DNA of 64,000 nucleotides from a virus (Duplodnaviria; Caudoviricetes): positions 32,001 to 96,000 of IMG/VR virus record IMGVR_UViG_3300021255_003284; one strand, written 5' to 3'. Position numbers and translations under genes: made by a program. Below, one piece after another: positions 1 to 64,000 of the stretch. The notes under the pieces are model-generated. The model had not been told where the DNA came from. It worked only from the letters and a program-made list of their open reading frames with translations, and ran no database searches. Every line of letters begins with the position of its first letter. Position 1 is the stretch's first letter.

Positions 1-2397
1 CCGTTCAAAATCGATTGTGGCACGAAGTACCCGCACATCTACGACGATCCGGAGGCGGTTTTTGAACGCAAGATAGCGGAGGCCATCGACAGCCATCCGT
101 ACGCGCTGAAAAACCACACGCGCGACGAGATCGACGCCGTCGTCTCAAAGGAGCTCGAGGTGTACAAGGCGACCGGGTCGATCGACTTCATGCTCATGCA
201 GACGTACCTGCGCGAGTGGGAAAAATCGCAGGGCATCCAGAGCGGGTATGGGCGCGGTTCGGTTTCGGGCAGTATGATCGCGTACCTGCTCGGCATTACG
301 CAAATGGACAGCATGAAATTCGGGCTTAACTTCTTCCGCTTCATGAATCCTTCCCGCGTGACGAACGCCGACATCGACACAGATTACGCCGGTCCGGACC
401 GAGACAGGGTCAAGCAGTTTTTGCTGCGCGACAAAATGAACCTCCCGTCGATCCGCTCGGCGGAGATCATTACATTTAATACGATCGCGCTCAAGGGCGC
501 GGTCCGTGATGTCTGCCGGGCTTTGTTCAAAGAGAGCGAAAAAGTCAACTATCTCGATCTGGCCGCGGAGATCAACGCGCTGGCCGAGACCGACGAGGAA
601 GCGGCGCGCAAGAAATGGCCCGACGTATTCGAGTACGTCGACATCATCAACGGCACGATCGTGTCCATCGGCACCCATCCCAGCGGTGTCCTCATATCGG
701 ACCTGCCGATCGACGAGACGATCGGGCTGTGCAGCGTTTCGACTTCCGACTACCCGGTCTCCATGATCAATATGAAGGAGCTCGACGATCAGTTCTATGT
801 CAAGCTCGACATCCTCGGTCTGGACAATCTGGCCGTCATCAACGATACATGCAAAATGCTTGGTATCGAGCGGCTTACGCCGGACAACGTCGACCTCGAA
901 GACATGGATGTCTGGAAAAGCATCCGCGACGACACGACGCTCATCTTCCAATGGGAATCTCAGAGCGCGAGCGTCTATCTGCGCCGCTTCATGTCGGACG
1001 AAACGCTCCGGATCGCAAAGGCGAGGACGCCGAATTTTTCGATGCTCAAGTGGATGTCGTTCGGGAACGGCCTGATCAGGCCGGCCTGCGCGAGCTTCCG
1101 CGACAGCGTCGCAAAGGGCGAGTTTTACGACAACGGGTTCGACGCGCTCAACGAGTTCCTCGCGCCTGAAGCGGGGCGCATCGCCATGCAGGAGACGATC
1201 ATGCGGTTCCTCGTGCGGTTCTGCGGTTATTCCGACGCCGAGTCAGACAACGTCCGGCGCGGCATCGCCAAGAAAAAAGGCACGGAAACGCTGCTTCCCG
1301 AGATCGAACGTAGATTCACGGAGCATTGCGGTGCGGAATTCGGCATGTCGCCCGAACAGTGTGAACGGATCATCAAACCATTCCTTCAGGTCATCCTCGA
1401 CGCGTCGTCGTACGCGTTTTCGTGGAACCATTCCGACTCCTATTCGGCCGTCGGGTACATTTGCGGGTATCTGAGGTACTATCATCCGCTCGAATTCCTC
1501 ACGGCTTCATTAAATACGTTCGGCGACGACTCGGACAAGACGGCGCAGATCACAAAATACGCCCAGAAAGTCGGTATCCGCATCACGATGCCAAAATTCG
1601 GGGTTTCCCGGAGCAAATACTTCTACGACGCCGACAAGCGCGTCATCGCAAAGGGCCTGTCCAGCGTCAAGTACATGTCCGAGGCGGTTTCCGAGGCGCT
1701 TTATGACCTTGGCCGCTCGAAAAAGTACGAAAGGTTCGTCGACCTGCTCGCCGACATCGACCGCGAGACGTCGATCAACACGCGCCAGCTCGATATCCTT
1801 ATCCGGATCGACTTTTTCTCGGATTTTGGCAACCAGCGTGAGCTTCTGGCCGTGACAGAGCTGTTCTACGACACGTTCAATCGTGGTCAGGCCAAAAAGA
1901 TCGCCAAATCGCGCATCGAGGGCACACCGCTGGAGGCGATCGTGCGCAAATACGCGGTCGGCGAGACAAAAACGGGCGGCATCGCGAAAAGCTACACGCT
2001 CCTGGACGTCACATCCATCCTGCGCGAGGCGGAAGACGCCGTCAAATCCAGCGGGATGTCCGATCTGCCAGACACGGTCAAGGTGCGCGCCTTCGCGGAC
2101 ATCATGGGCTACGCCGGATACGTGTCCGGCCGCGAGGAAGACCGCCGCAAGCTCTATGTGTCCGATATAAGGCCGCTCGTTCGCAAGAAAGACGGCAAAC
2201 AGTTCGGATATTCCATCGTGACGAAGTCGATCGGCAGCGGTGTCGACAGCCGCTTCACGGTTTTCAACCAATTATATAAGACCGACCCGATCAAAAAGGG
2301 TGACATCATCTGGTGCTCGTCATACGAACGGGAGGGCGCGTACTTCAAGCTCACCGGGTTCAGAAAAATCGGCTACGACGAGTGCCGCAGCGTATGA
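1..2397 (+). CDS. dnaE: DNA polymerase III alpha subunit (family C), 5' end outside the window
   Basis: Frame is open from position 1. Motifs GYGRGSVSGS, ADIDTD (PDIDxD), HPSGV, KLDILGL, IFQWES and YAFSWNHS; C-terminal OB-like region. Confidence 0.93.
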   Translation, partial: PFKIDCGTKYPHIYDDPEAVFERKIAEAIDSHPYALKNHTRDEIDAVVSKELEVYKATGSIDFMLMQTYLREWEKSQGIQSGYGRGSVSGSMIAYLLGITQMDSMKFGLNFFRFMNPSRVTNADIDTDYAGPDRDRVKQFLLRDKMNLPSIRSAEIITFNTIALKGAVRDVCRALFKESEKVNYLDLAAEINALAETDEEAARKKWPDVFEYVDIINGTIVSIGTHPSGVLISDLPIDETIGLCSVSTSDYPVSMINMKELDDQFYVKLDILGLDNLAVINDTCKMLGIERLTPDNVDLEDMDVWKSIRDDTTLIFQWESQSASVYLRRFMSDETLRIAKARTPNFSMLKWMSFGNGLIRPACASFRDSVAKGEFYDNGFDALNEFLAPEAGRIAMQETIMRFLVRFCGYSDAESDNVRRGIAKKKGTETLLPEIERRFTEHCGAEFGMSPEQCERIIKPFLQVILDASSYAFSWNHSDSYSAVGYICGYLRYYHPLEFLTASLNTFGDDSDKTAQITKYAQKVGIRITMPKFGVSRSKYFYDADKRVIAKGLSSVKYMSEAVSEALYDLGRSKKYERFVDLLADIDRETSINTRQLDILIRIDFFSDFGNQRELLAVTELFYDTFNRGQAKKIAKSRIEGTPLEAIVRKYAVGETKTGGIAKSYTLLDVTSILREAEDAVKSSGMSDLPDTVKVRAFADIMGYAGYVSGREEDRRKLYVSDIRPLVRKKDGKQFGYSIVTKSIGSGVDSRFTVFNQLYKTDPIKKGDIIWCSSYEREGAYFKLTGFRKIGYDECRSV

Positions 2398-2482
2398 TTT
2401 TCCATAAAACGCGCGTTTTTTGCGTATTTTTGTGAAAATATGGTGGTTTTTGACTCAGGTCATTTGAAAGGGGTGATCAGAT

Positions 2483-2941
2483 ATGACGCGCAGAGACAAG
2501 GTAGTCACGGGTCTCAAGGCCTGCCTTGGCAACGATACGATGTGTGCTGACGGCAACTGCCCGTATTACGGGATCGGCGACGAGTGTACCGAAGCGCTTC
2601 TCGGCGATACGACCGGCGAGCTGAACGAGGCCGTTTCAAACGGCGACGAAACGTTCATTAAGGCGATCAGAGAGGCGCTCAAATGCGGCGACCAGCACAT
2701 CATGCTCGACAGCTACGACAATCAGATCAGTCTGCACATCTTTCCGCAGTCTGACGACACGATCGTTTCGATCCGACCGCTCAGCGAGTGGCTGGCCGGG
2801 CTTTCCGAGCCGCCGGGCTACGCGCTCGACGAGATCAGCAATGGCGGCTACGCCTCAGAGGCGTGCCGAATGGCGAAGGCGTGGGAAAAAGCGATCAAAG
2901 ACGCGCTCGATTGCGGGCTTTTGGATGAGGAGGATTCATGA
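2483..2941 (+). CDS. hypothetical phage protein
   Basis: SD AAGGGGTGA upstream; ATGA overlap with the next gene; Cys-containing N-terminus resembles ORF 11548. Confidence 0.6.
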   Translation: MTRRDKVVTGLKACLGNDTMCADGNCPYYGIGDECTEALLGDTTGELNEAVSNGDETFIKAIREALKCGDQHIMLDSYDNQISLHIFPQSDDTIVSIRPLSEWLAGLSEPPGYALDEISNGGYASEACRMAKAWEKAIKDALDCGLLDEEDS

Positions 2942-3663
2942 GTTTTCAAGACGGTGAAACTTATCACGACAACGGAGCGTATTTCAGCATAGCGGACTGC
3001 GACTGCGTGCATAACGCCCGCGTTTACGGGCTTCGCGAAAGCATCAGGCGCGCGAAATTCCCCATGTCCGTCAAACCGGAAAAACTTGACTGTGAACTGA
3101 CCAAAGGGATCGAGATGCTGGCCAAGAGCCGCAGCGGCGAGGGCCACGACCAGTGGCTGACCGGCGTCGTCGTCCAGTTCGACCTGACGTTTTCCAATAA
3201 AGCGTGGGTCGAGGCCGAGCGCTACCATTTTCTCGACTTCGTTTCGTCCCAGTCGACGATGCACCGCATCGCGCGGTTCGATATCGACAAGGTGTACAAC
3301 GAATACGTGGACCCGCGCATCATTGACATCATGCGCCAGAAGGCCGACGCGTACAACGAAGCCTGTCAGGCTTCCGAGAACGCGCCTGAAGGTCAGGAGG
3401 AGGAGTATGAAGCGCTCAAAACGCGGCGCTATCTCGAACTGCTCTACTCAAATCCGGCCGGTTTTAAGATCACGGCGGGCATGACCACGAACTATCGCCA
3501 GCTCAAGACGATCTACGCCCAGCGTCACAATCACAGGCTGCCCGAATGGCGGGCTTTCTGCCGCTGGATCGAGACGCTGCCCAACGCCGACCTGATCACG
3601 CAGATCCCGCTGAAGGCGACGGTCGCCGTGCAAAACGGCGCGCCTATCCAGTTCGCGGTTTGA
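2938..3663 (+). CDS. divergent ThyX-like (flavin-dependent thymidylate synthase fold) protein
   Basis: GHDQWL..., ERYHFLDFVSSQSTMHR (variant of RHRx7-8S) and TNYRQLKTIYAQR..HRLPEW resemble ThyX blocks; nucleotide-metabolism context. Confidence 0.62.
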   Translation: MSFQDGETYHDNGAYFSIADCDCVHNARVYGLRESIRRAKFPMSVKPEKLDCELTKGIEMLAKSRSGEGHDQWLTGVVVQFDLTFSNKAWVEAERYHFLDFVSSQSTMHRIARFDIDKVYNEYVDPRIIDIMRQKADAYNEACQASENAPEGQEEEYEALKTRRYLELLYSNPAGFKITAGMTTNYRQLKTIYAQRHNHRLPEWRAFCRWIETLPNADLITQIPLKATVAVQNGAPIQFAV

Positions 3664-3702
3664 TATAAATGTAGCTTTTCGACCAACAACGGAGGTGATC
3701 GT

Positions 3703-4242
3703 TTGTTACTTATCCCGATTTCCGGCCACGCCGGACACGGCAAGGATGCGTTTGCGCATACGCTGCGTCACGCGCTGCAAAGGCGCGGCAAGCGCGTGCT
3801 CTTTACGCACTACGCCGACCTGCTCAAGTACATCTGCAGGACGTTTTTCGGCTGGGACGGCAAAAAGGACGAAGCCGGGCGCACGCTGCTCCAGCGTGTC
3901 GGCACCGATGTTATCCGGGCGCGTGATCCCGATTTCTGGGTCTCGTGGATATCGACAATATTGCAGTTTTTCCCGGACGCGTGGGATGTCGTCCTGATTC
4001 CGGACGCGCGGTTTCCCAATGAGATCGACGGCCTCAGGCAGGCCGGCCGCGTCGTACACATCCGCGTCGTGAGGCCGGGCTTTGCGTCCGCCCTGACGGA
4101 CGCCCAGATGGCGCATCCGTCCGAGACGGCGCTCGACGACGCGGCGGCGGACATAACGGTATTGAACGACGGCTCCCTTCTCGATCTCGACACAGTGGCA
4201 GAAAAAATTGCGGAGGATTTGATTGATGAGCGACATTATTGA
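3703..4242 (+). CDS. deoxynucleoside monophosphate kinase (T4 gp1-like)
   Basis: P-loop ISGHAGHGKD, R.LLQ.VGTD, DARFPNE, HPSE; SD GGAGGTGA before TTG. Confidence 0.78.
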   Translation: MLLIPISGHAGHGKDAFAHTLRHALQRRGKRVLFTHYADLLKYICRTFFGWDGKKDEAGRTLLQRVGTDVIRARDPDFWVSWISTILQFFPDAWDVVLIPDARFPNEIDGLRQAGRVVHIRVVRPGFASALTDAQMAHPSETALDDAAADITVLNDGSLLDLDTVAEKIAEDLIDERHY

Positions 4243-4870
4243 AACCGGAACCATTACCCTCGATGAAATCGAAAAGCTGCTCGTTTCGCACGGCGCATCG
4301 ATCGACGGGCTTTTCTACCTGCGAGACATTCGCCAGCGCAAGCTCTACCTGACCGACGTGGTCGACCAGATCACCGTCGACGATCTCGTATCGAACATCA
4401 TCCAGTATAACCGCGACGACAAGGGTCTCGACCCGTCGGAGCGGGTGCCCATCATGCTGTACATCTCGTCGCCCGGCGGCGAGGTCGACGCGGGGTTCGA
4501 GCTGATCGACGCGATCGCGGCGAGCAAGACGCCCGTCTATACGGTCAACCTCGGCGTCTGGTACTCCATGGCTTTCATGATCGGCGTGGCTGGGCACAAG
4601 CGCTTCGCGATGCCCAATTCCAAATTCCTTATTCACGACGGTTCCGGCTACGTCGCCAATTCCGGCTCAAAAATGCGAGACCAGATCGACTTCCAGACGC
4701 GCGTCGAATCCCGCATCCGGGATTTCATCGTCAACAAGACCTTCGTCACCGGCGAGGAATATGATTCCAAGCTGCGCGTCGAGTGGTATCTCTTCGCCGA
4801 CGAGGCCAAGCTCAAGGGCATGGTCGATCACATCATCGGCATCGACTGCGACATCGACGAGGTGGTCTGA
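4226..4870 (+). CDS. clpP: ClpP-family serine protease
   Basis: PIMLYISSPGGEVDAG, YSMA (catalytic Ser), FLIHDG (His), ADEAK..G.VD. Confidence 0.85.
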   Translation: MSDIIETGTITLDEIEKLLVSHGASIDGLFYLRDIRQRKLYLTDVVDQITVDDLVSNIIQYNRDDKGLDPSERVPIMLYISSPGGEVDAGFELIDAIAASKTPVYTVNLGVWYSMAFMIGVAGHKRFAMPNSKFLIHDGSGYVANSGSKMRDQIDFQTRVESRIRDFIVNKTFVTGEEYDSKLRVEWYLFADEAKLKGMVDHIIGIDCDIDEVV

Positions 4871-5709
4871 TGGCCGACACTGAATACACGGGCTTTCACG
4901 AGGTATCTCTGACGGCCGACGAGGTCGCCGGGCTGTTTGCCGGGATCGAGTGCGACAAGACGGCGCAGTGCCTCGACAACGAGTATCTCGTCGTCAACGA
5001 CGCGGACACGGGCGATCTGGTGTGCCTGTATAAGCGCAAGGACGGGAAGCTCGTCAAGGTACCGTATAAGGCGATCTCGTCGCGGTTTCTCGACAAGATC
5101 AAGCCGCGCAACATCCAGCAGCAGATGGCCATCGACATGCTCTACGACCCAGACACGACCATCAAGATCATCACAGGTAAATTCGGAACGGGTAAAGACA
5201 TCCTCATGAGCTCTGCGGCCGTCGATCTGATCGAGCACAACAAATACGATCGGATCGTCTATGTCCGCAACAACATCGAGGTCAGAGATTCAAAACCCAT
5301 CGGGTTCCTGCCCGGCGGGTACATCGAGAAGCTCCTGCCATTCGCCATGCCGCTGGCCGACCATCTCGGCGGCGTGGATGGGCTCAATCTTATGATGACA
5401 CAGGGGCGCGTCGAGGTCGTTCACCTCGGATTCATCCGTGGGCGCGACATCAAAAACGCGATCATCCTCTGCTCCGAGGCTGAGAATATGACGCGCGAGC
5501 ACATCCAGCTGCTCATCGGCCGCGTGGGCGAGGGGTCGTCTCTGTGGATCAATGGCGACTTCCGTCAGCGCGACGCGGCGGTGTTCGACCGCAATAACGG
5601 ACTTCTGACCGCAATAGACAGGCTTAAAGGCCATCCGCGGTTCGGCTACGTCAAGCTGATCAAGACAGAACGCAGTGAAACGGCCGCGATGGCCGACCTG
5701 CTCGACTAA
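4870..5709 (+). CDS. phoH: PhoH-family ATPase
   Basis: PRNIQQ, Walker A GKFGTGK, IGFLPG, FIRGR, SEAEN, R.GEGS..GD..Q.D, ERS; starts at ATG overlapping the clpP stop. Confidence 0.87.
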   Translation: MADTEYTGFHEVSLTADEVAGLFAGIECDKTAQCLDNEYLVVNDADTGDLVCLYKRKDGKLVKVPYKAISSRFLDKIKPRNIQQQMAIDMLYDPDTTIKIITGKFGTGKDILMSSAAVDLIEHNKYDRIVYVRNNIEVRDSKPIGFLPGGYIEKLLPFAMPLADHLGGVDGLNLMMTQGRVEVVHLGFIRGRDIKNAIILCSEAENMTREHIQLLIGRVGEGSSLWINGDFRQRDAAVFDRNNGLLTAIDRLKGHPRFGYVKLIKTERSETAAMADLLD

Positions 5710-5726
5710 CGAAAGGGGTAATCATT

Positions 5727-5939
5727 ATGGAAGGGATCGGTACGATCACACTCTATTCGACCGGCTGCCCGAAATGCCTCGTCCTCAAGCGCAAGCTTGA
5801 GGACCGGGGCCTCCCGTACACCGAGGTCACGGACGTCCAGGCCATGCTCGATCTCGGTATAACCGAGGTGCCGATCATGCGCGTGGGCGACAAGCTGATG
5901 TCGTTCGGTGAGGCGGCCGTCTGGGTCAACACATTCTAA
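5727..5939 (+). CDS. nrdH: glutaredoxin/NrdH-like redoxin
   Basis: 70 aa, LYSTGCPKC, VP motif; directly upstream of nrdD. Confidence 0.82.
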   Translation: MEGIGTITLYSTGCPKCLVLKRKLEDRGLPYTEVTDVQAMLDLGITEVPIMRVGDKLMSFGEAAVWVNTF

Positions 5940-5952
5940 AGAGGGGGTATAT

Positions 5953-6623
5953 ATGCAAATCCAGTTGAAACTGTCCAAGGACTTCGAGTCGTGCCTCGGC
6001 GATCTGAAAAAGAAATACGGTGAGGCTTTTGAGTACATCAACGGCCTGCATGACTCACAGCTTGACTTTTCAGAGTTCATCGATAACTTTGTCGCCAAGT
6101 CGACATTGGCGGATTCGTCCATAGATCCGAACGCGAACGCCAACCACAAGGACATCCGGTCGTTTATGACCGAAAAGGGCAAGAGCGAAGACAAGTTGTT
6201 CGGGCTGAACAAGATATTCAATACGATCAAGAAGCAGTGGGGTCTGCGTACGGCGCGCGAGTGGCTCGAACAGGAATACAGTCGCGGTTTCTACCTCAAT
6301 GACAGCGCAACGTCGTCATACTTCCCATATTGCTTCGCTGTCGATCTGTCCCGTCTGGCTACTGAGGGACTTTTCTTCCTCGATAAATACAATAACGAGC
6401 CGCCCAGGCATCTGACGACATTCCTTGACGACGTGATTGAGTTCGTGTCGTTCTTATCAAACCGCCAAAGCGGAGCCTGCGGGCTGCCGAATATCATCGT
6501 ATGGTCGTGGTATTTCTGGAAAAAGGACTGCGAAGACGGTTACTTCATGAAAGACCATGAATACTATCTTCGCCAGCAGTTCCAGAAGCTGCTGTTCCGA
6601 CTGAATCAGCCGTTTTTGAGGAT
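5953..6623 (+). CDS. nrdD: anaerobic (class III) ribonucleotide reductase, exon 1
   Basis: IDPNAN, YLND...PYC, QSGACG, LNQPFLR; joins in frame to 7599 to give NQPFLRIDQSAFTN. Confidence 0.88.
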
Positions 6624-7598
6624 TAAAACACATATTGGTCCCTGTTATGCAAAAGCGTAACAGCAAACGCATCGAATTGCTGGAACGCCCTTAGAGCTTC
6701 CTGGCTACAACGCACGGATGAAACACGCCGATACGTGAATGCTTGAAAACGTGGAAGATTGGGTAATCAGCAGCCAAGCCCCGACGAGGGGAAGGTTCAA
6801 CGACCATCCGGTAGCGGAGTAGGGGCAAGCGCCCCGAAGCGGTGCGCGCCGTATTACGGCGATGATATGGTCTGGACTGCCGCGAAAACGGCAGAAACCA
6901 CATTTGTGGACAGCGTGCGCTAAATAAAATGATGAAGGAGGTGATTTATTGAAGAAGCCATGCGAATTGGACGGCAAAAGATTCGGTAAGCTTACCGCAG
7001 TCAAACGCGTTTCAGATAAAATCTATCCAAGCGGAAGACATGACATCGTTTATCAATGCCTGTGTGATTGTGGTCAGTATACTGACGTGCTTGCCGTTCA
7101 TCTCAATAGTGGTCATACGCGGTCATGCGGGTGCCTTAGAGCGGAAACTACTTCGAAAAACATGACTACACACGGTCAAAGCAGTACGAGGCTTTTTACC
7201 ATATGGAAAAACATGAAGTCGAGATGCACAAATCCAAATAATCCGTGTTTTAATCAATATGGCGGGCGTGGCATAACTGTGTGTGATGCGTGGATTGAAG
7301 ACTTCGCCGTTTTCTACGATTGGTCGATTAAGCACGGTTACAATGACGATCTCTCTATAGATAGAGTAAACGTTAATGGCGATTATGATCCTGATAATTG
7401 CAGGTGGGTCAGCCAGAAAACTCAGTGCAACAACACGCGCAGAAATATAATGATTGAGCATGACGGCGAGCTCCGTACGGCTAAACAGTGGTCTGACGAA
7501 CTTGGCATTAAATATGGGACTCTGATATCGAGGATACGCAGAGGGTGGGATGTTGATAGGGCGTTATCGGTATGAGCGGGCGCACGCTGAACTTAACG
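6624..7598 (+). mobile_element. group I self-splicing intron in nrdD
   Basis: Core elements P GAATTGCTGGAA (6674), Q AATCAGCAG (6765), R GTTCAACGACCAT (6795), S GATATGGTC (6864); P7 GACCAT/ATGGTC; exon ends in U6623 paired with G6638 in P1; terminal G7598; removal restores the frame. Confidence 0.92.
6949..7575 (+). CDS. intron-encoded HNH-type homing endonuclease
   Basis: GKRFGKL, CLCDCG, SCGC, YGGRGITVC, SIDRVNVNGDYDPDNCRW; own SD GGAGGTGA; lower GC. Confidence 0.85.
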   Translation: MKKPCELDGKRFGKLTAVKRVSDKIYPSGRHDIVYQCLCDCGQYTDVLAVHLNSGHTRSCGCLRAETTSKNMTTHGQSSTRLFTIWKNMKSRCTNPNNPCFNQYGGRGITVCDAWIEDFAVFYDWSIKHGYNDDLSIDRVNVNGDYDPDNCRWVSQKTQCNNTRRNIMIEHDGELRTAKQWSDELGIKYGTLISRIRRGWDVDRALSV

Positions 7599-9681
7599 CG
7601 ATCAGTCAGCATTTACAAATGTTTCCATTTTCGATCATCCCTACCTCGAAGCGCTCTTCGGCGGCGTCGTCTTCCCGGACGGCACGATGGCCATCGACCA
7701 CATCGACGACATCATCGAGTGCGAGAAGGTTTTCATGGACGTCGTCAGTGAGACCAGAGAGATCAACATGTTCACGTACCCGGTGTTAACATTCTCTTTA
7801 CTTTACAAGGACGGCCAGTTCATCGATGAGGAATTTGCCCGCTACGCTTCATCTCACAATATGAAGTGGTCAGATTCCAACTTCTTTGTCAGCGACAATG
7901 TCGGCGTCCTTTCCAACTGCCCCGTATCCGGCGATACAAACGTCGTCTATTGGGACGCGGCTGAGGGGAAATTCGACATCGCGACGATGCGCACGCTCTA
8001 TGGCATGAAGTGCGACAACCCGCTTTTCAAGATCCACGTCCTCAACCACGGCGATGTCGTCGAATGCAACATCAATAAGTACAGCGTCCCGATCGAGTAT
8101 GAGATCGAGCTCGCCAACGGCGTCAGGGTCAAGACGACAGCCAACCATCTCAATCGTATTTATGATGGCGACGATACGCGGACCGACATGCTTTCTCTCG
8201 ACGACTATCTGCCGTTCAGCGCCGTACCGTATACCGCGCCTGGCAGCGATTACGAGAGCGGCGTCAACCTTGAGTTCAAAGACGGCAAGGCTTTTGGCGT
8301 CAATACCGGGCTCAATTACCAGTACTACGATGGCGTCGATCTGCGTACGCTCAACCACAGTCCGCAATTCAGGCGCGGCGCGCTCGAAGGGCTCGCGCTG
8401 GCAACGAGCGGCAAGCGCAACGAGATCGTTACGACGTCCACCTTCCTGCGCGATTCCGTCACGACGCTTATCGCGTCGATCGGCTTCCTGCCGATGGTAG
8501 GGGCTGAATCGGTCGGCATGGTCGCTGACTCGGCCGAGCCGGTGACTCGATATCACATTTCGTGGCGCAAGCCGTCCAGAGAAAACTATGAGGAAGGCGT
8601 CTACTTCTGTGAAGGCGACTCGTTCTGGGTGCGCATCAAATCGATCCGCAAACTCAACGGCGACGACAAGCAAAGCTACTGTCTGAGCGTCATCGACAGA
8701 GACGCCGACCCGGTCTTCATGCTGGCCAACGGCCTGCACACGCATAATTGCCGGCTTCTGAGCGACACGACGAAACTCGACGCGTTCATCAACTCCATCG
8801 GCGGCACGGCGCTGTCGGTCGGATCGTGCCGTGTCAGTACGATCAACCTTGTCCGCATCGCGTACGAAAGCGGTCTGGACAAAGAAAAGTATATCCAGAT
8901 CCTGAAGGATCGCGTCCTGCTCGACTGCAAAGCTCTGACCTCGATGCGCCACATCATCAAGCGCAACATCGAAAAAGGGCTGCTCCCGAACTTCCAGGAC
9001 GGCGCGCTCGAGCTTGATAAAATGTTTTGTACAATAGGCGGTATTGGCTTGTACGAGGTGATCGACATGTTCGGCCTCATCGAGACCGACGAGCTCGGCT
9101 GCAAATCCTATTCCGACGACGGTGTGGCTTTTGCCACAAGGATCATCGACACGATCAATGAAATCAAGGATGGCTTTGAGTGCGACTACTCACTGAACCT
9201 TGAGTTCATACCGGCCGAAAATTGTGCCGGCGTCCTTTGCACGGCCGACAACCTCCTTTACGAACAGGACAAGTATTTCATCTATTCAAACCAGTGGATC
9301 CCGCTGATGGGAAAGTGCACGATTCAGGAAAAGTGCCGCCTTGGCTCTCTGTTTGACGCCAAGTGCGGAGGCGGCTGCATCGCGCATATCGACATCGAAA
9401 ACCGCTTCCCGACCGAGGAAGCGGCATGGGACATGCTCAACTATGTGGCGTCTCATGGCGTGATCTACTTCGCGTTCACAACCAAGATCAGCGTGTGCAA
9501 AAACCGCCACGCGTTCATATCCGAGCAGCGCTGTCCGATCTGCGGCGAGCCGATCGCCGACACGTACGCTCGCGTCGTGGGATTTTACACCCCCACATCA
9601 AGCTACCAGAAGATCCGCAAGCGCGAGTTTGACAAGCGCCGATGGATGAATGTACTCACAAACGACGGAGTGATGCAGTGA
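7599..9681 (+). CDS. nrdD: anaerobic ribonucleotide reductase, exon 2 (contains an intein)
   Basis: QSAFTNVSIFD, FTYPV, SNC/CRL finger loop, TINL, PAEN, CPICG, glycyl-radical motif YARVVGFY. Confidence 0.92.
7921..8748 (+). mobile_element. intein (about 276 aa) with a degenerate LAGLIDADG remnant
   Basis: Block A (C)PVSGDTNV, block B TTANH, block F SYCLSV, block G GLHTHN followed by Cys+1; remnants SPQFRRGALEGL and TTS..L...V..LIASIG. Confidence 0.88.
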
Positions 9682-10157
9682 AAGTTAAAGGCGTCCTTGA
9701 CGAGGACTTCGTAAATTTCAAACTTCCGTCCATGTTCATATCGACGTGTTACTGCTCCTTCAAATGCGAAAAAGAAAGCGGGGTGCGCTGTTGTCAAAAC
9801 AGCGCCCTCGCCAACCAGCGTGAAAAGAACCTCAGCGACACGTTCATCATCGATCGGTACCTGAAAAATCCGATCACGAAAGCCATTATATTCGGCGGCC
9901 TCGAACCGTTCAACCAGTTCGATGAGATGTTCTCATTCATCCAGACACTCAGGATCAAGTACGCCTGCGATGATCCGGTCGTCATCTACACCGGGTTCAG
10001 GCCGGACGAAATACCGGCCGAGATCCTCGCACTCAAACATTACAAAAACATCATCGTAAAGTTCGGGCGGTATGTCCCGGACGATCAGCCCCATCTGGAC
10101 GAAGTGCTCGGCGTACGGCTCTCGTCGTCGAATCAATACGCTGAACAGATCAGCTAA
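9678..10157 (+). CDS. nrdG: anaerobic RNR activating enzyme (radical SAM)
   Basis: DFVNFK.PSM, Cys cluster CYCSFKC..CCQN, GGLEP, IYTG, KFGRY, SSNQ; GTG overlaps the nrdD stop. Confidence 0.85.
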   Translation: MKVKGVLDEDFVNFKLPSMFISTCYCSFKCEKESGVRCCQNSALANQREKNLSDTFIIDRYLKNPITKAIIFGGLEPFNQFDEMFSFIQTLRIKYACDDPVVIYTGFRPDEIPAEILALKHYKNIIVKFGRYVPDDQPHLDEVLGVRLSSSNQYAEQIS

Positions 10158-10168
10158 AGGAGTTAAAT

Positions 10169-10363
10169 ATGAAAATCGTTCCTAATCCGGATCCCCAGTT
10201 CGTTGCCGACATCAAGCAGCGATTGAAAGAGCGCAACGGATACTGCCCCTGCCAGATCGATAAGACGCCCGATACGAAATGCCGCTGTAAGGCGTTCCGA
10301 GACCAGATCAAGAGAGGGGAGGAAGGCGAGTGCCACTGCGGTCTGTGGATCGCGGTGAAATGA
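10169..10363 (+). CDS. ferredoxin:thioredoxin/disulfide reductase catalytic-subunit-like protein
   Basis: 64 aa with CPC...CRC...CHCGL, the FTR-c Cys signature. Confidence 0.78.
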   Translation: MKIVPNPDPQFVADIKQRLKERNGYCPCQIDKTPDTKCRCKAFRDQIKRGEEGECHCGLWIAVK

Positions 10364-10455
10364 TTCCGCGCGCCTGTGTTGTCGTCGTCTGTCTCATCAT
10401 CATGACAGAGGTGCTTTACGTGCTATTCAACGAGCGAAAGCCGCCGAGGTATTGA
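10360..10455 (+). CDS. small membrane peptide (31 aa)
   Basis: MIPRACVVVVCLIIMTEVLYVLFNERKPPRY; ATGA overlap upstream; stop 1 nt before the next ATG; not in the supplied ORF track. Confidence 0.4.
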   Translation: MIPRACVVVVCLIIMTEVLYVLFNERKPPRY

Positions 10456-10456
10456 G

Positions 10457-11019
10457 ATGGACACGAGACCGTACGATATCATATACGCCGATCCGCCGTG
10501 GCCTCAGAAGAAAGTCGTTCGTAAAGTCAGACCGAATCAAAAGCCTGAACTCGACTATCATACCGAACCGGTCGAGCGGTGCATCGAACTGTGCGTTCCC
10601 TTCTTTAATAAGGCCGCGCCGAAACACAACGTCTTTATGTGGGCGATCGACAAATTCATTCCCGACACCGAACGGCTCATGGCCGATCTCGGCTACAAGG
10701 TACACGCCCGGCTCATCTGGGACAAAACCAACGGCATACCGGCCGCGCGGACCGTTCGCTTCAGCCACGAGTATCTGCTGTGGTTCTTCAAGCGGGGGGG
10801 CTCCTCTATCCGCGTCCGGAAGCGATCGGCAAATACACCACTGTCATGCGCGAAAAGTCAACAGTCCATTCCCGAAAGCCGCAGTGCGCCTACGAGATGC
10901 TCGAGGACATGTTCCCGGACGCGCACAAAATCGAATTGTTCTGCCGCACGCCGCGGCCCGGCTGGGACGCGTGGGGCGACGAGGTACCGCCTGAAATCGC
11001 CGTAAATATCCAGGAATGA
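10457..11019 (+). pseudogene. MT-A70-family adenine methyltransferase, frameshifted at a G7 tract
   Basis: YDIIYADPPW...WDK...SHEYLL in one frame; HSRKP...IELF.R..RPGWDAWGDE in another; the switch is at G7 10794-10800. Confidence 0.85.
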
Positions 11020-11063
11020 CAAAAACTTAAACGAAATTCCGCAAAACGGAGGGATTGCAGAAA

Positions 11064-11543
11064 ATGATTGAAATCAACCTGACCAACACGGAATCGGTCA
11101 AGCCGGTCGAGATACCACTCAGGCATCTCGATCATGAATCAAAAACGCCCACGCACGGGTCTCCTTATTCCGCTGGATATGATCTGTATGCTCAGGTCGG
11201 CGACGAACCTCTCGTCATATGGCAGGGCGATACGCGCCTCGTTCACACCGGCATCTCTATTGCACTTCCAAACTGGTGCTTTGGTGCAATTTTTGCACGT
11301 TCCGGCCTGGCGAAGTGCAAAGGATTGAGACCGGCCAACTGTGTCGGTGTCATCGACTCTGACTATCGCGGCGAGATCATGGTCGCGCTGCACAACGACT
11401 CTCAGGAACGCCAGGAGATCCGCACCGGTGACCGTATCGCTCAGCTCGTCGTGATCCCATTCCTTCCGATCTCGTTCATCGAAGTCGACTCGCTCGAAGA
11501 GACGGACAGAGGGATCGGCGGTTTCGGCAGCACGGGGGTGTGA
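11064..11543 (+). CDS. dut: trimeric dUTPase
   Basis: AGYDL, ARSGLA, GVIDSDYRGEI, GDRIAQL, RGIGGFGSTG. Confidence 0.95.
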   Translation: MIEINLTNTESVKPVEIPLRHLDHESKTPTHGSPYSAGYDLYAQVGDEPLVIWQGDTRLVHTGISIALPNWCFGAIFARSGLAKCKGLRPANCVGVIDSDYRGEIMVALHNDSQERQEIRTGDRIAQLVVIPFLPISFIEVDSLEETDRGIGGFGSTGV

Positions 11544-11547
11544 CACG

Positions 11548-11907
11548 ATGGACAAGCCTGATGTGGATAAGTTGTTGACCGGCCTGAGGGCTTGCCTCAG
11601 TTTTGGCGGCGAATTGGGCGATGTGACGCCGCTCTGTGAATCATATCCGTACTGCGACGACGATATCGGTACATGCGGCTCGATCGAGGAAATGCTCAGC
11701 GACGCGCTTGTCGTTTCAACTTTGTACGCAGAGCTTCGCAGTGAGCTGGCAGACACATTGAGCGATCTGGTGACGGTCGACTGCGACCTCAACGCGAAAG
11801 AGCTCGTGAACTTCCTGATCCGCTTGTCAAACATTATTGAAAAGAGAGTCATGCAAGAGCTCGATACAGAGCAAAGACAATCATTTAAGCGCTCGATCAG
11901 TCAATGA
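11548..11907 (+). CDS. hypothetical phage protein
   Basis: Tightly packed ORF; N-terminus resembles ORF 2483. Confidence 0.55.
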   Translation: MDKPDVDKLLTGLRACLSFGGELGDVTPLCESYPYCDDDIGTCGSIEEMLSDALVVSTLYAELRSELADTLSDLVTVDCDLNAKELVNFLIRLSNIIEKRVMQELDTEQRQSFKRSISQ

Positions 11908-12133
11908 CATACACATCCCCGTCCATATGGAACGCAGTCTCTCCGGCCTCGTTGGTAAGGATGAAGTCTGCTTCTCGCTCCGTCTCTGGCAACACGCACC
12001 CGTTACCAACGATCATATCGCCATCCCGGTTGACATCACGTATGTCATGGACAAGGAGACCGCGCAGATTATCTCCGTCATAACGGTAGGTAATCTCAGT
12101 AAATTCGACCCCGTTTATAACAACGCCATTCAT
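11897..12133 (-). CDS. small acidic hypothetical protein, counter-oriented (moron-like)
   Basis: SD GGGAG before ATG 12133; own promoter. Confidence 0.6.
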   Translation of the reverse strand: MNGVVINGVEFTEITYRYDGDNLRGLLVHDIRDVNRDGDMIVGNGCVLPETEREADFILTNEAGETAFHMDGDVYVID

Positions 12134-12163
12134 AGTATCACGCTCCCAATTTGATCTGTATAT

Positions 12164-12192
12164 ATTATAACAGACGCAACGACAGATAGCAA
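12164..12192 (-). promoter_or_regulatory. sigmaA-type promoter
   Basis: TTGCTA-17-TATAAT with TG extended -10 on the minus strand. Confidence 0.72.
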
Positions 12193-12234
12193 GCATAACC
12201 TAAGCAATGGATTGCTTAGGTGTGAACGGAAAGG

Positions 12235-12558
12235 ATGAAGACAGTGCGACTGATTGATGCAGATGCGCTAAAAGAGACGTTCGGCGCACGCCCGCTCATC
12301 TGGTTCGACACACCTAAAAATGTTCAAGCTGTCAAAAGCTGGGACAGAGCCATGGACCTTATCAACAAATCTCCAACAGTCGATGCCGTATTGGTCGATC
12401 CGCTTTGCGAATTTCTCGCCAGCAACTACGAACCATTTTACGACCTCGACGAGATACAGGATCTGAGGTGGCCGATCGACCACGAACAGCAGAAAATGGC
12501 GTGGATGAAATTCCTGAAGAATAAGTTCGCGCCCGAGAAGCGTGACCAAGGAGCGTAA
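12235..12558 (+). CDS. hypothetical phage protein (RLIDADAL-type N-terminus)
   Basis: ORF within the operon; RLIDADAL...PTVDAV is a recurring small Firmicute phage protein pattern. Confidence 0.6.
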   Translation: MKTVRLIDADALKETFGARPLIWFDTPKNVQAVKSWDRAMDLINKSPTVDAVLVDPLCEFLASNYEPFYDLDEIQDLRWPIDHEQQKMAWMKFLKNKFAPEKRDQGA

Positions 12559-12560
12559 AC

Positions 12561-12851
12561 ATGATCGAAACGACAATAAACTATTGTGATCCGGACTGGG
12601 CGTTCGTGTCCAGCGACGAGCGGCGTTGGCACAATGCTATAGCCAAACTCGCAAAAGACAATCCGAACGAGTGTATCATCATCAAGACCCCGGAAGAGAA
12701 CGACGGCGTGATTTACGCGAAATTTCCGCCCAAATGGGTACGCATCAGGCCGCCCAAGCAACTGAACCTGACGGATGAGGAAAAGCAAAATCGCACCCAA
12801 AAACTTCGAGAATCTCGACGGAACAAAACATCAGACAGCGACGATGTCTGA
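12561..12851 (+). CDS. hypothetical phage protein
   Basis: SD AAGGAG; packed within the operon. Confidence 0.6.
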   Translation: MIETTINYCDPDWAFVSSDERRWHNAIAKLAKDNPNECIIIKTPEENDGVIYAKFPPKWVRIRPPKQLNLTDEEKQNRTQKLRESRRNKTSDSDDV

Positions 12852-12862
12852 CAGGAGGAATT

Positions 12863-13918
12863 ATGAGTCAATCCATACGTAAACTCGCGTCCATTCAGGT
12901 CGTCCACGGGATCGAACAGATCAAAGACGCGGATCGGATCGAGCTAGCGCATGTGCTCGGCTGGCAGTGCGTCGTGAACAAAGATCAGTTCAAGCGCGGC
13001 GATCTCGCCGTCTACTTTGAGATCGACAGCTTCCTGCCGATCCGTCCTGAGTTTGAATTTCTGCGTCAAAGCAGCTACAAGAATACGGACATCATGGGCG
13101 AGGGGTTCCGGCTCAAAACAATGAAGTTTCGCGGGCAGGTGTCTCAGGGTCTCCTTTTGCCGCTCTTTGTGTTCCCGGAGATCCCGGACGACGCAAAGGC
13201 CGGGATGGATGTGACGCGCCTGCTCGGCGTCAAAAAGTGGGAGATAGAAGAACGCGCTACGACAGGCGGTACGGTCATCGGCGCGCTGCCGCCCGATGTG
13301 CCGCATACAGACGAGCCGCGCGTTCAAGCCTACCCGGAACTGATCCAGGCTTTTGCCGGCAAGGAGTATTACATCACCACAAAGATGGATGGGTCGTCCC
13401 ACTCCCTGTCCATCGACGAAAACGGCTTCCATGTGACCGGCCACAATTTTGAGTACAAGGACGACGACTCAAGCGCATTCTACCGCTTCGTCAACGCCAA
13501 CGGCTACAGAGCTCGCATGGAGGATTTTGTTGCGAAGCACGGCGTCAAAACGCTCACTATTCAGGGCGAGTTCTGTGCGCCAGGCATCCAACAAAACAGG
13601 CTCCGCCTGACACGCCCGAAATGGTACGTGTTCACCATCCGTGTCGACGGCCAACGTGTCGGCTTGTGCGACATGCTCGACATAACCGAAGAGCTCGAAA
13701 TGGAGCATGTCCCCGTTGAAGAGGTTGGCAACGACCTTCCGTCGAAATATTCGACAGTTGAGGCGCTTCTTGAGCGAGCGGACGGAGACTATCCCAACGG
13801 CGGAAAGAAAGAGGGCATCGTGATCAGGCCGACCGAGCCGGTGTTTTGCCCGCTGATCAGCGCCAGCCTGTCCATGAAGATCGTCAGCAACAAATACCTG
13901 CTCAAAAACGACGGTTGA
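12863..13918 (+). CDS. ATP-dependent RNA ligase (Rnl2/DRB0094-like) with N-terminal OB domain
   Basis: RKLASIQ...ADRIE...EIDS...SQGL; motif I KMDGSS, QGEF, EGIV, K..SN.YL. Confidence 0.87.
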   Translation: MSQSIRKLASIQVVHGIEQIKDADRIELAHVLGWQCVVNKDQFKRGDLAVYFEIDSFLPIRPEFEFLRQSSYKNTDIMGEGFRLKTMKFRGQVSQGLLLPLFVFPEIPDDAKAGMDVTRLLGVKKWEIEERATTGGTVIGALPPDVPHTDEPRVQAYPELIQAFAGKEYYITTKMDGSSHSLSIDENGFHVTGHNFEYKDDDSSAFYRFVNANGYRARMEDFVAKHGVKTLTIQGEFCAPGIQQNRLRLTRPKWYVFTIRVDGQRVGLCDMLDITEELEMEHVPVEEVGNDLPSKYSTVEALLERADGDYPNGGKKEGIVIRPTEPVFCPLISASLSMKIVSNKYLLKNDG

Positions 13919-13927
13919 TAAAAAAAA

Positions 13928-13965
13928 AGGCGGGCCGGAATCAAATCCGGACCCGCCTGCTTTTT
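13928..13965 (+). terminator. intrinsic terminator (possibly bidirectional)
   Basis: AGGCGGGCCGGA-atcaaa-TCCGGACCCGCCT, then TTTTT; A-tract upstream. Confidence 0.72.
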
Positions 13966-13977
13966 AGGAGTGATTAT

Positions 13978-14172
13978 ATGGATATACCGATCAGTGAGAA
14001 ATTCGTTCTATCCGTCAGCGAAGCCGCCGCATACTTTCGTATCGGCGAGGGCAAGCTCAGACGGATCATACAAAACAATAAGTCGGCCAAATACATCTTG
14101 TGGAATGGAAATCGCCCGCAGATTAAAAGAGCTCTTTTCGAATCGTTCATCGAAAATTTAAGTCATATATGA
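13978..14172 (+). CDS. xis: excisionase (Tn916 Xis-like)
   Basis: IPISEKFVLSVSEAAAYFRIGEGKLR...NGNR..IKR; immediately upstream of the integrase. Confidence 0.85.
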   Translation: MDIPISEKFVLSVSEAAAYFRIGEGKLRRIIQNNKSAKYILWNGNRPQIKRALFESFIENLSHI

Positions 14173-14173
14173 A

Positions 14174-14202
14174 TTGCATACTCATCTGCGCCGTGTTATA
14201 AT
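14174..14202 (+). promoter_or_regulatory. sigmaA-type promoter for int
   Basis: TTGCAT-17-TATAAT with TG extension; SD AAGGAGG follows. Confidence 0.72.
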
Positions 14203-14246
14203 ATCTTTGCATATCGCGGCGCGTCTTTCGGAGAAGGAGGATTTAC

Positions 14247-15572
14247 ATGTCGGAGAAAAGACGCGACAAAAGGGGGAGAATCTTACAGACAGGAGAACGT
14301 CAGCGCAGCGACGGTATGTATGAATATCGCTATATCGATGCGTCAGGCGTCAAGCGCAGCGTATACAGCTGGCTGCTTGTACCAAGCGACAAAGCGCCAA
14401 GCGGCAAGCGTGCCACCGAGGCGCTGCGCGATATGGAGCGGCGCATCGCGCGCGACCTCGCGGATGGGATCAATGAAAGCGCGCTCGGAAAGCAGACGCT
14501 CAACGAAGCGATCGAATCGTATTACGGCCGCCGCAGCGACATCAGGCCTGCAACGCGCCGCACATACAGCGTGCTGTATCGCCTTTATGTGCGCGACACG
14601 ATCGGCAGTAAGCCTGTGACGAAGATCTGTTTCACTGACGTACTCGGTCTGTACACGGAAATGTTGCTCAAGCGCGGCCTGAGTAGGAGCACGGTACAAT
14701 CACTCGACGCGATGATGAAGCCTGTATTCAACATGTATGTCCGCGCCGGTGCGATCCGTTCAAACCCTCTGAACGGGGTCATGCGCGACGTGGGCCGCAC
14801 GAAGGATAAGGTCGTACGCCATCGTAATGCGCTGACCAAAGACCAGCAGGACACACTTCTGAACTACTGCGTACACAGCAAGGTATTCGCATCAAGCCTT
14901 CCGATGATCATATTCTTGCTCGGTACCGGATGCAGATATGGCGAAGCTACCGCACTGACATGGGACGACTGTGACTTTGACACCGGATCCATCAGGATCC
15001 ACCGCACGCTGTCGTATCTTCCAGATGAAAACGGTCGTTGCAAGTGGATGCTCGGACCGACAAAGACTGCTCACAGTACGCGAGTTATCCCAATGATCGA
15101 AGATGTCAAGCGGGTGCTCCTCGATATAAAGGCGTCGCAAGAACTTAGCGGAAAGCGTGGTGCCGAGGTCGACGGTGTGATGAACTTCGTATTTCTGAAC
15201 AGCAATGGCAATAACCCATTGCAAAGCTGTTTTGATATGACATTGAAGAGCATCTGCGATTCATACAACCGAATCGAAACGACACTCGCCGCCGAACAGC
15301 ATCGCCAGCCGAATCTGCTTCCACGCATATCGGCACACATCTTCCGACATACGTTCTGCGTCAGACTGTGCGAGAACGGCGTTGACATCAAGATTGTTCA
15401 GGAGCTGATGGGGCATGCCAGTATCGGCGTCACGATGGATATCTACAATGAAGCCACGCTTGAACGCAAGCAATCCAGCCTCGTCTCGGTCGGCGACAAG
15501 CTCAACCTCAACATCGGCCTTGCATCGCAACATACCCACTTTTCTACCACTTCAGACCGCGAAGTTACGTGA
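14247..15572 (+). CDS. int: tyrosine integrase, Tn916-like
   Basis: Arm-binding N-terminus RRDKRGRIL..GE.QR.DG.Y.YRY; GCRYGE, HIFRHTF, MGHASIGVTMDIY. Confidence 0.94.
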   Translation: MSEKRRDKRGRILQTGERQRSDGMYEYRYIDASGVKRSVYSWLLVPSDKAPSGKRATEALRDMERRIARDLADGINESALGKQTLNEAIESYYGRRSDIRPATRRTYSVLYRLYVRDTIGSKPVTKICFTDVLGLYTEMLLKRGLSRSTVQSLDAMMKPVFNMYVRAGAIRSNPLNGVMRDVGRTKDKVVRHRNALTKDQQDTLLNYCVHSKVFASSLPMIIFLLGTGCRYGEATALTWDDCDFDTGSIRIHRTLSYLPDENGRCKWMLGPTKTAHSTRVIPMIEDVKRVLLDIKASQELSGKRGAEVDGVMNFVFLNSNGNNPLQSCFDMTLKSICDSYNRIETTLAAEQHRQPNLLPRISAHIFRHTFCVRLCENGVDIKIVQELMGHASIGVTMDIYNEATLERKQSSLVSVGDKLNLNIGLASQHTHFSTTSDREVT

Positions 15573-15761
15573 ACTTATGAGAACTTATGAGAGGTTCCCC
15601 GCCGACACAACGTCCGCAATACAGCCAAAGTGCCCGTATCACGGACATTTTCTACTCGATACTGGGTTAAATATGTTTTAATACCCACCCTCGCCAAACC
15701 TCCCACACCACGGACGATTCGCGCTACCAGCATCTGTTTCTACCACTTTTTTACCACTTTT
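15533..15761. repeat. probable attP: arm-type and Xis-type repeats
   Basis: TACC(C)ACTT twice at 15533-15552 and twice at 15741-15761; tandem GAACTTATGA x2 at 15571-15590; AT-rich stretch near 15665-15683. Confidence 0.6.
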
Positions 15762-15866
15762 GCTTATAAGGCCGCCGCGATATGCACCACTCGGCAGTCA
15801 TTTCATATAGATGCCGGACAAAGATCCGGCTTACATCCATTCCTCAAACCAGATTGCAATGAACGG

Positions 15867-15905
15867 AAAAAACAAGCCGGCATCACGCCAGCTTGCTATA
15901 TTTTT
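15867..15905. terminator. bidirectional terminator between the converging int and late transcripts
   Basis: AAAAAA-CAAGCCGGC-atcac-GCCAGCTTG followed by a T-rich tract. Confidence 0.6.
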
Positions 15906-15928
15906 ATTTGATACTATCGAAACATATT

Positions 15929-16948
15929 CTATACCGCCTCGATGTCCCCGACCTTTACAGCGGCCATCAGTTTGAACTTCCCATCTTCGCTCTCGCCAAG
16001 CGTTACCTTATCATCGTCAACAGAATATATCCGCCACGTCTTTCCAAGGACCCACGGCTGGATGCTGACGCCCGAGTAATATGCCGTACCTGTAATACGC
16101 ACGACCCGACCGGCAGAAATCACACCATCGTCAGAGGCGCTGCGTTCATCGTCGATCATGCCGAGCTCTCGCATCATGGCCATGTGCGTCTTTGCCCCAT
16201 ATTCGCCATCCGGGACTAATCCAGAGCGGGTCTGAAACGCTGCGACAAGCCTCATGATCTTTGGTGTGCATTCCACGCTATCACGTTTGGGACTCAGGCC
16301 AACCTTTGACAGGGCGAGGCATAGTTGCAGCACATCGTCCCCGGTCGTGCCCTCCGTCAGTGTGCGTGTGCCGAGCGTCGTGAACGGACTGCATTCGAGA
16401 CAGGCCGGCGCGTCTGTCGTTTCACCGTAGTCGACCCACGGCAAATCCATCCATTCCCGCCACGCCCCGTCTATAACGCGCGACTTTGCGCATCCGCCTT
16501 TATCTCTACTCCAGTAGACGATATGTCCGCCACCAACATATACGCCGATGAGCTTGTCATTAAGCAGCGCCACTCCCGGCCTCTCTGGCAGGGTGTCGAT
16601 CGGCATAGGGCACACACCGTATCTTTCCGCGCACAGTATCCTAAAAGCCGCGAGTGAAACATCCATCAAGCCATGCAATCCTGGAACCGCGTCGTGCGCC
16701 CCAAGGTCGGTCCACACAGCGCCCTTGATCGCGCCAATCGAATCGGAGCAGATTTGCCCCTCAATGATGTCCTTCTGCGCGTATTTACAAAACTTATCCG
16801 CATAAAAAGCACAATACGCGGCCTTAAGCTTATCCAGTAGTTGGGCAGTGCATCGGAAACATGAGGTGGCGTACCAGAACGGACGATGGAGCGCGGCCTG
16901 TTTGTTTAGCCACTCTGTGTATGCCGGGGCTGTAAAAATCTTTTTCAC
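15929..16948 (-). CDS. endolysin-like protein: degenerate NlpC/P60-CHAP-like domain, peptidoglycan-binding domain and SH3-like tail
   Basis: Paralogous to the second half of 24667-26220; GDDVLQL...FQ..SGL.PDG.YG.KT; probable GTG start with SD GGGAG. Confidence 0.65.
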   Translation of the reverse strand: MKKIFTAPAYTEWLNKQAALHRPFWYATSCFRCTAQLLDKLKAAYCAFYADKFCKYAQKDIIEGQICSDSIGAIKGAVWTDLGAHDAVPGLHGLMDVSLAAFRILCAERYGVCPMPIDTLPERPGVALLNDKLIGVYVGGGHIVYWSRDKGGCAKSRVIDGAWREWMDLPWVDYGETTDAPACLECSPFTTLGTRTLTEGTTGDDVLQLCLALSKVGLSPKRDSVECTPKIMRLVAAFQTRSGLVPDGEYGAKTHMAMMRELGMIDDERSASDDGVISAGRVVRITGTAYYSGVSIQPWVLGKTWRIYSVDDDKVTLGESEDGKFKLMAAVKVGDIEAV

Positions 16949-16984
16949 GAAAGTCTCCCGTTGACATACAGTCCGCAATATAGC

Positions 16985-17473
16985 TTAAGAGATTTCATCG
17001 GTCAATACGACCTGTTCCACATCTTCGCCTGTCCACTCGCCGGAGTGCGCACTGGTGAACCTGTACAGTATGCTGTCAAACATGACATAGTTGCCGGCCG
17101 AATACGACGCAGAAGAGTCGAACTCCCTCGCCAGCGCGCCGCGGATGTCGGCAAGGCTCCCTGCCGCAAAAGACATGAACATATTGAGCGTGTTCAGCTC
17201 ATTCCTGACGTATGCGAACGAATCGATTATATCGCGCGTAATGACAGCCGCTTCAACATCGTTCTCGTCCCAATCGCCGCTGTGATCGTTTTCAAAGCGA
17301 TACAGCACTCCCTCGTACCACACATGATCGTCCGTCTTGTATTCTGTGTCTTCGTCAAACTGTCCAGCGATGGCGTCAACGACGCCGGCTGGCACGTCGC
17401 CTCCTCCGCCGCCGACGACATAAGTGTTTTTCAACGCCGAAGACTTGACCTGTTTCAAATTGACCTTTGCCAT
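16985..17473 (-). CDS. protein with two aromatic-rich carbohydrate-binding-like repeats
   Basis: FDEDTEYKTDDHVWYEGVLYRF..DHSGDW and FDSSASYSAGNYVMFDSILYRF..AHSGEW. Confidence 0.6.
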   Translation of the reverse strand: MAKVNLKQVKSSALKNTYVVGGGGGDVPAGVVDAIAGQFDEDTEYKTDDHVWYEGVLYRFENDHSGDWDENDVEAAVITRDIIDSFAYVRNELNTLNMFMSFAAGSLADIRGALAREFDSSASYSAGNYVMFDSILYRFTSAHSGEWTGEDVEQVVLTDEIS

Positions 17474-17617
17474 CTAACCACCATCCTTCTATACAATATA
17501 ATTATCTCATTGCTGAGTGAAATATCTGTTTTTATAAGCTGCAAAATGCCGGTCCCGGCAATAACACCGGGGCCGGCGCGTCTTAATGTAATAAAGCCCG
17601 GCGCAGCCGGACTGTCC

Positions 17618-17845
17618 TTATTCTTCCGTTACTTCTGCGGGCGTTTCCGTATATCCGACGTTCGCCGAGTCAACCAGCCCTTCGCCGATGATATACGCCA
17701 TGGCCGCCGCACCAGCCATGATGATCGCAGTTACCTGAACCGCCGTTTCCTGTGAACCGTTGAATGCCAGCACGAGGTTCGTCACCAGCGCGCAGATCGC
17801 GGCCCAAAATTTTCTGCTTGTTAGTTTTCTCTTCCAATCGATCAT
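17618..17845 (-). CDS. phage holin
   Basis: MIDWKRKLTSRKFWAA..., two TM segments, YIIGEG.VD; SD GGGAGG. Confidence 0.8.
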   Translation of the reverse strand: MIDWKRKLTSRKFWAAICALVTNLVLAFNGSQETAVQVTAIIMAGAAAMAYIIGEGLVDSANVGYTETPAEVTEE

Positions 17846-17872
17846 GTTTGCGCCTCCCGACAATTCTTAGTA

Positions 17873-18196
17873 TCACCGGCGATCCCAATAAGGATCGATA
17901 TACTCCGCGGGATAATGGCCGGAATACCTGTCTTCGGGATAACCGCGGCTGATGAGTCGACCCATCATGGGACCGCGATACCGCGCGCCAGACATATTGC
18001 CGCCGCGTTCCTCACTGTCTTCAGCGCCGACCATCGCGTAATAAGTCTCGGCGCTCTTCAAGGCGTGAAACAGCGTCCTGACGCGTTCGGCGTCCTGCGA
18101 AGTCATTTCCTCTTCGTTAGCGTACTTCTTATTGAGCTTATCCAGCTCCTTGCACATGACGTGCTCAAGATTCTCAAAGCGCTTATGTTCTGCCAT
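17873..18196 (-). CDS. hypothetical protein (six-gene cluster, gene 6)
   Basis: Strong SD GAGGAGGAG; helical N-terminus and R/G/Y-rich tail. Confidence 0.7.
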   Translation of the reverse strand: MAEHKRFENLEHVMCKELDKLNKKYANEEEMTSQDAERVRTLFHALKSAETYYAMVGAEDSEERGGNMSGARYRGPMMGRLISRGYPEDRYSGHYPAEYIDPYWDRR

Positions 18197-18213
18197 TCCG
18201 AACTCCTCCTCTC

Positions 18214-18669
18214 TTACGCAATTCTGGTCACAGTCAGATTCGCGTTCTGAACGTTAATCGCTGTGGCGGCAGTTGCCGGCGTCGCGCCGAACGAAGCATT
18301 CTCAACAGAAATGTTGAAGCAGCAACCGCGAGGGATAGTAATGATAGCCGTGCTCGTCACGTTGAAGTACTCATCAACGGCCGCCGGCGTGACGATTGCC
18401 CTGCTGGTCTGGATCTGTTCCCCGTCCAGGGCAAGAGAAACAGCGATCGGGCCGGTAGTCCCATCGGTCGGCACCGCAATGTTCGCATTGAAAGTCACCT
18501 GATACCGCGCGAAACTCCCGCACGCGTTGTTTACGATACCGCGAAGAGTAAGAATGCCTGACCCATCCCTGTGGTATACATAACCACGATTGCAGGGGAT
18601 GGAGTTCTGCAATAATACGTTCTGGTTCGGCTGAACGAGCTGAACCGGATTGTATACATACTCAGCCAT
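18214..18669 (-). CDS. beta-rich hypothetical protein, possibly BclA-C/C1q-like (cluster gene 5)
   Basis: SD AAGGTGG; alternating beta-strand pattern; ends NANLTVTRIA. Confidence 0.65.
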   Translation of the reverse strand: MAEYVYNPVQLVQPNQNVLLQNSIPCNRGYVYHRDGSGILTLRGIVNNACGSFARYQVTFNANIAVPTDGTTGPIAVSLALDGEQIQTSRAIVTPAAVDEYFNVTSTAIITIPRGCCFNISVENASFGATPATAATAINVQNANLTVTRIA

Positions 18670-18681
18670 TATCGCACCACC

Positions 18682-19440
18682 TTACTGACCGCAGCCACAG
18701 CCGCCATACGGCTGGCAGCAATTCGGATTCTGCACGATATACGCGGGACGCGGAGTCGGAAGCACGTACTGCTCGACCTCGTTGGCCAGAGCGCGCTGAC
18801 CGGCCTGGATCGCGGCGGTCTGGACGTCCTGAGAAGCCTGGCCGCGGGCATACATCAGCTCAGAACGCAGCTGCGCGATGATGTCATTCTTCTGCTCGAT
18901 CTTGTCGTTGCACAGCTGATCCTTGATGGACTGGAACCCGTTGTTCATAGCCGTCATGATGTTGTTCGCATTCTGGGCGTCGGCCGTACGAGTGGCACAG
19001 GCTTCGGTCGCAAGGGCGAACTTGGTGTCAGCGGTCGCGGCGCGGTTGTCGCAGCAGCACTGCGCCATCTGGCTCTGCAGTGCGAACATCTGCTGCATGT
19101 CCGCCATCTGACGGGCGTTGGCAGCGATCTCGGCCTGAGAGAAACCGTTGGAAACGCCAGCGAAGCCATTGCACATGGCGGTCTGCACATTACCGAAGCC
19201 GTTCGTCACAGCATTCTGCACACCGTTGATGCCATTCATGACCGCGTTCTGGTCGAAACCGCGCTGCACGTCGTTGTTGGTGTTCATGCCGCCGTTCATG
19301 CCGCCCCAACCGTTGTTGAAGCACAGCAGGAGCAGAATGATCCACCAACCGTCGTTGCCGAAGAAACCATTGCCACCGTAATTGCCGTTACCGTAGGCGG
19401 GAGCGACGGGCATGTACATCGGGGTCGTGTTCTCAGTCAT
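18682..19440 (-). CDS. Gly/Asn-rich TM and coiled-coil protein with CCC motif (cluster gene 4)
   Basis: GNDGWWIILLLL, QCCCDNR, Cys-rich end CCQPYGGCGCG; strong codon bias. Confidence 0.75.
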   Translation of the reverse strand: MTENTTPMYMPVAPAYGNGNYGGNGFFGNDGWWIILLLLCFNNGWGGMNGGMNTNNDVQRGFDQNAVMNGINGVQNAVTNGFGNVQTAMCNGFAGVSNGFSQAEIAANARQMADMQQMFALQSQMAQCCCDNRAATADTKFALATEACATRTADAQNANNIMTAMNNGFQSIKDQLCNDKIEQKNDIIAQLRSELMYARGQASQDVQTAAIQAGQRALANEVEQYVLPTPRPAYIVQNPNCCQPYGGCGCGQ

Positions 19441-19532
19441 TCTCCATCATTCCTTTCTGTAGTTTGGTCGTTTTGTCAGCCTTTCCTTATATACAAAACC
19501 CGCCCCAGCGTGTGGAGCGGGAGTTTGTATCA

Positions 19533-19757
19533 TTATCGCCAGGCAAGCTGGCCGAGCAGCGGACCGATCTTTTGCAGCATCGGTTGACTTACCTGACCGG
19601 ACTGCAAGAGGTGCATGACGATCGTCCGTGAGTCATCAGCCATCCCGTCCGGGATGTTATATCCGGCTTGTCTGGCGATCGACAGGGGATCCATCTGGGT
19701 CGTGTTCTGTGTATTGTACATGTTCATGGTCAGGCTCTCATACAGAGGATTTGCCAT
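19533..19757 (-). CDS. hypothetical protein (cluster gene 3)
   Basis: MANPLY...LLQSGQVSQ; SD AAGGAGG. Confidence 0.65.
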   Translation of the reverse strand: MANPLYESLTMNMYNTQNTTQMDPLSIARQAGYNIPDGMADDSRTIVMHLLQSGQVSQPMLQKIGPLLGQLAWR

Positions 19758-20211
19758 TCCACTTTACCTCCTTGACACTATTGATTGCCGCCTTCAGTTC
19801 TTCCTTGAGGTGCTCAATGTCGTCCTTCGTAGCGTACTGGCTCATATCCTGAACCATCGCGGAAGGCGCTTCCGCGGCAGGCAGCATGGACACATTCTGG
19901 GTCGGCATGCTCTGCTCCATCGTATAGCAGACCTTCTGGATCGGATTGGGCATACCCATCTGGTTGATCGATTTCAAATAGATGACCGTATCGTTCGTAT
20001 CCCACAGCGGCATCGGTACGTTGGCGGGCCAGCCCTGCGGAAGCTGGTATGCCTTAGCACCAACTTCACCGTCGACCCATTCGATGCCGACCTTTTGCTG
20101 CTGAGGCTGCTGCATCGGCTGAGCATAAGAAGCGCCGTTGGACATGGGCGCATAGGCATAATTCATCGTGTTCGGATAGCCGTAGCCGATCATATTGTTG
20201 TAACCAGCCAT
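19738..20211 (-). CDS. Gln-rich hypothetical protein (cluster gene 2)
   Basis: WVDGEVGAKAY...LWD...IYLKS...GMP; C-terminal coiled coil. Confidence 0.7.
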   Translation of the reverse strand: MAGYNNMIGYGYPNTMNYAYAPMSNGASYAQPMQQPQQQKVGIEWVDGEVGAKAYQLPQGWPANVPMPLWDTNDTVIYLKSINQMGMPNPIQKVCYTMEQSMPTQNVSMLPAAEAPSAMVQDMSQYATKDDIEHLKEELKAAINSVKEVKWNGKSSV

Positions 20212-20212
20212 A

Positions 20213-20587
20213 TCAAATCACCCTCCAAAAATAACTCGCGACCTGATCTCCTGAGTTGTAGGAGTCATAGTACCACCCATCTATCACGGCGACAGCATGT
20301 GACCCGGTGCCGATGATATAGGTTCCTTTCGGAAACAGCTTGCAAAAATCGCGTATCGTAATACATTTGGGACATCTGTCAGGCAGGATGAATGGCTCAA
20401 ATCCCAGCCTGTACAAATACAGACCCCAGACCGCATCCGCATTGGGCATATCGTATTCTTCACGTCCGGTCAGATATATGTCGTCATATACATCGAGCCA
20501 CGATCGCCCCGTGGCGACGCTGATGGCTCGCACGACGCAGTCGCCCACATTCTTCCCGGCCGGATTGACATTCAACTTTTTCCACAT
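20213..20587 (-). CDS. putative papain-like/C39-type cysteine peptidase (cluster gene 1)
   Basis: NP.G..VGDCVVRAI...HAVAVIDG.YYDS gives a Cys-His-Asp set. Confidence 0.6.
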   Translation of the reverse strand: MWKKLNVNPAGKNVGDCVVRAISVATGRSWLDVYDDIYLTGREEYDMPNADAVWGLYLYRLGFEPFILPDRCPKCITIRDFCKLFPKGTYIIGTGSHAVAVIDGWYYDSYNSGDQVASYFWRVI

Positions 20588-20591
20588 TTCT

Positions 20592-20780
20592 TCATAGCAT
20601 GAATAACCGGTCGGTTTCAGCTCTCGTAAAAGGCATTCCTGGTCTATTCATCAGGATTACTGACGGCGTTCGCCGCATATAAACCATCTGTCGCTCACTG
20701 CCATAATGGGGTTGACGATCTCGCACCGCGTCCAAATGGTGTTCAGCGATCTGCTGATCAGTGAATAGCATTTTAACCAT
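20592..20780 (-). CDS. small hypothetical protein
   Basis: SD GAGGAG upstream; no recognisable motif. Confidence 0.4.
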   Translation of the reverse strand: MVKMLFTDQQIAEHHLDAVRDRQPHYGSERQMVYMRRTPSVILMNRPGMPFTRAETDRLFML

Positions 20781-20827
20781 TTAATCACTCTCCTCTTGCC
20801 GGCTTAAAGTGTTAAATAAGTCTGTAA

Positions 20828-23800
20828 TCAATTCTTGTGGCAAAAATATAAATCGTTATTCTTTGGATCATACATTGTTGGTTCTTTCCCACTGTTCACA
20901 TATTCGGCGACATTGATTCCTGCATACCTGCCAATTTCATTATACGCCGCCTGATAATAGTGATACTGATCTTTCATCAATCCACGGGATTTATATGATG
21001 TTAGAATCGTTGTTGCCATAACAGTATCGTCCCTGTCCTGTGCAATGTCAGTCTGGGCGTTGATGATGTCAGAATAATCATAATCCGTACCGTTAAATTC
21101 CCCAATCCGAATCAGGAAACACTTCTCAATCCCGGCATTTTTCATGGTCACCATAATATCATCAAAATACGTTTTATACTGGTCACCAGTTACCCCGAGC
21201 CTGGTATCACTTTCGCCCTGACACCACAGCATGAACTTATGTCGGATCGTGTATCCGTTGTTTGTCAGATACGTTACAGCATCAGACAACCGCTGGAGCG
21301 CGTCCGTCAGGTTTTCAGACCCTGTTATCCACGATTGGATGCCAGTGCCGCCTTCACTTGCGCTGATGCCAATAACAGGCACACCAGTGTGCATATAGTA
21401 TTCATTGACAAATGCAACGGCAAGCCCCCCGGTTTTGTTTCCGCCATCTGGTGCGCTGCCTCCGTCATCAATCCCGCCAGTTTTGTTTTCAAATTTGCCA
21501 AACGGCTCCGCCATTGGGTAAAGTCTTGTTTTGTCGGTTATAGCTCTAAATTCAAGGCCGGCACTCGGTATAATGTGTGGATATGATTCTGGCCATGTGC
21601 TGTTAGTCACTCCACGTCCAGCCATGTTTGACTGTCCTGCAAAAAGAAACAGATCAACAATTCTATTTCTGTCAATCACATAACAGCATTTATCTACATT
21701 GGCCGGGTCAACGTTGTTTGAATCGTTCGTTTTGTCCTTAAACTGCAATAGCACAACATAATTATTCATACCGTTGGTGTCAATAATCATTTTCCCGGTT
21801 GTGTTCCACCCCGTGTTTGGAACAAGCAACGTTTTCTTTGTCGCCTTGTCCACTATCATATATGTACCAGCATATACAGAATTATCAAAATACACTATAG
21901 CGCCATCATTCAACGTTATTTCACATAATGCCCGAATATTACTGTCAACAATCCCCGTGCTAGAAATAAACGTTTTCCCGGAAAACCGATACCCCTTGAC
22001 ATAATAATATTGGTTATCCGCATTAACAGGAGAAATATGTTTGACATCATACGCATTTTCTGTGAGCCGTTCATCAGTTTCCTGTTTCGTAAGGGTCGTC
22101 ATGATAATCGGCTTGGAGATTACATCTGTATATGATGCGCCGTTTGTGATCGAAAGGCGGACTATACATCCTGTCGCATTTGCAGATAACTTAACGGCCT
22201 TTGTGCCATACCCTGGAATGTTGGCGATTTCTGAGTAACTGCTCCCCACACGCTCATAAAGCCGGAAAATGATGTTGCTGTTAGCGCAATCATGCACCAA
22301 AAACAATTCATCGCCAGCACCGAATCCGCTCGGAAATGCGTTTGCATTATTATATATGTCGTAATGCGTTAAACCGCTCCCGGTAGATGAGCCGTTGATG
22401 GTGTAATTGCCCATTCCGTCCGCAACTATGGTAAAACTTCCCGGTCTGTACGTACCATTCGAAATAGGGGCATGATTCGCCGCGCCGTAAACATCAATGG
22501 CGCTCTTTAAGTCACCAACCTTCGCCGCATCTGCCGCCGCTCCCGCCACAGACAGCGTGTCGTCGACGACATATCCCGTAGCCGGATCGACGTGGTCATC
22601 GAGCCAATCGGACACAGCATCGCTGACGCCCGCCGTCAAATCAACGGGGTTGGGATTCTGCCGCCCGCCGTCGTTCGCCCACGATATAACGCCCGCACTC
22701 GATACAGCGGGAGTGAACGTCACGCCGTCATCGCCATCCGTGCCGCTCGCGCCATCGTTGATCGTGGCGACACCCGTGCCGTCGACACTGATCGTCGTGA
22801 TCGTGCCTGACTTGCTGGCTGTGATGACAGGCGTGTGACCGTCAGTGCCGTCCGCACCATCCTTCCCCGCTGGACCGCGCTGCCCTTCGGAGCCATCCAT
22901 CACATCGAAGCTATGTGCCCCTGTCGCGTCGGTGATCGTTACCCTGTGGCCGCCGGTAATATCCGTGATTGTAATGATAGGGGACACACCGTCCTGACCG
23001 GCCGGCCCAGCCGCTCCCTCCGGACCGGGCGGGCCGTCAACACCGTCGACGACGTCGGTCATCGTGATACCGTATAAGTCGGAAACCACGATGGTTGATG
23101 TGTTGCCTTCCTTTGTCACATATGCAATCGGGCTGAAGCCCTCCGGACCCGCCGGCCCAGTATCGCCTTTTTCGCCGCGCGCGCCCTGATCGCCGCGAAC
23201 ACCTCTCGGGCCGGTATCGCCCTTAACGCCCTGCAGCCCGCGTTCGCCGCGCGGCCCCTGTTCGCCCGTGTCGCCCTTCTCGCCGTGAGGGATACCGAAC
23301 GTAATAACGCCGGCGTTATAATCCGCCGTCGCAGCCGAACCCGGTTCAAGCGTGATCGCGTTGGCCGTAATACCGCGCAGTTCGTCGGCAAGCGCCTCTC
23401 GCGCTTCTTCTGCGGCCTGTCGCGCCGTCTCGTTTGTTTGCCTGGCGTTTTCATCTGACACGCGCCGCTCTTCCGCGCTGATGCGCTGCGCCTCTGCCGT
23501 TCGTCTCTCGGCTTCATCGCTGACGCGCAAAGCTTCACTGTCCCTCCGCTCGATTTCAGCTTCGACACGGCGTTCCTCAGCGGCCAGTCTGTCACCCTCG
23601 GAGGCGATGCGCATCGTCTCGCCGGATAGGCGCGCGTCTTCATTATCTTCGCGCTCGAGCTCTGCCGATACGCGCTCAGCTTCGCCGCTTATGCGTTCAG
23701 CCTCATTCTGTACGCGGATAACCTCTGCGCTGATTCGCGCTTCTTCGGCCGCGATCCGATCTTCTTCCCGCTGCAATCGATCCTCTTCCGCGCTCACGCG

Positions 23801-24220
23801 CACGCTCTCCGCACGGATAGCCTTTTCCATCTGCGCGTACATGATTTCAAAGGCGCTCTGCTGCTCGGGAGTAACCTCGTCATAATTTGGCTTCGGCCTC
23901 TCGTGCACGGGAATGACGGCTGTATAAGCTGTCTCGCCGTCGTCAAGATCGTCATGCAGATATACGAATGCGTAAACAGGCTTGCCGCTTTCAAACATGA
24001 TGTTCGGAACGACGACGCCGTCGCTCGTCCCTGTTTGCGATACGGCGTCCCCGCCCGTCGCGCTGTTCGAGAAATGCACCTCGTAGGCTTCTGGGAGCGA
24101 TATGCCGTCAAATCGAAGGACGATGCCGTAATCCCATTGCCAGAGGCTTCTGGCGACAGACGATGTCTTGCCCGCCCTGAATGACGCGGTCACGACATGT
24201 CTGAATTCCGCTTCCGCCAT
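20828..24220 (-). CDS. tail fibre/receptor-binding protein: BppU-like N-terminus, coiled coil, collagen-like repeats, C-terminal SASA/CE6-type SGNH acetylesterase
   Basis: LWQWDY...VHFSN; E..R heptad repeats; GXY triplets; GQSNM...QGESD...DQYH. Confidence 0.8.
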   Translation of the reverse strand: MAEAEFRHVVTASFRAGKTSSVARSLWQWDYGIVLRFDGISLPEAYEVHFSNSATGGDAVSQTGTSDGVVVPNIMFESGKPVYAFVYLHDDLDDGETAYTAVIPVHERPKPNYDEVTPEQQSAFEIMYAQMEKAIRAESVRVSAEEDRLQREEDRIAAEEARISAEVIRVQNEAERISGEAERVSAELEREDNEDARLSGETMRIASEGDRLAAEERRVEAEIERRDSEALRVSDEAERRTAEAQRISAEERRVSDENARQTNETARQAAEEAREALADELRGITANAITLEPGSAATADYNAGVITFGIPHGEKGDTGEQGPRGERGLQGVKGDTGPRGVRGDQGARGEKGDTGPAGPEGFSPIAYVTKEGNTSTIVVSDLYGITMTDVVDGVDGPPGPEGAAGPAGQDGVSPIITITDITGGHRVTITDATGAHSFDVMDGSEGQRGPAGKDGADGTDGHTPVITASKSGTITTISVDGTGVATINDGASGTDGDDGVTFTPAVSSAGVISWANDGGRQNPNPVDLTAGVSDAVSDWLDDHVDPATGYVVDDTLSVAGAAADAAKVGDLKSAIDVYGAANHAPISNGTYRPGSFTIVADGMGNYTINGSSTGSGLTHYDIYNNANAFPSGFGAGDELFLVHDCANSNIIFRLYERVGSSYSEIANIPGYGTKAVKLSANATGCIVRLSITNGASYTDVISKPIIMTTLTKQETDERLTENAYDVKHISPVNADNQYYYVKGYRFSGKTFISSTGIVDSNIRALCEITLNDGAIVYFDNSVYAGTYMIVDKATKKTLLVPNTGWNTTGKMIIDTNGMNNYVVLLQFKDKTNDSNNVDPANVDKCCYVIDRNRIVDLFLFAGQSNMAGRGVTNSTWPESYPHIIPSAGLEFRAITDKTRLYPMAEPFGKFENKTGGIDDGGSAPDGGNKTGGLAVAFVNEYYMHTGVPVIGISASEGGTGIQSWITGSENLTDALQRLSDAVTYLTNNGYTIRHKFMLWCQGESDTRLGVTGDQYKTYFDDIMVTMKNAGIEKCFLIRIGEFNGTDYDYSDIINAQTDIAQDRDDTVMATTILTSYKSRGLMKDQYHYYQAAYNEIGRYAGINVAEYVNSGKEPTMYDPKNNDLYFCHKN
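22492..22521. repeat. 30-bp junction repeat, copy 1 (encodes DLKSAID)
   Basis: 29/30 identical to 28011-28040; marks the switch from high to low GC within the gene. Confidence 0.85.
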
Positions 24221-24355
24221 GGCTATCAGCTCCTTTCGTTTTATATATACTGATAAGGCCGGCGCTGACTGAGCGCCGGTTTGCTTGCTGTTTTATCAAG
24301 GGACACTGCGGGCGGTCGTTTGACCAGCCCGCAGCTGTCTGATTATTGTACCTGA

Positions 24356-24670
24356 TCAACGACCGCCTTCGCTTGCACCGATCTGGTCGATGCGCTTGTT
24401 GAGCCACACGATCTGCTCTTCGACCACAGGCATCCTGCGGGCGAAGTTGTTGTGCTCTCGCACTTCACGCGTCAACTCATCGATCTTCGTGTCGGTAACG
24501 GCCTGCCACTTTTCTATTTTATCGTCGAGCGCCTTGTCGGCCAGCTCGCTTTGCTTATCCAGCTTCGTATACAGATCTTTACTGTTTTGCTTTGATATAA
24601 ATATCTGTGATATGATCGCGCAGACTCCGGTGATCAGCGCGACAACAATCGCCTCTGTCACGCCCATCAT
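24356..24670 (-). CDS. holin-like membrane protein
   Basis: One N-terminal TM segment plus coiled coil; ATGA-coupled to the endolysin stop. Confidence 0.55.
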   Translation of the reverse strand: MMGVTEAIVVALITGVCAIISQIFISKQNSKDLYTKLDKQSELADKALDDKIEKWQAVTDTKIDELTREVREHNNFARRMPVVEEQIVWLNKRIDQIGASEGGR

Positions 24671-26220
24671 CCTTTCGCGATCTCACTTCTGGGGTACTTC
24701 GCCATCAACTCTTCTACCTCGGCCCGGCTCAGGTCGTATATGACCAGCGTATAGTACGCGGCCGGGTCGGCCGGCGCTGTCACGACCGGCTCATTGGGTT
24801 CGATGTTCGGAGTAGCGGCTGTGTCATTTTCGCCGTTCTCTTCATCCTGTTTCGGCATGGCCGCTTTGATCGCGGCGATCGTTGCCTTACCGGCGACACC
24901 GTCTGCTTCCAGATCATGATCTTTTTGAAACTGCGTGATCGCAGCGATCGTCTCGCCGCCGCAATCGCCGTCCGCGCCGTAACGCGGAAGAGCGTATCCA
25001 AGTGCGATCAGTGCCTCCTGAAGTTCTTTGACGTCAGACCCCTTAACGCCTTTCTTGATCGTCCTCGCCCCAAGCTTCGAGCCGCCGATCGTACCGATTC
25101 CGACGTATTCGATCATCGTGCTCGGCAGGCGTCCCCATTCGGTCCACGGGCCGTCCGTCACTTTATTGCGCACACAATCATACGCGAATCCTTTCATTTC
25201 AACCGTATAACCGCCGCCTACATATACGCCGATATGCCCGGGCTTATGCACGACCAACCCGGGGATGTCCGGGATCGTGCTGATCTGACCCGTCTCGTCG
25301 CACAGCGCGAACAGGCCGTCGGCGCTTCTGTCGGGGCAGCCGTTGCTCTGATACGTGTTCTTGCCATTGATGTTCCCGTTCTTCCAGAAAAATGATTTGA
25401 TCATTCCGACACAGTCGGCGCACATCTTCCCATTTGCGATATCCTTCATATACCCGCTCGTCCTGTCGGACGTATAATGTTCCGGATATTGCTGGCGCTT
25501 GCTGTTGTACAGTGACTGCGTACACTGGTAACCGCATGAACCGTACCAGTATACCCACGCGGCCTCATACACCTGTTCGCAATAATTGGCCAGCTCCAGA
25601 TTCGTAGGCATTCCTGTCTCCCCCTTTATAGCGCGATCATCGGCGAACCACTGAAGCACCCGCCCGCCGCGATACGCGTTCAGGTCGACATTGCCATCGA
25701 TACCGGCTACGCACCCTTTGCTCGTATACTGCCACAGGTCGCACGCCTGCGTCGGCGCGTATGATTCGTTGATCGTTCCGTCGTCCTTGCCCCAGCGCGG
25801 AATCCACACGATGTCACACAGCGCTTTGGCCGATCCGATCCAGTTGATATGAGGCTGACCGACATACATGCCGATCCTCTTTATGCCGCGTTCTCTGAGG
25901 CGCGTCAGAAACGCTATGCATATATCTTCCGTATTGGATGCCGTCTGCGCCTCATATTCGACATCCAATATATAGAATGCTGGCTTGCCCGCGCTCGCGC
26001 ACTGCACAAACCAATCGGCCTCGTCTCGCGCGGCCGCAGTGGATGACGCCTTGATGTAGTGATACACGCCGTACGGCAAACCGCACTGTGCGGCGTTCGT
26101 CTTATACTTGGCATCCTCTTTCATACCGACAGACGCACGGAATATGACCATCTCAAGCTCAGTCCGGGCCTTCGCCCAGTCAATGGTGCCGTTCCACGCG
26201 CTGATGTCCGCGATTTTCAT
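24667..26220 (-). CDS. endolysin: GH25 muramidase, NlpC/P60-CHAP-like peptidase and PG-binding domain
   Basis: DISAWNG, LDVE, WQYTS.G...GIDGNVDLN; DCVG...GHIGVY; GSDVKELQ..L...FQ....L.ADG.AG..T. Confidence 0.88.
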   Translation of the reverse strand: MKIADISAWNGTIDWAKARTELEMVIFRASVGMKEDAKYKTNAAQCGLPYGVYHYIKASSTAAARDEADWFVQCASAGKPAFYILDVEYEAQTASNTEDICIAFLTRLRERGIKRIGMYVGQPHINWIGSAKALCDIVWIPRWGKDDGTINESYAPTQACDLWQYTSKGCVAGIDGNVDLNAYRGGRVLQWFADDRAIKGETGMPTNLELANYCEQVYEAAWVYWYGSCGYQCTQSLYNSKRQQYPEHYTSDRTSGYMKDIANGKMCADCVGMIKSFFWKNGNINGKNTYQSNGCPDRSADGLFALCDETGQISTIPDIPGLVVHKPGHIGVYVGGGYTVEMKGFAYDCVRNKVTDGPWTEWGRLPSTMIEYVGIGTIGGSKLGARTIKKGVKGSDVKELQEALIALGYALPRYGADGDCGGETIAAITQFQKDHDLEADGVAGKATIAAIKAAMPKQDEENGENDTAATPNIEPNEPVVTAPADPAAYYTLVIYDLSRAEVEELMAKYPRSEIAKG

Positions 26221-26388
26221 TCGCCCGATCACCGCCTCTCCGTTTATATACCGGGCGACTTCTGCCGCCCGGCATTGATGACTCGGCTCGGCATGGCTAT
26301 GATTACGTAGTGATTGCGCCTCTTTTGTTGCGCTTACCTTTTAACCGCCCATGCTCTCGCCGCTTTACTGACTCAAAGTGTTATTTAA

Positions 26389-28542
26389 TCATTTGTGCGG
26401 CGGTAGCATATTCAACTCAGCCGCGATAATATTGCCAATGTCCATACACGCTTTCCCGCTCAAATCAGTATTCGGGTGCTTTCCGTCTTGCATATGCAAC
26501 TCCGGCAAGCGATATGATCTACTCGTTCCTCCACTTTCAATCCAAATTCCGCCGCCGCTCGTTTGCTGCCAATATCCGGTACTCATTACTGCTCTGTCCC
26601 ATGCCCAACCCAGTTTGTCGCAGATGCGGATTAGCGGCAGGCCCCAGTATTCAGCGACGCTTTCCTGCATATCGATCACTCCGGGTTCGCGCTGAGTTTC
26701 ATAATGGCTGATCAATACGATGTTGGCGTGCGGATTCACGGCAAGGATGGCGGCAATAAATGTATTCATTGCCCCCTGATATGTAGAACGATCAAACGCA
26801 TTATCGGGATTGGCAACATTATCGGCTGAATTGACACGCCAATCATTATAGCCGTGGTCGAACACATACAAATCGACCGGGTTTGTTGTGACATACTGCA
26901 TCAATTTGTTTTCGTAACTACAGGCAATCGCTTTATCTTTGATCACGTCCGTCATTGCGGCATCGTACCCAGTTATTGCCCGCCACTTCGTTTCCCAGTT
27001 TGTAGTTAATTCCGTTTTTTCTGCAATCGTGCCGCCCAAAGACCACAATGCACCAATGCCCATATTCGTAACGCCGTAAGGATCATTTTCTGACTCCGCG
27101 CTTCGCGTCCCGCGCCGTGCGCAAGATGAGCCCACGGCCTCGTTATAAATCGTAGCCCCCAGCAATTCACCCACATATTCGGGGTAGCCGGTGACCGGAT
27201 TATAGCCGGACGGTTCCGGTATTGAGGTGCCGAACCATGCAATTTTTTTTCCGTGCCATTTACTATAAGGCATTGGCGCAACCGTCTGATATTTGGCTAC
27301 ATACAGCAAATATGTATTGGCGTTTACAATCACTTCGTCAACGCCGGATGGAATCACAACAAGCCACCGTTTGAACATCTGGTTTGCGTTCTCAGAATAA
27401 CCTACAATCGCGCCATCTTTTCTGAAAATATATGCTGGATAATCGTTCCCGTATTTATACGCAATAATTTCATATTTTTCGCCACGGCTCACAGTGATAG
27501 AAGTATGCTGTCCGATATTCGCGATTGCCCCTGTTTTATTCATAACGCCAGAAACGGGTGTTACGTTGATTCTGTTATATACACCTGCTTCTCCATTTTC
27601 GACAATACTATCAACAACCGTTTCAAGTGCTATAAAATCACTTTGATTTGCCTTTTCATGAACAACTGTTATGTTTACAGTCGAAGACAAAACAATATCA
27701 CTTATCATATCTGGGGTTAAAGCTGAATTGTCATCAGATTTAATGCATACCATAACCTGTGTTGCGGTACTGTTATCTGACGTGACATTCTGCGCCCACG
27801 ATGCATCAACAATATAATTCCCGCTTGAATCGCATAACAATAGCCTTGCCTTATATCCGCTTTTCACACTAACATATTCCCCAGCAGACCATTTTGCAAA
27901 CTCTTTTGTTCTGACGACATAAGCCAGATCTTGTGGTTTCAGTTGCTGTCCAACGTTAATAGCGGAATAGTTTCCTTGCTCAAATAGATAGGTTTTTATG
28001 GGATTAAATTCATCAATGGCGCTCTTTAAGTCAGCAACCTGAGATCTAACCGCCTCTCCGGCCGTTTGATACACCGTCCCATCTGAACCAATGCGGATGT
28101 CGATGACCTCCGGAGCCAGCTCACTCGTCGACTCGTCAGTCATCAAATGAATGATCTCGTTGAGCCTGGTGCTGATCGCGGCGACGCTGACATAATCAAT
28201 ATTGTCGCTATATTCGTAGTCGCTTGGCTTTGCCCTCGGCGCAACTGGGATCTGTATCACATGCTTTGTCTTATACGCGTCATTGTCAGTCTCGTAGTAT
28301 AGATAGGCGAATATCGTCTCAGCGCTCTGAAGTAGTACATTCGGCACCTTAACCGTAAGATCGGTGCCGCCGGTCTCCTCTGGCGTAACGACCAGTGCCT
28401 CCTTGCTGCATCTGTTTGCGAAGTGAAAAACGGGATAAGGCGGAACCTCGGCACCTTTTATTGTAATCGTTTGGTTTGTATCCCATTGAAACATCGTGCG
28501 CAGCAGTTCGCCCATCGAGTCATAGCAAACTATCTGACTCAT
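26389..28542 (-). CDS. baseplate/receptor-binding protein: BppU-like N-terminus and C-terminal SGNH/GDSL hydrolase
   Basis: FQWDTN...FHFAN; E..DIR.G.DG..Y.TAGEAVR; WFGTSI...GYND...DGKHPN. Confidence 0.78.
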   Translation of the reverse strand: MSQIVCYDSMGELLRTMFQWDTNQTITIKGAEVPPYPVFHFANRCSKEALVVTPEETGGTDLTVKVPNVLLQSAETIFAYLYYETDNDAYKTKHVIQIPVAPRAKPSDYEYSDNIDYVSVAAISTRLNEIIHLMTDESTSELAPEVIDIRIGSDGTVYQTAGEAVRSQVADLKSAIDEFNPIKTYLFEQGNYSAINVGQQLKPQDLAYVVRTKEFAKWSAGEYVSVKSGYKARLLLCDSSGNYIVDASWAQNVTSDNSTATQVMVCIKSDDNSALTPDMISDIVLSSTVNITVVHEKANQSDFIALETVVDSIVENGEAGVYNRINVTPVSGVMNKTGAIANIGQHTSITVSRGEKYEIIAYKYGNDYPAYIFRKDGAIVGYSENANQMFKRWLVVIPSGVDEVIVNANTYLLYVAKYQTVAPMPYSKWHGKKIAWFGTSIPEPSGYNPVTGYPEYVGELLGATIYNEAVGSSCARRGTRSAESENDPYGVTNMGIGALWSLGGTIAEKTELTTNWETKWRAITGYDAAMTDVIKDKAIACSYENKLMQYVTTNPVDLYVFDHGYNDWRVNSADNVANPDNAFDRSTYQGAMNTFIAAILAVNPHANIVLISHYETQREPGVIDMQESVAEYWGLPLIRICDKLGWAWDRAVMSTGYWQQTSGGGIWIESGGTSRSYRLPELHMQDGKHPNTDLSGKACMDIGNIIAAELNMLPPHK
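28011..28040. repeat. 30-bp junction repeat, copy 2 (encodes DLKSAID)
   Basis: CATCAATGGCGCTCTTTAAGTCA is identical to 22492-22514. Confidence 0.85.
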
Positions 28543-28570
28543 AAAACACCTCCCTGAACATCATTATCAG

Positions 28571-30928
28571 TTAAACGCCGATCGCGATCCAGTCAATCTC
28601 TCGCGTTCCGCTGCCGCTGAGTATGACCTTTGCGCCGGCCGTAGTCTTGTCATATATTTTGGGGATCCCATTATCTCCGGAAACATTCGCACCCTCCTTG
28701 GAATACGTCACGGATATGTGCGGGACCTCATCGAATCCGATACTCGAATAGTTTATCTCTAAAGCCGTCTCCGATGTTCCGCCGACCGTCCCGTGACCAT
28801 GTGCGATCTTGACCGGCATACGATCCATATCAAGCGTACCCGTCGTGATATTCGACGCGTCGTTTGCACCAAGATTTGCTCTGGCGTCAGCCGCGGTCGT
28901 CGCACCGGTACCTCCGCTGGAGACCGGAACGCCGTTCGCCATGCCGGAATGAAATACCTGATAATTGGCCGCCGCACCGCCCTCGTTTGTCCGCAAATAC
29001 AGCGCATTATCCAGACTCGTCTGATACGCCGGGTTGTTTACCCAAAGCGCGCGGTAAGTCCCGATGCCCTCGCCGGAAAAGGCGTAAAACCCGAAGTATC
29101 CGTTCGCTGCCGCGTCTATCCGCGCGAAACCGAGCCGCCCGGACGCGGCCTGCTGCGGCGTCATGTGCATCTGAGAGACTGATCCCGTATTCGCGATCGT
29201 CAGTTCACCCGTAAATGTGTCTGTCGTCCTTTTGAGAGCCCCGAGTGTGTTCAGTGCGTCCGTCGCGTTGTCAGCGCCCGTTCCGCCATCCGCAATGCCG
29301 AGCGGCTCGAGCATCTTGAGCGGCCAGTTGAATTCGACGACGCCGGACTCTTCTGCGACTTTGCCGAAAGCGACGCCGTTGCCGTCACGCAAAAAATCCA
29401 TGATGACGACCTTTGTGCCGATCTCGGCCTGCTGTTCGACCTGATAGAATTTGTCGGCGAAAACGATACGGATCTCATAACTCGTTACATCTTGAAATAC
29501 CGCGCCGCTCGCAGTCAGCAATCGATTCGTTTCGCTGACAGTGAAATCCACGGGTGACAGCTGGTCGTCCGTCGTCCACGACGAAGTGCCCTTCAGACGG
29601 TGTTGGATCTCGCACGTCAGTATCGCGTTTTGATCTGTCGCCCCGTCGTTCAGCGAAGAGGCGCGCGCGGACAGGTTGATGCGTACATGCGTGCCGTCAG
29701 TCTGCGCTTCGGTGCCCGTATCGTTGCATCGCTCCGCTGAAAAACTCGTGATCGTCGGCTTGCTGTACGCCAGCGCGGTGATCGTCGCCGTGCCGGCCTG
29801 TGAAACGCGGCCGCGCGTATCTGTAACCGTAACGCTGATTTCGATGCTTCCGGAGGTCGCAAGCGGGGCGGATGCAGTGAATTGCGCCGTATAATCAATG
29901 TCGTTTGATGTCGTAAATGTTGTGCCCGTATATGTTCTGCCGTCCAATGTCGCCCTGTATTGCGTGGGCGTACTGCCATATACGCCGCGCGCCACGATCG
30001 TCACGACAGGCTTGCTGAAATTCTGTATGTATGCCGTGATGCCCTGCGGGATGTCGGACGCGCCTTCTTGAGCTGTGACACTCTGTACTGTCGGCACCGT
30101 GCTACTTGGCACGCCGAGCGTGATCGTGCAGCTTTTCGTGCCGGTCAAAGCGCCATTGTAGTATGTATCGCAGTATATCGTACACACGCCGCTGACATCG
30201 TTCGGTATCTGCGACGCGAGCGACGCCGGGGGAGTCCAGCTCGTTGAAGCGCCGACGTTCGTCGCGATCGTATCCGACGCCCCGCCGAACGCGTACCTTA
30301 TCGTGTGCGTCTGCGCCGAGCTCGCTCGGTTGGTATTGATCGTGATCGCCGAGCCGAGAGCCACGGTCGACGCGCTCGTCGTCGGCTTTGACGCGCCTTC
30401 GTCGTAGTCGATCGTGATGCTGACGCTCGTCCACTTGAAGTAAGATTCCGAGTACTGCCGCCCCGGCAGATCCGGGTGCGGGTTGGGGTTGTACACCGTG
30501 AACGTATTATGGCCGGCTGTGAGATACGCCGCCATGTTGGTCAGCAGCGCGTTGCCGGTCTCGTCCGCCAGCGTGAACGTCAGCGTGTTATCCCGATAGT
30601 TCCCCTGAAGGCTCCCGAGCGAATCGCCGACGTACTGCAGACCTGTCACGCCGCTCTGCGTCGTGTTCTGATAGTTGGACTTATGGAGATAGGCAGTCTT
30701 CGTGTACCATTGACCCAAACCTGCGGAAGCCGATGTGATCGTCAGGCTGATGCCGTTGATGATCCGGCCGGTCATGTCCAGTCCGTTGAACGAGATAACG
30801 CCGACCTTATTCTCGCCCTCGTAAGGGTAGTCCTGAGCCGCGTAGCTGGTCGATGTATTGGCCGTCTGGTTATACTGGCGCGTCATCAGCGTCGCGGTAT
30901 ATGTTGCCGTTTTAGACATCTGATCCAC
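28571..30928 (-). CDS. minor tail protein (siphovirus DUF859-like)
   Basis: Thr/Ser-rich beta domains, VTDTRGR, GVAFGK.AE, GGTGA repeats; lies after Tal. Confidence 0.7.
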   Translation of the reverse strand: MDQMSKTATYTATLMTRQYNQTANTSTSYAAQDYPYEGENKVGVISFNGLDMTGRIINGISLTITSASAGLGQWYTKTAYLHKSNYQNTTQSGVTGLQYVGDSLGSLQGNYRDNTLTFTLADETGNALLTNMAAYLTAGHNTFTVYNPNPHPDLPGRQYSESYFKWTSVSITIDYDEGASKPTTSASTVALGSAITINTNRASSAQTHTIRYAFGGASDTIATNVGASTSWTPPASLASQIPNDVSGVCTIYCDTYYNGALTGTKSCTITLGVPSSTVPTVQSVTAQEGASDIPQGITAYIQNFSKPVVTIVARGVYGSTPTQYRATLDGRTYTGTTFTTSNDIDYTAQFTASAPLATSGSIEISVTVTDTRGRVSQAGTATITALAYSKPTITSFSAERCNDTGTEAQTDGTHVRINLSARASSLNDGATDQNAILTCEIQHRLKGTSSWTTDDQLSPVDFTVSETNRLLTASGAVFQDVTSYEIRIVFADKFYQVEQQAEIGTKVVIMDFLRDGNGVAFGKVAEESGVVEFNWPLKMLEPLGIADGGTGADNATDALNTLGALKRTTDTFTGELTIANTGSVSQMHMTPQQAASGRLGFARIDAAANGYFGFYAFSGEGIGTYRALWVNNPAYQTSLDNALYLRTNEGGAAANYQVFHSGMANGVPVSSGGTGATTAADARANLGANDASNITTGTLDMDRMPVKIAHGHGTVGGTSETALEINYSSIGFDEVPHISVTYSKEGANVSGDNGIPKIYDKTTAGAKVILSGSGTREIDWIAIGV

Positions 30929-30938
30929 CTCCGTTCAG

Positions 30939-33758
30939 TTACGCGGGATCCAGCATCCTGACGCTGTTCGTATATTGCGTCGTGCCGTATGTACTTGTCA
31001 GTTTGCATCTGTATATATTTTTCCTTCTGCTCGTATTGAATTCTGTCTGCAGCGTCGCGGTCTTATTGCCCGTCGCGGTCGAATTGCTCCACGACGAACC
31101 GTCGTTGCTGCTGTATTGCCACTGGTAAGACTGGACCGCGCTGGCCGTCACAGAGAACGCGCACGCGTCGCCGTCTGAACCGGCCACGCTGACCGGCTGC
31201 GTCGTGATGACGAACGGCGTCTCCGTAAAGATCAGCGATAGGTTGCCGTTGCTCTGCGGCGTAAAGGCGTACGAACCAAGTATGAGCGTCGTGAGCACTT
31301 CGGCCTGATTGATATACAGCTTGTCGTTGCTCATGTACGCGATCTCCGAACCGTCCGACAAAAACGACAGCTTGTCATCGTCCATGCGCGTCCTGAACTT
31401 GCTCTCGGTCCGGCCGATCGTCAGACCATCCTGATCGAACTGCATGTATGTCTGAAATTCCTGAAGCGTTCCGTTCGTGTCGTCAAGCGCCTCGCTGAGC
31501 TGCTGCTGCGCGTTCGCTACCCGATTCACCTGCCATGTAAAGTCGCTTGCCGTCTGCTGCTGCTGCGTGCTGAGCGCCTCGAGCCCGGTCTCCAGCGCAC
31601 TCGTCGCTGCGGCGTTGCTCGCCACGTCGCCGCGCACGCTGTTGATTGCCGAGTTGACCGGACCGATGGCTGAACTGATGCGCCCGTCGACAACGGTGAA
31701 CATGTCGTTCCCTTCGTCGTCCAGTATCCTCAGCGCGTTGCCCATGATCAGATCGCCGATCAGTACGGATGCGTTGACGCCGTACACCGTTTCGCCGCCT
31801 ATGTTGATCTCGCCGATCGCGACCTTGCTGCTGTCCCACGCGTCGTCTGTCAGCACGATGCTCTTGCCGGTGATCTTGACCTGCCTGGGGTCGTATTCGC
31901 CGTTGGCAAGCCGCCTGCGTCCTGTATATCCAGAGCCGTCTATGATGACCTCTTCGTTTGTCGATGTCAGGGCCGCGCCCATCGTCAGATCGCGCGAAGC
32001 TTGCAGCGCCTCCCTGATCACATTCAGCTCGCCGTTCTTGATCGGATAAAGTATGTCCTTGACATAACTCAGCGTGTTCGCCGATCGGCTGACCGATCCA
32101 AGTACGTTGTCGAACAGCGACTTCTGATCGTAGCGGTTGAATCGGTTGCCAAACGTCATGTTGAGCGCGTGGTCGTCATAATTGACCGTGAAGTTCGACA
32201 AAAACAGCGCCGCCACATCGTCTCGCTCCAGCTCGACGTCGACCAGACAGCCCGTCTCGAGCTGCTCGGCCCACGCCTCGAACTCCTTGACGAACAGGAA
32301 GTTGTCCACGCTCACTGAAAACTCCTGACTCGGCCGCGATATCTTGCGCATCTGCAGCACGGCTCTGTCGTACAGGATCTTCATCTGTTCAAAGCGCTCG
32401 CTGTACGTCATGATATCGGTGAACGTCACGTACTCGTCAGAATAGTTACCCTCAAATATATAGTTCTGCAACTCGCCGAGTTCGTCGTCCGTAAAATGCT
32501 CGCTCAGCGCCAGATCGGCGTGTACCGCGTCGATCTGTTCCTTGATTGCCTCGATCTCTGCGTTAAGGTCGCTCAGATCGCTTTCTGCCTCAGCCAGCTC
32601 GTCCTGGCATACGCCGATCAACCTGTCGATCTCGTCGAGTGTATCGGCGATCTCCTGATAAACTTCGATGGCCGTGCCGCCGTTCTCGATGATGACCGTG
32701 TTGTAGCTGCCGACCATGTTCGTGTCGTCTGTCGCGACGATATTATCGCGGCAGCGCTGGTACATGGTCATCTGTATGTTGATCCGGCCGATCTCGCTGC
32801 GCAGGTTGCTCGCCTGTTCGAGCTTCTGGTAATACTCGAGATTCAGCGCGTAATAACCGTCGCGCGCCGCGTCGACCGCTGAAGCCCACGCGGTAACTTT
32901 CTCTCCGAGTTGCGGTGTCATCCAGTCAGTATAGTATCCAAAGTCGTAGATCGTGTTCGTGCCGAGCGGGTTGATGGCCGCGATCGTGACGTCCTCGTCG
33001 CCCATTACGGTCAGCGCCGTGTACAGATCCTCCGCAGACTCCGATATGTCGAGCGAATTGATGAGGTCGTCCTTCGTCAGATGTATGTTCGTCCGCCGCA
33101 CGTAATTGTTCTGGTCATATACGTTGATCGTCCTGTTGATGATGTCGAACAGGATGATACATTCGTACGCGTCCTGCACGTCGCTCAGCAAAAACGTCAG
33201 ACAGTTTGTTTCCGTATTGACATCTTCAAACGTCCGCCACTTCGACGCGACCGCCTCGTCCACATACCCGATCGTCCACAGCGGCAGTGTCTCTACGACC
33301 GTTTCGATAATGCCTTTCACAGGCTCGCCGCCTGCGGGCATCTGTGTCGTGAACGGGTACGTGCCGTCCGCGATATAAGGGACCATCTTTTGCTCGATCT
33401 CTATGTCGCACGACTCGGCGCGCACGTCCTTGTGGCTCTGCCCATTGTCGTAACCGTCTGTGACCTCGGTGATCATGAAAAAGCCGATACCTTCTACGAA
33501 AATGAGCCGCCTGTTCTGAAGCGACCGGTACAGATTGTACGCGTATGCGTTCTCGTCCGGATCGTCGTGTTTGACTCGGTTGACGCGCAGGTTCAATTCC
33601 GATGTCGCGTTGAAGTTGAGCGCCAGCTCTTCCGCTTCGTGGTCGCACAGTACGCCGACCACGTTGGTCAGGTGCCCGTCTGTGTATGTGCTGCCCGGAC
33701 TGCAAAGTGACATATTTGGCACTTCAAACCGGTTCAGGCTTGAATATCGCACGACCAT
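30939..33758 (-). CDS. tail hub/Tal-like protein with C-terminal Ig-like domain
   Basis: Follows Dit; INPLGTNTIYDF.Y; coiled coil; ITTQP...YQWQ...YRC Ig motif. Confidence 0.7.
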   Translation of the reverse strand: MVVRYSSLNRFEVPNMSLCSPGSTYTDGHLTNVVGVLCDHEAEELALNFNATSELNLRVNRVKHDDPDENAYAYNLYRSLQNRRLIFVEGIGFFMITEVTDGYDNGQSHKDVRAESCDIEIEQKMVPYIADGTYPFTTQMPAGGEPVKGIIETVVETLPLWTIGYVDEAVASKWRTFEDVNTETNCLTFLLSDVQDAYECIILFDIINRTINVYDQNNYVRRTNIHLTKDDLINSLDISESAEDLYTALTVMGDEDVTIAAINPLGTNTIYDFGYYTDWMTPQLGEKVTAWASAVDAARDGYYALNLEYYQKLEQASNLRSEIGRINIQMTMYQRCRDNIVATDDTNMVGSYNTVIIENGGTAIEVYQEIADTLDEIDRLIGVCQDELAEAESDLSDLNAEIEAIKEQIDAVHADLALSEHFTDDELGELQNYIFEGNYSDEYVTFTDIMTYSERFEQMKILYDRAVLQMRKISRPSQEFSVSVDNFLFVKEFEAWAEQLETGCLVDVELERDDVAALFLSNFTVNYDDHALNMTFGNRFNRYDQKSLFDNVLGSVSRSANTLSYVKDILYPIKNGELNVIREALQASRDLTMGAALTSTNEEVIIDGSGYTGRRRLANGEYDPRQVKITGKSIVLTDDAWDSSKVAIGEINIGGETVYGVNASVLIGDLIMGNALRILDDEGNDMFTVVDGRISSAIGPVNSAINSVRGDVASNAAATSALETGLEALSTQQQQTASDFTWQVNRVANAQQQLSEALDDTNGTLQEFQTYMQFDQDGLTIGRTESKFRTRMDDDKLSFLSDGSEIAYMSNDKLYINQAEVLTTLILGSYAFTPQSNGNLSLIFTETPFVITTQPVSVAGSDGDACAFSVTASAVQSYQWQYSSNDGSSWSNSTATGNKTATLQTEFNTSRRKNIYRCKLTSTYGTTQYTNSVRMLDPA

Positions 33759-34589
33759 TTACAGATTCCTCCTGTTGTTCCAGGCGATGGTCATTGAGGC
33801 GATATCGCCCGTGACGCGGATCGTATTCTCGCCGTCCATCAGTCTCGGAAAGTTCATTTTATACATCTTTTGATAACTCGTCCCCGATACGTAATTGACG
33901 CCGCCGCGCATCGTGATCGTGGACGAAGGTGTAAGCTCGATAAATTTTGTCTCCCGGTCTTCGTCGTCTGTGGTGTTGACGATCGTGATCTCGCCGCCAG
34001 AATCGCCCGTGACGATCGTGACCTTTGGATAGATATAGTCGTCTATGTCGGTATCGGCCGTCAGCGTGATCGTTTCTCCGCCGCCCGCGCCGCCGTCAAA
34101 TGTGAACGCCTCGCTGACCTCGTCCTGCCACCACCAGCCGCTGTCGGCCTCAATGGTGGCGCGGTAGCCCGCGACGCCTCCGTTATATTCCATACGCTCC
34201 GCGTTGATGAATCGCGCGTTCATGTATAGCCGTTTGGTCTCGCCGTTGATCAGCTCGACCGTGTCGCCGCTCGTATCGTCGGCCTTGTCCAGATAAAGCT
34301 TTTTATAATCCTCCCTGTTGAACAGCCACTTCTCTATTTCGCGCCGTTCGTTCTGCGGGATGGGGCCGTCGTAATCCGTGACGATCTCGACGTCGTATGT
34401 CAGAGGCGACTCGTCGTACGATGTCGCGCTTAGGTAACGCCTCTTTTCAGCCTTGTTGAATACGGTGACGCTGCTGATGCTGCCCGACACCATCGTGTTT
34501 CGCGTGGTGCCTGCGGCCACAAAGTACAATCCATAACGGCGCGATGAAACACCGCCGTATTCAAAATGCGATCCGTATATATCTGCCAT
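33759..34589 (-). CDS. distal tail protein (Dit)
   Basis: Immediately after the TMP; F.YGG.SS..YGL start; FPRL..GEN.I end. Confidence 0.72.
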   Translation of the reverse strand: MADIYGSHFEYGGVSSRRYGLYFVAAGTTRNTMVSGSISSVTVFNKAEKRRYLSATSYDESPLTYDVEIVTDYDGPIPQNERREIEKWLFNREDYKKLYLDKADDTSGDTVELINGETKRLYMNARFINAERMEYNGGVAGYRATIEADSGWWWQDEVSEAFTFDGGAGGGETITLTADTDIDDYIYPKVTIVTGDSGGEITIVNTTDDEDRETKFIELTPSSTITMRGGVNYVSGTSYQKMYKMNFPRLMDGENTIRVTGDIASMTIAWNNRRNL

Positions 34590-34667
34590 GTCATCGCGCT
34601 CCTTTGTTCTTCGTAACGTGGATAGGGGAGACACCCCTTCTGTATGGTGTCTCCCCAAAGATTCGCC

Positions 34668-37600
34668 TTACCGCCCCAGCCTGCTGAATTCCTTCAGCAT
34701 CGTGTCGACCGCCTCGCGCTGTGCGCGCCGCAGTTCGCTGACCGTGGACTGATCGGCTCGGCCGTTTATGATGATGTCTCCCATTGTGATTTCGTTGTGT
34801 ATGACGTTTGGCTCAAAGCCTGGCCGCGCTCCTTCAAGCGCCATGTCGACGATCTTCGTCAGGATCTCGCCGCCATTCATGGCGAAGTCATACAAAAATT
34901 CGCTCGCCCGCGCGTTGAGCACCTTCTCGCCGCCGGTAAACAGCTTATACCGCTTACCGTCCGCCGACTCGAATATCGTTTCTGAACCGAGCTCGTCGAT
35001 CAGGTGCAGGCCGCTCGTCGCGTAGCGCGTGCCGCTGGCGTAACCCTGTTCGGCGAATTTCTTCTTCGTAATCGGACCGACGATACCGTCCGCAGAAATA
35101 CCCATCGCCTTCTGGAACGCCTTGACGGCGTTCGCGGTACCAGCGCCGAACACACCGTCCAGACTTTGCGTGCCGCTGTTGCCGAAGCCGAGCTCGTTCA
35201 GCGCGTACTGAAGCGCCTTGACGCCTTCGCCGCGACTGCCGTTGCTCAGGTTCCCGCTGGTGCTTGAGACCTTGCCGTAAGGATAAGTCTTTGCGCTCGT
35301 GGTATCCTGAACCACTTCAGTCGGAGGGGTTGTGCGAACCGGGATGTTCGCGGGATTGGTACCGGATATGACCGAACTGTCCCAGCCGCCGCCTTCCGGA
35401 CTATATCCTGTCGCGTTGGCGAGGTTGAAGTCGTCCCACAGTTCGCCGTAAAGATTCTTATAATCCTCCAGCGCCTTGTACGCTTCCTCCCAGGCGGTCT
35501 TGATCGTGTCCTCTATGCCGTCGCCGTACAGGTTATTCCAGTCGATCATCTCTTCGTACAATTCGACCGAACCGTTGCGGATGTCCTCGAGCGCCTGTTC
35601 GTACAGCGCCTTGGCGTCTTTCTGCTGCGCGTCCAGCAAATCGGTCTGTGAGTCGAGCTCTTTCTTCTGCAGCTCGTACAGCTTATCCAGCTCTTCCTCA
35701 GCCACCTCGATCGCGTGATCGCGTTCAAAGTCGTCCAGCTCTTTACGGGCGTTCGACAGCTCTTCCTCCAATTCGAGGCGCTTCTTCTGCGCCCAGGCCG
35801 AATTGTCGTACGACAGCTGCGCCAGCTGCGCTTCGATGTCTGCTACGGCCTTGCGCTTCTCGGCCTGCTCCTCAAGGTACTTCTCCTCGTCGCGCGCGTC
35901 CTTCAGAAGGCGCTTCTGCTCGTCGTAGAAGGCCTTCAGGTTATTCAGGCGTTCCTTAATGGCATCCTTCTCGTCGCTGATCTCCTGCTTGAGCATCTTC
36001 AGTCTGTAGTCGACCAGTTTGTCCGTCGCGCTCTTGGCCTGATTGTTAAGGTCGTCTTCGATCTTCTTGATCGCGTCGGTATACGACCACCACTTGTCCT
36101 GAAGTTCCTGGATATAGTCGTCCATGTCGTCGAGCCCCTGCTCGCGCGCCGCGCTGATCTCCTTCTCGACGGCCGCGATCAATTCGCGGTACAACGAGAT
36201 CATTTTGCCGTTCTCGTTGTAGTTGCCGCGCATTTCGATCTCGTGCTCGACGTCGTTCAGGTAATCCTTGAATAGGTCGTGCAGGCCCTTGTAGACTTCT
36301 TCTTCATATTTGTAGAAGCTGTCGAGGTCGATGATGCCTTCTTCATAAGCGCGCTTGTACGCGTCGTTCAGCCATTCGAGATAATCTTCGACTTCCTCCG
36401 CGTCCATGGCAAGCAGGTGCTGGTGCAGCTTGTACTGCTCCTCGAACCAGTTGCTGGCGTCGTCTTTGCCGCCACCACCACCGCCGCCGCCTTTGCCGCC
36501 GCCACCGCCGCCACGGCCACTGCTCTTGCTCCCGCCGCCGCCAAGGACTTGGCCGCGCAGTGCTTGAAGCGCCGAGATCTGGCCGTCGAGCTGATTGATA
36601 GTGTTCTCATAACTCTCTATCTGGCCCTGTAGATCTGTGATTACGTCTTTGAATTCTATGGGGTTGGCGGAGTAGGTATATTCTGCCTTGCTGAATTTGC
36701 CGGTGTTCGCGGTATACGTTTTTGCGCTGCCAGTGCCGCCGCTGCCCCTCGCCGATACAGTGCTGCCCTCGACCTTACCCTGTGACATCGCGTTGATTGC
36801 CTTACCGGCCTCGTGCGCGCCAAGGATGATGCCGTTGATCGCCTCGACGATATTGGCGGCGTTTGAGTACATGTTTGTCGCGGCGTTGGATATCGCCGTG
36901 CTTAAGTTCGTGTCGATTTCAGTTGCCGTATCCGCAGCGATTGTGTTGACCTGATCCAGGTTGCCTGACATAGCCTCAGCCGCGGCCGCATAGGCATCGG
37001 CTTCGTTCTGCCCCGCCTGAACAACTGCGTCGACCTCGTTGTTCATCATCTCGATGCGGGCCATGGCTATCTGCTGATCGACCGCCGTCCCGTTTGCAGC
37101 GGACTGAGCGATCTGCAGTTCAGCTTGCGCAAGCTGAAGCTTCGCCTGCACGACGGCCTTCTGCGACTCAAGCTCCGCGATATCTGCGTCGATCTGCGCC
37201 TGTAACTCCGCTTGCTTGTTCGCAATGAACGCGTTGACGACGCCTTCGTCCAGAGCGATCTGGCCGTCTGCCGCGACAGTGGCGCTATTCAGTATCTCGG
37301 GGTAGACTTCGGCAAATTTCAAAGCCTCATCCAGCGACATAATAAACCCGTCGGCGACGGCGTCCTGAATATCCGAGAGCGTCTGCATCGCGTCTGTCAC
37401 AGAATTGATCGTATCGGCGACGCTCGAGAATCCGTCCAGGACTTCCTGATACGGATCCATCGCGTCGATCGCGCTGTTGACCGTATCCATGTACAGGGTG
37501 GAGTAGATTGCCAACTTGTTCGTCTCAGACTCGATTTCGGCGTCGACCTCGGCGAGCTCGTCTCTGAGCGCGCCGGCGTCCTCGGCCATGCCTTCAAACG

Positions 37601-40600
37601 TTTCATCTTCTCCGGCCTGATCGAGCCCGCTGAGGAGTTCGGCGCGTCTCGCCTGAAGCTCCTCGATTCTGGCCTGCGTCTTCTCTATATCGCTCTGCAT
37701 CCCGCCTGTCGCGAACTCGGCCCAGGCTTCCGTATTGAGCTTGATGACGCCGTTCTCTTCGTACAGGTAGTTGATATAGTCGTCTGTCAGCTGCGCCATC
37801 TGCCTGATGGTCTCCATGCTGACGCCGCCCTCGGTGCGCATCTCACGCCGCGCCTGAAGCAGTATGTCGAGCCCGTCATTCAGGCCGCTGACCGCATCGG
37901 TCAGCCCAGTGATCGCCCCGGACGTTTGATCGGCATCACCCGTGATCAGATTGAGCATGTCGTCGAAGATGGCAAGCCGTTCATTATTTGCGGCAAGTTC
38001 CTGCTCGTATTCTGCAAGGTCTTGCGTTACGCGCGCATATGACTCTGTATCAATATTATTACCGCGCTCGAGTTGTTCCTTGGCGGCACGAGCGGCCTTG
38101 ATCACGCTTTCAAGCTCTCTGTTGCGCTCTGTCAACTGAGCATACTCATCGTTGTCCATCAGCGCTTCTTCGGCTCTCGCCCGGGCGTACTCCTCATACG
38201 CCTCGGTATTCAGCTTGAGCTGACCGTTCTCGCGGTACAAAAACTGTATGTAGTCGTCGGTCGCGTTCATCAACGCCTGCAGCGTATCGAACGATATGCC
38301 GCCGCCCTCCATCTCTTCGTTCGCGGTCTTGATCAGGCTCGTCGCCTGCTCATATTCCGACAGCGCGGTGGAGAGCTTTTTGACGGTCTTGGTCGCTTCG
38401 TCGCTGCCGTTGGCGATCGCTTCCATGACGGATTCGTACACAGCCTTCTCATTGTCGAGCCCTTCGATCGAGGCATCGACTTCTGCGATCGCCGCGGCGA
38501 GTTCTTCTGCACTCATCGTAGCCGGCGTGTCGCCGCTCAACTGTGACTGAAGTTCCTGACGCTGCGCCTCAAGCTCGGCTCTGCGCTGCTCGACACCTTC
38601 GAGATAAGCCTGCTGCCGCTCCTGCGCATATGCCTTCCACGCTTCCGTGTTCAGCGTGATGACGCCGTTCTCGACCTTCAGGAATCTGATGTACTCATCG
38701 GTAACGCCCGCGAGCGCTTTGATCGTGTTGAGGGAGAGCGACCCGCCGTTTTGCATTTCTTCTTCGGCGGTAGCAAGGATGTCGTACGCGTCGGACATGT
38801 CGCCCAGCGCGCCCGTCATCGTAGTGAGCTCGTCGGTCGTTTCCTTTGTATCGGCAGTCAAGCCATTCAGCGCGGCCTGATACAGTCCGATCGCGTCGGT
38901 CGTCTCCTGTATCTCTGCGTCGGTCTCTTCAAGCGACCAATCTGGGGACACCTGCATGCGATTATCTTCGGTAAGCTGAAGCATTGCGTCGCGCTCTGTC
39001 TTCAGCGCTTCGAGCTGTGCGTTCAGCATGTCGATCCGGCCCTGCAGTGCGGTGGCGGCGTATTCGCGCCACGCCTCGATGTTCAGCTTGATGACGCCGT
39101 TCTCTTCGTACAAGTAATCGGTGTAGTCGTCGGTGATGCCGGCGAGCGTCTTGATCGTCGAAGCGGTCAGACCGCCGCCGTCGGCCATATCCTTTTCGGC
39201 CGAAGCGAGCGCGTCCATGGCGCTTTTCGCCGTGCCGATGTTCGTCGCGAACTCGTCCATAGCCTGACCGGCCTGCGTCTGCGGCTCTTCGTTCAGCGCT
39301 ATCTGATAGATCTCCCGCATGCGCAGGAGTTCTTCTTCGCGCGCTGCGATCGCTTCCAGCGCTTCCTGGTCTGCTGCAATCTGGGATTCCAATTCGGCCC
39401 TGTGGGCTTCGGCAGCTTCGTCTTGAGCGTCATACGCTTCGGCGTTCGTGCCTCTTATAAGATCGAGTTCTTTTTCGATCTCCTCTCTACGCTCTGCAAG
39501 GGCCGTCATCTCTTTATCAAGTTCGTCAGGCGACGGCATGGTATTCAATTCGCGCTGGATAGCTTCTATGTTCGCTTGTATCCCATAGCGCTCTTCATAT
39601 GTACTCGCATTGTAGAGCTGCCCTCTGAGATTGTCTTGTTCGGCGATTAGTTGCTGCCTGTACCTAATGTAACCGGCATATTCCTGGGTAAAAGCCTGGA
39701 TGTCATATAGCTCGTTCTCAAGCTCCCTTGTGTTTACCTCTACCGCGGCCGGTTGACTTTCAAGTTGGCCATTTAGCTCTTCGATCTCGGCAAGGATTTC
39801 CGCCTTGCGCTCGGTGATATGCTGTTGCTCTTCGGCTATGGCGTCGAGATTCGATTGCATATCAACATGCGCCATCTGCTCCCACAGATCTACATTCAGC
39901 TTCAATACGCCGTTCTCGACGTACAGGTAGTCCATGTAGTCTTCGGTGATCCCAGCGAGTGCGGAGAGCGTCTCTGCGCTGATCCCGCCGCCGTCGGCCA
40001 TATCCGCCTTCGCGCTCTCGAGTGCCTTGTACGCGGCGGCCATGTTCTTGACCGATTCCGCGAGATCACCGACCGTCTGCGTCACATCGCCCACGCCGCC
40101 GGTTCCATCAGCGCCGGTAACGTCGCCGTAAAACTGCACGAATGCCGCGTCGGCGCGCAGAACTGAGTCGACGACGTCTTCAGCCGAACCGCCCAGCGCA
40201 TTAAACTGCGCGTCGGCTTCGACCATGCCGATGAGAGACTCGCGATACAGTTCGAACGACTTTTGATCAAGCGGCATACCCTGCTCGGCATTCGTCCGGT
40301 ATACATGCTCCATGACGACGGCTTCATTCAGCTCGTTGATCTGTTCGAGCATCGGGCCGATGATCGCTCCTGCCTTTGTATAAGTTTCGTTTAGAGCTCT
40401 CCATACGTCATTATCGACGCCAACTTTATCGGCAACGAAATCCATGACTTCGCCGAGCTTTCTGTATTGCTCAACCATGCCCTCAACATCGTCGGCGAAG
40501 CCAAAAGATACCCCGGCCGGACCGAAATACTGCCCGAACTCAGGATCGTTGACAAACTCCGAATAATTCTCTTTACCGGTGCGTGCATACGTGAGAAAAG

Positions 40601-43600
40601 TGAACAATCCCGACCCAAGTCCAGCCTCCCTGTCCTTGCCGATCTCCATGAGCTCTTCCGCGTACGTCTGCACGCCGCCCTGCAGTTCGCGCTGCCTTTC
40701 GTTCATCGCCTCTGCGGCGGCGATCTGCATGGCTGTCGTCAGGTTGCCGTACTGGTCTGTCAGTTCTTGAACACGACCTTTGGTAAGCCCCAGCGCGTCG
40801 ATCAGTTTGTCCTGAGCCTTCGCAAGCTCCTCCGTGGTCGCCGTGCCGTTTTCCTGAGCCTCGTTCATCTGCATGTACTCATTGTACAGCGAGTTGATCG
40901 TATCGACGCTCTGCGCGGCCTCGTCGGCTGCTTTATGCTGAGCCTGGCGCACCTCTTCGACATGGCGTTTGTAAGCCAAAATAGCGGCTGTCGCGACGGT
41001 AACAGTCGCCGCTACAGCAGCCCATGCCACATTCACCATGTGCACATTCGGGGCTATCGCGCCAACGGTGTTTCTGAACCCTGCGCTTGTTGCTCTGGCC
41101 TCCCTGATAATGTCTACTGTGGCCTTGAAATTGTCAACAAGCTTATGATAGGCTGTTGCAATGACATTGGCCTTAATGGCCACGACAGAACCCAATATGG
41201 CGACGATCACAGTCCTCAGCCCACCGACCTTGTCCACAATCTGATCGATCGCGTTCAGCATTTCGATAAGCCCCGTGCCGATATCGACCACGTCGCGCAG
41301 CACGCCGCTCTCCATGAGGTTTGTGCTCAGCTGCTGCCGCGCCGCGTTGAATTGATTGATGTGCGCCTGCACGCTATCCATGTAAGTGCTGTACGACTCG
41401 GTCAGAGCGCCCGCGCTGTCTTTCATGGCGTCCATTGCGCCGCGCGCTTCCTGGAACTGGTTGATCAGGCTGTAGAACACGTCCTGCTGGCGCGTGCCCG
41501 CGAGGGTCGTCGCCAGGGCGGCCTGCTCCATGCTCGTCATCCGGCCCCATTGCGTCGCGATGTCCGACATGATGTCGTAGGTGCTTCTGTACTCGCCGTT
41601 TATGTCGGTCAGGCGCACCTGATAGCTCGTCAGGATGTTGACAGCCTGCTCGTACTTGGCCGTCGTCATCGTTTCGCCGAGCTCGTCAAGCTCGACCTTT
41701 GTATTTCTGATCCTCGCCGCGATCGTCCTCAGGCCGGTCGAAGCCTTCGCCGCGTTCTGCAGCGTGACGTTTGCCGCCGTCAGCAGCGCGACCGACTGTT
41801 CGAATGTATTGCCCGCCGCGTTCAGCGTCGACGACGCGTTCGTCATGCCTTCGGCGATCTGCGAGACCGAAATGGGGAAGTTGTTGCCGACGACGATCAG
41901 CTTGTCCATGACGCCCTCGATGTCGCCCGCGCCGAAATCAAACGCTTTGACGATCGAGGTGATCGCGTCCTGTGCATCCGCGACGTCGATGTCGCCGACG
42001 TTCTGAAGCATCGTCGTGAATTCTGCCAGCTTCTGTGAATCCGGCAATGTGAAGCCGATTCGCGCGAACACCGTGGCCGAGTCGATCATGTCGGTGATCG
42101 AAGCGCCGACGCGCTTCGCCGCGTCGGCCACGTCGTCGCCGAACTGACGCATCGCCGTCGAACTCGCGTGCGTGACGATCTCGAGCTGCCTCATGGACGC
42201 GTCGATTTCGATCGACGAGGAGACCATCTCGCGCAGCTCGCGGAACACCATCATGCCGATACGAGCCGCGCTGAACATCATCGTGAACGACCGCATGAAC
42301 TGCGCGAACTTCGTTCTCAGTACGCCGACGGACGCGCCGGTCGTTTCGATCTGCCCCCTGACCTCCGTAAATCCGTTCTTTATATTCGAAAGACCGACCC
42401 GGAATTCGTCAAGCGTTATCTTGCCCTGATCGAACTGCGTTTTCAAATCTGTCAGAGAAGTGATATAACCCTGCAGATTGCCGTACTCCTTAGAACCATA
42501 GCTGGTTTTCAGCAGAGTCCTCTGCATTGCGTTGAGCGTCGACTGGGCGTCACGCAGCGCGTTCGTTCGCTTAATAGTTTCGTTCGTGCTGTTTGCCTCG
42601 GCGTTCGCCGCGGCGTTCTCGGCGCTCGCCTTCTCTTCGACGCCCCGCAGATACTCCTGATTCGTGCTGATCAGGCGCTGTATTTCGGCCTGAAGCGCTC
42701 TGATCCGCTCCGCCTCGTCCGGCGTGGCCGTCGCGCCGTTGCGCTTATATGCTTCGACAGCCTCACCCAGCTCGAGGTATTTATTGCGAAGCTCTTCTAT
42801 CCTGCGCTGCTTCTCGAGGGTCTCCGGACCGCTGTCTCCGAGTATGTCCAAGTTCTTGACCAGACCGCTTTGAGTCTTACCGTACAGCACACTGATCGAG
42901 CGATTGATCTGCTCGATCTCCTTAAGGGAGGCCTTCTGCCTGTCGAGCGCCTGGGCCTCTTCCTCAGTCATACTCTTGTTGTTTTTCTGAGCGTTCGCGG
43001 CACCCTCAGAGCTCTGCTGAAGTTGTTTGAAATTCTGTGCTACGGTGACGATCGTGTCGTTGATCTCGCCTGTTTCCCTGTCGAACTTGATCAGATACTC
43101 AAGACTTGTACCGAGCGCGTCCTTACCGCTGACGAGGACGGAGGCCATTTGCTGTGCGCCACCGCCGACTTCGTGCATCTTCGCGACCATTCGATCGACG
43201 TCTACGTTGATTTCTCTGAGCCTTCCTACAAGGTTATCTGCCGCTGTGCTTGATATGCCGGCGTTTTGCAGCGTGTCGCCTATTTTACCAACGGTGCTCT
43301 CGTCGAGAGATCCGTTCATTCTCACGACTTCATTTGCAACTTTGCCAGCTGCGTCGGCGGCTGTGTTAAGATCTCGCCCGAGCGCTTGCGCTGCGGCCGT
43401 ATTGATTTGATCCAACTTCGGCGATATATTGTCAAGCGCCTCGCCAAGCTCTCGCACGGAGTTGACGGCGTCCGTAAATTCCTTTATTGTTTCGACCGAC
43501 GACTTACTTACCTTTAGGTTACTCAGGTTCGTAAAGTCAAGCTCCGACAGCGCCTTGATCCGCTCGATATTGGCCTGCCCGATTTTCGGAAGAAACTCGG

Positions 43601-44900
43601 CAAGGTTGCTGAGGGCGGCTTTGCTGACCTTAAGATCTTTAAGCCCGTCAAATCTCAGACCACTCAGCGCCAGAATATTTGACGGATTCGATATCTTACC
43701 AAACGCGCTTAAGGCTTCGGCGAGGTTCTTAATTGGAGTCGCGCTGACCTTCTCGCTTCCGATCCTAAGGGCATTTTGAAGCGCGATAGAGAACGACCGC
43801 ATCGTGTCTCCACCAACGTTCCCGACCTCTTTGATGATGTCGCTCAGCGCCGAATACGACTTGCCGGCACCGCCGGCCGATTCGCCGAGGTTGCGAGTCG
43901 CCTCTGCCAACCCTTCTATAGCAACCTTTTCTTCTCCGCTGAGCTTTGCCCCCTGAGATATATCATCGTTCATTCCCTTTAGGCCGGTAAAGTTGCCTGA
44001 TGCAAGGGCGTCCTTAATTTCATTGACGCGCGTGATTATGTCGTCAAGCTTGGCAGAAAATGTTTGAACCTGTGTAGAGTCAAATCCGCCGTTCTTTGTG
44101 GCGTCAAACAGTTCGCTGAACTCGGTTCTGACCTGAGCTATAGCTTCTCGCGCGGTGATGTAACCGTCGCTGACATCAGAAATCACGCTCTGAAAACGGG
44201 CGTCATACTCACTTAGTTCGTTTGCGTTTAGGAAACCAACAAACTCTCTCGCTGCCTTATGATTCATTTCATCAATAGAGTTTGTCAGCTGGTTTACCTG
44301 CGCCTCTAATTCTGCTATTTTTGACTCGTCGCCAAGTCTCTTTATTGTTTCATTGGCTTCGGCAAGTAGGTTCTTTAGCCAGGTGACCTCAGCGTTCAGC
44401 TTGGTGATTTGCTCGGACATGCCGATATTTTTGAAGGCGTTTTGTATGTTATCGCAAGTGGCGACAACATCTCGCCCGCCTTCGTCCCATACTCTGAATA
44501 CCTCAAATACGTCTCTGAAGTTTGCGACAGAAAACGCGTCCGCGGTAGCGCCAATAGCGGCGGACGCCTGACCGAATGCGGACCGGACCTGTTCTGCATT
44601 ATCTACCAAACCAGACAGATCACTGCTTCCTGATATAGCCTTTAGCGCGTTGACGCTTTTTACAAGCTCCTCTGCGTACGGCTGTGAGCTTGTGCTCCCC
44701 TCAAACTTCCTATACGCCTCGGCAACCTGCTCGATAAGCGCCTCTTGTGTCTTCCAATAATCCTGAAATCGTCTGTCACTTACGATTTTGTTTATACCGC
44801 TCTCCAGGGACTCTATCTTTTCTTTACCGGATACACTAACATTCAGGGTAAAATCAGCAGAGTATCCGCCTACTGACATGCCAGACGCTGTTTTGGCCAT
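34668..44900 (-). CDS. tape measure protein (3410 aa) with TP901-type core and C-terminal PG-binding domain
   Basis: DKL..VGNNF.IS...G..LRTI.ARI core; helical, Ala/Glu-rich; VKALQYALN...DG.FG..T..AVKAFQ; GYASGT. Confidence 0.9.
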   Translation of the reverse strand: MAKTASGMSVGGYSADFTLNVSVSGKEKIESLESGINKIVSDRRFQDYWKTQEALIEQVAEAYRKFEGSTSSQPYAEELVKSVNALKAISGSSDLSGLVDNAEQVRSAFGQASAAIGATADAFSVANFRDVFEVFRVWDEGGRDVVATCDNIQNAFKNIGMSEQITKLNAEVTWLKNLLAEANETIKRLGDESKIAELEAQVNQLTNSIDEMNHKAAREFVGFLNANELSEYDARFQSVISDVSDGYITAREAIAQVRTEFSELFDATKNGGFDSTQVQTFSAKLDDIITRVNEIKDALASGNFTGLKGMNDDISQGAKLSGEEKVAIEGLAEATRNLGESAGGAGKSYSALSDIIKEVGNVGGDTMRSFSIALQNALRIGSEKVSATPIKNLAEALSAFGKISNPSNILALSGLRFDGLKDLKVSKAALSNLAEFLPKIGQANIERIKALSELDFTNLSNLKVSKSSVETIKEFTDAVNSVRELGEALDNISPKLDQINTAAAQALGRDLNTAADAAGKVANEVVRMNGSLDESTVGKIGDTLQNAGISSTAADNLVGRLREINVDVDRMVAKMHEVGGGAQQMASVLVSGKDALGTSLEYLIKFDRETGEINDTIVTVAQNFKQLQQSSEGAANAQKNNKSMTEEEAQALDRQKASLKEIEQINRSISVLYGKTQSGLVKNLDILGDSGPETLEKQRRIEELRNKYLELGEAVEAYKRNGATATPDEAERIRALQAEIQRLISTNQEYLRGVEEKASAENAAANAEANSTNETIKRTNALRDAQSTLNAMQRTLLKTSYGSKEYGNLQGYITSLTDLKTQFDQGKITLDEFRVGLSNIKNGFTEVRGQIETTGASVGVLRTKFAQFMRSFTMMFSAARIGMMVFRELREMVSSSIEIDASMRQLEIVTHASSTAMRQFGDDVADAAKRVGASITDMIDSATVFARIGFTLPDSQKLAEFTTMLQNVGDIDVADAQDAITSIVKAFDFGAGDIEGVMDKLIVVGNNFPISVSQIAEGMTNASSTLNAAGNTFEQSVALLTAANVTLQNAAKASTGLRTIAARIRNTKVELDELGETMTTAKYEQAVNILTSYQVRLTDINGEYRSTYDIMSDIATQWGRMTSMEQAALATTLAGTRQQDVFYSLINQFQEARGAMDAMKDSAGALTESYSTYMDSVQAHINQFNAARQQLSTNLMESGVLRDVVDIGTGLIEMLNAIDQIVDKVGGLRTVIVAILGSVVAIKANVIATAYHKLVDNFKATVDIIREARATSAGFRNTVGAIAPNVHMVNVAWAAVAATVTVATAAILAYKRHVEEVRQAQHKAADEAAQSVDTINSLYNEYMQMNEAQENGTATTEELAKAQDKLIDALGLTKGRVQELTDQYGNLTTAMQIAAAEAMNERQRELQGGVQTYAEELMEIGKDREAGLGSGLFTFLTYARTGKENYSEFVNDPEFGQYFGPAGVSFGFADDVEGMVEQYRKLGEVMDFVADKVGVDNDVWRALNETYTKAGAIIGPMLEQINELNEAVVMEHVYRTNAEQGMPLDQKSFELYRESLIGMVEADAQFNALGGSAEDVVDSVLRADAAFVQFYGDVTGADGTGGVGDVTQTVGDLAESVKNMAAAYKALESAKADMADGGGISAETLSALAGITEDYMDYLYVENGVLKLNVDLWEQMAHVDMQSNLDAIAEEQQHITERKAEILAEIEELNGQLESQPAAVEVNTRELENELYDIQAFTQEYAGYIRYRQQLIAEQDNLRGQLYNASTYEERYGIQANIEAIQRELNTMPSPDELDKEMTALAERREEIEKELDLIRGTNAEAYDAQDEAAEAHRAELESQIAADQEALEAIAAREEELLRMREIYQIALNEEPQTQAGQAMDEFATNIGTAKSAMDALASAEKDMADGGGLTASTIKTLAGITDDYTDYLYEENGVIKLNIEAWREYAATALQGRIDMLNAQLEALKTERDAMLQLTEDNRMQVSPDWSLEETDAEIQETTDAIGLYQAALNGLTADTKETTDELTTMTGALGDMSDAYDILATAEEEMQNGGSLSLNTIKALAGVTDEYIRFLKVENGVITLNTEAWKAYAQERQQAYLEGVEQRRAELEAQRQELQSQLSGDTPATMSAEELAAAIAEVDASIEGLDNEKAVYESVMEAIANGSDEATKTVKKLSTALSEYEQATSLIKTANEEMEGGGISFDTLQALMNATDDYIQFLYRENGQLKLNTEAYEEYARARAEEALMDNDEYAQLTERNRELESVIKAARAAKEQLERGNNIDTESYARVTQDLAEYEQELAANNERLAIFDDMLNLITGDADQTSGAITGLTDAVSGLNDGLDILLQARREMRTEGGVSMETIRQMAQLTDDYINYLYEENGVIKLNTEAWAEFATGGMQSDIEKTQARIEELQARRAELLSGLDQAGEDETFEGMAEDAGALRDELAEVDAEIESETNKLAIYSTLYMDTVNSAIDAMDPYQEVLDGFSSVADTINSVTDAMQTLSDIQDAVADGFIMSLDEALKFAEVYPEILNSATVAADGQIALDEGVVNAFIANKQAELQAQIDADIAELESQKAVVQAKLQLAQAELQIAQSAANGTAVDQQIAMARIEMMNNEVDAVVQAGQNEADAYAAAAEAMSGNLDQVNTIAADTATEIDTNLSTAISNAATNMYSNAANIVEAINGIILGAHEAGKAINAMSQGKVEGSTVSARGSGGTGSAKTYTANTGKFSKAEYTYSANPIEFKDVITDLQGQIESYENTINQLDGQISALQALRGQVLGGGGSKSSGRGGGGGGKGGGGGGGGKDDASNWFEEQYKLHQHLLAMDAEEVEDYLEWLNDAYKRAYEEGIIDLDSFYKYEEEVYKGLHDLFKDYLNDVEHEIEMRGNYNENGKMISLYRELIAAVEKEISAAREQGLDDMDDYIQELQDKWWSYTDAIKKIEDDLNNQAKSATDKLVDYRLKMLKQEISDEKDAIKERLNNLKAFYDEQKRLLKDARDEEKYLEEQAEKRKAVADIEAQLAQLSYDNSAWAQKKRLELEEELSNARKELDDFERDHAIEVAEEELDKLYELQKKELDSQTDLLDAQQKDAKALYEQALEDIRNGSVELYEEMIDWNNLYGDGIEDTIKTAWEEAYKALEDYKNLYGELWDDFNLANATGYSPEGGGWDSSVISGTNPANIPVRTTPPTEVVQDTTSAKTYPYGKVSSTSGNLSNGSRGEGVKALQYALNELGFGNSGTQSLDGVFGAGTANAVKAFQKAMGISADGIVGPITKKKFAEQGYASGTRYATSGLHLIDELGSETIFESADGKRYKLFTGGEKVLNARASEFLYDFAMNGGEILTKIVDMALEGARPGFEPNVIHNEITMGDIIINGRADQSTVSELRRAQREAVDTMLKEFSRLGR

Positions 44901-44906
44901 TGCTTA

Positions 44907-45479
44907 TCACCTCACAGTCGCGACCAAGCCTTGTTTGGCTAATTCCTCAGAAACAATTTCTCGCCACCTGGCGGGTCCTTCTGTTGTATCGTATATATGT
45001 GCGCTTTCCTCAAACTCGTCTTGTGGCGGTGTATCAGCCACTTCTGCACGATGCCCCCACATAGTCCAAACGTCAAGTGGCTCGCGCCAGTACGGAACGC
45101 CTGGATTTGGATGGCCTTTGCCGCTTCCGGCACCGCCATGCCAGCCTTCCATAAACGCTTGTCCGATCAATCCGATGCCGCCGTCTCTGAACGGCATGGC
45201 CTCTGGGTCATATCCGATCATCATTTGTTCGTTTGGCTTAGCGCCTTCTTCGATCAACAGTGCATGGTACATAGAATGACGTCTGGAATAAAAGAGCGGC
45301 TGATAGTCGCCGTAATAATTATCGACGGCCTTCTTGAATAACGCCTCGATATTTTGGCGCAGTTCTGCATCCATCCGTACGCGCGCCAAATCAACGGCAG
45401 TATTAGCCCTCCGAAGGACATCTTGCCTGGCTTCTTCGATTTTCTTATCGGACCACGATACCAACTTTACGCCACTCAT
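44907..45479 (-). CDS. hypothetical tail-region protein
   Basis: ORF packed upstream of the TMP. Confidence 0.55.
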   Translation of the reverse strand: MSGVKLVSWSDKKIEEARQDVLRRANTAVDLARVRMDAELRQNIEALFKKAVDNYYGDYQPLFYSRRHSMYHALLIEEGAKPNEQMMIGYDPEAMPFRDGGIGLIGQAFMEGWHGGAGSGKGHPNPGVPYWREPLDVWTMWGHRAEVADTPPQDEFEESAHIYDTTEGPARWREIVSEELAKQGLVATVR

Positions 45480-45499
45480 TTATCGCAAATCACATCCTA

Positions 45500-45892
45500 T
45501 CATTCAAAATATTTTTTGGCGGCCTCTCGGACGGACTCCAACTGTTCTTCATTGATTGCTCCGCACACCGCCTTATACAGGCTGCTGCCTATGGTGAGCG
45601 CGTATTGCTTTTCGATGTCATCCGGAAGCTTAACGTTTGCATACCACGTAAGGACGCACGCGCGAAAAGCGGCTTCAAACAATTCCGGTTTCGGAACTGC
45701 GCCTTGCTGCGGGCTGCAAACCTCAACGATGCAGTTGACAAGATCGATCACTTCCGCAAAACCGATCATATGTCGCACCGTCATCCTGATCCCGTGCCAT
45801 GTGACGTAAGTCAGTGTGTCGGTCGGTATGTATTGTTCGAAACACTCCGGCCCTACAGATTCCATCTTATCGGGAACTCGGCTGTCTTTCAC
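45500..45892 (-). CDS. hypothetical protein, paralog of 45889-46470
   Basis: Shared PE..........VLT.Y....LPDD....Y pattern. Confidence 0.55.
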   Translation of the reverse strand: MKDSRVPDKMESVGPECFEQYIPTDTLTYVTWHGIRMTVRHMIGFAEVIDLVNCIVEVCSPQQGAVPKPELFEAAFRACVLTWYANVKLPDDIEKQYALTIGSSLYKAVCGAINEEQLESVREAAKKYFE

Positions 45893-46470
45893 TTTTCCTT
45901 CGCCTCGACATACGCCTTCATCAGCTTCTCTTCGTCTATGCCGTTCTCACCGATCGCGTTGATCGCAGCCTTCATATCTTCGCCCGTCAGCCCGCCGAAC
46001 AGATCGTCCATCTTTGTGACGATGCCGTCGAACGCCTCGCTGATCTCGTCAAGCTTCTTCATCGTCTCGGCGGCCCTGCTCTGGTTAATCTGATCGATCC
46101 GCTCATCCACAGCCTGCACAAGCGACGCGTACTGCTTCGGGTTGATGTGCTCGGTGATCTCGTCTACAATCCAGCCGGCGCGCGTGACCATATCGTAAGC
46201 TGCGCTCATATCGTCCGGCAGCGTGAAACCGCCATACAGCGTCAGGACGGCGCAGTCCGTCGCGAAATCGAGCATTTCAGGCATGTACGATCCATCCTGT
46301 CCATAACATGCGCTTACGACGAATTCCACAAATCCGAGCGCCTGGGCGAGCGTCAGCCGTGTCTTGATCTCTATGTTCGCACCGCCGATCTTCAGCGTCT
46401 TTGTGTCGGGCGTGTAGCTGCGCGCAATGGCCTCGTTGAGGATCGCTTCGTGTGTTTTATTCTCTGCCAT
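45889..46470 (-). CDS. hypothetical protein, possible tail assembly chaperone
   Basis: Between the major tail and TMP genes; acidic and helical. Confidence 0.55.
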   Translation of the reverse strand: MAENKTHEAILNEAIARSYTPDTKTLKIGGANIEIKTRLTLAQALGFVEFVVSACYGQDGSYMPEMLDFATDCAVLTLYGGFTLPDDMSAAYDMVTRAGWIVDEITEHINPKQYASLVQAVDERIDQINQSRAAETMKKLDEISEAFDGIVTKMDDLFGGLTGEDMKAAINAIGENGIDEEKLMKAYVEAKEK

Positions 46471-46957
46471 ATATATTATCCTCCTTGCCGCCGGTCTCGC
46501 CGGCGTCGATCATATGTATCATGATTTCAGTTCTTGGATGTTCGCTGTCGTTCAGACATCGCATTTCAAGCCGCGTGATATGCTTACTGTCGTCGTCTTC
46601 AATCATGCCGCTTTCGACCAGCCCGTCCAATATAAACTTTGGCACGCTGTTGTCGATGTCGTGCCGCCTGTTGGTCGGGAAGTAGATGGTCTGACTTATC
46701 TCGCATCGTTTGATGCGCAGGTTAGCATAACCTTGGTACTCTACGAACCACTTAATAAAGTCCTTCCATCTCTGCTTCAGCCCGTTCATGGCCGGGCGCT
46801 TCATGATCATCCATGTGTTGATGCTTTCGTGATAAGGCTGTTTGATCGGCCTTTTCTTTGCTTTTGGGTGCAGTCCGAAATAGTATGCGCTGTATCGGTC
46901 CACAACGTCTTTATCGATCACGAGTTGTATATCTTTTGAGTCGTCCGTGTCTCTCAC
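46457..46957 (-). CDS. rusA: RusA-like Holliday junction resolvase
   Basis: RRHDIDN..PKFILDGL...G.IEDDD. Confidence 0.8.
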   Translation of the reverse strand: MRDTDDSKDIQLVIDKDVVDRYSAYYFGLHPKAKKRPIKQPYHESINTWMIMKRPAMNGLKQRWKDFIKWFVEYQGYANLRIKRCEISQTIYFPTNRRHDIDNSVPKFILDGLVESGMIEDDDSKHITRLEMRCLNDSEHPRTEIMIHMIDAGETGGKEDNIYGRE

Positions 46958-46973
46958 CTCATCGCAGTAAAAT

Positions 46974-47000
46974 TGGCTGTGCCTTATTCAGGCACAGCCA
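46974..47000 (-). terminator. intrinsic terminator
   Basis: Perfect 11-bp stem TGGCTGTGCCT/AGGCACAGCCA followed by ATTTT on the minus strand. Confidence 0.65.
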
Positions 47001-47006
47001 GTGGTG

Positions 47007-47318
47007 TTATTCTTCGTCGGTATCGTAGTCCGGGTCATCCGGCCAGATCATGTCGCCGTCCTCGGTAGGCGGGGCAGGGGAGATCTCATTGCCCTTGGAC
47101 TTGAAGACGTTGGGCTTGGTCTCGGCGCGCGGCGCTTTCTTCTTGACAGGGGTCTTGACCCCCGCGCCGCGTGACTCGGCGACCATCCTGAAGTATTCCG
47201 CGCCGTGCTCCGGGCAACAGGCGACGTCCTGCCACCTGAACACATCCGACGAACGCTCGGTGCGGCAGGCTTCATAGTCCACGCCGCACACCTTGCATTG
47301 CTTGATGACCTTAGGCAT
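47007..47318 (-). CDS. small Cys/His (Zn-binding-like) protein
   Basis: CKVC...C...CCPEH; basic then acidic tail. Confidence 0.6.
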   Translation of the reverse strand: MPKVIKQCKVCGVDYEACRTERSSDVFRWQDVACCPEHGAEYFRMVAESRGAGVKTPVKKKAPRAETKPNVFKSKGNEISPAPPTEDGDMIWPDDPDYDTDEE

Positions 47319-47332
47319 CAGTCTTTACCTGA

Positions 47333-48124
47333 TCAGGCCGCGTCGGTGGCGTTCACGCCGAACACGGTGTAGGTCCACAGCATGCCGCCCACGCCGCAAG
47401 CGCCGGCCAGCGCCTCAGCCTCGAAGGAGTGCACGGCCTGGTTGTCGCCCAGATCGATGGTGAAGTCGCCGCTGAAGTCGGCCTTCGGCACGTAGATCTG
47501 CACGCGGTACACGTTCGCGCACTTGTCCTCGGCCAGAGCGTCGATGTACAGGGTGCACTTGCCGGAGAAGGTATCGCTCTCGTTGGCCAGGACGTCCGCG
47601 ACGATCCTGCGCTTGTAGTACACGACGATCTCGGTACCGTCGGCAACGTCGGTGTGGAAGCCCAGAGCCTTGGTGCCCGGGTCGTAGGTGAACTTGCCGG
47701 CCGCGGCAGTGGCAGCCTGAGTCAGCTCGTCGCCCAGCGTACCGTCGCTGTTGCGGATGTACAGATTGATGATCTCCGCGCCGACAGTGCCGACGGCCTT
47801 GTAGTTGGTGGCCGCAGCGCCGCTCTGCACAGTCAGGTAGTCGGTCCACATGACCTCAGTGGCCTTGTTCTCAAAATCGCTGCCGGTCTGCAGCTCCAGC
47901 ATGCCTCCGCTGACCAGGCCGTTGCTGCCGCTGATGGTGACGGACTTATTGCGCTTGAGCGAGTTCAGCTTACGGCCGCCCTTACCGGTGATATCCTGCT
48001 TCTCCTGCGAGTTGGCGATCGACGCGCTCTGCAGCTCGTCCATGGTAAAACGATAGTTGCCGGTAACGACGTCGAACGCGTTGATGGTTTCCAGACTGGT
48101 AATGGCCAGATCTCCGATATTCAT
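47333..48124 (-). CDS. major tail protein
   Basis: Position, size and strong codon bias; beta-rich. Confidence 0.75.
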   Translation of the reverse strand: MNIGDLAITSLETINAFDVVTGNYRFTMDELQSASIANSQEKQDITGKGGRKLNSLKRNKSVTISGSNGLVSGGMLELQTGSDFENKATEVMWTDYLTVQSGAAATNYKAVGTVGAEIINLYIRNSDGTLGDELTQAATAAAGKFTYDPGTKALGFHTDVADGTEIVVYYKRRIVADVLANESDTFSGKCTLYIDALAEDKCANVYRVQIYVPKADFSGDFTIDLGDNQAVHSFEAEALAGACGVGGMLWTYTVFGVNATDAA

Positions 48125-48144
48125 AATCGCTTTCCCCCTTTGAT

Positions 48145-48861
48145 TTATTTGTGAGTCAGCCAGTTCAGATCATCCTGGCTCAGCTCCGATGCTTTTATAT
48201 TGCCCGTATAGACACCAAACATCCTGTGCTCATAGTCCACTTTCTTTATTATCTGTCTGACGCTTTCGTTGAATTGATAAATGGAGAGTTCTCGTGTCCC
48301 CTCAAAATCGTACTTATATTGTTCAGCGTTGACCATTGCGACGATGAGCGGTTCCAGCTGTGACTCGCGCGGCTTGTTTGCGCGGCGCTTAAGCTTTGTC
48401 CGCGCGCGCTCGAGCATGAACGCCTTTGCGTCCTCATTGGCTGGCTTGTGCCTGTTCTTTTCAAGGTGATGTATCGTTCTCAGTGTCTCGGCGATCCGGG
48501 CATGGATCGCCCTGTCTATGACGATGTCGTTCTCTGTGTCCACAAGTACGAGCGTCTCATTCGCTTCGTTGACCGCCGGTTTGAACCGGCTCAGGTCGAG
48601 ATCGCCAAAGATCAGATGGGTATCCTGCTCCTGAAGCCCGCGAAACAGCATCAGGAATAGCTGGTACTCGTTTATTTTTGTAAAGTCCACGCCCATGTCG
48701 TCAAGTTGACACATCATGTCGATCGGCATGGCCGTGATCGCGGATACGAGGCCATAGTAATGATCCTCGTCGTCTATGACCTCACCGACTGTGGGGATGA
48801 CGACTCGGATGGCGTCATTGATCGCGTACTCTCTTTTATACAGCAGGTTGACCGATGCCAT
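48145..48861 (-). CDS. hypothetical neck/tail-region protein
   Basis: Packed in the structural operon; LSIYQF...G.YTG.I..W. Confidence 0.6.
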   Translation of the reverse strand: MASVNLLYKREYAINDAIRVVIPTVGEVIDDEDHYYGLVSAITAMPIDMMCQLDDMGVDFTKINEYQLFLMLFRGLQEQDTHLIFGDLDLSRFKPAVNEANETLVLVDTENDIVIDRAIHARIAETLRTIHHLEKNRHKPANEDAKAFMLERARTKLKRRANKPRESQLEPLIVAMVNAEQYKYDFEGTRELSIYQFNESVRQIIKKVDYEHRMFGVYTGNIKASELSQDDLNWLTHK

Positions 48862-49361
48862 CAGCCAGTCTTCCGGTTCTCCGGAATGTAGCGCTGAGGA
48901 TCATACTGCTTGCTGAAGTCTTTACCGTGGAACGCCAGCACCTTGCCGTTATAATCGGTCATCGGCGCGAAGCGCTTCACGGAATACAGATGAAGCTCAC
49001 CAAGGCTGTACATCCTGCTGCCATTGATCAATTTACAAATTTCTGAGCAAAGCCTGTCCGACCTGACGCCGCCCTCCGGCAGTCGCAATTTGCTCTTGTG
49101 TACGCAAGTCCATATATACAGAATGGGGTACAGAAAGGTCTTCGGCGCGTCGATGCCCTGTATATCCACGTCAAAGCATATGAATGTCCGGCCGTCCTGA
49201 ACGGTGTCCGGTACGAATTCGTATGGGAATACGTGCGTGTAGGCAAGGTCGATCCCTCGATCCACTGGCGTGTTCTCGTCGAGCAGCGACACGATCGCCT
49301 CGCTTGTCAGCATATCTTTCATCAGCTGATTCTTATAGTCGAAAAACTCTTGAAGCTGCAC
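48861..49361 (-). CDS. putative tail terminator/completion protein
   Basis: Position before the major tail protein; function inferred from synteny. Confidence 0.5.
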   Translation of the reverse strand: MQLQEFFDYKNQLMKDMLTSEAIVSLLDENTPVDRGIDLAYTHVFPYEFVPDTVQDGRTFICFDVDIQGIDAPKTFLYPILYIWTCVHKSKLRLPEGGVRSDRLCSEICKLINGSRMYSLGELHLYSVKRFAPMTDYNGKVLAFHGKDFSKQYDPQRYIPENRKTG

Positions 49362-50180
49362 TCAGATCCACACCTTCCTTCCTGTTTCCATGTCAGTAGT
49401 ATCTGGGTCGACCACAACTCTGTTCTGCGGGTCGACGTCTGTTGTCTTCGGGAAATACTTGTAATAGTCGGCGATACGAAGTTCGCGGTTGTCATCGTCT
49501 GTCGTGTCGACTTCCTGAAGCACGAAGCTGTACGCGCCTTCGCCATTGAATACGCTGTAAAGTTTCAGCGGTTTTGTCAGCGCGTAAGCGAGCGGCATAG
49601 ACGATTCGGTATCGTCGATCAGGAACCGGCGTTCTCGTCCGAACCGCGCGGTCTGGTCGTTGCGGCCGATCGTGACGCTGATACGCGAGTCGCCGCGTGT
49701 GACGATAAAGTGCCTATCCTCAAGTTCGCCCGTAAGATATTTCGTTCCGTCCTCTACGATGCACCACTGCTCGTAGATCTTCTTGTCATTCCCGACCCAC
49801 CGAAGCAGGTGATTGCATTGGATCATCTTCGCACGCGTATACACCGTCGTATTCGCGTCGCGCTCCGTAACGATCCACTTATTATCCATCCACTCGACCA
49901 GACTCCCGCAGTGTATGTCGTCGCCTGGCAGCGAATAGATATACTTTTCGTTCAGGTTGTCAGAATTGATGACCGCGACATCCTGATGGATCGCCTTCGC
50001 GATCCCAGCGTCTGACTCTATATTATAGCTGTCAGCGCCAAGGTGGATGACCGCATGCTGATACGACAGATTGTTCGGCAGTTTATTGACGATCATCCGC
50101 TTCTCGCGCTTCAACGCCGTATCGTGGATCGTACCGCCCATTGCGTCGACGCGGCTTTGATACAGGCCCCATACGTTCAA
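49362..50180 (-). CDS. putative head closure protein
   Basis: Position in the neck module; G..V.W....W.V...CN..L.W. Confidence 0.5.
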   Translation of the reverse strand: MNVWGLYQSRVDAMGGTIHDTALKREKRMIVNKLPNNLSYQHAVIHLGADSYNIESDAGIAKAIHQDVAVINSDNLNEKYIYSLPGDDIHCGSLVEWMDNKWIVTERDANTTVYTRAKMIQCNHLLRWVGNDKKIYEQWCIVEDGTKYLTGELEDRHFIVTRGDSRISVTIGRNDQTARFGRERRFLIDDTESSMPLAYALTKPLKLYSVFNGEGAYSFVLQEVDTTDDDNRELRIADYYKYFPKTTDVDPQNRVVVDPDTTDMETGRKVWI

Positions 50181-50512
50181 GGCGCATCACCTCCGTCGCA
50201 CATGTGCTTCAGCTTGTCGCACAGGTTGATCGCGTGAAACACCTCGCGCTTGACGATACGGATCTCGCAGTCCGGATTATTCTTGAGATATTCAAGCACG
50301 CTCAGGATGGTCACGAACTGTACCGTATTGCCGACACCGCCGACGAGTTGCTGAAAGCCGAGCAGTTCGTTTTGCAGACTGTCCAGATACGCCTCGATCG
50401 ACGGGTCTGCATTCTCGCGCATCGGAAGGATCTTGAAAAGTCTGTTGACCAGCGCGTTGAAGTAGGCAATGACCGTGGAGCTGCTGACGTGCTTTGTCTG
50501 TTCGCCGCTCAT
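50177..50512 (-). CDS. hypothetical protein
   Basis: 4-nt overlaps with both neighbours. Confidence 0.6.
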   Translation of the reverse strand: MSGEQTKHVSSSTVIAYFNALVNRLFKILPMRENADPSIEAYLDSLQNELLGFQQLVGGVGNTVQFVTILSVLEYLKNNPDCEIRIVKREVFHAINLCDKLKHMCDGGDAP

Positions 50513-50958
50513 AGATGCAGCGCCCCCAGATCGCCATGATTATAGCTGTACTCGCGTATCATCTGCGTATAGCGGCGCTTCGCCTGCTCGTGCGCCTCGC
50601 TGACGCGAAGCAGCAGGTTCGCCGGGGAGTATGTCGTAAAATCCCTCGTGTTGAGTACATTTTCCAGCAACTCCTGCCTGTTCAAAAACGGCTTGAGCCA
50701 CTGCACGACCATGCCCTCCGATATGATGTCGACAAGCTCGTCAAGGTCTTCCGCGGCAATATCGATGTCGAATTGCCGAAGTGTATCGTCCTGTGTCGAG
50801 GTAAGATCGTATCGACAATTCTTTCTGAACGCGCTGACGGCGCGCTTGAGGTATCCGTCAACCAGGTCATTGCGCGCGTCCTCGTGAAGCTGCACGAGGT
50901 CGAATTCCGCGATCTTCGACAAGAACGCGCCGGTGAAAACATCGTATTCAACGCTCAT
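50509..50958 (-). CDS. putative head-tail adaptor
   Basis: Helical, 149 aa, after the capsid gene; DF..YSPAN.L. Confidence 0.55.
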   Translation of the reverse strand: MSVEYDVFTGAFLSKIAEFDLVQLHEDARNDLVDGYLKRAVSAFRKNCRYDLTSTQDDTLRQFDIDIAAEDLDELVDIISEGMVVQWLKPFLNRQELLENVLNTRDFTTYSPANLLLRVSEAHEQAKRRYTQMIREYSYNHGDLGALHL

Positions 50959-50968
50959 GCCGCTCGCC

Positions 50969-51529
50969 TCACTTTTCGATTAGGGACGTGCCGAGCGCCC
51001 GCTCAAGCGCCGCGATGACTTTGCGCGAATCGATCACGCCTTCACTGATCAGCGTTCTGGCGCGATAGGCGATGGCGTTCTTCTGACCCTTTGAAAGGTC
51101 TCTAACGATATGCTCTATCTCGTCAGGCGTCTTTTTGAAGACGGTGTCGAATTCGTCCATGCGCAGCGCGTGTTTGTAATACTGGCCGACGCCGAGATAG
51201 TCAATGATCCAGTCCTCGTCGAACATGAACCAGTTGTTCTGGAAAAAGCCCTTGCGCGAACCGCGCGCGTTCTTCAACTCTCTCAGGGTTATCTCCTGCT
51301 CATCGCCGAAGTTAGGCCATACAAACTTCTCGTTCGTACGGGGACTGCGATAAATGAGTTTGCCCTGAAAGCCGTTGCGTACAACGACGTATTGCTCCGG
51401 ATCGATATTGATTGCAGTAATGTGCTCGGGTTCAGCCTTCTGGGGCTCAGCCTTGACCGCAGGCGCGGCAGGCTGTTTCTCCTTGACATCGGCAGTTTTA
51501 GCGCTCTTCCTGGTCGCTGTGTTAGCCAT
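50969..51529 (-). CDS. hypothetical protein after the capsid gene
   Basis: SD AAAGGA; within the structural operon. Confidence 0.6.
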   Translation of the reverse strand: MANTATRKSAKTADVKEKQPAAPAVKAEPQKAEPEHITAINIDPEQYVVVRNGFQGKLIYRSPRTNEKFVWPNFGDEQEITLRELKNARGSRKGFFQNNWFMFDEDWIIDYLGVGQYYKHALRMDEFDTVFKKTPDEIEHIVRDLSKGQKNAIAYRARTLISEGVIDSRKVIAALERALGTSLIEK

Positions 51530-51589
51530 TCATTTCATTCCTTTCATTCAAACGCCCGCCGGGTCGTCCGGCGGGCTATCATATGTCGA

Positions 51590-52612
51590 TCAGGTGGTCT
51601 CGATCTCGTAACGGCCGATGCCGCCATTGCTGGCCAGCATGATGCCGGTACCCCAACGAGCACCATAGAAGTACTCATGAGTCAGGTCGGCGTTGAGGGT
51701 AGGATCGCGCATGATCATCAGCGGATCGCCTTCGTACACGACCTTGAGCGGTTTAGTCGGGCCGGCGACGATGGTCAGCATGTTGTCGTCGAGCACGAAA
51801 TCGGTCGTGCCGATCTTATGGCGCTGCGGCGTCACGACGACGGGCGAACCGAAGAAGTGGCCGTAGTAGCCGTTCAGGTACATATCTTCCTTGGCGTTGT
51901 CGCTGATCAGGGTCACGGAGGGCTGCAGATTGCGAACAGCCTTCTTGGTGCCGATGATGGTCGCGGTCTTGCCGCCGGCGGCCGCTTCGACATGAGCGAT
52001 CAGGTCGAGCAGGTCATCCTCATCGTAAGTGCCAGCGGCGGGGAAGTAGGTCGCGCCGCCCAGCTGATCAGCGGTCGCGCCGATCCACAGGGTGTAGATG
52101 TCGTTGAGCAGCTGCTGCCGGAACGACTCGGCGACCTTGGCGATCATCTGGTTGAAGTCCACACGGCCGGCCAGCACGCGGTTGAGCTCCTCATAGATGC
52201 GCACGGCCTTCATGTGGGTGGGGATGGGGGTTTCGGTGACGCCAGCCAGACGCTGACGACGGAGGCCCTGAGTGCCCTCGGCGACCTCGTCCACGACGAA
52301 CAGGTCGTTGTCCTCAACGAGGAACAGGTTCTGATCGCCCAGCGCGACGTTGCGGAATTCGACCAGAGTGTTAAAGAATTCATCGCCCTGCAGGCCTTCA
52401 ACGACGGTCTTGTCGAGGATCGTCTCGATCAGGGCAAACAGGCCGGCGCACTTGCCGTCGCGAATGTCCTTGTAGTTCAGCTTGGTGCTGCCGTTGTTGA
52501 TATCGACGAGCGCCTGACGAAGCACATCCTGAGACTGCTTCATAGAATAATTCTCGACCGTGCCGCGGTTGGCGTCAACGGCCAGCTTGACAATATCTTT
52601 CATATCAGCCAT
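51590..52612 (-). CDS. major capsid protein
   Basis: 340 aa, strong codon bias, SD GAGGAGGAG; order protease-decoration-capsid. Confidence 0.8.
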   Translation of the reverse strand: MADMKDIVKLAVDANRGTVENYSMKQSQDVLRQALVDINNGSTKLNYKDIRDGKCAGLFALIETILDKTVVEGLQGDEFFNTLVEFRNVALGDQNLFLVEDNDLFVVDEVAEGTQGLRRQRLAGVTETPIPTHMKAVRIYEELNRVLAGRVDFNQMIAKVAESFRQQLLNDIYTLWIGATADQLGGATYFPAAGTYDEDDLLDLIAHVEAAAGGKTATIIGTKKAVRNLQPSVTLISDNAKEDMYLNGYYGHFFGSPVVVTPQRHKIGTTDFVLDDNMLTIVAGPTKPLKVVYEGDPLMIMRDPTLNADLTHEYFYGARWGTGIMLASNGGIGRYEIETT

Positions 52613-52639
52613 GATATCTCCTCCTCTCTTTCCTGTTTA

Positions 52640-53164
52640 TCAGCCGACGCGGATAGCGTAGTAGGTGTAGCGGCCGACGATATCCTTCGCGATAATGGTG
52701 CCGACCTTGGTAGAGCCGGACGTCAGCGAGGCGGCAACATTCATCTTGGTGCCAGCCTTCAGCTCGACGACGTCGCCGACGGCGGGCGTTGCCTTGCCAT
52801 CCAGCGCATCCTTGGTCAGAGAGAAAATATCGCCAGTATGGAACCGGTAGCCGCGGGCGGGCTTGCCGGCCTCGTTGATGAACTCATCCAGATTGCGCTT
52901 ACGCTCATCATACATCAGCTCGGGCGTCGCAATCAGCACGACCTGCTCAATAGGCGTATTCGCAGCAGGCGCGGTGCCCTTATAGATCTCACGTTCGCCG
53001 TCAATCAGCGGACCGACCTGAAGAACATTGCCGTTCTGAATGGCGGTTTCGGTGTCGACAGCGCTCGAACCGCTGCCGGTCGTTACAATGTACTTGATGG
53101 AAACCAGCATGGACCGAACATCAGTGCCGGCCATATTGTCCGTCCGGACAACTCCATATGCCAT
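52640..53164 (-). CDS. putative capsid decoration protein
   Basis: Directly upstream of the capsid gene with the same codon bias; SD GGAGG. Confidence 0.6.
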   Translation of the reverse strand: MAYGVVRTDNMAGTDVRSMLVSIKYIVTTGSGSSAVDTETAIQNGNVLQVGPLIDGEREIYKGTAPAANTPIEQVVLIATPELMYDERKRNLDEFINEAGKPARGYRFHTGDIFSLTKDALDGKATPAVGDVVELKAGTKMNVAASLTSGSTKVGTIIAKDIVGRYTYYAIRVG

Positions 53165-53189
53165 ATCACATTACCTCCTATGTACGTTG

Positions 53190-54701
53190 TTAATTGGATT
53201 CGATACCGTACTCAGCAAACAGGCCGCCGTACGGATCGGTGTTGACGTTGGTCTTCTCAACCTTCAATTTGGGCGCTTTGTTCTCCACGGAGAACGTCTT
53301 GACGACGGCCATACGGCCGCGCAGCGCATAGCACTTCTCCTCGAGATCCTCAGGCGTCATATCACCGGCGCTCTGCTTCAGCGCTTCAAAAGCCTCGCTG
53401 CCATCCAGATCGCTGAACTGGCTAAACACACTGTCGCGCGCCGCCTCAGCCTTTTTGGCCTCGTTCTCGCTCTTGTATTGCCTGAGCGTATTCAGCTCTT
53501 CGGTCATTTCAGCCTCACGAGCGGAAGATTCGTCGCTGAATTTTGCAAAAGCTTCTTCCGTCGACATGAACGGAGACGCTTGTGTGTCCCCGTCGACAAA
53601 CTCAACAATCGCATATTTCATGCGCTTTTTGCTCTCCCAGTCGATCGCCACGGCGTCGCCGTGCTCAGTGTAGGCGAAGCCATAGAGCAGCCAGTCGTTC
53701 GTATCCCAGGCATATACCATACCGGCGTCCTGGTCGCAATCACAATAGCAATATCGGGGTCCGACGCCCCACGGTTTCTCGATCTTCTCGTGGTCACGGA
53801 TAGTGCGGCCGAGCTCTTCAAACAGTTCACTCGCGAGCCTGAACGCTTCGCCCTCGCCGGACACATCCTCTGTAGCCTCCGTAGAGGCGTCTGCGATCTG
53901 CTCCGCCGGCTGCTCAACAACCGTTTCTTGTTCATCTGCGTTGAACTGCTGCTCCTCAGGCTCGACGGCGACGTCCGCCACGTTTTTCATATCCTCATTC
54001 AATACGGTCTCTCCTCCTTCCGTTATATGATCATTTATATCGTCAACCTTGGTAAAGGTATTGACCATATTGGCAGATTCTTTCATTTCACTCATCATCT
54101 CTTCCAGCTGCCTCTTGAAGTCCTGGTGAGAAAACACTTCAAGGCTCGCCTGTTCAAAGCATGGCTCATCCTTGCCAAGCAGGGCGAACGCGGTAAACTC
54201 AAAATCCCTGATCTGGTATACGCCGTCAACGCGTTCACCGTCTTTTACCGTGATCTCCATGGACTGCGCCGTGATGCCGTTCTCGCGGATCTTTCTGAAC
54301 GCTTCCTGACGCTTCCATAGCAAAACATCCACGCAGAGATACTCATGCTCGCTTCCGTCGTCCTCGGTGAGTGTTTCCCACCAATACTTTGCTGACTCCG
54401 GGACACACCCGACCGGCTGCGTCAGATTGACCAGCCGAAGCGTGCCATCCTCGTCGCGCACGGCCTCCATGTCGTGCCCGCCGATCTCGTCGCTGTCACG
54501 GTCATATCGGCACACGATAGGACAGTTGCGCATCGTCTCGGCGCATTTATCAAAAGTCTCTTTTGAAATATAGCTCTTGTTGCGGTTATCGCCAGAATAA
54601 GCGATCCGCATCACGCCGCCAGCGAACGATGAGTTTAGCTCGAACAGGTTTGTAAGAGACGATGCGTAGGTCAGGTTCATGACCCGATCCATGTTGACCA
54701 C
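53190..54701 (-). CDS. prohead protease/scaffold fusion
   Basis: NRN.S.I...GGH...QSMEI...LLG...PCF N-terminal domain; acidic coiled-coil C-terminus. Confidence 0.72.
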   Translation of the reverse strand: MVNMDRVMNLTYASSLTNLFELNSSFAGGVMRIAYSGDNRNKSYISKETFDKCAETMRNCPIVCRYDRDSDEIGGHDMEAVRDEDGTLRLVNLTQPVGCVPESAKYWWETLTEDDGSEHEYLCVDVLLWKRQEAFRKIRENGITAQSMEITVKDGERVDGVYQIRDFEFTAFALLGKDEPCFEQASLEVFSHQDFKRQLEEMMSEMKESANMVNTFTKVDDINDHITEGGETVLNEDMKNVADVAVEPEEQQFNADEQETVVEQPAEQIADASTEATEDVSGEGEAFRLASELFEELGRTIRDHEKIEKPWGVGPRYCYCDCDQDAGMVYAWDTNDWLLYGFAYTEHGDAVAIDWESKKRMKYAIVEFVDGDTQASPFMSTEEAFAKFSDESSAREAEMTEELNTLRQYKSENEAKKAEAARDSVFSQFSDLDGSEAFEALKQSAGDMTPEDLEEKCYALRGRMAVVKTFSVENKAPKLKVEKTNVNTDPYGGLFAEYGIESN

Positions 54702-54731
54702 CGCCCTTTCATAAATAAAACCGGCGCGCCA

Positions 54732-54938
54732 TTAAAATGACAGCACGTCGGACATAACGTAATTGACGCCCAGGTCTTTGGGGTTAACGGCATGGCTGTT
54801 TTCAAACACATATATGTTCTGAGCGCCATCATCCCTTACAAGCCTGAAGCCGGCCTTCAGCATAACAGCTCTGTCTTCTGTGTTGAAAACGTAGACAAAG
54901 TGTTTGCTGGCCGATAGTTGTTCATTCATGGATATCAA
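54732..54938 (-). CDS. small hypothetical protein
   Basis: Between the portal and protease genes. Confidence 0.5.
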   Translation of the reverse strand: MISMNEQLSASKHFVYVFNTEDRAVMLKAGFRLVRDDGAQNIYVFENSHAVNPKDLGVNYVMSDVLSF

Positions 54939-56446
54939 CCCCAGTCATCCTTATCTTCTGAACTCTGCTCGCCGCTGTCCGTCAGCTCGCTTGCGTCCTT
55001 CGTCGGACGACCCGGCTGGTTCTCCTCGTCGAGCTCGTTCTGACTCATCTGGGTGCTGTTCCTGATCGGCCTGAACATATCCGGCAGCGCCAGCACGCGG
55101 CCTTCAAGGAAGCTCATCGCGTCAAGCTCCGCCTGCCCGATGCCCTGCGACGCAGCATAAGCCGATATCGTCGGCAAGCCGTACGAAGCAGCCTTCAGAT
55201 ACGCGTCGCCGACCTCCTTGCGGTTGAACGGTGACACGTCAAGGAAATTCACATGGAAATTTTTGCCGTAGCTCAGGGACTGTATATATCGATTGATGAA
55301 ATCTTCGATCCCCTTAACGATGCCATACGTGACCGCCTGGTCAGCTTTGATTGAAAGCAACAAGGCATTTGCGCTGGCCTTCGCGTTGTTGAAGAGCAAC
55401 GACGACACGCCGGCGGCCGTGTAGAGTGCCTGCTCCGCCTCTGCTGTTGTGTCGATGTCGCCCGTATGCGTTCTTTCAAAACTGATCTTCTCGATGTCCA
55501 TCGGCGTCAGCACAGACCCGATCTCGTCAGGTATCACGCTGTCGAGGTTGTACCAGAACTCCTTAGCCTTATCAAAATCGATACCCCATTCGCCGTCATT
55601 CTTCATGGGTATCTTCATAGCGAGCATGGCATAATTCTCAAGTGCCGTCTTGGATAGTCGTAGTCCTTTATAATCCTCTAAATCATAAACTTCTCTCAGC
55701 AGCCCGGCAAACGGCGGAATGGCGTAATCCCACACGTCCGTGTTGCACTTGACAGCGAACGAGGTGGGGGAGTCCAGCTCCTGCCACCGCATCACGATAT
55801 CCGATCTGTATATCTCATACTTGCGTCGGAATTCCGGCGGATAGTTGTCGAGAAGCGACAGCCTCGCGTCGAAGTAAGAAAAATCGAATGACACATTCGG
55901 CACGTTGCCCTCGATCGACGAAATCGTACAGTAATCGCTCGGCAGCTGCTGTATCGTAATGCTGTCTGTGCTGACCCACATCGTGCCGTAAAACACATCT
56001 TCCCTGAGCACGACCGTCAGTATCTTCGGGAACTGCGTCTTGATGCTCATGGATGACAGCGTGTTCAGAACCCTGCGATAGTTGTTGTTGACGATCCTCG
56101 TATTTGCGTGCTTTGGATCGATCTTGTACGGCTCGATGATATATGACAGATCGGACAGTCCAACAAAATACTGGATCAGTCTCCTGAAGTGCGGACTTGC
56201 GCCATAGATATACTGTACGGCGCGCCTCAGCTGTTTTTCGTATTTATACGGATTGCTCAGATACTTCGAGATCTGATCTCTGGTATACAGCGTGAACACG
56301 GGCGTTGTAAGCCCAACGTTTTTATTCAGATCGCGCATGATCAGGTGATTCAGAAATGCGTATTTCTGGTTGGCGTCACCGATGCCAGCGCGGCCTTCGC
56401 CGGCTTGGTCAGTAATTCGACCAGCCTGGCTGACCTCTTCCTCCAT
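54935..56446 (-). CDS. portal protein
   Basis: 503 aa directly after TerL; C-terminal GRP..D acidic tail. Confidence 0.78.
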   Translation of the reverse strand: MEEEVSQAGRITDQAGEGRAGIGDANQKYAFLNHLIMRDLNKNVGLTTPVFTLYTRDQISKYLSNPYKYEKQLRRAVQYIYGASPHFRRLIQYFVGLSDLSYIIEPYKIDPKHANTRIVNNNYRRVLNTLSSMSIKTQFPKILTVVLREDVFYGTMWVSTDSITIQQLPSDYCTISSIEGNVPNVSFDFSYFDARLSLLDNYPPEFRRKYEIYRSDIVMRWQELDSPTSFAVKCNTDVWDYAIPPFAGLLREVYDLEDYKGLRLSKTALENYAMLAMKIPMKNDGEWGIDFDKAKEFWYNLDSVIPDEIGSVLTPMDIEKISFERTHTGDIDTTAEAEQALYTAAGVSSLLFNNAKASANALLLSIKADQAVTYGIVKGIEDFINRYIQSLSYGKNFHVNFLDVSPFNRKEVGDAYLKAASYGLPTISAYAASQGIGQAELDAMSFLEGRVLALPDMFRPIRNSTQMSQNELDEENQPGRPTKDASELTDSGEQSSEDKDDWG

Positions 56447-58202
56447 TGTGTCCGATCAACCCCCTTTCCGTATAAGATGGCGGCTTGATAACAAACATGC
56501 TCTGTGAATCGGCGTTCATATTCAAACGCTTACTCATCTTCGTTTCAAGCTGCGTGGCCACATAATAATTGTAGGACAGGCTCGAATATCTGTCCTTGCG
56601 CATGCCGCTGCGCTCATACAGGCGGACGCGGCCACTCGACTCTTCGTGCTGGAGTTTCACCATTTCGTCGATCAACAACGTCGTATGTATGTAGGGCAGT
56701 TGGAACAAAACGCGTTCAGAGGCGTCGAGCGCCGCATATCCCTTAATGGACGCGAGCTCTTCCTCTGCGTCGTATTCGTTCATCAAAAGCCTTATCCGTC
56801 CGCTGCGGAAACCCTCGCGCAGCAGGAAGGCGCAGTCAGAGTTGAACTGCGCGTTGGCCTTGATCGACCAGATCGCCTTTTCTGCTCCAGGCACAGTACA
56901 TCTGTCCGCCATTGTTTTGTCGTTATAGCACGACAGGGCAGGATAGATGTCGCCGGTATCGGGATCGACGATGTCGTGAGCGAGCGTGTCAAAAACTCCA
57001 AGACCCACGCCGTTTGCATCGAGTACGATATAATCGCACTTAAATTCGTCGTAAAGTCTTCTGATCATCAACGCCTGGTCGTCTGTCCGGAGTCCCTCGC
57101 AGGCGTCAGCGTATACGATATTACTCGTATACCGTCCGGCCTTCGATGGAAGCATCTGATTGATGAATATGGCCGTCGCGTCGTTGTTGTTCTTCTTGCT
57201 CGACATCAACGCGATATCGGCTGACAGGATCCGCAACTCATTGCGCTGCTTTGGCTGTATACGTATCTGAGATGCGTTACCAAGCCTTGAACAGATCTGA
57301 TCCGGCATCATCGGATATTTGATGTGTCGAGTCCGCGATATCGAATCAAAATCAAAAAACGAGTCGCTCGACGACCCGTAGAACAGGGCTTCCATTTCCA
57401 TACTGAATTTGATATCGGAAAACCCAGCCTCCGACATTTCATCCTGCACAGCTTCGGGATCGAGAAGCCCTTCCTTGATCGAAAGCTGATAAGGGAAGCT
57501 GCACACAAACTGGTGTCTGTTCGGATCAACCATCGCTCTGAACGTGTCGACACACTTTTCATAACTCCAATGATCTGTGTAATAAGCCGAACTCAAATAC
57601 AGTGTCAGATTCTTCTCTTTGTCGTACTCAAGTTTTCTTTCCTCCTCAGACAACGCGCTATAGCGCGGCATCCGGCGGAGGGTCAGGAACTTGCGAAGCA
57701 CGGTATCGATGGTGTCTTTGGATATCAGCCGATACTCATCCAGCAGCAGCACATGACACCTGTTGCCTCGCGCGTTGTCGTTCGCGGTGACAACTTTGAT
57801 CATACTGCTGTCGTAGAACACGATCTGCGCGTTCGTCCCGTTCAGCTTTGTTTCCTTGTCGTTGATTTCCGCCTGAAGCTCTGGCGAACCTGGCTTCAGC
57901 TCATAAAGTATCTTTTCGAGGACATTGATAGCCTGTCCTCTCTTTCCCGACGCGATACACACATGCGTCCCCGGGTACAGAATACACCGGATCACACAGT
58001 ATATCGCGCTCAGATATGTCTTGCCGAGACCTCGGCATGCGATCATAACAAACGTCGTAGACCAGAACATCATGGCGAGCAGAATCTTCTGAAATGTCCT
58101 CAGGCGTATGTGCAAGTAGTCTTCTGCGAACTTTTCCGGATGATACCTGTAATACGCGCCCCACACCGCCGCGCCGTTCTGAATGGCTTCGGCTCTCGTC
58201 AC
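56409..58202 (-). CDS. terL: terminase large subunit
   Basis: Walker A CRGLGKT, Walker B LLLDE, YLSSA, nuclease D.A...ND...LDANG.G, KDRYSS. Confidence 0.9.
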   Translation of the reverse strand: MTRAEAIQNGAAVWGAYYRYHPEKFAEDYLHIRLRTFQKILLAMMFWSTTFVMIACRGLGKTYLSAIYCVIRCILYPGTHVCIASGKRGQAINVLEKILYELKPGSPELQAEINDKETKLNGTNAQIVFYDSSMIKVVTANDNARGNRCHVLLLDEYRLISKDTIDTVLRKFLTLRRMPRYSALSEEERKLEYDKEKNLTLYLSSAYYTDHWSYEKCVDTFRAMVDPNRHQFVCSFPYQLSIKEGLLDPEAVQDEMSEAGFSDIKFSMEMEALFYGSSSDSFFDFDSISRTRHIKYPMMPDQICSRLGNASQIRIQPKQRNELRILSADIALMSSKKNNNDATAIFINQMLPSKAGRYTSNIVYADACEGLRTDDQALMIRRLYDEFKCDYIVLDANGVGLGVFDTLAHDIVDPDTGDIYPALSCYNDKTMADRCTVPGAEKAIWSIKANAQFNSDCAFLLREGFRSGRIRLLMNEYDAEEELASIKGYAALDASERVLFQLPYIHTTLLIDEMVKLQHEESSGRVRLYERSGMRKDRYSSLSYNYYVATQLETKMSKRLNMNADSQSMFVIKPPSYTERGLIGHNGGRGQPGWSNY

Positions 58203-59245
58203 TCGTCGTCACCGCCGTCTATATCCGTGAACGGTACATCGTCGTCGTTGACTTCGTCGAACTCAGCCATCATGACGGTTTCGTCATCATCGCCGCTGTA
58301 TTCCGGCTTCTCGACGCGATACTTGTTCACCTCGTCTTCATATAGCTTTGTATATCCGTTCTTCAAGCCGAGCATCTTACAAAGATGTCCCATCCACGTA
58401 AACACATACTTGCGGAATTTGTTTTCCTTCAGCTCGTCATCTATGTCCGGCAGCGGCCGTTCGTTTTCGAACCGATACAGCCATACGCCCAAGGGGGTAT
58501 TTGTAAGCCCTGCGTCAGAATCTTCCTGCTTCTTTTGTACCGGCTTGAGGTTTGCGCTGCCCAGGAGCGTATTGAGGGCGATCACGCTCTTCTCGACGCT
58601 TCGCCCGGCAGCGCGGTCTCTGTTAATATCGAGCTCCAGCGAACATATCTGCCTGATCAGCGCTTCTGTCCCGACATCGATCTCCTCGTCAGACGAGAAC
58701 CTCGACATCCAGTGCGAGCGCCTCTGCTCGAGCTCCATATACATGCTCGGCTGATAGCCAGACCCCCAGAACACAATGACATCTTCCGGGATGTCATCCA
58801 TCGTGATCTCACCGCTGTCCGACGCAGACGATTCAGCCGTTTCTGCGTTCACATCAACCTTGCTCTGTGCCGGTGCACCGAACGACCACAGCGTTCCTTC
58901 TTTGATGAGGGTCTCGTCATATGATCTGTTGGAATAAGACTGCCCGTTCAGTCTGGATAAATACGAAGCGAACACCGAACGCGGTGACACCGCCTTCTCC
59001 ACCGAGCTGAACAGCGAGTCGTTCCAGTACAGGTCGAGCTTCCGGCACATCTGATGTACCGCGTCGCGCATATTCTTGCACTGTGACAGGTATATGTTAT
59101 AGATCGTGTCGACGCAGGTCTTGCAGAAGGGGAGATACCCAGTTCCTTTGTGCATATCTGCGTAGCTTGTCGAAAAGTTGCCCTTCCGACGTGGATATGT
59201 CTTACCGCATCTTGGGCAAACAGCGCTCTCAATATTGAGTTCCAT
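58199..59245 (-). CDS. Zn-finger protein upstream of TerL (possible small terminase)
   Basis: CPRC...CKTC; overlaps the terL start. Confidence 0.55.
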   Translation of the reverse strand: MELNIESAVCPRCGKTYPRRKGNFSTSYADMHKGTGYLPFCKTCVDTIYNIYLSQCKNMRDAVHQMCRKLDLYWNDSLFSSVEKAVSPRSVFASYLSRLNGQSYSNRSYDETLIKEGTLWSFGAPAQSKVDVNAETAESSASDSGEITMDDIPEDVIVFWGSGYQPSMYMELEQRRSHWMSRFSSDEEIDVGTEALIRQICSLELDINRDRAAGRSVEKSVIALNTLLGSANLKPVQKKQEDSDAGLTNTPLGVWLYRFENERPLPDIDDELKENKFRKYVFTWMGHLCKMLGLKNGYTKLYEDEVNKYRVEKPEYSGDDDETVMMAEFDEVNDDDVPFTDIDGGDDE

Positions 59246-59253
59246 GGCTAAAC

Positions 59254-59769
59254 TCAGTCACCGTCCACGACGGCGTCATCGTCTTCGTCCGCCATGTCGT
59301 CGTAATCGATTTCGATGTCTTCTCCCGAATCATCAAAATCAGCGAGCTCTCTTTCTTCCTCGTCGCTCCTGACACCCATGTCATACGTCCTCGCGCACAG
59401 CCTCAGGCGATGTCCGACATGGAACTTCGCGACATATCTCGGCAGATCTACCCGCGCGCCGTCAGGCCCGAGCAGGTGAACCACGGACCCCTTGTGTTCT
59501 TTGAGGTGCCACGAACCGAACCCTCTCAGCGAGACCGGCTCGCCGCGTCTCAACGCGTCCTCGACGACGCGTATAAGCCCGGAGAGCACAGCGTCTATGT
59601 CATTCTTTGTCAACGCGACGGTCTTCTCACTGCCGGGCACGCTGAAGTCGACCGTATTCCCGTCATCGTCGGTAACGTGCAAGATATGACGGTCTGTTTT
59701 GACGGTCTTTCTGATGCCTCCGAGCTTGAGGTACTGTGATATCGCGCTGATCAATCCCGATCTATTCAT
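59254..59769 (-). CDS. HU/IHF-like DNA-binding protein with insertion and acidic tail
   Basis: MNRSGLI...L.RGEPVSLRGFGSW...KF..G..L. Confidence 0.75.
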   Translation of the reverse strand: MNRSGLISAISQYLKLGGIRKTVKTDRHILHVTDDDGNTVDFSVPGSEKTVALTKNDIDAVLSGLIRVVEDALRRGEPVSLRGFGSWHLKEHKGSVVHLLGPDGARVDLPRYVAKFHVGHRLRLCARTYDMGVRSDEEERELADFDDSGEDIEIDYDDMADEDDDAVVDGD

Positions 59770-59845
59770 ATCCTTACCTTCCTTTTGCTCTAAAATAAAA
59801 TAGAGACTGAATCTCTCCAGTCTCACCGATATTGTGTGGTTCAAT

Positions 59846-60787
59846 TTATGTCGTAGCGTGAAATGCAAGCTTCCAAGCTTCGTAATCTCTTATAAGCTCG
59901 GAACGAGCTTCGCGAGGTCGTCCTCCTGACGTGCTGTCTCTCCGCCGTTCGTTCTTCACGAGTATACCAGAACTATCGACAAGAAAGTCGACAGGGTAGC
60001 CGGCGACCTCTTTTTCATATGTCCTGTAAAACACCCCGGACAGCCTGAGTGAGTAATACGACATCTTGTTCTTCCAGTCTAAATGACCGGATGCTGCCAG
60101 CTTCTTCCATATCTGCGTATTGCACGCATGTGTGCTTGCGAGGCCAGACGGTGTACGAATAATCTCTTCACCCTTTACTCTCTGTGTTTTATATGGTGTG
60201 CCGTTTCTGAATATAACCAGCGAATCAAGATTCGCGCAATTCATTAACGATGGCACCGCCTCTGTATATATCGGATATTCCGAACCGGCGAGCTTATACA
60301 CCATGTTGTCTATGTCGATATTGTTTTTGCTTACGAGACATATGTCAGACGTATCGATACCGCTAAACACCATCCACAGATAGCACCTGTACACGTCGTC
60401 TATCGACCTGTCCTTCTCAGGACGGAATATGGTGTTCATATAAGTATTTAGCTCGAAAGGGCATGATATAAGTTTACTTTTTACGACCGAAGTTTTGTCA
60501 ACTTCTATATCGGCAAGGTCGGACCGCGCGCCGTCGACGCCGCGTCTGACGCACCAGTTGGCGTAATTCTTAATGATCCTTACCCTTGCAGATATGTTCT
60601 TGAATCTGAAGCCGCACAAGTTCTCTATGGCACGATTTACTTCGTCGGGCGACTGAGAGGATACATCGCAGCCCCACTGTATTTCATAAGACTCGAGGTC
60701 GTTAAACATTATTCTAATCGCCCTTCTCATGCTCAAGCTTGTCGTCGTCTCCTGAATGAACTTTTCTTTAAGCTCGGCGTTATACAT
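59846..60787 (-). CDS. tyrosine-recombinase-fold protein, MrpR(YopR)-like putative repressor
   Basis: MYNAELKEKF start, L.FSGI, SLRLSG, C-terminal Y..WK; lacks the full R-H-R-Y set; lower GC; own promoter. Confidence 0.5.
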   Translation of the reverse strand: MYNAELKEKFIQETTTSLSMRRAIRIMFNDLESYEIQWGCDVSSQSPDEVNRAIENLCGFRFKNISARVRIIKNYANWCVRRGVDGARSDLADIEVDKTSVVKSKLISCPFELNTYMNTIFRPEKDRSIDDVYRCYLWMVFSGIDTSDICLVSKNNIDIDNMVYKLAGSEYPIYTEAVPSLMNCANLDSLVIFRNGTPYKTQRVKGEEIIRTPSGLASTHACNTQIWKKLAASGHLDWKNKMSYYSLRLSGVFYRTYEKEVAGYPVDFLVDSSGILVKNERRRDSTSGGRPREARSELIRDYEAWKLAFHATT

Positions 60788-60821
60788 GAGCACCTCCACA
60801 AAGAGTTGGATTCTATCGTTC

Positions 60822-60851
60822 ATGTTACCACGCGAAGCATCGACAAGTCAA
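60822..60851 (-). promoter_or_regulatory. possible sigmaA promoter
   Basis: TTGACT-18-TAACAT with TG extension, upstream of SD GGAGGTG. Confidence 0.45.
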
Positions 60852-60857
60852 CCCTGA

Positions 60858-62045
60858 TCAGAAGTTTATGTCATAACTGCATACGACACCTGTGTCATCA
60901 CACACGCATACGAGCTGCTGCGGTCGTCCAATAATACGCTTCTTGATGCAGTATTCGTCGACCCCGGAGAACGATCCGGCCATGATGACCTTGACACCCT
61001 GCACTTCATCGATCTTGTTATGGTGTTTATGCCCCATCAGGACAGCGTAAACGGGCTTCATGGTCATGGCCTTGATGTCAAGCACATTCCGTTCGCTCGG
61101 GTCGAAATCTCCGTGGACGCCACAATATGTCAGTCCGCGTATGTCGACAGAGTATATCGTCGGGTCTATCTTCTCATAAAGGCCGAAATGGACATTGTCC
61201 AGATTCTGGAGACGCGCCCGCAAGTACCACTCCAACAGGTCGTCGAGCCGTTCCCCGCCAATCTCATCGTCTTTGTTCGGACTGATCCGGCTGTGATTAC
61301 CCGCGACAGACACAAATCGGACTGATTTGAAATGGCAGCTCAACGCGGATAGGAACCAGGCAATCAGCTCAGAGACCCCGACGATCTGCTCTATGACGTT
61401 CTCTTTGTTGGAAAACCTGATATTTGCGTGGATCGCCCCACTGATCGCGTCGCCATTCTCCCAAACGACGCAGTTCTCGCTGTGGTGCCTCTCTGCAATA
61501 TCAAGTATCCTGTCGACGTACTCGACCATCATCTCTTTGCATATTTCCGAATTGTATTCTCCCCAGAAGTTTTCATGGCAGGCTCCGTAATGGATGTCGT
61601 TCAGCGATATAAGCAGGTCGTTATCCGACGGCTCGATTTCTGTTCGCTCATATTCGATCTTTGGCAAAGCGCCGCTTGACATAACGTCTCGCAGGATGTC
61701 GTAAACCTCTTCCTGCCTGGAACGCTCGCGTACAACGCGATTGAATTCGCGGCGCATATCGCTGAGCTTCCATCGTTCTTTCTGCATTTCGACGATCCTG
61801 TCATCGGTATCGTCCCGCGGCTTGACACGATCACCGCCTGCTTGGAATTCATCAAGCAACTCCAGCGTACAACGGCTGCCGTAGAACATGCGCCGCGCTA
61901 CATCGCTCGCATACTGTTTGCCGTACGCAAGCTCAGCAAGTTCTGAGTAATCTACATCAGCCAGCGTCTTGTCGACGAGCTTGCCGTATATGAGACGGCG
62001 GTGATATTCAAAATCCGTTTCGCCTGGTTTCCGTTCGACGTCCAT
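60858..62045 (-). CDS. calcineurin-like metallophosphoesterase
   Basis: DIHYG, GD, GNHSR, HGD, GHKHH. Confidence 0.82.
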   Translation of the reverse strand: MDVERKPGETDFEYHRRLIYGKLVDKTLADVDYSELAELAYGKQYASDVARRMFYGSRCTLELLDEFQAGGDRVKPRDDTDDRIVEMQKERWKLSDMRREFNRVVRERSRQEEVYDILRDVMSSGALPKIEYERTEIEPSDNDLLISLNDIHYGACHENFWGEYNSEICKEMMVEYVDRILDIAERHHSENCVVWENGDAISGAIHANIRFSNKENVIEQIVGVSELIAWFLSALSCHFKSVRFVSVAGNHSRISPNKDDEIGGERLDDLLEWYLRARLQNLDNVHFGLYEKIDPTIYSVDIRGLTYCGVHGDFDPSERNVLDIKAMTMKPVYAVLMGHKHHNKIDEVQGVKVIMAGSFSGVDEYCIKKRIIGRPQQLVCVCDDTGVVCSYDINF

Positions 62046-62049
62046 TATA

Positions 62050-62232
62050 TCACCGCCCGCCAGCAAAATGCACGTCGCCAGTCCGCAGCTCTTTCAGATA
62101 CTGCATGGCACGACGGTCTTCTTCGCAATAGTACCGGTGCCGCTTCGATTTTTGCCTCATCGTCCTGACGATCGTCACGTTCGGGAACCGCTCCAGGATG
62201 GCCTCTTTTTCCGCTTTGTTGATCACTACCAT
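62050..62232 (-). CDS. small basic hypothetical protein
   Basis: SD AAAGGA; first gene after the intergenic gap. Confidence 0.55.
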   Translation of the reverse strand: MVVINKAEKEAILERFPNVTIVRTMRQKSKRHRYYCEEDRRAMQYLKELRTGDVHFAGGR

Positions 62233-62418
62233 TTGTTGACAGATCATTCCTTTTATATATTATTGACAGACTTATACGCGCGCCCACAGCGGCTGTATGC
62301 GCTGGTTGTGTGAATTTTGAAAAATTGCGCGTATTTATCTATCATTATATGTATCTCATCAAATTGGCCGAAACGCCCGTGTGGTGGGCGTTTCAGCGAT
62401 TTTGATTTTCCAACAAAT

Positions 62419-63192
62419 TCAGAAGGCCGCGGCAAGCTGATTTCTCAAACGCATGACGGAGTTTATGTTCTGACGCATTGCGATCTCCTGCGCGCATGTC
62501 TTGCAATACTTTTTCTTCCGGCCCTTGATCGGGTCATTGAGCTTTGTCGTCACGCCGCAGCTCTCACACGTAAAATACGGCTCGCCGCGATACATGAGGT
62601 ATTGATAACCAAGGTTCCTGTAATCGGATACGCCGACCGCCTCTTGACCGTCCTCGATAAAGCATACCCGGACATTGGTGTTGTCGACCTTCTTTGAGAA
62701 CTGGATGAGGCCAAGCTCTCTTAGCGTGTGATACATCGCGCTCTGCCGCCTGATTGACGTATTGATGTTCGCCATCCGCATGATGTCGCTGTCTTTGCTG
62801 TTGACCCAGTGATCGCCGTTCGGGTTGACAAGGTCCCAATATTTCGCGAGGCAGAGCAGCGTGAACGCAAGGCGCTGCAGCTGTCGGCCCGGAAGCGCGT
62901 TGATCCGTTCGATCTCATTCGTCGACACGCTGACGCGGTCGATCTCTATCGAGGAATATTTTGCCGCCCTGTCGACAGCGTAATCGATCGTTTCGGCCCA
63001 CTTCGGAAGTGAAGCCGTCTGGTCGCACTGCAGCACGAATGTTTCTATTAGATCGCGCGTTTTCTGCTTTGAGTAACCCTGATTGAGGTAATATTTGGCC
63101 ACGCGGCACAGCGTTTCGTACGGCCTCTTGCCGAGCGAGCGCGCTTCGATCATTTCTTTTGCCCATACCTGTTCATTCAATACAATCGTCAT
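62419..63192 (-). CDS. hypothetical protein with wHTH-like region and C-terminal Zn finger
   Basis: Start MTIVLNE with SD GAGGTGG; CESC...YCKTC; overlaps the upstream RNAP-like gene. Confidence 0.6.
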   Translation of the reverse strand: MTIVLNEQVWAKEMIEARSLGKRPYETLCRVAKYYLNQGYSKQKTRDLIETFVLQCDQTASLPKWAETIDYAVDRAAKYSSIEIDRVSVSTNEIERINALPGRQLQRLAFTLLCLAKYWDLVNPNGDHWVNSKDSDIMRMANINTSIRRQSAMYHTLRELGLIQFSKKVDNTNVRVCFIEDGQEAVGVSDYRNLGYQYLMYRGEPYFTCESCGVTTKLNDPIKGRKKKYCKTCAQEIAMRQNINSVMRLRNQLAAAF

Positions 63193-64000
63193 TATCCACC
63201 TCGATGATCCTTGAGTCGATGCTGAATCTGTTGCCGCCGTACTCGATATCGCCGTCATCATCAAGAACGGGGAACGAGATCACGTTTCCATTTTGTTTCA
63301 GGAGATTTCTGATAATGTCTGTCCCGCACATACTCCACGCGAAGCGCCTCGTCGCGTTCTTCGCGTAACATATGTCGAGGACAATATTGCACAGTGCATC
63401 CCTGTCAGGACAGATCGAGACGCACTCGCGCTGAAAGTCGTCGTTGATAATTGTCATGACTTTGAGCGCCTCGCACTCGTCGACTCGCTCCCTGTCAGAA
63501 AACATTGCGTAGCTCTTTAAGCGCTTGTTGTATTCATCGTACAGCTTCTTGATCGCGTTGAACTGCTTTTGCGAGTATACCGCGTCACTGCGCATAATAC
63601 GATAGTCGAATGGCATGTCCGTACTCGTCTTGCCGATGTACCCGTCAAACTCACTCTCAAAACGCGCGCATATCCTGTTCATGACACACGCGTTCGTGCC
63701 GACCGGCATCTTGTGCTCGTAATATCTGAGGAAATCCTTCTGGGCATCGGTAAGCTCGCCATATGGAGTTTCTTTCATCTCGTCCACGGTCATGTCGAAC
63801 TCGCGGAGCGCGTTGCGCGTGGTGTTTTTGACATAGGTGTTGTATTTCTTCATGAGGTCTGGATAAATGTACCTCATGAAGTACGGCTTGCGGTCCGCGA
63901 CGATGCTGCGATAGAACGCTTTGGTATCCTCGTCTTCAATCAGGTTGACGCTGTGCCGGTCGTGCCATGTGCGCGGCTCCGGCTTGGCGACAATACCTTT
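63173..64000 (-). CDS. C-terminus of a YonO-like single-subunit RNA polymerase (5' end outside the window)
   Basis: Frame open to the window edge: KGIVAKPEPRTW...KPYFMRYIYP...CVMNRIC; sits at the head of the late operon as in SPbeta. The catalytic DxDGD motif is not in the window. Confidence 0.6.
   Translation of the reverse strand, partial: KGIVAKPEPRTWHDRHSVNLIEDEDTKAFYRSIVADRKPYFMRYIYPDLMKKYNTYVKNTTRNALREFDMTVDEMKETPYGELTDAQKDFLRYYEHKMPVGTNACVMNRICARFESEFDGYIGKTSTDMPFDYRIMRSDAVYSQKQFNAIKKLYDEYNKRLKSYAMFSDRERVDECEALKVMTIINDDFQRECVSICPDRDALCNIVLDICYAKNATRRFAWSMCGTDIIRNLLKQNGNVISFPVLDDDGDIEYGGNRFSIDSRIIEVDNDDCIE

Follow-up and report, generated by a model that had tools for sequence, protein, structure and literature searches.

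A six-gene cassette of gut and rumen phages that pairs a C39-like peptidase with a leader-bearing rod protein and a TNF/C1q-type knob

Six small genes, here termed g1 to g6, lie between a tail fibre gene and a holin gene in a 64,000-nucleotide stretch of tailed-phage DNA (the window). The question raised by this locus is what such a compact gene set does for the phage. A preliminary description made from the sequence pointed to similar clusters, without an assigned function, in gut Clostridia phages. This statement is correct, and a literature search on the cassette found no paper and no assigned function. All six open reading frames are real genes, whose coordinates and shared strand match the ORF calls exactly, as was first claimed (Table 1). 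They are tightly joined, with a 1 nt gap between g1 and g2, a 20 nt overlap between g2 and g3, and spacings of 12 nt between g4 and g5 and 17 nt between g5 and g6; the sole loose junction is that of g3 and g4 (92 nt). The initial placement of the genes inside the lysis region is loosely worded: the holin adjoins the g6 side, but the upstream side has no lysis gene here. In addition, none of the six proteins matches a lysis family (holin, endolysin or spanin) in Pfam, PHROGs or NCBIfam, and none reaches the threshold of a Pfam, NCBIfam or PADLOC family. The PADLOC models returned chance-level rows only (E 0.004-0.01), on coiled-coil stretches.

Table 1. Coordinates of the cassette genes, of elements within them and of flanking genes in the window
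Feature	Position	Strand	Description
Collagen/SGNH tail fibre gene	20828-24220		1130 aa; one flank of the cassette, whose genes run on from it
g1	20213-20587	-	124 aa; minimal stand-alone papain-fold cysteine peptidase (clan CA, C39-like)
g2	19738-20211	-	157 aa; Q/P/Y-rich head, conserved beta-type core of about 50 aa, C-terminal helix
g3	19533-19757	-	74 aa; small helical protein rich in Q/N/M, with repeated N-P motifs
Terminator-like hairpin and TATATAA box	19491-19530 (core 19499-19521)	-	in the g3-g4 gap
g4	18682-19440	-	252 aa; rod protein
g4 leader	19387-19440		residues 1-18
g4 hydrophobic plug	19318-19347		W32-F41, 10 residues
g4 CCC in helical rod	19051-19059		residues 128-130
g4 Pro/Cys tail			residues 232-252
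g5	18214-18669	-	151 aa; stand-alone TNF/C1q-type jelly-roll knob
g6	17873-18196	-	107 aa; N-terminal helix, disordered R/G/Y/S-rich tail
Holin	17618-17863		other flank of the cassette; PHROGs match phrog_297, E 3.8e-7
Integrase	14247-15572		about 2.3 kb past g6

Synteny, named as a check in the preliminary description, bears out the grouping: the genes are co-conserved far beyond chance across related loci. The order g1 to g6 is intact in 75 of 155 loci seeded with g4, and most of the others are interrupted by contig ends. In these 155 loci, g2 adjoins g1 in 116, g3 is found by iterated profile in 109, always immediately ahead of g4, and g6, also by iterated profile, follows g5 in 135. All 62 loci seeded with g1 that extend at least 3.5 kb downstream contain g4, and 54 of them are complete cassettes. 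It is g5 that is missing from about 8% of cassettes. No fusion of g4 to another domain occurs among the best 150 g4 clusters. At 90% identity there are at least 8,000 candidates each for g4 and g5, and the cassette is common to thousands of gut and rumen phages. Named hosts of the carriers include Butyrivibrio, Ruminococcus, Blautia and Selenomonadales, and a cultured carrier, phage Ceridwen, has been judged virulent (PMC7372960).

The product of g1 matches phrog_3754 in PHROGs (E 1.9e-26), and seven of its residues (N8, D16, C17, R20, W30, H97 and D108) are invariant across 44 homologues. In the AF2 model (pLDDT 95.3), Cys17 opens helix 1, while His97 and Asp108 lie on strands, so that fold and invariant residues agree with the Cys-His-Asp peptidase originally proposed. 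Nearly all of its top structural neighbours belong to the clan CA peptidases, at Z 6-7, a middling structural score; they include AvrPphB, the C39 domains of PCAT1, ComA and LahT (Z 6.3-6.8), Josephin and staphopain, and UfSP and clippase folds appear among the neighbours as well. At the sequence level, g1 matches nothing in Pfam at E<=1, Peptidase_C39 and Peptidase_C39_2 included, the 44 members match nothing there at E<=0.1, and the g1 profile matches no PDB sequence. No longer, fused forms of g1 were found, and the protein stands alone. It resembles the C39 domains of PCAT/AMS transporters (PCAT1, ComA, LahT150), which span about 125-150 residues, in its papain-like fold, in a nucleophilic Cys at the start of helix 1 preceded by a polar residue, and in His and Asp on later strands. 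The layout in LahT, with Cys27 on helix 1 and His101 and Asp117 on strands, is similar (PMC6363468). Unlike these domains, g1 has no ABC transporter fused to it or among the sampled flanking genes, no sequence-model match and a phage context, and it can be replaced in sister cassettes by a mini zinc peptidase. Relatives at 33-41% identity occur in Bacillus Tsamsa-like phages, Geobacillus phage GBK2 and Lak phages, where they stand alone with no g2-g6 nearby, some in early regions, so that the g1 fold may act on something else.

Among loci with enough flank, 82 contain g1 only, 13 contain only a gene for an HExxH protein, 1 contains both and 10 contain neither. The sole locus with both is ambiguous, its HExxH gene being distant and longer, and at least 3 of the 10 with neither are split cassettes in which g1-g3 lie 7-8 kb upstream. 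The HExxH protein, which is absent from the window, has about 110 aa with invariant H-E-x-x-H and E-E, and is encoded at the 3′ end of the cassette, the other end from g1. Its matches to minigluzincins (MJ1213/projannalysin) and IrrE are weak and below significance (E 0.03-0.16). It resembles the minigluzincins and the minimal zinc peptidases IrrE/ImmA in combining HExxH and a downstream Glu within about 110 aa, but unlike IrrE/ImmA its gene takes the 3′ position in the cassette and adjoins no repressor. Because g1-less cassettes carry this mini zinc peptidase, proteolysis looks, from gene content, to be an integral part of the cassette.

The candidate substrate is g4, which matches phrog_16490 (E 2e-26). 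It consists in order of a leader, a Gly/Asn-rich linker, the plug, NGF repeats, a CCC-bearing helical rod, and a Pro/Cys tail. Of the features first described, the Gly/Asn-rich stretch, the hydrophobic segment, the CCC and the Cys tail are present and conserved in the family, in which W33, CCC-x-N-R, C177, P232, P239, C242, C248 and C250 are near-invariant. A disulfide-linked g4 is predicted from these conserved cysteines. The protein is acidic to neutral and mainly a long helical rod. Its hydrophobic core has a median length of 10 residues, shorter than a classical transmembrane helix and without flanking K/R (in about 83% of 130 distinct sequences, the 20 residues to each side contain none).

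The g4 leader occurs in two homologous types, both hydrophobic at -7 and -4 and with Gly at -2. In the window it is of type A, M-P(-8)-V(-7)-A-P-A(-4)-Y-G(-2)-N(-1), while type B reads L(-12)-S-x-x-D(-8)-V(-7)-x-x-V(-4)-x-G-N. One type or the other is present in 123 of 150 independent g4 representatives at 50% identity, scored by the same anchoring patterns as were used to define them. C39 leaders are reported to follow the rule Leu-12..Glu-8-Leu-7..Val-4..Gly-Gly/Ala/Ser (PMC6363468). In tables partly anchored by our own patterns, the g4 leaders fit this rule at -12, -8, -7, -4 and -2, being hydrophobic at -4, -7 and -12 and acidic at -8, but position -1 is mostly Asn (type B) or ambiguous (type A) and not Gly/Ala/Ser. 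A further difference from C39 systems is that the putative substrate is a 250-aa rod protein and not a small peptide. NCBIfam leader models do not match g4. Maturation by a protease, as suggested initially, thus gains real support from the conserved clan CA g1, the leader that fits the double-glycine rule at most positions and the peptidase swap, from which cleavage itself is predicted. The closest tracker of leader type is the g3 tree, with 5 changes compared to 21 in shuffles, a match that may reflect linkage or function; g1 clades require 11 changes and track leader type no better than other genes.

The beta-sandwich protein of the preliminary description, g5, can now be given a fold. It matches phrog_20016 (E 6.8e-44), has conserved Cys26 and Cys116-Cys117, and its AF2 model (pLDDT 91.8) and fold search identify a TNF/C1q jelly roll. 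The best Foldseek matches in the PDB are ExsFA/BxpB (7r1m, 8d02, 9h3d) and the C-terminal domains of F-BclA (9h38) and BclA (1wck), with E 5e-6 to 4e-4, probability 1.0 and TM 0.6-0.7. The TNF ligands EDA and 4-1BBL are also among the fold matches, and in BFVD stand-alone gut-virome proteins of 130-145 aa match at TM 0.76-0.82. In sequence searches, g5 scores 18 bits against BclA_C (Pfam PF18573; cut-off 38), 1 of 68 family members matches that model at E<=0.01, below cut-off, and the g5 profile matches no PDB sequence.

Like ExsFA/BxpB and the C-terminal domains of BclA and F-BclA of the Bacillus exosporium and F-ENA appendages, g5 stands alone as a TNF/C1q jelly roll about 150 aa long (TM 0.65-0.70). 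In that system a stalk protein is bound by ExsF trimers through its Pro-rich N-terminal leader, and BclA loses its first 19 residues by cleavage (PMC12357932); the cassette likewise pairs a leader-bearing stalk protein, g4, with a peptidase. Unlike the ExsFA/BclA system, however, g5 has 9-15% sequence identity to it and failed the Pfam model, and there is neither a collagen stalk nor a spore context, the putative partner of g5 being a phage-encoded coiled-coil protein. TNF ligands and C1q share an architecture of anchor, stalk, trimeric head and protease shedding, as in EDA. By analogy, the cassette has an anchor-like hydrophobic segment, a stalk, a TNF-fold head and a dedicated protease, but its stalk and head are separate polypeptides and the resemblance is at the fold level only. 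The first suggestion of a fibre, here with a head, fits these folds: g4 would supply a helical rod that carries Cys clusters, and g5 an ExsFA-like TNF/C1q knob.

Less can be read from g2 and g6. The former matches phrog_21718 (E 2.9e-10) and no Pfam family, and its family alignment has the conserved core V-G-E-x-G-A-x-x-Y-P-V-x-P-N-S...Y-x-K..D..G. The latter has no match in the libraries searched, including PHROGs and NCBIfam. Its family alignment comprises a helix, a variable Y/S/G/R region with conserved R-R-D-S-M-G-R-Y, and a second helix, which most members have at the C-terminus and the window g6 lacks.

The loose junction between g3 and g4 divides the cassette. Directly after g3 is a hairpin (RNA fold -24.5 kcal/mol, z -2.2; core from a consensus scan) in the form of an intrinsic terminator, with an A-tract that pairs with the T-run, a GC stem and the T-run itself, followed by the TATATAA box. 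In related loci the g3-g4 gap has a median of 80 nt compared to -8 to +14 nt at other junctions, and among 66 distinct g3-g4 junctions 34 have a hairpin with z<-1 and 50 an AT box. Every 4-8 kb insertion in related loci sits at this junction, and in three loci the cassette is split, with g4-g6 7-8 kb from g1-g3. The hairpin separates two units, g1-g3 and g4-g6, and marks an operon boundary. The stem-loop that was noted upstream of g4 is thus real, but it is not the mark of high expression for which it was taken. The accompanying claim of capsid-like codon bias holds weakly: all 6 Asn codons in the AAC run at 19261-19320 are indeed AAC, and GC3 is 0.79 in g4, 0.81 in the major capsid gene (51590-52612) and 0.60-0.65 in g1, g5 and g6.

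The reading preferred here is tentative, its probability being put somewhat below even for two propositions taken jointly. The first is that this is a portable accessory cassette of Bacillota phages, in its cysteine-peptidase version and built from two units; the second, that it makes a matured g4 rod with a g5 knob, a non-virion complex of the late lytic phase. Unit 1 (g1-g3) would serve processing and handling, with a C39-like peptidase and two small low-complexity proteins, and unit 2 (g4-g6) would be the working part. We infer that g4 is made as a pre-protein, from which g1, or the mini zinc peptidase in g1-less cassettes, would cut the leader of about 18 residues after Gly17-Asn18. Loss of the leader would bare a Gly-rich segment with the 10-residue hydrophobic plug. 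The remaining helical rod, probably trimeric, would be stapled by CCC and the C-terminal Cys clusters, and a g5 trimer would dock on it as a TNF/C1q-type knob, with g2, g3 and g6 as putative helpers or scaffolds. The product would be abundant, would appear late in lytic infection and would associate with a membrane or the envelope through the plug. The expression level is hinted at by the capsid-like codon use of g4, and a lytic, non-spore setting is favoured by the virulence ascribed to Ceridwen, by the 3 of 301 host-family genomes with g4 and by host groups not known to sporulate. Against the reading weigh the missing C39 sequence match, the Asn at -1, g1 clades that follow leader type no better than other genes, the lone g1 relatives, the short plug that lacks flanking K/R, the absence by eye of a signal peptide on g5 and g6, and the cassettes without g5.

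The complex might instead belong to the virion, as an accessory fibre on the tail or neck in which g4 is the stalk, g5 a distal knob binding a receptor or glycan, and g1 and g6 maturation or assembly factors. In the window the cassette directly follows a tail fibre gene, the g5 fold heads many viral fibres (cyanophage tail fibres, giant-virus collagen-like fibres, the fibritin whisker), g4 codon use is near that of the capsid gene, and g4-g6 of the split cassettes come after DUF7211 proteins, which are possibly fibre-like. This reading is nevertheless unlikely. Holins and endolysins are often the nearest upstream genes in related loci, integrases and terminases are among the downstream genes, and in about 39 loci the cassette has a small HTH regulator of its own upstream. 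Moreover, carrier contigs range from about 40 kb to 150 kb (40, 108 and 150 kb among them), which leaves no fixed docking partner, and a Gly-flanked hydrophobic plug would be odd in a soluble fibre.

A rather unlikely extension of the non-virion complex would make it a phage machine of a new kind, a trimeric rod that is armed by a protease and inserts into membranes. With the leader gone, a Gly-rich hydrophobic N-terminus would lie beside heptad helices and a Cys cluster, an arrangement reminiscent of class I viral fusion proteins. The rod would end in a TNF-type targeting head that can detach, and the arming peptidase would be interchangeable, cysteine or zinc. Bacillota phages could thereby act on a cell envelope at the end of infection, possibly in disruption, release from debris or attack on neighbours.

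That g1-g3 and g4-g6 are unrelated neighbours, the one a host-directed or anti-defence peptidase module and the other a structural module travelling alongside, would account for the terminator-like hairpin, the insertions at that junction and the three split loci. In Tsamsa-like phages, lone g1 relatives have ocr-like and kinase genes nearby, and the Josephin, UfSP and clippase folds among the g1 neighbours point the same way. It is improbable, however, because every one of the 62 cassette-type g1 genes with enough flank is followed by g4, and the gain of another peptidase at the opposite end of g1-less cassettes is hard to explain unless it serves g4-g6.

A bacteriocin-like role, in which g4 is a pro-toxin activated by the protease, g5 targets other cells and phage lysis releases the membrane-attack protein, is decidedly improbable. 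The hallmark of class II bacteriocin maturation is a double-glycine-type leader that comes with a C39-like peptidase, the exposed g4 N-terminus would be Gly-rich and hydrophobic, and the cassette adjoins lysis genes. Yet no ABC exporter or recognisable immunity gene was seen in the sampled flanks, known bacteriocins are small and cationic compared to the long acidic-to-neutral g4 rod, and the gain for a virulent phage is hard to see.

It is very doubtful that the cassette builds a surface structure that a prophage expresses, whether for lysogenic conversion or for superinfection exclusion. Several loci have it in a moron-like slot between lysis genes and integrase, often with its own HTH regulator, and the window has an integrase beyond g6. 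On the other hand, of 301 genomes sampled from the Butyrivibrio host family only 3 carry g4, though it is very common in viromes, and the cassette occurs in Ceridwen, a phage judged virulent. Inspected by eye, neither g5 nor g6 shows a signal peptide, and the window contains no cassette regulator, its genes running on from the tail fibre.

A spore-surface, exosporium-like structure added to host spores, one of the options in the preliminary description, is disfavoured as nearly negligible in probability: the best structural matches of g5 are exosporium proteins, the Cys-, Gly-, Tyr- and Gln-rich proteins recall spore coats and GerE-like regulators lie beside some cassettes, but many of the named host groups are not known to sporulate, Ceridwen is judged virulent, g5 fails BclA_C, a collagen stalk is lacking, and g4 had no match in the NCBIfam scan, which presumably covers the exosporium-leader model.

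For none of the six protein families of the cassette is there a name or an experimentally tested function. With a g4 family of 1,375 clusters at 50% identity (E<=1e-10), the cassette ranks among the more frequent gene sets of gut and rumen phages that lack an explanation. The exchange of a cysteine for a zinc peptidase is an evolutionary argument for built-in proteolysis. An answer for the cassette would give an annotation to at least four PHROG families (3754, 21718, 16490 and 20016), and in phages of anaerobic Bacillota it may uncover a step of late infection that lies outside the holin-endolysin picture.

The six-gene cassette is genuine; it is very widespread and has not been described before. 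All six open reading frames agree in size and composition with the preliminary description, which had taken them for one module, and a synteny comparison bore this out: the six genes are co-conserved, to a degree that exceeds chance. Related loci were sampled through g4, the gene for a cysteine-rich helical rod with a leader (74 viral contigs and 80 genome contigs, with open reading frames searched by an iterated profile for each protein). The collinear order g1-g2-g3-g4-g5-g6 is held in 75 of 155 loci, contig ends cutting most of the others. Independent seeding with g1, which encodes a papain-fold cysteine peptidase, gave at least 582 matches in IMG/VR; among the best 80 of these, g4 is present in all 62 loci with at least 3.5 kb of downstream sequence, and the full six-gene set in 54 of the 62. 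Searched against 1.84 billion representatives, a g4 profile retrieves 2,924 clusters (50% identity), of which 1,375 have E ≤ 1e-10; the best 150 representatives (200–367 aa) are all unfused. At 90% identity, searches with g4 and with g5, the gene for a TNF/C1q knob, return at least 8,000 candidates each, with no names and no Pfam domains among the matches listed. No fused forms of g1 were found, nor any g4-g5 fusion ORF in the loci examined. The cassette also follows the lysins of Dulem virus 33 and of Ceridwen, a cultured Butyrivibrio phage.

Across loci, column identity averages 42% for g5, 39% for g1 and 36% for g4. Exceptional conservation of g5 was considered and ruled out, since the 80–92% identities all come from one subfamily. 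The closest relative overall, L019, has g1 at 77%, g2 at 71%, g4 at 61% and g6 at 65% identity and does not contain g5. The window's cassette is a mosaic, with a g5 82% identical to that of Ceridwen and g1, g2 and g4 only 35–43% identical.

Pfam, NCBIfam, PADLOC and PHROGs, searched with the six proteins and with whole family alignments, gave no more than PHROGs without an assigned function and a BclA_C match below threshold. No characterised family was assigned by these searches, in keeping with the preliminary description, which knew of no assigned function. PDB sequence searches with g1 and g5, as single sequences and as profiles, gave no match, the ESM Atlas returned nothing but unnamed viral clusters for g4 and g2, and Rfam matched nothing in 17000-21500. 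Searches of the literature brought up neither the cassette nor a system combining such parts.

Cassette genes and other features of the window
Feature	Position	Strand	Remarks
Lysin-like protein, 349 aa	15929-16978	minus	last in the series holin, CBM5/12 protein, lysin-like protein
CBM5/12 protein, 162 aa	16985-17473	minus	two CBM5/12 modules; between holin and lysin-like gene
Holin	17618-17863	minus	next after g6
g6	17873-18196	minus	small low-complexity protein
g5	18214-18669	minus	TNF/C1q knob
g4	18682-19440	minus	cysteine-rich helical rod with leader
Hairpin	19499-19521		form of an intrinsic terminator
g3	19533-19757	minus	small low-complexity protein
g2	19738-20211	minus	small low-complexity protein
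g1	20213-20587	minus	papain-fold cysteine peptidase
Orphan ORF, 62 aa	20592-20780	minus	between tail fibre and g1; good ribosome-binding site
Tail fibre, 1130 aa	20828-24220	minus	upstream of cassette
Tail-region protein, 521 aa	24667-26232	minus	
Major capsid gene	51590-52612	minus	identified through 34% identity to annotated capsid genes

The cassette sits in a 108-kb phage record, in which an integrase lies past the lysin-like gene on the opposite strand. In other phages the nearest upstream neighbours are holins and endolysins, and the nearest downstream neighbours are integrases, terminases or regulators. Two genes seen elsewhere are absent from the window, namely a 70-aa HTH gene (sigma-region-4/GerE-like) before g1 in about 39 loci and, in 32 loci, a seventh gene (about 110 aa) that follows g6. 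The 62-aa orphan ORF, which matches no family and lacks a homologue in all 155 related loci, fills the spot held by the small HTH regulator in other cassettes. For the lysin-like protein, Pfam gives PG_binding_1 only and no catalytic domain; a paralogous region, 29% identical (E 7e-26), lies inside the 521-aa tail-region protein. The idea that g1 supplies the catalytic half lacking from the lysin-like protein is ruled out, as complete endolysins accompany g1 elsewhere.

By its sequence organisation, the cassette consists of two units, split between g3 and g4. At five junctions, that between g6 and the holin among them, the genes overlap or are separated by no more than 17 nt, while g3 and g4 are 92 nt apart. 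Related loci likewise have a real gap only here, usually with a hairpin and then an AT box, and 4–8 kb insertions, some with DUF7211 proteins, all fall at this junction (L004, L007, L009, L020, L023, L024, L050 and L052). Single genes are inserted as well: Dulem virus 33 has one annotated as an endonuclease between g3 and g4 (L002 5262-5813), and Ceridwen has one for an HNH-type endonuclease between g5 and g6 (L001 7130-7924). In many loci (L001, L005, L044, L053, L059, L070, L076) the gap holds a first hairpin with a palindromic loop (GTGCGCA, GTGCAC or TTGCAA in related loci), followed by TATATAA. A second hairpin in the same gap, with ACCGAC and CGCTAACC on its flanks, lies ahead of the ribosome-binding site of g4. 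This two-hairpin layout may represent an operator and promoter together with a structured leader. The window's hairpin differs from it in being GC-rich and terminator-like.

The g1 structure is predicted with very high confidence (pLDDT 95.3). Foldseek gave no significant match with the model and sequence models of peptidase families did not match g1; in an exhaustive structural scan, clan CA cysteine peptidases fill nearly all top rows at Z 6–7, with AvrPphB, the C39 domains of PCAT1/LahT/ComA, Josephins and staphopains as neighbours. Residues N8, D16, C17, R20, W30, H97 and D108 do not vary among 44 homologues of 32–77% identity. In the model, C17 is on helix 1 and H97 and D108 are on strands, a layout similar to that of C39 peptidases, in which the catalytic Cys is on helix 1 and the His and Asp are on strands (PMC6363468).

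The g4 protein begins with a short acidic start, a conserved peptide of 9–12 residues and a Gly/Asn-rich linker, which precede a hydrophobic core, 8–13 residues long with a median of 10. Lys and Arg are absent within 20 residues on either side of this core in about 83% of 130 distinct sequences; the stretch is too short and its flanks too uncharged for it to count as a classical membrane anchor. NGF repeats follow, then long helices that surround a near-invariant C-C-C-x-N-R; the tail has the pattern P-x3-V-x2-P-x2-C-x5-C-x-C. The N-terminus of g4 resembles a leader of the double-glycine type, for which the C39 peptidase rule is Leu-12, Glu-8, Leu-7, Val-4 and Gly-Gly/Ala/Ser (PMC6363468). Two homologous versions exist: type A, present in the window, reads M-P(-8)-V(-7)-A-P-A/M(-4)-Y-G(-2)-G/N(-1), and type B reads L/M(-12)-S/T-A/P-A-D(-8)-V/I(-7)-A-A-V(-4)-x-G(-2)-N(-1). 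Position -1 is non-canonical against the C39 rule, and leader models did not match g4. One or the other type was found in 123 of 150 independent g4 representatives as scored by these same patterns, the remainder being mostly variants; the leader tables are anchored in part by the analysis's own patterns. Overall, the enzyme and leader resemble those of the C39/double-glycine system, but the cassette departs from that system in sequence and with respect to the transporter.

Co-adaptation of g1 with the leader was considered and dropped, as g1 clades follow leader type no better than other genes do. Leader-type changes number 11 on the g1 tree, 5 on g3, 12 on g5 and 12 on g6; co-evolution predicts that the g1 tree tracks leader type best, and it is the g3 tree that does so. 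This weighs against the model of leader processing by g1.

The preliminary description had envisaged a protease-matured structure, and this part of it gains support from cassettes without g1, which carry a protein of 104–134 aa directly after g6 with invariant H-E-x-x-H and E-E and a weak likeness to minigluzincins and IrrE. Among loci with enough flank, 82 have g1 without the HExxH protein, 13 have the HExxH protein without g1, and one has both, its HExxH gene being 2 kb off and twice as long. A further ten have neither, of which at least three are split cassettes with g1-g3 7–8 kb upstream; an HExxH motif search of peptidase-less loci for a third peptidase type gave one doubtful case (L149). 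Apart from the single overlap, g1 and the HExxH gene exclude each other. The zinc-type loci form at least three sequence groups, but the counts are not phylogenetically independent; the leaders of the zinc-type cassettes are all type B or variant. Judged from sequence, g1 and the zinc peptidase are read as a case of non-orthologous replacement, in which the cassette needs a peptidase.

It is also possible that two modules are simply neighbours, the peptidase unit lying beside the g4-g6 unit. This is favoured by distant g1 relatives in Tsamsa-like Bacillus phages, Geobacillus phage GBK2 and Lak phages, which are solitary, with g2-g6 not nearby; the g1 fold can therefore serve other targets, and these relatives, too, weigh against the processing model. 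In the Tsamsa-like phages the solitary g1-like peptidase lies in an early region; its neighbours are kinase and ocr-like genes.

The g5 model is a jelly roll (pLDDT 91.8). Its best PDB neighbour is ExsFA/BxpB, followed by the F-BclA and BclA heads, TNF ligands and C1q, and in a viral structure library the closest matches are stand-alone gut-virome proteins of 130–145 aa, with heads of collagen-like fibres more distant. Of 68 family members, just one matches Pfam BclA_C, and that below threshold; the relationship is therefore one of fold. ExsFA/BxpB binds a stalk protein by its Pro-rich leader, and the first residues of that stalk protein are removed by cleavage (PMC12357932); the g5 knob is alike in fold but differs in sequence and is without the spore context. 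The small proteins g2, g3 and g6 are conserved and of low complexity, the window's g6 being without the second helix seen in most members. Pfam TMP_2, a prophage tape-measure family, was matched by 4 of 45 g3 homologues in one family alignment (best E 6e-6) and not by the window's g3. It is tentatively proposed, with the balance slightly against it, that the peptidase strips the leader from the g4 rod protein and that the TNF-type g5 knob partners the rod.

Most named hosts belong to Lachnospiraceae, Oscillospiraceae, Ruminococcus, Blautia, Butyrivibrio, Selenomonadales and Erysipelotrichaceae; MAGs from other phyla are few and probably reflect misbinning. Several of the named host groups are not known to form spores. 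GC3 is 0.79 in g4 and 0.81 in the major capsid gene, whose product shares about 34% identity with the major capsid protein of Tsamsa-like Bacillus phages. Within the Butyrivibrio host family, g4 occurs in 3 of 301 sampled genomes. Contig 22 of the cultured Butyrivibrio sp. INlla21 carries g4 twice, at sites about 80 kb from each other that presumably belong to two prophages. Ceridwen was judged virulent by its authors (PMC7372960). Taken together, these observations speak for an abundant product made in the lytic cycle, and against a role in lysogenic conversion or at the spore surface, the latter being one of the options raised in the preliminary description.
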